A stretch of DNA of 24,075 nt from contig CAZSKP010000040.1 in NCBI GenBank assembly GCA_964607485.1, positions 16,380 to 40,454 of the forward strand. The letters are read 5' to 3'. Of this stretch, positions 1 to 24,075 are shown piece after piece. The notes beneath the pieces were generated by a model that did no database searches, had not been told where the DNA came from, and saw only the letters and a list, made by a program, of their open reading frames with translations. The first letter of the stretch is position 1, and every line of letters begins with the position of its first letter. The position numbers were made by a program, and so were the translations under genes. Origin of the DNA: an uncultured bacterium. Lineage in GTDB: Bacteria; Abyssobacteria; SURF-5.

Positions 1-77
1 GGATGAGGGTGCGGACGGCCGCCCGGTGACGGCGCGCCCCCGCGCCCGCTCGGGACTAACGCGGCCGCTGCGCACAG

Positions 78-110
78 AAAAAGGCCGCGGGCAATGTGCC
101 CGCGGCCTTT
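78..110 (-). terminator. Rho-independent terminator of the pilMNOPQ operon
   Basis: GGCCGCGGGCA (83-93) / TGCCCGCGGCC (97-107) perfect 11-bp stem with 3-nt loop; AAAAA at 78-82 gives a U-tract on the minus strand; ~30 nt downstream of the pilQ stop. Confidence 0.85.
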
Positions 111-137
111 CGCGTGCCTGTCGGATCACTCCACCCG

Positions 138-2684
138 TTACCGGACGAGCTTCACTTGCGCGTTCGGATTTCGGGGAAGGTTAGCCAGTTCGTCGAATTT
201 AATCTTCTGTTCCGCGATAAGCGGAGGCGACTCGACGATATGGACGGTGATGAACACGAGCAGTTCCGTATCGCTGTAGTCGTTTGAAACGTTCCGGAAA
301 ATGTATTTCACTCCGGGCAGGTCGCCGAGGAGCGGAACTTTCGAGATGCTGTTGAGCTTGCGGTTCAGCCTCAGCCCGCCGAGCACTATCGTCTGGTGAT
401 TTTTGACGATGAGAGTGGTTTCGGCACGCCTGGTGTCGATGATCGGCACGCCGGTCACCGTGGTGTCGGATGGGAAATTCTGTTCCGGCTTTATCCGCAG
501 GATGACGTGCTCATCGTGCGTTATCTGGGGCTTCACTTGCAGCTTTGTCCCTATCTCCTTGAACGTGATGTTCGAGAGCTGTCCGCCGGAGCTTGTCTGC
601 GTGACATCGTTGTAGGGGAACTCCTCGATTATCTCTATGTTGGCCTCCTCGTTGTTGAGCGTGAGAATCTTCGGATTCGCGAGTATCCGGGATTCCGTGT
701 TGTCAACAACGGCCTCGATCAACGCCTCAAGTTTGAAATTGCTCATCACGCTGCCGAAGCTCAGGCTGAGACCGCCGGTCGATGCGAACGGCAGGTTGAC
801 GCCCAGCGAATCCGGATTGCCCTCGGCGTCGAGAGTCGAGTCGTTGGTATCGAACAGGTTCCACTGGATTCCGAGGTCGGCGGCGTCGGAGAGCACCGAG
901 TCGAGTATGAGCACCTCGATGAGCACCTGCTGAACACGTCTGTCGATCTGCGGAATTAGGCTGCGAATCCTTTCCATGTTGCCTGGGACATCGGTGACGA
1001 TGAGCATGTTGGTTCTCTCGTCGGTCTCAATGTTTCCATTCTTTGTGAGGAAGCTCTGCAGCGTGGTTTTCGCCTCGGTGGCGGTGGCATAGCTGAGCGT
1101 GAAGGTTTCGGTGGCCGTTTCGATTTGCTCACCTAACTGAGAGAGGGGCACAATCCGGACGATGTTATTCGTCTTGATGTATCCATAGCCGTTCACGTTC
1201 AGAATGGCATTCAGCGCAACGTCGAGCGGCACGTCGATCAATCTGACGGTAACCACTCCGCGCACGTCTCTTCCGGCGAGAATGTTGAACTTGCCCTTCC
1301 TCGCGAGAATGTCGAGTACCGAGCTGAGGTCGGCATCCCTGAATGTGAGAGTCACAAGATTCTCCTCGGGAGCGAGTTGCTGGACAGCCTCGGCTTTTTC
1401 CTCCACCTTGGGAGCGGGCGCCGCCGGGATCACGCTTTCCGGCTCCGCCTGCTCGACTGTTTGCAGGACGACGTCGACCTTCTCGCCGGGATTATCCTGC
1501 TCGGCAGCCGCGGGTTCGATGGCCTTGGCGACATCCTGCTTAACGTTCTCGACGGGCTGCTCTTCGGAAATCGCAACGGGTATTTCCACCGGCTCTTCGG
1601 GCGGTTCAGCCACGACCGGCTCTTCTTCCGTTTCCGTATGAAGCGCGGCAAGCATCAGAGAGGCGTCGTTCTCATTCTCGACAATTTCTGCCTCGGACAC
1701 ATCGGCGGTGTCCTCCGCCGTGGGCATTTCGGCTTCGGACTTCGCCATCTCACTCTGGGAGGGTCCGGGGTTTTCCGGCTCTTCGTTCACCGTCGGCGTG
1801 GCGGCGGGAACCTCTTCGTTCTCGGCCTCGGCCACTTCCACCACGGGGGCCGGGTCAACGACGACGGCGTCCTCTTCCATCTCCGCCTCCGCCAGAGTGT
1901 CGGCCGGGTCGTTTTCTTCGGCCACTGGCTCGGGGTCTATGGAGACCTCTTTCGTGGCATCGGACCTATCCACTGAGAGGTCGGCGATGACAGGAGCCCG
2001 GGCAAGCATGAAATCGACCTCGGGGGTCTCTGTATCCACCTCGACGGCGGGCACCGAAACCACTTCGCTGGGAACAACGTCATTCTCCTGAGACGTGTCT
2101 TCCGAGACCTCCGCCTCTGTCGTTTCGACTTCGTTCTCTCCCGCATCCGCCGTCTCCTCTGCGGCCGGTTCCGGCGTGGAGAGCGGCGCCGAGATGACGA
2201 GAGTGTTTCCCTCGCTCGTGATTTCGGGCGTCACGTTTTCGTCCAGGTCGAGGACGACCCTCGATATGAGCGAGGGGTCCACCCTATACTGGCTGTTGCG
2301 AACGTTTCTGATCGGGTCTTTCTCCCCCAGGGAGAACTCCGAATCGTCCGAAAGATTTATGGTATTGCGCAGGTCAACGACCAGCCTTCTGTTTTCCTTA
2401 TACAGATAGGAGTCGTAGGAGGGCAAGCCGCTGAGCTGAAGCACCACGGAGACATTTTCTCCGTCGGGCATGACGTCGACGGCGTACAGCGTGTTCGCCT
2501 GCTGAGCGGCGTTGACGACCGCCGGGTCCAGACCATCGAGCCCCAGGGCTTCGAGCATGTGTATCTTTCGCTCCTCGATGCTCGCGCCTGAAAACGCGGG
2601 AGGGGAGAGCAAACCAACCAGTAGTACTGTGGCGACTGCTATCAGAAAGATGCTCGATTTCTTTTTTCTCACGAGGCTGCCCAT
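138..2684 (-). CDS. pilQ: Type IV pilus secretin PilQ (signal peptide, AMIN domain, long acidic linker, N0/STN, N3, secretin domain)
   Basis: AMIN-like RRLVVDLRNT...SRVVLDL; N0 VTLTFRDADLSSVLDILA...VTVRLIDVP; N3 DERTNMLIVTD; secretin motifs QVLIEVLI, PKILTLNNEEA, GTKLQVKPQI, IVLGGL, KVPLLGDLPGVKYIFR, ELLVFIT; last gene of a pilMNOP run. Confidence 0.93.
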   Translation of the reverse strand: MGSLVRKKKSSIFLIAVATVLLVGLLSPPAFSGASIEERKIHMLEALGLDGLDPAVVNAAQQANTLYAVDVMPDGENVSVVLQLSGLPSYDSYLYKENRRLVVDLRNTINLSDDSEFSLGEKDPIRNVRNSQYRVDPSLISRVVLDLDENVTPEITSEGNTLVISAPLSTPEPAAEETADAGENEVETTEAEVSEDTSQENDVVPSEVVSVPAVEVDTETPEVDFMLARAPVIADLSVDRSDATKEVSIDPEPVAEENDPADTLAEAEMEEDAVVVDPAPVVEVAEAENEEVPAATPTVNEEPENPGPSQSEMAKSEAEMPTAEDTADVSEAEIVENENDASLMLAALHTETEEEPVVAEPPEEPVEIPVAISEEQPVENVKQDVAKAIEPAAAEQDNPGEKVDVVLQTVEQAEPESVIPAAPAPKVEEKAEAVQQLAPEENLVTLTFRDADLSSVLDILARKGKFNILAGRDVRGVVTVRLIDVPLDVALNAILNVNGYGYIKTNNIVRIVPLSQLGEQIETATETFTLSYATATEAKTTLQSFLTKNGNIETDERTNMLIVTDVPGNMERIRSLIPQIDRRVQQVLIEVLILDSVLSDAADLGIQWNLFDTNDSTLDAEGNPDSLGVNLPFASTGGLSLSFGSVMSNFKLEALIEAVVDNTESRILANPKILTLNNEEANIEIIEEFPYNDVTQTSSGGQLSNITFKEIGTKLQVKPQITHDEHVILRIKPEQNFPSDTTVTGVPIIDTRRAETTLIVKNHQTIVLGGLRLNRKLNSISKVPLLGDLPGVKYIFRNVSNDYSDTELLVFITVHIVESPPLIAEQKIKFDELANLPRNPNAQVKLVR

Positions 2685-2691
2685 TTTTCAC

Positions 2692-3246
2692 CTACTCCTC
2701 TCTGAAGACCAAAAAGTAGTTTTTCCCTTGATTGGAAAATTTCACGATGTCGGACGATATCTCGGTGATGACCGACCCGTCGTCCAACATCTCACCAACG
2801 CCCACCACTTGATTGTTGATGATCGCCAGCGGCTCGACGTCATTCCACACGATTCCCTCGATGCTATAGCCCATCGAGAGCGCGTCGCTGGGGCCGAGCG
2901 CAACCTTTGCAGCGGGCCCGCTGACCTTCGGCTCGTCGGCCTTCTGCTCGGAGACCAGGGGAGTCATCGGGTTTCTAAAAGCTTTACTCTTGAAAGGCAG
3001 GTTGTCCTCCGTCACCGTCGCGATGAAGTTCGCGTAATCGGCGGCCGACGTGGGCGCCGATGCGACCTGAACCGAGGCCGCCGCGGTCTGGGAGGTGGGC
3101 ACAATCGGCGAAGGCGTCGGCGCTGCAACGGCGTTGCTCACCGTGCTAGTGGTCGAGGGAAATGCGCCCATGACCTGGTACAGGACGACTGCCACCGCCG
3201 CGATGCCGAGCACTATGGCCAGTATGGTTTTCTTGTCTACCTTCAT
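2692..3246 (-). CDS. pilP: PilP-like type IV pilus assembly protein (N-terminal TM anchor, C-terminal beta domain)
   Basis: Sits between pilO and pilQ; N-terminal hydrophobic helix; FRNPMTP and IEGIVWNDVEPLAIINNQVVGVGEML resemble PilP/GspC-HR type domains; ATGA overlap with the pilO stop. Confidence 0.65.
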   Translation of the reverse strand: MKVDKKTILAIVLGIAAVAVVLYQVMGAFPSTTSTVSNAVAAPTPSPIVPTSQTAAASVQVASAPTSAADYANFIATVTEDNLPFKSKAFRNPMTPLVSEQKADEPKVSGPAAKVALGPSDALSMGYSIEGIVWNDVEPLAIINNQVVGVGEMLDDGSVITEISSDIVKFSNQGKNYFLVFREE

Positions 3247-3848
3247 GATTGGGTCACCCCGCCTTCGCTTCCCTTTTCCTTGCTCACGAACATATAGGTG
3301 CTGATGATGAAATTGGCTTCGCTTTCACCTTTGTCTTCGGGCCCTATGTCGAGGTCCTCAACCTTGATGAAACGGCTGCCGAACTCGAGGCTCCGGAGAA
3401 ACTCCCCTATCTGGGGGTACGCGCCCTTGACGCTGACTCTGTACGGGAGTCGAACGTACAATTCCTTTTCGTCTATCGGCTCGGCGGTAATCGACTGGTA
3501 CTTGACGCCGCTCAGTTCGGCTATCTTCTGGAACTGACGGAGCAATCGGGGAACCTCTTTGTCCGTCGGCAGCTTGTCTTCGAAACTGGATATCTTTTCC
3601 TTCACCTGCTCGATCTCTTTCACGAGGCCGTCCTTCCTGGACGCTATCACTCGGGCCTCGTTCAGCTCGGCCTGCTTCGCGGTGATCTTGGCCTGCACCT
3701 GGTTCATCTGTCCCTTGGCAAAGCTGAGGGCGACGAAATAGACCAGCGTGACCAGGACGAGCAGGAACAGCGACACCCCGATTATGATCCAGTCAGTTTT
3801 CGTGATCACTCTGTTTTTGAAGAAATCCATGGCTTTCCTGCCTTTCAC
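3243..3848 (-). CDS. pilO: Type IV pilus assembly protein PilO
   Basis: TM helix, coiled coil, then LPTDKEVPRLL...YVRLPYRVSVKGAYPQIGEFL...RFIKV. GTG start overlaps the pilN stop; alternative ATG at 3830. Confidence 0.88.
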   Translation of the reverse strand: MKGRKAMDFFKNRVITKTDWIIIGVSLFLLVLVTLVYFVALSFAKGQMNQVQAKITAKQAELNEARVIASRKDGLVKEIEQVKEKISSFEDKLPTDKEVPRLLRQFQKIAELSGVKYQSITAEPIDEKELYVRLPYRVSVKGAYPQIGEFLRSLEFGSRFIKVEDLDIGPEDKGESEANFIISTYMFVSKEKGSEGGVTQS

Positions 3849-4501
3849 TGTCCAATTTCGCAGTCCATGATGAACTTCATGACCGTATGGTCTTTGTAAT
3901 CACGTCGTTCTATGGAACGCATCTCCGGAGCGATAAATCGCTTCGAGAAGACCTTATCCCTCTCGATGTTGCGAATGAGCTGTCCGACCAGTTCCACGCC
4001 TTTTTCGCGTTGCGGCGAAAGAGCGTACCCGCTCAGGCGCAGCGCGGGGAAGGACTGGACCACCGTCTTCTTGATTGTCGGGGGCTGGCCCGCGGTGCGG
4101 TTGGGGTTGGGAACTTCGACGGTAACGGGACGCCTGCGAGTGCTCAATCCCACCTGTTCGAGCCAGATCTCATCGGGCACGAGACCGGCGCACACGTACA
4201 GCTCGTGCGACCAGACGGTGCGGCCGTCCGTTATCTGAACGACGGCCTGCTCCTTCTGTGAGAGCAACTGTTTGTCCTGCTCGAGCAGCTTGACCTGATT
4301 GACAACGTCCTCGAGGCTGGCAAGTTCGGTCTCGAGCCCTGCGAGGTCTCGGTTGCTCTTGATGAGTTCCGCATAAGTCGCGGCCAGGCTGCTGCCGAAA
4401 TACAGGAAGAGAACGGCGGCGAGCCCGACTACGGCTACGTACGGAATGAAATTCCTCTTCTTAGGAACTAATTCTCTGGGGAGCAGATTAATGTTAATCA
4501 T
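3845..4501 (-). CDS. pilN: Type IV pilus assembly protein PilN
   Basis: N-terminal ININLLP PilM-binding motif, TM helix, coiled coil, VPDEIWL and LRLSGYA motifs; ATGA overlap with pilM. Confidence 0.9.
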   Translation of the reverse strand: MININLLPRELVPKKRNFIPYVAVVGLAAVLFLYFGSSLAATYAELIKSNRDLAGLETELASLEDVVNQVKLLEQDKQLLSQKEQAVVQITDGRTVWSHELYVCAGLVPDEIWLEQVGLSTRRRPVTVEVPNPNRTAGQPPTIKKTVVQSFPALRLSGYALSPQREKGVELVGQLIRNIERDKVFSKRFIAPEMRSIERRDYKDHTVMKFIMDCEIGQ

Positions 4502-5682
4502 AGCTCTTGAATCCCCCTGGCCGCCAGGCCGACTGCTACGTTGAACTGAGCCCGGTTTTCTATCAGATCCTTGACATCGGAAGAACCTTCCTCGACGATC
4601 AGCGACTGCACCGGATTGACGATCTCCACCGGCACGCCCGTCGCATCGGCGAGGGACTGGTCGAGGCCCGGAAACATCGCGGTTCCCCCGCTGAGCACGA
4701 GTCGGTCCACGTTCTTCTCATAGAGCTGTTTTTCGTAATAGTCGATCGACCGCCTTATCTCGCCTATGAGCCGGTTGAGCGCAGGCCGGGTCGCGTTCAC
4801 GATGCGGCTCGCGTCGTCCGTCTTCATCTTCGACATCGGCTCGGTCGTCTCCTCGCCGCCGTTGTCCCCCTGGCCTTCAAGGGAGAAGTCGGGCTGTTCG
4901 GACACGGGAGCGATTTCAAGGTTTTCGAGCATGCTGTCAGCGGTCTTGCCGTACGGACTGCGGGCATAGTCGACCTTCATCTTCTCCGCTTCGGGGAAGT
5001 CGGCCTTCAGGAGCTTCTGAATGGCCGAGGTCAGGTCTCTGCCTCCGCGCGATATGTCGCGGGTGAAGTTCGATATTCCGTCGCGGCAGAAGTGGATATT
5101 CGTAGAGGAGGCGCCGATGTTGACGAGCGCGACCGTTTCATCCGGCCTGAATCCACCATTTACCTCGAATGCGTCGGCTATGGCGAGGGTGGTGATCCCC
5201 AGTATATTGGCCGTGAGGCCGACGCCTCGCAAAAGGTCGATTGTCTGATTGATCATCTCGTTCTTGGCCGCCACCAGCAATATCTTCATGATGGTCTCGC
5301 CGCGTTCGGTGATCTCTTCGAGCATGACCGAATCCATCGACACCTCGGTCAGGTCGTAAGGGAGATTCTGGTCGGCCTCCAGCTCGATGGAGCTCTTCAG
5401 TTCCTCGGGGGGCATCTTGGGGAAACGAAGGTATCTAATGAAGGTGTCCTGTCCCGGAAGGGCGGTGACGACCACGGACTTCTTTACCGCGAACGTCGAT
5501 GCCACCGTTCTCAGCGCGCGAACAGTTTCCTCGACTTGCCTGTCCTTATCGGTTTGCGAGTCAAGGTTCAAGAGGACGGCTTTGTCCACCTTTGCGCTGC
5601 TCCCAAAGTTGGAAAGCTGAACAGCCTTGACTGAATGAGTACCCACGTCAACGCCTATCGTTGTCTTCGGTTTTGCAAGCAT
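4498..5682 (-). CDS. pilM: Type IV pilus assembly protein PilM (actin-like fold)
   Basis: IGVDVGTHSVKAV, ALVNIGASSTN, TRDISRGGRDLT, EIRRSIDYY, LVLSGGTA, VAVGLAARG; RBS GAGGGAG upstream. Confidence 0.93.
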   Translation of the reverse strand: MLAKPKTTIGVDVGTHSVKAVQLSNFGSSAKVDKAVLLNLDSQTDKDRQVEETVRALRTVASTFAVKKSVVVTALPGQDTFIRYLRFPKMPPEELKSSIELEADQNLPYDLTEVSMDSVMLEEITERGETIMKILLVAAKNEMINQTIDLLRGVGLTANILGITTLAIADAFEVNGGFRPDETVALVNIGASSTNIHFCRDGISNFTRDISRGGRDLTSAIQKLLKADFPEAEKMKVDYARSPYGKTADSMLENLEIAPVSEQPDFSLEGQGDNGGEETTEPMSKMKTDDASRIVNATRPALNRLIGEIRRSIDYYEKQLYEKNVDRLVLSGGTAMFPGLDQSLADATGVPVEIVNPVQSLIVEEGSSDVKDLIENRAQFNVAVGLAARGIQEL

Positions 5683-5753
5683 TGTCTGTCTCCCTCTATC
5701 AATGCCGACACATTTTGCGGCGAGTGACCGTTTGTGATCGACGGTTTCGGTTG

Positions 5754-5770
5754 AGCAAGAACGGTGCCAA
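5754..5770 (-). promoter_or_regulatory. Sigma-54 (-24/-12) promoter of pilMNOPQ
   Basis: Minus strand reads TTGGCAC-CGTTC-TTGCT, matching TGGCAC-N5-TTGCW, ~70 nt upstream of the pilM ATG. Confidence 0.85.
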
Positions 5771-5786
5771 AATTCTTTGGAGAACG

Positions 5787-5799
5787 TAAGCCCTTGTAG
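5787..5799 (-). promoter_or_regulatory. Possible IHF binding site upstream of the sigma-54 promoter
   Basis: Minus strand CTACAAGGGCTTA partly matches WATCAANNNNTTR, with an AT-rich flank, at the position expected for IHF at sigma-54 promoters. Confidence 0.35.
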
Positions 5800-6403
5800 A
5801 ATATGAAATTAGATGGCTTCTCCCGGGTAGAACATTTTTTTGCCGGATTACAAACTTGTACAGCCGCCGCCGAGCGCAGTAGGAAAATACTTTCGGCACT
5901 TCTCCCCACAAAGTCCGTTTCTGCACCGTTCGTTCAGGAGCCCGCCGGCAGCGGCACCGCGCCCACCGCGCCGATACCGCGTCCATCTCCCGCTTGAGCA
6001 TAAACGGCTGTAAAGTCATGGGTTGTGAAAGCATCATTCTGTCACCCGCGCGCCCTGCCGGCCCCGCGCGCGGCCTTGTCTGCGCTACACGCCGCGCTCC
6101 GGAAGGGTGCAATTTTCGTCGCCGCTACAATAAACGTAATGGGGAATGTACAATTTTCTGCCATTCCCGTAGCCCGGCCCATTCGACAATACCGGAGAAG
6201 GACTCCTGCCGGAACTGTATTTTGCATGGCGGGCGCGTCGCCATTGAAGCGACAATTAACAAAAAGTTCCTTGACCAGCCCCAGCCCGGCGCGCAAGACT
6301 GAGTATGAGCTGCGCTCACTAACCAGAGGAGGCGACACACCCGCGTGCAGGATGTGTGCCACCGCGTCTTCCTTGATTTGAAACGATGGCGAAAGGAGAC
6401 AGC

Positions 6404-6898
6404 GTGTATATACGACGGTCGGAGAAACGACGCATATTCAGATTGTTCGCCGCAGGAAAAACGCCCGAGGAGGTGGCCGAGGCGCTCGACGGCTCAAGTG
6501 GCCCTGCCGCCGGCGTTCGCATCGACGCCTCGACAGCCGAGAGGCTCTTCCAGCAATATCTCGCCCTCCCCATCGGTGAGAAACTGCGCCTCACGCTCAT
6601 GGCCGAGTGCGTGTCGAACCGGCTGCACCGGCTGATGGACGACATCTCCGACCTCACGCGCGTCGACGCGCTCCTGACCGAGGCGGATGAGAAGGCGCTC
6701 GTTTCGCTGCTCGATATCAAGCGCAAGATAAAAGAACGGATGGCGAAGGAACATGCGCCGGACTCCGAAGCCCCGCCGGAGCCTGCCGACGAAGAGGTGG
6801 AGAATGAGATCGACCGGTACTATGAGAAGATTTTCGACAGCCCGCCGAATACGGAACAGGTGCGCCCAAGACATCCTCTCGATGGCGCGCCTTCTTGA
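6404..6898 (+). CDS. HTH-containing protein, putative terminase small subunit
   Basis: N-terminal HTH-like EKRRIFRLFAAGKTPEEVAEAL, helical middle, acidic tail; directly upstream of and overlapping terL. GTG 6404 has RBS AAAGGAG; the track's ATG 6386 has none. Confidence 0.6.
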   Translation: MYIRRSEKRRIFRLFAAGKTPEEVAEALDGSSGPAAGVRIDASTAERLFQQYLALPIGEKLRLTLMAECVSNRLHRLMDDISDLTRVDALLTEADEKALVSLLDIKRKIKERMAKEHAPDSEAPPEPADEEVENEIDRYYEKIFDSPPNTEQVRPRHPLDGAPS

Positions 6899-8183
6899 TT
6901 GCGACGTGGCGCCTGCGCACAGGCGCATGGCCGAAGCCATCGCACCGCTCGCGCCGACCGTGGCGGGGGCGCCGACCCTGGTGGAGTCACCGACGCTTCC
7001 GCGCTCGCTCGTCCTCGCGCCGCGCGGGTTCGGCAAATCGACGCTGCTCACGGTCGTCCGCTGCGTCTTCGAGATCGTCCGCAATCCCGACGTGCGCATC
7101 CTTCTCGCAAGCAACACGCAGGCGCAGGCCGAGGCGTTCGTGCGCGAGGTGCGCGGCCACCTCGAGCGGAACGGCGTGTTCCGCAGAATCTTCGGCGACC
7201 TCGTCGGACCGAAGTGGACCGACCGCGAGCTCATCGTCGGCGCGAGAAAGCGGATCGCGAAGGAGCCGACCATCTATGCGACCGGCGTCGGCGGCTCGGT
7301 CATATCGCGCCATTTCGACCTCATCATCTGCGACGACATCGTCGACGAGGAAAACTCCAGGACCGAACTGCAGCGCGAGAAGCTGAGGATATGGTTCTTC
7401 AAGACGCTGCTCCCCTGCCTCGAGCCCGACGGCGAGCTATGCGTCGTCGGCACGCGCTACCACTACCGCGACCTGTATGCGCATCTTATCGAGACGGGCT
7501 TCGTGCCGTCGGTCACCATCATTCGCGCGATCGACGCCGGGGGCGAAAGCCCGTGGCCGGAGAAATTCCCCGTCGAGCGGCTCGAACGCATCCGGCGCGA
7601 GGCGGGCACCGTCATATTCAACGCGCAGTACCAGAACGACACCGAGGCGATGAAAGGGGCCGTGTTCAAGGAAGAGTGGCTGCGGTTCTACGACGAGCCT
7701 CCGGCGCCGCTCAGGATTTTCCAGGGCGTCGACCTCGCCGTCGCGCAGCATGCGGGCTCGGATTTCTTCGCCATCGTGACGATAGGCGCCGACGTGTGGG
7801 GGAACATCTACGTGCTCGACTGCCACCAGGCGCGGCTGAGCTTCAGGCGGCAGACGGCGGCCATCGCGGAACGATTCCGGCGGTTCGACCCCGTCAAGGT
7901 TGCGATAGAATCGAACGCGTACCAGGCGGCGCAGGCCGACATCCTGAGGGAGCTCGGGCTGGCGCGCGTGGCGAAGGTGTACACGACGCGCGACAAGCTC
8001 TCGCGCGCGTGGAAGCTGTCGGCGCTGTTCGAGGACGGCCGCGTCTGGCTCGGTCGCACCATGCACGAACTCGTCGAGCAGCTTCTCTCCTTTCCCGAGT
8101 CCGAGCACGACGACCTGTTCGACGCGCTCGACCTCGCCGTCTCCATCTCCGCCTCCCACGGCCCCCGCATGCGCTTCTGCTGA
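6804..8183 (+). CDS. terL: Phage terminase large subunit (ATPase plus RNase H-like nuclease)
   Basis: Walker A LAPRGFGKST, LLASNTQAQAE, Walker B LIICDD, coupling motif VGTRYH, nuclease GVDLA, DFFAIV, IESNAYQ, DKLSRA, HDDLFDA. Start uncertain: ATG 6804 (RBS GAGGTGGAG), 6822 or 6882. Confidence 0.9.
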   Translation: MRSTGTMRRFSTARRIRNRCAQDILSMARLLDCDVAPAHRRMAEAIAPLAPTVAGAPTLVESPTLPRSLVLAPRGFGKSTLLTVVRCVFEIVRNPDVRILLASNTQAQAEAFVREVRGHLERNGVFRRIFGDLVGPKWTDRELIVGARKRIAKEPTIYATGVGGSVISRHFDLIICDDIVDEENSRTELQREKLRIWFFKTLLPCLEPDGELCVVGTRYHYRDLYAHLIETGFVPSVTIIRAIDAGGESPWPEKFPVERLERIRREAGTVIFNAQYQNDTEAMKGAVFKEEWLRFYDEPPAPLRIFQGVDLAVAQHAGSDFFAIVTIGADVWGNIYVLDCHQARLSFRRQTAAIAERFRRFDPVKVAIESNAYQAAQADILRELGLARVAKVYTTRDKLSRAWKLSALFEDGRVWLGRTMHELVEQLLSFPESEHDDLFDALDLAVSISASHGPRMRFC

Positions 8184-8251
8184 GTGACAGAGCGCCCCCT
8201 AGTCCATCTCCATCTCCCGTGACATATTTGTGTTAAGGAGGTGGAGGGAAG

Positions 8252-8827
8252 ATGGAACTGAAGGGAAAGAAAGTGTTGATTCTGGCGGATGATATGTATG
8301 AGGATATGGAGCTGTGGTATCCGAAGATCAGGCTGACCGAGGCCGGCGCGAAGGTGAAGGTCGCTGGTGTGGAGAAGCGGACGTACCACGGCAAGCACGG
8401 CTATCCCGTCGAGGCGGACGACAAAATCTCGGCCTACGACCCGAAGGATTTCGACTGCGTCGTCGTACCGGGAGGCTACGCGCCCGACAAGCTGCGGCGC
8501 TCGAAGTCGGTGCTCGCCTTTGTGAAGAAGATGCACGACGACGGCAAGGTGGTGGCCTCGATATGCCACGCGGCGTGGGTGCCCATCTCGGCGGGCATCG
8601 TCAAGGGAAAGACGATGACGTGCTTCTCGGCCATCAAGGACGACCTCGTCAATGCGGGCGCCAGGTTTGTGGACCAGTCGGTGGTCGTGGACGGCAACAT
8701 CGTCAGTTCGCGCACGCCCGACGACCTGCCCGATTTCTGCAAGGCCATCATATCGCTCCTCGCCGGCAAGGGCGAATACAGGCCGGTGACAATGGAGGCG
8801 ATGCAGGACGCCGAGGCGTACCTGTGA
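8252..8827 (+). CDS. PfpI/DJ-1 family type 1 glutamine amidotransferase-domain protein (protease/deglycase)
   Basis: YEDMELWYP, VPGGYAPDKLR, nucleophile motif SICHA, VVVDGNIVSSRTPDDLP; strong RBS AAGGAGGT. Confidence 0.92.
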   Translation: MELKGKKVLILADDMYEDMELWYPKIRLTEAGAKVKVAGVEKRTYHGKHGYPVEADDKISAYDPKDFDCVVVPGGYAPDKLRRSKSVLAFVKKMHDDGKVVASICHAAWVPISAGIVKGKTMTCFSAIKDDLVNAGARFVDQSVVVDGNIVSSRTPDDLPDFCKAIISLLAGKGEYRPVTMEAMQDAEAYL

Positions 8828-8852
8828 ATCGGGCCGCAGATTGAAAAGCTCG

Positions 8853-8902
8853 GGGAGGCCAAGGCGCGGGGAGCGTGACCCGACGCCTGCCTCCCTTTTT
8901 TT
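8853..8902 (+). terminator. Rho-independent terminator after the PfpI gene
   Basis: Nested stem GGGAGGC/GCCTCCC, AGGCG/CGCCT, CGGG/CCCG followed by T7. Confidence 0.75.
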
Positions 8903-8995
8903 GACTATGCCCGCGCCTCGGACCCCGTATTTGAGTCTCGATTAACACCAGTCCCGAATTCCCGCCGTTTTTTCTCCCGTTTGCCCATTATGCGC

Positions 8996-9025
8996 TTGCA
9001 TTCGGCAACCGGGTTGTGATAAGAT
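8996..9025 (+). promoter_or_regulatory. Putative sigma-70 promoter with extended -10
   Basis: TTGCAT-18 nt-TAAGAT with TG at 9017-9018, upstream of the TPR/Fe-S genes. Confidence 0.45.
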
Positions 9026-9064
9026 TGCCTGCGTACGGGTTTGTCTCGAAGAAGCTTTTTGATA

Positions 9065-9286
9065 ATGCACTTAGGATACACACAAGAGCCGGAAAAATTG
9101 AACCCCGAGCTCGCCCTCAGACACTATGGGCGGGCTCTAGAATTCTTGCGCGCCGGAGACAAATCCCGAGCGATGGCGGAGCTCAGGCGGGTGCTCGGGT
9201 ACGATCCCGATTTCTCCGAGGCGCGCGCAAAGCTGGAACAATTGGTCGAGAGGCCGGACGAACCCGGCCGCTCTGCCGACGATTGA
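9065..9286 (+). CDS. Small single-TPR protein (73 aa)
   Basis: ALRHYGRALEFLRAGDKSRAMAELRRVLGYDPDFSEARAKL fits the TPR consensus plus a capping helix; ATG 9065 preferred to TTG 9041. Confidence 0.65.
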   Translation: MHLGYTQEPEKLNPELALRHYGRALEFLRAGDKSRAMAELRRVLGYDPDFSEARAKLEQLVERPDEPGRSADD

Positions 9287-9366
9287 AGCGGCTCTTCCTT
9301 TCCGGTTCTCCAGACTGACCGGGAACCCGAAATCAGAGGCCTGAAACCAACGACGGGAGGAACGCG

Positions 9367-10200
9367 ATGTGTCGTTTTTGTGAGGAGTACGGCGACGGCG
9401 GGAAGTGGTATCTCAACCCCGCCAACTACGCGCGCCGGCTGTACAAGACGCGAAAAGAGGGCGACCAGTCGCTGGGCGCCGATGCCGACCCGCAGGCGGC
9501 AGGCATGGGCGGCGCCGTCATCAACGACATAATCAGGGCCCGCGCCGCCGGCAAGCCGGACGAGGAGGCGCGGATCAAGAAGGAGGCGCTCGACAAGGCC
9601 TACCAGATACACTTCGCGCAGGTCGTCACGCTGGAGGAGACCAAGCAGATTTTCGACATCGCCTACCCGATAGCGCGGATGACGTGCGCGTGCAGGCGTG
9701 CGTCGGTGGCGCTGCCCGACGAGCAGAACTTCACCTGCATCGGCATCGGGCCGGGCATGTATAAATGGGAGCGCTGGCCCGAAACATACCGGGGCGGCGT
9801 CGAGTTCATGACGCCCACCGAGGCGAAGCGCTGGGCCGACGTCGCCGACGAAGCGGGGCTCGTGCACACGATAGACGTGTTCGGGCTGCCGTACATCGGC
9901 GGCATGTGCCAGTGCGAGTACCCCGGCTGCGTCGCCATCCGGAACCGGCTCGATTACGACTTCAAATTCCTGCTCAAGGGCGAATACGTCGCCGAGATCG
10001 ACCCCGAGAAATGCATCGGCTGCAAGAAATGCATCCCGCGATGCCATTTCCGCGCCGCGTATTTCAAGGTGTACTCCGAGAAGGCGGCCATCGACATGAT
10101 GCAATGCTTCGGGTGCGGCCTGTGCATGAGCGTGTGCCCGACGAAGGCCATCACGCTCGTCGAGAAGAGTTCTTTCCCCGCGCTGGCGGATAACTGGTAA
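9367..10200 (+). CDS. 4Fe-4S dicluster domain protein with an extra Cys-rich N-terminal region
   Basis: C-terminal CIGCKKCIPRC and CFGCGLCMSVCP; also MCRFC, CACRR, GLVH, CQCEYPGC; RBS GGGAGG. Confidence 0.88.
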   Translation: MCRFCEEYGDGGKWYLNPANYARRLYKTRKEGDQSLGADADPQAAGMGGAVINDIIRARAAGKPDEEARIKKEALDKAYQIHFAQVVTLEETKQIFDIAYPIARMTCACRRASVALPDEQNFTCIGIGPGMYKWERWPETYRGGVEFMTPTEAKRWADVADEAGLVHTIDVFGLPYIGGMCQCEYPGCVAIRNRLDYDFKFLLKGEYVAEIDPEKCIGCKKCIPRCHFRAAYFKVYSEKAAIDMMQCFGCGLCMSVCPTKAITLVEKSSFPALADNW

Positions 10201-10214
10201 ACGGAGGAACGACG

Positions 10215-10532
10215 ATGCTTCCAAAGATAACCGTCGATGTTTCGACATGCCTCGGCCCGCACGAGTGCGGCCAGTGCCTGAGAACCTGCCCCATGACGGT
10301 GTTCATAGCCGGGCCTACGAAGGTGTGGAAGTTCCGCGAGACCGACCGGAGCGACTATCAAGTGTACGCGCGCTACTACGACCAGTGCGTCATGTGCCAG
10401 AAATGCGTGGAGGTCTGCCCGGTCGAGGCCATAACCGTCAAAGTGGATGAAGCTGCGCTCGCCCGGGCGGCGGCCGTCGCGCCGGATGAAGCGCCCGAGC
10501 CTTCGGCCGAATATCCTGCGGCGGCAGACTGA
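10215..10532 (+). CDS. 2x[4Fe-4S] ferredoxin-like protein
   Basis: CLGPHECGQCLRTCP and CVMCQKCVEVCP; RBS GGAGG. Confidence 0.88.
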   Translation: MLPKITVDVSTCLGPHECGQCLRTCPMTVFIAGPTKVWKFRETDRSDYQVYARYYDQCVMCQKCVEVCPVEAITVKVDEAALARAAAVAPDEAPEPSAEYPAAAD

Positions 10533-10570
10533 GGCGATCGCGTTCGATATAGCAACGGAGGGACGAGAGA

Positions 10571-11203
10571 ATGGCGGAGAAAAAAACAAAAAAGAAGAAA
10601 AGCGCCGAGGCTGCGAAGAAAAAGATGGGCCTCAGCGATGAGATAGCTCCCGGCCGTCGGATGAAACTGGAAGAGGGAGCGACATTCGAGTTCGACATGC
10701 CCAAGCAGATGGCCGAGGAGATCTCCTCCTCGTTCAGCTTCCAGGAACTGGCCGACAACCTCCGCGACAAGCCCGAGGACGAGGCCCGAAAGGTGTACGA
10801 CGAGTTCGGCCGCGCCGTCATGAAGAAGGTCATCGAGCTTGCCGACGAAAAATATCGCGACCGAACCACCGAGATGATGGAACTCGTCGCCGGCCAGACC
10901 GGCATCCATTTCCCCCACCGCATACAGCGCTACGTCGAGCTGTCCGTGCTCTCGCTCCGGCCCGAGGACAAGTGGAACGTCACCCGCTCGACCACCAAGG
11001 AGATTCGCTTCCAGGAATACTCCTGCGGCGTGAACAAGGCGCTCGCCGAGGCGGGCATAAACCTCGAGGGGCTGCCCTGCGGCGCAAGCTGCATCGGCGG
11101 ATTCATCGAGGCCGCCAGGGCGGTGTCCGTGAAGATGCGAGTCGCCCACACGGCCAAACTGCCCGAGGCCGGCTACTGCGAATTCTGCTTCTACGCACTC
11201 TGA
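10571..11203 (+). CDS. Hypothetical protein, V4R/ATC-hydrolase-like with C-terminal Cys cluster
   Basis: Host-like codon use; FQEYSCGV...LPCGASC...GYCEFCF Cys spacing resembles V4R/ATC-hydrolase-like folds (family assignment tentative). Confidence 0.6.
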   Translation: MAEKKTKKKKSAEAAKKKMGLSDEIAPGRRMKLEEGATFEFDMPKQMAEEISSSFSFQELADNLRDKPEDEARKVYDEFGRAVMKKVIELADEKYRDRTTEMMELVAGQTGIHFPHRIQRYVELSVLSLRPEDKWNVTRSTTKEIRFQEYSCGVNKALAEAGINLEGLPCGASCIGGFIEAARAVSVKMRVAHTAKLPEAGYCEFCFYAL

Positions 11204-11303
11204 CAATTCCCGGTTTGTGGAATAGAGGTCTCAACGCCGAAGGAGACTGTGAGACTATCCCGCAATCGTGACAATTGCAGCCTTATTTCTCTATGCTGTT
11301 TTT

Positions 11304-11333
11304 TGTAGGGGCGGTTCGCGAACCGCCCCTACA
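11304..11333. repeat. GTAG-type REP palindrome
   Basis: Perfect 30-bp palindrome TGTAGGGGCGGTTCG|CGAACCGCCCCTACA with a GTAG tag, intergenic. Confidence 0.8.
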
Positions 11334-11378
11334 TTATCGGACTCACTCACTGTGCCCATTTATGGGAGAACCTCCCGC

Positions 11379-12959
11379 ATGAACAGAGTCGGGTTTCTCA
11401 GAGCATTGAAATATATCTTTGACATCCTGGCTGCCGTCTTCGGCGGAGCGGTTGCTTTGAATGTCGGCGCAGAAGTACTGTTTGACTATCCCATCCTTAA
11501 GATGCTCGATCCAATGAGGCTTCACCTGGCAATCGCCGCCATCCTATCGGTCATAATTGCACGCCTGGCCGGATGGCGACAGGAAGCTGTGGAACAACCT
11601 CTCTTGGAGACCACCACGGGTCCCCGTGGCGAGCCGGTGCAAGAGGCCACCCTCAGCGGATTTGAAAAAGAAGTTGATGACGCCGCGACCGAAGCTAAAC
11701 AGGAAGCGACCATATATTTCAAAGCCGGCAAGCAGGATTCCGCCGCACATCGTTACAAAGAAGCCGTTGCCAACTACCAGAGATCCGTGGATTCTCTTCC
11801 AACGATGTCGGGTTATCTGAACTTGGGAATTTCTCTTTTCCATATCTCAGACTACCTTAGGGCTGAGGATGCTTATCGTTCCGGTCTTAAGATCGCGCAA
11901 AAGGAAAATGATGAAGAGTTGAAAGCTGCATTCCTCGGCAACATCGGCCTCGTCTATGCCAATCAGGGGAAGCTGGATGAGGCGCTTCAATCGCACAAAA
12001 CGGCGCTGGAGATCCACAAACAGATTGCGAACGTGATGGGTGGAGCCAATCAACTGGGAAACATCGGCCTCGTCTATCGTGACCAGGGGAAGCTGGATGA
12101 GGCGCTTCAATCGCACAAAGCGGCGCTGGAGATCCACAAACAGATTGGCAACCAGTTGGGTGAGGCTAATCAACTCTGTAACATCGGCAACGTCTATTGT
12201 GAGCAGGGAAGGCTGGATCAGGCACTCATATCGTACAAGGCAGCGCTGGTAATCCACAAACAGATCAGCAACCTCTTAGGAGAGGCTCAGGACCTCGGTA
12301 ACATCGGTAATGTCTGTCGCGACCAAGGAAAGCTAAACGAGGCACTCATATCGTACAAGGCAGCGCTGGAGATCCACAAGCAGATCGGCAACCTCCTCGG
12401 TGAGGCTCAGGACCATGGCAATACCGGCAACGTCTATGCTCAGCAGGGGAAGCTGGATGAGGCCCTCAAATCACATATGAAAGCGCTGGAAATCGACAGA
12501 CAGATTGGCAACCCTCAGGGCGAGGCCAATCAACTCTGCAACATCGGCAACGTCTACTTTCCTCAGGGGAAGCTGGATGAGGCTTTACAGTCACATATGA
12601 AAGCGTTGGAGCTCCACCGACAGATCGGCAACCCGTTGGGTGAGGCAGCAGACCTCGGCAACATGGGCATCGTCTACTTTGATCAGGGTAGGGTAGATGA
12701 GGCGCTGCAATCATTCAAGGCAGCATTGGAGATTCACAAACGGATCGGCCACCCGCAGGGTGAGGCCGCTAACCTCGGCAACATCGGCCTCCTCTATTAT
12801 GATCAGGGAAAGCTGGAAGAGGCGCTTGAACAGTACAAGGCGGCGCTGAAAATCCATAAGGGGATCGGCAACTCGCTGGGCGAGGCGGATGCCCTCGGAA
12901 ACATCGGTCTCGTCTATGCTCGGCAGGGAAAGCAGGCTGAGGCTCTGGAAATGCTCTAG
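11379..12959 (+). CDS. Membrane-anchored TPR protein with 40-aa repeats; homologous frame continues past TAG to 13055
   Basis: Two N-terminal hydrophobic helices, then GNIGxVYxxQGKLDEALxSxKAALEIHKQIGNxxGEA repeats. ATG 11379 has RBS GGGAG; the track start at 11268 would run through the REP. Confidence 0.88.
   Translation: MNRVGFLRALKYIFDILAAVFGGAVALNVGAEVLFDYPILKMLDPMRLHLAIAAILSVIIARLAGWRQEAVEQPLLETTTGPRGEPVQEATLSGFEKEVDDAATEAKQEATIYFKAGKQDSAAHRYKEAVANYQRSVDSLPTMSGYLNLGISLFHISDYLRAEDAYRSGLKIAQKENDEELKAAFLGNIGLVYANQGKLDEALQSHKTALEIHKQIANVMGGANQLGNIGLVYRDQGKLDEALQSHKAALEIHKQIGNQLGEANQLCNIGNVYCEQGRLDQALISYKAALVIHKQISNLLGEAQDLGNIGNVCRDQGKLNEALISYKAALEIHKQIGNLLGEAQDHGNTGNVYAQQGKLDEALKSHMKALEIDRQIGNPQGEANQLCNIGNVYFPQGKLDEALQSHMKALELHRQIGNPLGEAADLGNMGIVYFDQGRVDEALQSFKAALEIHKRIGHPQGEAANLGNIGLLYYDQGKLEEALEQYKAALKIHKGIGNSLGEADALGNIGLVYARQGKQAEALEML
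11935..12959 (+). repeat. Intragenic tandem repeat, 120-bp unit, about 8.5 copies
   Basis: ACATCGG-like starts at 11941, 12061, 12181, 12301, 12421, 12541, 12661, 12781 and 12901, an exact 120-nt period. Confidence 0.92.
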
Positions 12960-13087
12960 CAGGCCGAGTCCATTTATTTGAAGATCGGTGCAAAGACCGA
13001 TGGTCTGAGAATAGTTGAAAAGAAGATTGAGGAACTCTCACAAGGCGCCCCATAGCTAGGAATCCGTTCAAATCCCGCCCATCGCCC

Positions 13088-14464
13088 TCAGGAAAGAGAA
13101 TCTTGTCCGTGCAATATCTGCTCTATGTCGGGACTGTTCAGCGAAGGGTCGAGTGAAATGGCTTCCTGCAAATACTCCCTGCCTTTGGCGGGATCGTTTT
13201 CTTGATAATAATAGATGAGGCCGATGAAGTATTTCGCGGCTGCGTCTTGCGGAGAGATGGTTTCCACGGCCTCGAACAGCGGCAGTGCCTCGGAGTATCT
13301 GCCCAACAGATAATAATTCAACGCCAGGTTCTTGGTTGTGGAGTATCCCTTATTGAGTGAGTAGCCTTTCTCATTGTGGGCGAGCGCCTTTTCGTAATCC
13401 GTCCAGTCCTCGTCGAACTCTCCCAAAAATATCAACCCCAAATTATTGTGTGCGTCGAAATCGTTCGGGTCCGACTTCAGCGCGTTTTCAAAATCGCGGA
13501 CGGCTTCCTCGATGTTGTTCCTCATCAGGTTGATATTCCCCGACATCGAATGATATAACGAATCGCCGGGCTCGCACAGCGACATGACTTTCTGATAGCT
13601 CTCGATTGCTTTCTCGGTGTTTCCCGTACACTCGTGCATGAATCCCAGGTTGCCATAGATAGTCACGGCGTTCCGGCGGTCGCTTGAATCCAGTTCCTCA
13701 ATCGCAAGGTTGAAATGGCGTTCCGCCTCGGTGTAGTTGCCTTCGGACATGAATGCCAGCGCTTTCTCGTTGTAGTCTACTGCATCGGATCGGAGCGCCT
13801 GAGCCGCAAAAGCGAGCCCGAATACAAGTGTGTAGAACAAGACCGGCAGTGCGATAAACATGATTATGCTTCGCACGAGCTTGGTCTCCTGTAATAGCCG
13901 AACACCCCGGTAGCTCAGACTGATTGAATACAGGATCGCAACTACGGAAACGAAAAGCCAGGTCAGGCCCAATGAAGGATTCGTCTCGCCGGTGAAATAC
14001 TTGTCACCATACACAATTGTATCGACGATTTCCGAAATGATTGCGGCTGCATAGACAGGAAGCCCGGTATAGAGGAACAAATTGCGTGATATGTGCCGGT
14101 TTTTTGAGCCGCCGGACAGCCAGACCCGGAAATGGTAGAAGGCGCCACCCACGTAGTAGCCCACGTATCCCGACACAATTCCGCCGATGAGGATGAGGCC
14201 CCAAATCGCGGGCCAATTGCCCAGCGGGTATGTCTGATTTTGGAGCGCCTTGAGCTCGATTCGGTCGATAACGCTCGACATGCCGAGCAACCACACAAAA
14301 ATGAACAAAAACGGAGGCTTCTCAGCCGTCAAATGGTTCTTCAGGACGGCCCTGTAATCAAAGAAGAAATCCCGAATGAACGAGGGAAAAACAGGCTTGG
14401 CCTGGAGTTGGCCCGGCATTAGATTGTCGGTGTCAAACTGTTGCGGCTGCATTTGTGGATTCAT
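13088..14464 (-). CDS. Yip1-like multi-pass membrane domain fused to C-terminal TPRs
   Basis: About five hydrophobic helices with the Yip1-like FHFRVWLSGGS-type loop (GAFYHFRVWLSGGS); C-terminal TPRs (AHNNLGLIFL, AKYFIGLIYY, AISLDPS); RBS GAGG. Confidence 0.78.
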   Translation of the reverse strand: MNPQMQPQQFDTDNLMPGQLQAKPVFPSFIRDFFFDYRAVLKNHLTAEKPPFLFIFVWLLGMSSVIDRIELKALQNQTYPLGNWPAIWGLILIGGIVSGYVGYYVGGAFYHFRVWLSGGSKNRHISRNLFLYTGLPVYAAAIISEIVDTIVYGDKYFTGETNPSLGLTWLFVSVVAILYSISLSYRGVRLLQETKLVRSIIMFIALPVLFYTLVFGLAFAAQALRSDAVDYNEKALAFMSEGNYTEAERHFNLAIEELDSSDRRNAVTIYGNLGFMHECTGNTEKAIESYQKVMSLCEPGDSLYHSMSGNINLMRNNIEEAVRDFENALKSDPNDFDAHNNLGLIFLGEFDEDWTDYEKALAHNEKGYSLNKGYSTTKNLALNYYLLGRYSEALPLFEAVETISPQDAAAKYFIGLIYYYQENDPAKGREYLQEAISLDPSLNSPDIEQILHGQDSLS

Positions 14465-14619
14465 TGGCGGCCTCTATGTTTGATTGTCCCCGGTCTTGTG
14501 CATCGGATTGGGGCATGGAAAGTGCATATATTGTGCCAAAACTGGGGGTCATCCTCAGAGAACAGGCCTAATCTGCGGTCGGAAACGAGCGGGGCTCGAA
14601 ACCTGTTGGCGACGCCTCT

Positions 14620-15327
14620 TCACCACACTCCCGGCAGGAGCCGATACCTCACTTCTTCGGCGTAGGCGGCGTAGCCCGGTAGTTCCTTTTGCAGCGTGGT
14701 ATCTTCCAGATGCGTGCGCACGACGAGCAGAACCGCCACGACGCACGCGGGAATCAGCGCCCACAGCGAACCGAGGACAACCGCGATGCTTATTCCCAAC
14801 AGGATTCCCCCCACGTATCCCGGATGCCTGACAAAGCGGTAGGGACCGTCGCGGACGACCTCGTGCCCCCTGTCGGCCTGGATGCGGACGACGCTGGAAA
14901 AGAACCTGTTCGTCCACATCGCCCACAGATGACAAACATTCGCAAACGCGAAGACCGCGTAGCCCGCCACATAGACCGACGCGGGCAACTGCGGCGTCCA
15001 CCCGAAACGGCCCGCGTCCAGAACCGCGACCACTATGATTGCGGCGTACGCGGGCACATAGAACGCCCAGAACACCTTGTCCCACCATTTTGTGCCGGGG
15101 CCGGGCCTGGTCCGCTCCCTGACGAGGTCGGTCTTGTTGGCAAACAGGATCGACGAGAACAATACCAGCACAATGCAGGCCGCGCTGAAGACCCACGCCT
15201 GCCAGTACGTCACTCGCCCCGCCACTATGAAGAAACCGATTATCAGCAGCAGGAGCGAGAGAAAACCACGGACGACTATTCTGAAATATCCGCCCTTCTT
15301 CTCGTCCCCGCGTTTACTCTCCGGCAT
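14620..15327 (-). CDS. Isoprenylcysteine carboxyl methyltransferase (ICMT/PEMT) family membrane protein
   Basis: FFSSVVRIQ, HEVVRDGPYRFVRHPGY, EDTTLQKELPGYAAYAEEVRYRLLPGVW; RBS GGGGAG. Confidence 0.9.
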   Translation of the reverse strand: MPESKRGDEKKGGYFRIVVRGFLSLLLLIIGFFIVAGRVTYWQAWVFSAACIVLVLFSSILFANKTDLVRERTRPGPGTKWWDKVFWAFYVPAYAAIIVVAVLDAGRFGWTPQLPASVYVAGYAVFAFANVCHLWAMWTNRFFSSVVRIQADRGHEVVRDGPYRFVRHPGYVGGILLGISIAVVLGSLWALIPACVVAVLLVVRTHLEDTTLQKELPGYAAYAEEVRYRLLPGVW

Positions 15328-15398
15328 CGCGTATCTCCCCCTGTCCGATACATACTACTGAATGATTGAACGCGGTTTCAACTGCATGAGGGAGACTT

Positions 15399-15450
15399 CT
15401 TCTTTTTCTCTCTTTTCGGAAAGAGAGAAAAAGAAGCAAAAAGAGAGAAA
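15399..15450. repeat. Potential intrastrand triplex element (inverted plus mirror repeat)
   Basis: CTTCTTTTTCTCTCTTT-TCGG-AAAGAGAGAAAAAGAAG 17-bp hairpin, then AAAAAGAGAGAAA (15438-15450), the exact mirror of 15420-15432. Confidence 0.8.
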
Positions 15451-15458
15451 CGATTTCC

Positions 15459-15489
15459 TTATGTGAAGCTGCCGAGCAGCTTCACATAA
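15459..15489. repeat. Perfect 14-bp inverted repeat
   Basis: TTATGTGAAGCTGC-CGA-GCAGCTTCACATAA. Confidence 0.85.
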
Positions 15490-15550
15490 TCTGCCTCTTG
15501 AATTATGCATGGTCTCGAAGGTCATTGCGTATACCAGAGCCGTCTCCAGG

Positions 15551-15578
15551 CGTCATTCCCGCGAAAGCGGGAATCCAG
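15551..15578 (+). repeat. CGTC-type REP / dRS3-like palindromic repeat
   Basis: CGTCATTCCCGC-GAAA-GCGGGAATCCAG, with the ATTCCC-N8-GGGAAT core. Confidence 0.8.
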
Positions 15579-15706
15579 TTTTATCGCAAATGATACATTT
15601 GAGCAACACCCCCCTGAGGTATCTACACGGGACCTATGAAATACAACATTAGTGAGATAACATCTCCGTTCAGGAATGGCGTCCAGCCAACATAGACGGG
15701 GCAAAC

Positions 15707-15735
15707 TTCAAATTACCGTCCGGCCATGCTATAAT
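15707..15735 (+). promoter_or_regulatory. Sigma-70 promoter of the glycosyltransferase/radical SAM operon
   Basis: TTCAAA-17 nt-TATAAT with extended -10 (TGcTATAAT). Confidence 0.7.
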
Positions 15736-15757
15736 GTGGCGCAAAGGGGAGATGAAT

Positions 15758-16621
15758 GTGCCTGAGCCAGTCTCGATAATCATTCCCGCCCACAACGAAG
15801 AGATGGGCATCGGCTCCGTTCTGGAGGGAATCTCTTCCGCGATGAAGTCGGAGGGAATCGAGCACGAGATCATCGTGGTCAACGACGGTTCCACCGACGG
15901 AACCTCGCAGGCGGCGGCCAAGCATGCCGGCACGCGCGTCATCGACCTGGGCATGAACCTCGGCTACGGCGCGGCGATCAAGCAGGGCCTGAGGGCCGCG
16001 CGTTATGAGCTGGTTGCGATAACGGACGCCGACGGCACGTACCCCGCGGGGGCGCTGCCCGCGCTCGTGTGTGCCATGGACGACTCCGACATGGTGGTCG
16101 GCGCCCGCACGGGCGGCAGCGTCGCCATGCCCCTCCTCAGGCGGCCCGCCAAGTGGCTGCTGACGGCGCTCGCCAACTATCTCGCCTCGACGAAGATTCC
16201 CGACCTTAACTCCGGCATGAGAGTCATGCGCAAGTCGGTGCTCATGCGTTTCCTGAAAATCCTTCCGCAAGGATTCTCGTTCACGACGACGATCACGCTC
16301 GCCATGCTGAGCAACGACTATCGGGTGCTCTTCCGGCCCATCGACTACCATCCCCGCACGGGGAAAAGCAAGATAAGGCCCTTCGCCGACACGCTCGGAT
16401 TCCTGATGACGATCGTTCGCACGGTGATGTACTTTAACCCGCTCAAGATATTCATCCCCATCAGCGCCGCCCTTCTCCTGCTCGGCCTGGCGCTGCTTTT
16501 TTACAGTGGATTTGTGCTTCATCGGGTCATGGACGTCACGGTCATCATCCTCGTGTCTCTTGCCATACAGGTGGCGGTCATCGGGCTGTTGGCCGACCTG
16601 ATCGACAAACGAAACCCATAA
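15758..16621 (+). CDS. GT2 glycosyltransferase, polyprenol-phosphate (DPM1/GtrB-like) type
   Basis: IIIPAHNEE, VNDGSTD, NLGYGAA, ITDADGTY, DLNSGMR, R-x-GKSK, two C-terminal TM helices; GTG 15758 is best spaced from RBS GGGGAG. Confidence 0.9.
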   Translation: MPEPVSIIIPAHNEEMGIGSVLEGISSAMKSEGIEHEIIVVNDGSTDGTSQAAAKHAGTRVIDLGMNLGYGAAIKQGLRAARYELVAITDADGTYPAGALPALVCAMDDSDMVVGARTGGSVAMPLLRRPAKWLLTALANYLASTKIPDLNSGMRVMRKSVLMRFLKILPQGFSFTTTITLAMLSNDYRVLFRPIDYHPRTGKSKIRPFADTLGFLMTIVRTVMYFNPLKIFIPISAALLLLGLALLFYSGFVLHRVMDVTVIILVSLAIQVAVIGLLADLIDKRNP

Positions 16622-16638
16622 CATTCGGAGCCGGCTTA

Positions 16639-17553
16639 TTGAGGAAATTCACATCAGCGCTGAAAATCGGCGTCTCTCTCCTCATTTTCCTTTTCCTTTT
16701 CCGCAAGGCAAACCTCTCGCAAAGCGTCCAATACCTGGGCGACCTCCGGTATTCCTTCCTCCTGCTTTCCATCGTGCTGATAGTGCTGGGCCAGTTCGTA
16801 CGCTCTCACAGGCTTGGCATCATGGTCTTCGGCGAGTCGGCGCGGCACGAGCTCTGGCAGATGATGCGTGTTCAGATGGTTTCCTTCCTTCCGGGCGTCG
16901 TCTCGCCCGCCAAGATTGGCGAGCTCACGAAGGTGTACATGCTCCAGTCCGAATCGGATGTGCCGATAGCGCGCGGGCTGGCGTGCTTCGTGGCGGAAAG
17001 GGTGCTGGACGTGCTCCTGCTTGGGCCGGTTGGGCTGGTCGGCCTGTATGTCTTCTTCAAGGCGGGACTGCGTATCCGCCTTCAGCCGCGAGCGGAGCAC
17101 CTGATCATCCTTGTCGCGCTCGCTATCGCCCTGGGGCTGGTGGCGGGTCTTCTGTGGGCGCGCCGCCGGGGAATCTCTCCGGTTGACCTTTGGCGGACCG
17201 TGTCGCCGACGCGGCTTGTCGAGGCCGCCGCGCTGACGGTGATATTCTGGAGCATCGTCTGCCTGGAAGTCTGGTGTTTCTGCAAGGCGGCTCTTTTCAA
17301 CGGGCCCGCCTGGCACGTCGCGCTCGCTGTTCCCCCCGCGCTGCTGTCCGCGATGATTCCGATAACCTTTTCGGGTTTTGGACTGCGCGAGGCCGCCATG
17401 ATAATATTGCTGCAGAGGCCTCCCGTCGGTACGAATTATGAACAGGCCCTCCTGGTCAGCCTGATGTATGACGTAATCGGTCTGGGAGTGCCCGCTCTCA
17501 TGGGAGGTTTCTTCTGGCTGATGGGGAAGAAGGATGGCGGTCAGCAGGCTTGA
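16639..17553 (+). CDS. Lysylphosphatidylglycerol synthase TM-like / UPF0104 flippase-like membrane protein
   Basis: Multi-pass; PAKIGELTKVY, ERVLD, IPITFSGFGLREAA; TTG start with RBS GGAG. Confidence 0.85.
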   Translation: MRKFTSALKIGVSLLIFLFLFRKANLSQSVQYLGDLRYSFLLLSIVLIVLGQFVRSHRLGIMVFGESARHELWQMMRVQMVSFLPGVVSPAKIGELTKVYMLQSESDVPIARGLACFVAERVLDVLLLGPVGLVGLYVFFKAGLRIRLQPRAEHLIILVALAIALGLVAGLLWARRRGISPVDLWRTVSPTRLVEAAALTVIFWSIVCLEVWCFCKAALFNGPAWHVALAVPPALLSAMIPITFSGFGLREAAMIILLQRPPVGTNYEQALLVSLMYDVIGLGVPALMGGFFWLMGKKDGGQQA

Positions 17554-20101
17554 GATAAGAAACGGCGAGTTCCTGCTCGACGACGCTCTCGTCGGGCATC
17601 TGGCGACGAACCCGCCCGAGGGCGTCACAGCGAGCACGGAGACCGTCACGGAAGAAGGCGTCGTTTCTCTCAGGCTTCGTTGGACGATTGAAAGCAGCCC
17701 CGACCTGCTGCTTCCGCTCGAACTACTCAGGCTTCGGTTGGACGAATTCTACCCGAAAGCCGCGTTCATAGCGGGAAGGAGGTATGAGCTCTCCCATGCC
17801 GAGCGCACGGCGGGCGAGAAGCTGGGGTTTCCCTACAACACGTACTACAAATTTCGCATAAAGGCGCGCCTTCCGTACGACGCCGCGTTGAATTCGAAAA
17901 TGCCGGTCGCCTGCTGGGAAGAGAAACACAGGGCCTTCGCCGTCGCATTTCCGAAAACCGTGATGCTTCCCCAGGAAGACTGGCCGGTGTTTGTAAAGGC
18001 GACCGGAGCGGAGGCTGTCGTGGATTTTTCCGCGGCGCTGTTGAGCGAGTTTCAGGTGCAGCGGAAACCGTTCGGATGGTTCAGCACGCGCGTGCACCGC
18101 ACGGAACACGCCTTGAGGCTGTCCGAAGGCCAGTCGTTCGAGGCGACCTTCCTCATCGTCGCCGCCAACGCGTGGGTCGAATGCGTCCGCGCGCTCGCAA
18201 GACATCTGCACGCGGCCCGGCAGGATGCCGGTGAGGTCCCGGCCGAATCCATGGCGAATATGCTCAAGGGCGCCATCCGCTTTTACGACAGGGTCTGGGA
18301 CGGACACAACCGGACGCATGTGCATCTGCCGATAAAGAACGTTCCCCGATTCGAATCGGTCGAATTCAAGCATTCGCACATAACCGACGACCTCGCCAAG
18401 CTGGTCCTCTATCGCAGGCTTGCCCGGATGGGATGCGCCAAGCTGTCCGGGCGCGAGCGCGAGCTCCTGTCGAGACTCGCCGGCGGCTCGTACTGCCGCG
18501 AACGGGACGGAAGCGGCGTGTGGCATACGACCACCTTTTTCAACGGAAACGGCCTCGAGGCGTTCACGCATCACGGCGTCGGTTTCGTCGGATTCCCCGG
18601 CGGCATGGCGACCGTCGTGAGAAGACTTTTTGAATACTGTGCCCTCGATTGCAATGACGCACTCGAAAACATGGCGCGGTCGGGGGCGGACTGGCTGCTG
18701 AGAACGCAGGCCGAGGACGGCTCGTGGCCGGCCTCGATGGGAGAAACGAAGGGCGGAATTCGCACCGGATGCGTCGCAAGCACAGCCGAGGCGGCCCGAG
18801 CGCTCGCAGCGGCGTATCTTCGAACGGAAAACAAGGAATACCATGCGGCCGCCGACGCGGGCATGCGCTTCGTAAACCGGGAAGAAAGCTTCTTCGAGTG
18901 CATGCGGTATCTGCGCGATGTCGAACCCGACGAGGCCGACGGCATCAGCGCGGAAGCATGCATCCACGCAAACCTCGACCTCCATGACCTCGGGCGCGAC
19001 GCCCGATTCCTCGAGCAGGCCGAGAAGTGGGGCTGCTATGCACTCCAGTGGATTCGGCCCCTGTCAGCCGAGCGCCGCGCGGAGCCGTCGTTCGACGGAC
19101 TGTCGCGGTCGATCACTCCCCGCATCGACGTGTGGGGCGGCCTGCTCATTGCGCGGGCATTCCTGATGCTGTCGCGGACGACCGGCGAACAAGCCTGGCG
19201 CGTCCATGCATGGCGGCTGTTTGAAAACATCGCAAGCCTCCAGGAGCGCGACGGCGGCCTGTGCGAGACGTGGTTCCTCGACTTTCCATCGGGTCTCGAG
19301 AGCATTCACATCGAGCCCACGTTTACCACCGACGCGTTCGTCGAGTTCATCCTCGACGCCTGCCGCGACGATGGGGAAAACGCCCTCGAAAGCGCGCTTG
19401 CTCCGCGGAGCCGTCCGCCGCTCGAAACGACGGGGACGGTCAAGGGGCTGGTCGAGATTTCCGAGGCGCGGCCGGAGTTCGTCATCGACGGGGGCTTGCG
19501 ACTCGCCCTCGCCTTCGACGGCGCGTACGATTCGCTCAGCAGAGCCGTCCAAGCCGTCTACACGATGCTTCGCGAGATTCGACCCGGCCGTCCCGTGTTG
19601 AAATTAGCGCCGATTGCGAAAATCCTGCTTAACCGGCACCGCCTGAGTGCGCCCTTGTCAAGGATCGGCAGAACCGACTTCGTCGAAGTGATGAGCCATG
19701 CGGTCGAGGAGTCCGAGGACGGTCGTCGAACGCATCGATACCGAACGCCGTTCCACGACATAGCGCTCTCTGTCGTTTCAGAGGGCGCCGCTCCCGGCGG
19801 CCTGACCGCCGCCGACATAGAACTCGGGGTAAGGACGCTCGTCGGCGACGTGCGCGTGAGGCAGGTCAGAATCGACCTGCTGGGCAACTACGACATACGG
19901 TCGGTCCGGGGGGAGGACGAGTTTGTCGTCTCATCCGCCGGAAACGAGTACTCCTTTGAGATAACCGACGGCTCGATTGACGCCATTATCCGCGACGGCG
20001 ACAGGCTGGCCCTCGATGTCAGCCTGAGCGCGAACTGGAACTTCTTCGGCGAATACAGCCTTGGCCTGCGCGTCGTGCGCCGCCCCAAGGAACAGCATTG
20101 A
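17534..20101 (+). CDS. Uncharacterised 855-aa protein with a central alpha/alpha-toroid domain (QW-like repeats)
   Basis: Long ORF with RBS AAGAAGGA overlapping the upstream gene; ADWLLRTQAEDGSW and IASLQERDGGL motifs; helical repeats such as YLRTENKEYHAAA, DARFLEQAEKWG, SRTTGEQAWRVHA; beta-rich termini. Confidence 0.7.
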   Translation: MAVSRLEIRNGEFLLDDALVGHLATNPPEGVTASTETVTEEGVVSLRLRWTIESSPDLLLPLELLRLRLDEFYPKAAFIAGRRYELSHAERTAGEKLGFPYNTYYKFRIKARLPYDAALNSKMPVACWEEKHRAFAVAFPKTVMLPQEDWPVFVKATGAEAVVDFSAALLSEFQVQRKPFGWFSTRVHRTEHALRLSEGQSFEATFLIVAANAWVECVRALARHLHAARQDAGEVPAESMANMLKGAIRFYDRVWDGHNRTHVHLPIKNVPRFESVEFKHSHITDDLAKLVLYRRLARMGCAKLSGRERELLSRLAGGSYCRERDGSGVWHTTTFFNGNGLEAFTHHGVGFVGFPGGMATVVRRLFEYCALDCNDALENMARSGADWLLRTQAEDGSWPASMGETKGGIRTGCVASTAEAARALAAAYLRTENKEYHAAADAGMRFVNREESFFECMRYLRDVEPDEADGISAEACIHANLDLHDLGRDARFLEQAEKWGCYALQWIRPLSAERRAEPSFDGLSRSITPRIDVWGGLLIARAFLMLSRTTGEQAWRVHAWRLFENIASLQERDGGLCETWFLDFPSGLESIHIEPTFTTDAFVEFILDACRDDGENALESALAPRSRPPLETTGTVKGLVEISEARPEFVIDGGLRLALAFDGAYDSLSRAVQAVYTMLREIRPGRPVLKLAPIAKILLNRHRLSAPLSRIGRTDFVEVMSHAVEESEDGRRTHRYRTPFHDIALSVVSEGAAPGGLTAADIELGVRTLVGDVRVRQVRIDLLGNYDIRSVRGEDEFVVSSAGNEYSFEITDGSIDAIIRDGDRLALDVSLSANWNFFGEYSLGLRVVRRPKEQH

Positions 20102-20117
20102 CGAGAGACCGAATGAG

Positions 20118-21311
20118 ATGGAATCGCTCATCCTGACAATTTCGCTCGCCGCCCTGTTGATCGCACTGGGCGAATATGTTCTCTACAACTTCATTATGTT
20201 GCTCGCGCGCCTGTTGCGGTCCCGAAGGCGCGGTCCCGACTTCACGCCTCCATTGACCGTCATCGTCCCCGCGCACAATGAGGAGAAGCATATCCGCAGA
20301 AAGCTCGGAAACGTGCTGAGCTCCGACTATCCGCGAGACCTCCTCGAAGTGATCGTCATCGATGACGGCTCCACCGACGGAACGGCCGAGGCGGTGCGCG
20401 AATTCGAAGCCGAAGGGGTCAAACTGCTCCAGACCGGCGAACGCAAGGGGAAGATATTCGCTCAGAAAGCGGCGTTCTTCCATGCGTCAGCGGATATTGT
20501 CGCAATCACGGATGCGACGGTGCTGGTTCCCTCCGACGGACTGCGCAGGCTGGCCGCGCACATGTCCGACCCGCGCGTCGGCGCGGTATCGGCGGGCGTA
20601 TCGGTTCGCAACCGGGGTGTGAACTATCTGACCCGCGTCGCGCAGTTCTTGTTTGACATCCAGAACGCGCAGAAACTGGGCGAGAGCCTGCTCGACAGCG
20701 CCGCCGGCTTGTTCGGCCAGTTGTCGCTCGTCCGACGCGAGGCGGTCGGAGACTTCTCGACCGACGTGATATACGAGGATCGGGAGTTCGGCATCGCGCT
20801 CAGGGAACGCGGATACCGCGCGAAGTTCGAGCCGGGCGTCGCTGCCACGTATCACGCTCCCGAGTCGCTCGAGGATTTTTCGCGACAGAAGCAGCGCAAC
20901 ATCGGCGCCATGACGCAATCGCTCATCCGCCACTGGAGGCTGCTGTACAATCCGCGATACGGGTGGTACGGGATGTTGATATTTCCCGAATATTCGTTGT
21001 TCCGGCTGTTGAGGGTCTATCTGCTGGCGGCTTCGTTCCTCGCGGCCGCAGTTTACTGCATCGCATTCGAGCCGGGCTCGGCGGTTCCTCTGCTCGGGTC
21101 GATGGCCTTGGCGGTTCTCGGATGTTACGTTATAGGGACGGCGCTGCTCGCTCCGCTCGTGACTCAGCCGGTGCGGTTTCTGCTGGACATCTTCACGGCG
21201 GTCCCGGCGATGGCGCTCGTTGCGGCGCATTTTGCGACCGCGACCGTGGGCTACTTCAGGGGCGACGCCAGCGCGCTGTGGCAACGGGTGAAGCGAGACC
21301 GGACGGTGTGA
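20118..21311 (+). CDS. GT2 glycosyltransferase, membrane-embedded (CesA/PgaC/HpnI-like) with atypical motifs
   Basis: N-terminal TM, IVPAHNEE, IDDGSTD, GKIFAQ, DPRVGAVS, YEDREF, QKQRN, C-terminal TM helices. Confidence 0.87.
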   Translation: MESLILTISLAALLIALGEYVLYNFIMLLARLLRSRRRGPDFTPPLTVIVPAHNEEKHIRRKLGNVLSSDYPRDLLEVIVIDDGSTDGTAEAVREFEAEGVKLLQTGERKGKIFAQKAAFFHASADIVAITDATVLVPSDGLRRLAAHMSDPRVGAVSAGVSVRNRGVNYLTRVAQFLFDIQNAQKLGESLLDSAAGLFGQLSLVRREAVGDFSTDVIYEDREFGIALRERGYRAKFEPGVAATYHAPESLEDFSRQKQRNIGAMTQSLIRHWRLLYNPRYGWYGMLIFPEYSLFRLLRVYLLAASFLAAAVYCIAFEPGSAVPLLGSMALAVLGCYVIGTALLAPLVTQPVRFLLDIFTAVPAMALVAAHFATATVGYFRGDASALWQRVKRDRTV

Positions 21312-21314
21312 CCG

Positions 21315-22745
21315 ATGAAGAGCCTATTGCTCAATCCGCAGCCCGAACGCAACGTCACGATCAGCCGCGACCACATGGGCGGCTTCGGGTTCGAAATCAA
21401 GAGCGGCAACATCACGCCTCCATTGAACCTCGCATATTGCGCGGCCGTCATCGAGAGCATCGGGCTCGAGGCGGAGATTCTGGATGCCGTCGCGCTGAGA
21501 TGGAAGCCGGATAAGGTATTGGGATGGGTGCGCGAGCGGGGCTACGGGCTCGTGGGCATCAACACCGCCACCCCTTCCATCGTCGACGACCTTGCCATGG
21601 CGGATTCCATAAAGCGGGCGTCGCCGCAGACGTTCGTCGCGCTGCTCGGGCCGCACGTGTCGGTCTTCTCCGAGGAGGCGCTGCGTGAATCGCGTGCGGA
21701 CGGCGTCGTGCGTGGCGAGCCGGAATACACGCTGGCCGAGCTTGCGAACGCGCTCGCCAAGGGCAACCCGTTGGACGGGATACTCGGCCTGAGCGCGAGG
21801 TCCGAAGAAGGAATTCGGCGCTTTGACGACAGGCCGTTGAACGAGAACCTCGATTCGGTCCCATTTCCCGCGCGCCACCTGCTTCCGATGGGCAGGTACC
21901 GCTCGGCGGTATGGGGAAAGAGGCCCTTCACGACCATGCTCACCAGCCGGGGCTGCTTCTACGGGTGCACGTACTGTCCGTACCGCATCGGACACGGCAC
22001 GAAATGGCGCGCCCGAAGCGCCGAGAACGTTGTCGATGAGGTCGAAGAATGCGTGCGGCGGTACGGCGTGCGCGAGATACTTTTTCGCGACCCGCTGTTC
22101 ACGGCCGACCGGGAGAGGGCGGCGCGGATAAGCGAGCTGATCGTGTCGCGGGGGATAAAGGTCGATTGGCGGTGCGAGACGCGCGCCGACCTCGCGACCG
22201 AGGAATTGATAGATTCGTTTGCCCGTGCCGGATGCAAGGAGATCAATTTCGGCGTGGAATCGGGCAGTCCCGAAATACTGAAAGACGTGGGCCGCACGGC
22301 CATCCCGCGCGAGCGCATCCGAAAAATATTCGAGAAATGCCGGGGTGCGGGAATCGAGACGATGGCATTCTTCATCATCGGCCTTCCCGGCGAAACGGAG
22401 AGCACCGTCGAGGCGACCGTGCGTCTGGCCATCGAGCTCAATCCCGACGTGGCCCAGTTCACCGCGGCCACCCCCTACCCCGACACGCCGTACTACGAAC
22501 AGCTGAAACAGGAGGGGCTGCTCACGGAGGATTGGTCTCTGTTCACCAGCCGCGCGCCCGTGGTGGGAACGAGGGAGCTCAGCCCCGAAAAGCTTCGCGA
22601 GCTCATCGCGGGAGCGTACCGCAGGTTCTATTTCCGGCCGCCATACGTGCTGATGCGGATGAAGAGGCTGAGATCGCCGCATCAGGTGATGCGGCTGTTC
22701 AGAGGCGTGTGGAGCGCCCTCAGATACGCGGGCGTAGCTCGATGA
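21315..22745 (+). CDS. Cobalamin-binding radical SAM protein
   Basis: N-terminal B12-binding region (PPLNLAY, LLGPHVS, VVRGEPE), SRGCFYGCTYC CxxxCxxC, FGVESGS, FIIGLPGET, TPYPDTP. Confidence 0.92.
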   Translation: MKSLLLNPQPERNVTISRDHMGGFGFEIKSGNITPPLNLAYCAAVIESIGLEAEILDAVALRWKPDKVLGWVRERGYGLVGINTATPSIVDDLAMADSIKRASPQTFVALLGPHVSVFSEEALRESRADGVVRGEPEYTLAELANALAKGNPLDGILGLSARSEEGIRRFDDRPLNENLDSVPFPARHLLPMGRYRSAVWGKRPFTTMLTSRGCFYGCTYCPYRIGHGTKWRARSAENVVDEVEECVRRYGVREILFRDPLFTADRERAARISELIVSRGIKVDWRCETRADLATEELIDSFARAGCKEINFGVESGSPEILKDVGRTAIPRERIRKIFEKCRGAGIETMAFFIIGLPGETESTVEATVRLAIELNPDVAQFTAATPYPDTPYYEQLKQEGLLTEDWSLFTSRAPVVGTRELSPEKLRELIAGAYRRFYFRPPYVLMRMKRLRSPHQVMRLFRGVWSALRYAGVAR

Positions 22746-22786
22746 TATGGAACTAGGAATGTTCAATCGCCATACCGCTCTTTTAC

Positions 22787-22816
22787 TTGACCACAACGAA
22801 AGTCTCTATATATAAT
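22787..22816 (+). promoter_or_regulatory. Sigma-70 promoter
   Basis: TTGACC-18 nt-TATAAT, ~80 nt upstream of ATG 22894. Confidence 0.7.
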
Positions 22817-22893
22817 GAAAGCGGGTAGCTCTTTTTTCGCATGAAGTCGGGCCCCACTGAGAATTCGACCGTGTCGGCGTGCGAGGAGAAGAA

Positions 22894-24075
22894 ATGAGCT
22901 CGGACGATGTTCACGAGCCTCGGCACTGGAAGGTGAAGAAGCACGATGGCAGCCGGCTCGAACCCGCCAATCTTGATGTTCTCAGGCAGTGGGTCGCATC
23001 TCGCCAGATAGAGCCCGACGATCTCGTCATCAACGAAGACCTCGCCGATTGGATTCGCGCCTCGGAGGTCCTGGAGTTGTTCGACCTGTTCGAGGAGCGC
23101 GGAGCCAAGCCCGAACCCCCACCGCCCTCTCCGGCCGAGCCCGAGCCGATGCCGATAGAGATACGGGAGGCCGAGGTCGAGGTTCCCGACTGCGCCTACC
23201 ACCCTGGCCGCAAGGCCACGGAGATATGCGTCGGATGCGGCAAGTTCATCTGTGAAGAGTGTCGTGAGCGGCTCGAAGGCAAGATGTACTGCCGCAGATG
23301 CAAGGCGGAGAAGCAGGCGGGAGTCGAACCGGGCGCTCCGGTCGGGCCGGGCGCTCCGGCCCGGATCATCTCCGGTGTCCCTCCGGCGTTCGCGATGAGC
23401 AGGCTGGCAATCGCAAGCCTTGTGTTGGCAGTCGTTGCGCTTCTGGCGTCGTCGATGATGGTTGTGCCGAGATTCATCCTTACGACAGCCCCGGCAGTCG
23501 GGTTTATCGCGTTCATCGCCGCCATGTTAGGCGGTCTGGCCTTCAACAGAATCCGGTTGAGCGGAGGCGCCCTGCGCGGCGGTCCGTTTGCCCTCGCCGG
23601 ACTGATCGCGGGCTGCTTGATTCTTGTGGCGTCGCTGACGGTGGCGTTCATCTTCACGGGGAGGCTCCAGCGGGCGTCCGAGGGCGAAACCGGGAGACTG
23701 ACCCAACTTGGCCAACCGATTCCGGGCCGCAGGCAGGGAGTCACGCGCACGCAGCCGCTCCCGGAACTCACGACACTGGCGCGGGAGGAACGCGAGGTCA
23801 ACGCCAGACAGCTTCTCGAACAAGTGGAGAAATATCTGAACGAAGGCCAACTGGACCAAGCGGTGAGCATATCCAAGACCATCCTCGGACTCTATCCGGA
23901 TACAGAAACGGCAAAGCTTGTCGAGGAGCGATTGCCCGCGCTCGAACAGGCGCTCACGAGAAAACGGGCCGAAGAAGAGGAGATAAAGCGGCAGAACGAG
24001 CAGCTCTCGCAGCAGAGGTTTGATCATGCCCTCACGATGTACTCCGAAGGAAATCGCGCCACCGCCCTGGATCTG
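22894..24075 (+). CDS. Partial multidomain membrane protein: GYF_2-like, B-box zinc finger, DUF4190-like TM region, TPR-like (runs off window)
   Basis: Translated by hand from ATG 22894 (RBS GAGGAG): HWKVKKHDGSRLEPANLDVLRQWV...WIRASEV; CAYHPGRKATEICVGCGKFICEECR...YCRRC; SRLAIASLVLAV...GGPFALAGLIAG; AVSISKTILGLYPDT. No stop before the window end, so absent from the ORF track. Confidence 0.85.
   Translation, partial: MSSDDVHEPRHWKVKKHDGSRLEPANLDVLRQWVASRQIEPDDLVINEDLADWIRASEVLELFDLFEERGAKPEPPPPSPAEPEPMPIEIREAEVEVPDCAYHPGRKATEICVGCGKFICEECRERLEGKMYCRRCKAEKQAGVEPGAPVGPGAPARIISGVPPAFAMSRLAIASLVLAVVALLASSMMVVPRFILTTAPAVGFIAFIAAMLGGLAFNRIRLSGGALRGGPFALAGLIAGCLILVASLTVAFIFTGRLQRASEGETGRLTQLGQPIPGRRQGVTRTQPLPELTTLAREEREVNARQLLEQVEKYLNEGQLDQAVSISKTILGLYPDTETAKLVEERLPALEQALTRKRAEEEEIKRQNEQLSQQRFDHALTMYSEGNRATALDL

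Follow-up and report, generated by a model that had tools for sequence, protein, structure and literature searches.

A terminase gene pair apart from other phage genes in Candidatus Abyssubacteria and related Hydrogenedentota, best explained as phage-derived and retained by its hosts

The 24,075-nt stretch of contig CAZSKP010000040.1 that we analyzed (hereafter, the window) contains a gene for a large terminase (terL), directly preceded by a small gene that resembles terS, with no other packaging, structural or integration gene of a phage nearby. The best explanation for our results is that this pair is derived from a phage, became fixed in the host chromosome of Candidatus Abyssubacteria and of relatives within Hydrogenedentota, and has been kept functional. 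Read from the sequences, this explanation is based on the intactness of the pair, a conserved locus, purifying selection at the rates of host genes, host codon usage and a TerL clade of its own. As for what the pair does, we give about an even chance to the reading that it packages DNA for a domesticated particle system of phage origin, with dispersed genes and of the gene-transfer-agent kind. The features considered throughout are summarized in Table 1.

Table 1. Features of the terS-terL locus, in positions of the window.
Feature	Position	Strand	Description
Conserved 18-nt box	6258..6275	+	~130 nt upstream of terS; candidate regulatory site
terS-like gene	6404..6898	+	164 aa from GTG 6404, or 170 aa from ATG 6386
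terL, large terminase (ASCE ATPase and RNase H-like nuclease)	6822..8183	+	453 aa from ATG 6822
Alternative starts of terL			433 aa from 6882; 418 aa from 6927 (database prediction)
Overlap of terS-like 3' end with terL 5' end	6822..6898	+	77 nt, different frames
Codons of the clade-specific TerL C-terminal tail	8166..8180	+	P-R-M-R-F, then C (window) or F (most relatives)

The identity of TerL is supported by three family libraries. In its 433-aa reading, residues 10-429 match phrog_38, 'terminase large subunit' (PHROGs, E 2.2e-97; 1.4e-97 in a second scan), and residues 282-420 match the Pfam family Terminase_6C above the cut-off (E 2.5e-11), while TIGR01630 is matched with 43.6 bits, above the cut-off of 41.65. 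The T7-type TerL equivalog NF033889 is matched below its cut-off (115.7 vs 150 bits) and by the N-terminal half of the protein only (model positions 16-272 of 500); sequence-profile comparison also matched the T7 gp19 structures 4bij and 8dgc. All the motifs that had been quoted in the initial annotation were found in the translation, which contains PRGFGKS, LIICDD, GTR(YH), QGVDLA, SDFF and EHDDLFDALD, each invariant or nearly so in an alignment of 23 homologues. The ATPase stretches APRGFGKS, LIICDD(IVDEE) and GTRYH, which we take to be the Walker A, Walker B and coupling motifs, respectively, do not vary within the clade and are identical in relatives found in a phage context. The same relatives share the acidic residues of the nuclease, D284, E343 and D410/D411/D414, which are invariant in the 23-row alignment and fall inside the Terminase_6C match. 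Across ~40 clusters, the catalytic motifs are all invariant. When TerL was modelled with AF2 on the basis of the 23-row alignment, the quality was low (mean pLDDT 54.8).

The true start of TerL is most likely the first ATG listed in Table 1, as the peptide encoded in the TerL frame 5' of the alternative ATG at 6882 is conserved in 7 of the 7 readable loci, and this assignment brings with it the overlap with the terS-like gene. Within the overlap, conservation resides in the TerL frame, with variable C-termini in the terS-like homologues. Such an overlap may couple the translation of the two genes. At the other end of the protein, the tail residues P428, R429, R431 and F432 show little or no variation among the 23 clade members, and the tails of 17 aligned phage-context relatives are unrelated and variable. 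This suggests that the TerL C-terminal tail binds a conserved partner, which might be the portal.

The initial annotation had placed a helix-turn-helix (HTH) gene before terL. The gene is indeed present, although the HTH assignment is weak, as the match of the protein to HTH_23 (E 0.004) lies below the cut-off. We prefer the GTG start over the ATG, since the sequence GGAG is found 5 nt before it and the homologues begin at the same point. When searched against Pfam, PHROG and NCBIfam, the protein matched no family above the cut-off, and none of its relatives at E ≤ 0.01, of which there are 43 apart from the record of the window itself, carries a family name; the organism names noted among these relatives coincide with those of the TerL clade. 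In the AF2 model (pLDDT 75), which is all-helical, an HTH at the N-terminus is followed by a long helical hairpin, and the C-terminal tail is acidic (helices at residues 11-22, 27-36, 48-60, 63-70, 73-99, 102-123 and 136-150), and these modelled helices would fit the layout of a small terminase, namely HTH, helical core and C-terminal tail. The top PDB fold matches found by Foldseek were the small terminases of G20c/P74-26, at a non-significant level (E 0.087, TM 0.26-0.33), and the nearest Atlas clusters were all viral, one of them being Terminase_5, at 0.92. Compared with PDB sequences, the alignment profile gave a weak 45-residue match to 8vd6 (E 2e-5), with no stretch passing alone, and hhalign comparison of the profile with the upstream genes of four distant relatives (L031, L022, L033 and L015) revealed no significant similarity, at probabilities of 0.3 or less. 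The location of the gene, immediately upstream of terL and overlapping it, is typical of TerS. Prediction of a complex of TerL with the terS-like protein scored 0.00, which speaks neither for nor against binding.

Around the pair, no portal, capsid, tail or integrase gene was found among the 29 ORFs of the window searched with Pfam or the 29 ORF readings searched with PHROGs, and the sole other 'head and packaging' match was that of pilQ, a generic secretin match to M13 pIV. Scans for tRNA genes and Rfam families in the window and in the host-type loci returned none, and a repeat search revealed no att-like direct repeats flanking the pair beyond short chance matches. The earlier statement that no prophage surrounds the pair in the 24 kb thus stands, in that neither an integrase, an att or tRNA target, nor structural or lysis genes were found at this locus or in the flanks of related loci. 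In the spacer between pilM and terS, three ORFs (5994-6302, 6025-6381 and, on the minus strand, 5699-6112) were considered and rejected as spurious, having no family and no conservation as proteins in the L001, L003 and L009 loci. The spacer also holds the 18-nt box of Table 1, which is unique in the window and whose 12-nt core recurs upstream of terS in L001, L003 and L009 only, the loci next to pilM whose upstream sequence is long enough. The box could instead belong to the regulation of pilM, a gene with a sigma-54-type promoter of its own. Between positions 5600 and 8900, no sigma-70-like promoter was found, and terminator-like sites occurred at about the level of shuffled sequence.

The same host locus was found in other MAG species representatives, the named carriers of the pair being Candidatus Abyssubacteria/Hydrogenedentota, with TerL 65-77% identical to that of the window. 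At the syntenic loci, identities are 72-77% for TerL, 72-78% for pilM, 77-84% for pfpI and 88-90% for fer4. The full order, pilQPONM, the divergent terS-terL, then pfpI, fer4 and orf10571, is present in L001 and L009. L003 keeps pilQPONM and terS-terL without pfpI, L004 keeps terL-pfpI-fer4, and L005 keeps terS-terL-pfpI; in L002, the first 86 nt of pfpI remain, and the sigma-54-type box of pilM lies at the contig edge. Synteny with related genomes, which the initial annotation had proposed to check, is therefore seen on the pilM side in L001, L003 and L009, and on the pfpI side in L001, L009, L004 and L005, L002 retaining a remnant. Both junctions of the pair recur in independent assemblies, which indicates that the locus is no product of misassembly.

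Selection on the pair was estimated with the NG86 method. For terL, dN/dS was 0.032-0.216 (24 of 28 pairs with defined dS), for the terS-like gene 0.11-0.42 (10 of 15 pairs) and for pilM 0.046-0.142 (6 pairs), although these figures should be considered rough, as dS is saturated, only one of the defined pairs having a value that does not exceed 0.9. The values for terL are well below 1, and its dN is close to that of pilM in the same pairs. With a GC3 of 0.89, terL is the highest in the window and close to fer4 (0.88) and pfpI (0.86), and its codon preferences correlate with those of the pooled host genes at r = 0.95, in agreement with the earlier remark that the pair is as GC3-rich as its host neighbors. 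Four-taxon distances are star-like, and their order is not the same for terL as for the pil genes, in that L009 stands apart in terL and L001 in the pil genes. Owing to this mismatch, co-diversification with the host may be proposed only tentatively.

In a tree of 61 rows, all 23 TerLs of the host-locus type group in a single clade (SH-aLRT 99, stem 0.39); two rows, L010 and L013, are wrong-frame ORFs with very long branches that should be disregarded and that are absent from the motif alignment. Pairwise identity within the clade is 58-90% (median 71, 210 pairs). Relatives that are 41-49% identical fall outside the clade, most of them in phage gene clusters, and 12 of the 17 distant loci scanned gave matches to portal, head, integrase, primase or TerS. 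The clade is thus not nested among prophage TerLs, and among deposited phage TerLs, identity reaches 32% at most. Taken together, the synteny, dN/dS and misassembly checks clearly favor the domestication proposed in the initial annotation, while the support from the tree is partial.

According to the mechanism that we propose, the small helical HTH protein would bind DNA and recruit TerL, which would cut the DNA and pump it through a portal into a procapsid. The procapsid genes would be encoded away from the pair, and at least one genome of the lineage does encode an HK97-type portal at another site. When the portal of the phage-type relative L026 was used for a search, 16 clusters were found at 55-61% identity, followed by a gap to 49% or less. 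This HK97-type family, confirmed by an Atlas search with the portal, is tightly conserved (pairwise identity 76-100%, median 82, 136 pairs) and includes members named 'Candidatus Abyssobacteria bacterium SURF_17' (RJP69468.1, on a 28,964-bp contig) and 'Candidatus Abyssubacteria bacterium' (GAB4332630.1, on a 141,212-bp contig). In SURF_17, the terS-like gene and terL are found on a 71,949-bp contig, separate from that of the portal, and no portal homologue was found within the fetched flanks of the host-type terLs. As the procapsid genes are not adjacent and a portal exists elsewhere, the pair most probably provides the packaging module for a dispersed system. Some results weaken this reading and should be considered: A 3,505,456-bp contig that holds both terL (P0010) and the terS-like gene (P0124) contributes none of the 112 portal matches, so that at least one carrier seems to be without this portal on that contig, and extra copies of the pair exist in two of the eight carrier MAGs. 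The Abyssubacteria portal may also lie inside an ordinary prophage with a terminase of its own. No capsid, protease or tail genes of the lineage were found; a major-capsid search gave matches at 39-57% identity, with lineage placement absent for the ten that were looked up. The earlier guess of a dispersed gene-transfer agent gains indirect support from the conserved portal on another contig in SURF_17.

The lack of a conserved-clade portal from the long contig among the 112 matches would fit a pair that has no resident capsid and that either loads the procapsids of infecting phages, as sabotage or to package host DNA, or works as a capsid-free nuclease or translocase. Two further observations agree with such a use: terS-terL is the only constantly linked unit, the adjacencies of pil and of pfpI each breaking in some loci, and no structural gene was found within 10 kb in any host-type locus. 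We nonetheless find it unlikely, as the lineage does possess a conserved portal, as TerL docks specifically to its portal, so that an invariant C-terminal tail would be ill-suited to changing phages, and as our literature searches gave no precedent. Moreover, five proteins compared with the 5027 defence models of PADLOC-DB 2.0 at E ≤ 0.01 gave no match. The same low credence applies to interference or transduction by the terminase only, whereby the motor would be used on procapsids of infecting phages and would thus move host DNA or starve the phage of heads. A satellite-like selfish element, consisting of primase, terS and terL and long resident at the locus, is less probable still, although it would account for the second copies. 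These are found at unrelated loci in L006 and in L024 together with L023, and one of them, interrupted by a ~200-nt insert, adjoins DUF5906 primase gene remnants that lie upstream, all of which points to past mobility. The KAP NTPase gene downstream of the pair in L002 and short repeats found in the loci of more than one MAG (L005 and L006 share 96 nt at 97% identity) would also suit such an element. The locus in the window, however, lacks an integrase, a primase, a tRNA gene and an att-like repeat, and has stayed in place in 5-6 assemblies, between which the host genes show 70-90% identity; its codon usage matches that of the host fully, and the fact that the L024/L023 copy is broken likewise speaks against a selfish element.

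Adjacency to the divergent pilMNOPQ genes in the window, L001, L003 and L009 had raised the idea of DNA processing tied to the type IV pilus, such as DNA uptake. This idea is not supported, and we consider it very unlikely: Neither pil nor pfpI adjoins the L024 and L023 copy, L006 does not hold pfpI and probably lacks the pil adjacency, L003 is missing pfpI, and pilM is served by its own promoter. To our knowledge, no known competence system uses a terminase. Least probable of all is a decaying prophage remnant without function, which the initial annotation had kept as an option. The isolation of the pair from other phage genes is what such a remnant would leave, yet the reading frames are intact, the catalytic motifs do not vary, dN/dS is low and synteny is conserved, and we therefore reject it.

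The packaging module that we favor can be compared with known systems. It shares with the TerS/TerL of tailed phages (T7 gp19, G20c/P74-26) the domain order, the catalytic motifs and an upstream, overlapping subunit with a predicted layout of HTH and helical hairpin. It differs from tailed-phage holoenzymes in having no adjacent portal or head genes and in its host-like codon usage and rate, and from their TerS in that the small subunit belongs to no sequence family and its fold matches are non-significant. Phage satellites (PICI, cf-PICI, P4-like) carry packaging genes without a full phage. The chromosomal pair resembles them in this respect and in the DUF5906 fragment beside one second copy, but at the locus in the window, which is syntenic across species, integrase and replication genes as well as att sites are missing. 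RcGTA keeps terS, terL and the portal side by side in its main cluster, whereas in SURF_17, terL and the portal lie on different contigs, and the TerL described here belongs to the phrog_38 type, its ATPase part giving a weak T7-like match.

The RcGTA-type agents of Alphaproteobacteria, which likewise consist of packaging genes of phage origin, are described as vertically inherited, under purifying selection and with a 'genome' spread over several loci (PMC9662315). The same paper defines gene-transfer agents by endogenized genes, often at multiple loci, that are inherited mainly vertically and diversify along with the host, and their particles as caudovirus-like, packaging random host DNA, unable to hold their own genes and delivering DNA to cells (PMC9662315). 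For the Brachyspira agent (BhGTA/VSH-1), the nearest precedent for our reading, it reports a single, highly conserved putative terL outside the delineated cluster (PMC9662315), which forms its own branch apart from phage TerLs, shows 81-100% identity and has an inferred role in packaging (PMC9662315). Our pair is similar in that terL is away from structural genes, conserved in the lineage and on its own branch. It differs in the phylum, in the co-conserved terS-like gene, in the lower TerL identity (58-90%) and in being known from genes alone. Searches of the literature on orphan, domesticated or exapted terminases, on terminase-like defence and on Hydrogenedentes with terminase yielded nothing relevant, a full-text search for Abyssubacteria with terminase yielded nothing, and phages and terminases go unmentioned in the paper in which the lineage was described.

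The pair, with a compact TerL and a small subunit of 164 aa that belongs to no known family, is suited to biochemistry. If our reading is correct, this would be a second case, after Brachyspira, of a terminase kept apart from structural genes, and would bear on the regulation of such systems and on the design of genome scans, since scans that require terL beside capsid genes would miss both. The uncultured, deep-subsurface Abyssubacteria would then carry a domesticated phage packaging system, and with it a candidate for a new family of gene-transfer agents, in a phylum for which we found none reported.

The small terS-like gene and terL form a real, intact terminase operon that is fixed at a host locus, where it is read divergently from a pilus operon and is followed by ordinary cellular genes.

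Features around the terminase pair in the window, and counterparts of the pilM-side box in related loci
Feature	Position	Strand	Remark
pilQ	138-2684	minus	Pfam
pilP, pilO, pilN	between pilQ and pilM	minus	Pfam
pilM	4498-5682	minus	Pfam
TGGCAC-N5-TTGC box	5755-5769	minus	about 75 nt upstream of pilM, exact match
Same box in relatives	L001 5459-5473; L003 8932-8946; L002 8-22
Two short non-coding boxes	6147-6157, 6258-6275		pilM-terS spacer (700 nt)
terS-like gene	6404/6386-6898	plus
terL	ends 8183	plus	phrog_38, Terminase_6C
pfpI	8252-8827	plus	profile scan
fer4 (277-aa 4Fe-4S-domain protein)	9367-10200	plus	profile scan
Small ferredoxin, 210-aa ORF of no family	after fer4	plus
TPR, glycosyltransferase, lysyl-PG-synthase-like, B12-radical-SAM genes	further downstream	plus	profile scan

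No portal, capsid, tail or integrase gene was found among 29 window ORFs with Pfam or among 29 ORF readings with PHROGs, with one exception, a generic secretin match of pilQ to M13 pIV. The tRNA and Rfam scans of the window were empty, and the only direct repeats that a search found on the flanks were short chance matches. These scans uphold the absence of phage genes around the pair that the initial annotation had reported. Its remark that the pair is as GC3-rich as its host neighbours also holds, as the GC3 of terL (0.89) is the top value in the window and its codon preferences follow those of the pooled host genes with r = 0.95. Further downstream, an 855-aa ORF (17534-20101), unmatched in Pfam, PHROG and NCBIfam, has the lysyl-PG-synthase-like membrane gene on one side and a family-2 glycosyltransferase on the other, and 3' of it lies the B12-radical-SAM gene, with an HpnJ match below threshold.

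The terL product matches phrog_38 ('terminase large subunit') nearly end to end (E 2.2e-97, or 1.4e-97 for the longer reading), and its profile retrieved T7 gp19 and the 8dgc terminase chains from the PDB at E of about 1e-8; the match to the T7-type NCBIfam equivalog is limited to the N-terminal half and scores below the cut-off. All TerL motifs quoted in the initial annotation are present in the translation and invariant, or nearly so, in 23 homologues. Every catalytic motif of the host-type clade recurs unchanged in phage-type relatives, and the last residues, P-R-M/I-R-F-F, are conserved in the host-type clade only. Because a peptide upstream of ATG 6882 is conserved in the TerL frame in 7 of 7 readable loci, the start is most likely ATG 6822, which would give a 77-nt overlap with the small gene. 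A tandem 18-nt duplication within terL (6951-6986) falls in an N-terminal-proximal stretch of about 20 residues, absent in 21 of the 22 aligned homologues. Inserts of 20-45 residues occur in five clade TerLs (proteins P0024, P0035, P0036, P0038 and P0028 in alignment A1 of close homologues), at the ATPase-nuclease domain junction or after the coupling motif, and are too short to be inteins.

The small gene has a GGAG five bases 5' of GTG 6404 and matched no Pfam, PHROG or NCBIfam family. The AF2 model of its product (pLDDT 75) is all-helical: it opens with a helix-turn-helix, continues with a long helical hairpin and ends, past an acidic linker, in a C-terminal helix. Its best fold matches in the PDB are two Thermus phage small terminases, those of G20c and P74-26, and BFVD gives several matches annotated as small terminase; none of these is significant. 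In the ESM-Atlas the closest clusters are viral without exception, one being a Terminase_5 cluster. We use the name terS-like, for a putative small terminase, because of position, overlap, architecture and these weak fold and cluster leads. Besides the window's own record the protein has 43 relatives, none with a family name, and the organism names noted among them are those of the TerL clade.

Among 5.8 billion protein clusters, the TerL search found 38 at 65-81% identity besides the window's own record, with the next at <=57%. Where members carry a name, it is 'Candidatus Hydrogenedentota bacterium' or 'Candidatus Abyssubacteria'. A scan of GTDB species representatives gave 39 loci (the L numbers used here). 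Eleven of them, spread over 8 MAGs, are close-type loci with ordinary cellular genes on their flanks; one related locus, L005, and the terS-like protein encoded there have 'Candidatus Poribacteria' as their record name. The whole arrangement, pilQPONM divergent from terS-terL and then pfpI-fer4-orf, is present in L001 and L009. L003 (Abyssobacteria SURF_17) has pilQPONM divergent from terS-terL with rpoN adjoining terL, L004 has terL-pfpI-fer4-orf, L005 has terS-terL-pfpI, and L002 keeps traces, namely 86 nt of pfpI 3' of terL and, at the contig edge, the box found 5' of pilM in the window. The synteny check proposed in the initial annotation thus found the pilM side, the pfpI side or both kept in five loci, and misassembly at the flanks, which it had listed as refuting its reading, is excluded since both junctions recur in independent assemblies. 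The block at 9367-11203, comprising the 277-aa protein (a C-terminal 4Fe-4S dicluster domain and 200 unassigned N-terminal residues), a 105-aa ferredoxin and the 210-aa ORF, is 76-90% identical in L001, L004 and L009, and no other part of the neighbourhood is as well conserved.

The box upstream of pilM, a sigma-54-type promoter box by its consensus, is unique in the window and matched in 0 of 100 shuffles. Three related loci share it, and L009 has it with one base changed, so that pilMNOPQ appears to depend on sigma-54. More conserved boxes lie upstream of this one at about 5846-5895; the two short boxes nearer terS are kept in L001, L003 and L009, and the remaining spacer is not conserved.

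The pair is compositionally assimilated and under purifying selection at host-like rates. Between the window and L001, L003 and L009, TerL identity is 72-77%, compared with 72-78% for pilM, 64-76% for pilN, 77-84% for pfpI and 88-90% for fer4. Nei-Gojobori dN/dS, for which dS is near or beyond saturation and the ratios are, if anything, inflated by it, is 0.032-0.216 for terL (24 of 28 pairs with defined dS), far below 1, and 0.11-0.42 for the terS-like gene (10 of 15 pairs), against 0.046-0.142 for pilM, 0.048-0.109 for pfpI and 0.031-0.062 for fer4; pair by pair, terL and pilM agree in dN to within a factor of about 1.4. They do not rank the distances alike: L009 is the most remote locus in terL, L001 in the pil genes. 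The four-point sums come out almost equal and so speak neither for nor against co-diversification.

The pair is also phylogenetically separate from its phage-embedded relatives. All 23 host-type rows of the TerL tree (61 rows, quick IQ-TREE, LG+C20; rows L010 and L013 are wrong-frame ORFs to be disregarded) form one clade with SH-aLRT 99 and a stem of 0.39. Relatives at 41-49% lie mostly within phage modules: portal, head decoration, major head, integrase, primase or phrog_6299 small-terminase genes accompany 12 of the 17 scanned distant loci, the other five giving no such match. One of them, L026, has the complete series TerL - 582 aa - portal - protease - major capsid - adaptor - tail, its 582-aa protein (11987-13735) showing weak PHROG matches only. 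The closest deposited phage TerL is <=32% identical. A Latescibacteria MAG (L015 8104-11101) holds HEPN_LA2681, a 217-aa ORF and a more distant, stand-alone 431-aa TerL (56% identity across its N-terminal half), with IS21 genes and host genes, enolase and Usp among them, alongside; it is another terminase without phage around it, possibly in a defence-like setting.

The initial annotation had allowed for a decayed prophage remnant. This is rejected, as the pair is intact, fixed at a host locus and under purifying selection, and we give a functionless remnant hardly any credence. A pilus-linked role, for a pair that adjoins pil genes in several loci, is scarcely more credible. That the pair is still a selfish element is improbable; second copies are present in 2 of the 8 MAGs, which may be mixtures of related strains. 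L006, from the same MAG as L004, has terS-terL and then a GH106-type gene. L024 and L023, from the MAG of L005, are two contigs overlapping by 114 identical bases, with DUF5906 primase-type gene fragments upstream, ftsH and folP 3' of terL, and a terL broken near residue 195, where some 200 nt similar to repeats 5' of the L006 terS have been inserted. Small repeats are common to different loci and MAGs (L024 2751-2885 with L023 1-184; L006 259-432; L005 49-144 = L006 701-796). One is the interruption in the second terL copy; the last, 96 nt long at 97% identity, is found 5' of terS in two MAGs with coding sequences about 25% apart. These repeats have no tRNA or Rfam match and resemble miniature mobile elements. 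A role that needs no capsid, or that depends on a helper phage, is unlikely, if less so than the three readings above; PADLOC matched no defence model.

With the L026 portal as query we found 112 proteins: four L026-type clusters, then 16 clusters at 55-61%, then a gap to <=49%. Two of the 16 have members named portal, from 'Candidatus Abyssobacteria bacterium SURF_17' (28,964-bp contig) and 'Candidatus Abyssubacteria bacterium' (141,212-bp contig); the SURF_17 terS-like gene and terL lie on another contig, of 71,949 bp. Mutual identity is 76-100% (median 82%) among these portals, 58-90% (median 71%) among clade TerLs and 37-77% among terS-like proteins. Neither the window nor the flanks retrieved for host-type terL genes hold a portal homologue. 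The nearest phage-context relatives include L026-type elements for both clade TerL (49%) and portal (56%), which fits a common origin of the two; the TerL tree does not single out a sister group for the clade. Against a strict terL-portal link stands a 3,505,456-bp contig with terL (P0010) and the terS-like gene (P0124), on which none of the 112 portal matches lies. A capsid search also gave matches, the ten looked up carrying no organism names.

Full-text literature searches turned up no report of a comparable stand-alone, domesticated or exapted terminase, or on terminases in Abyssubacteria or Hydrogenedentes, and a term search of the main text of the paper describing Abyssubacteria found phage, terminase, portal and pilus all unmentioned. 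The paper giving criteria for gene transfer agents (PMC9662315) describes a single conserved Brachyspira terL outside the delineated gene cluster, with a packaging role only inferred, as for the pair here. Two of those criteria bear on the present data: endogenised genes, often at several loci, where terS-terL occupies a host locus and the SURF_17 portal another contig, and mainly vertical inheritance, where conserved synteny, host-like rates and one TerL clade stand beside second copies and star-like distances; on both, the pair is a candidate. Since Brachyspira has one, a host-conserved terL apart from structural genes is a known kind, the function of the present pair being putative. In our opinion TerL still docks on a portal, because the full protein is kept, including its clade-invariant C-terminal tail, and the conserved Abyssubacteria portal would be the obvious partner. 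The small protein would bind DNA and recruit TerL, which would cut the DNA and translocate it into a procapsid. Given this presumed docking and a conserved portal encoded elsewhere, the pair most likely, with about an even chance, serves as the packaging unit of a domesticated particle system whose genes are dispersed.
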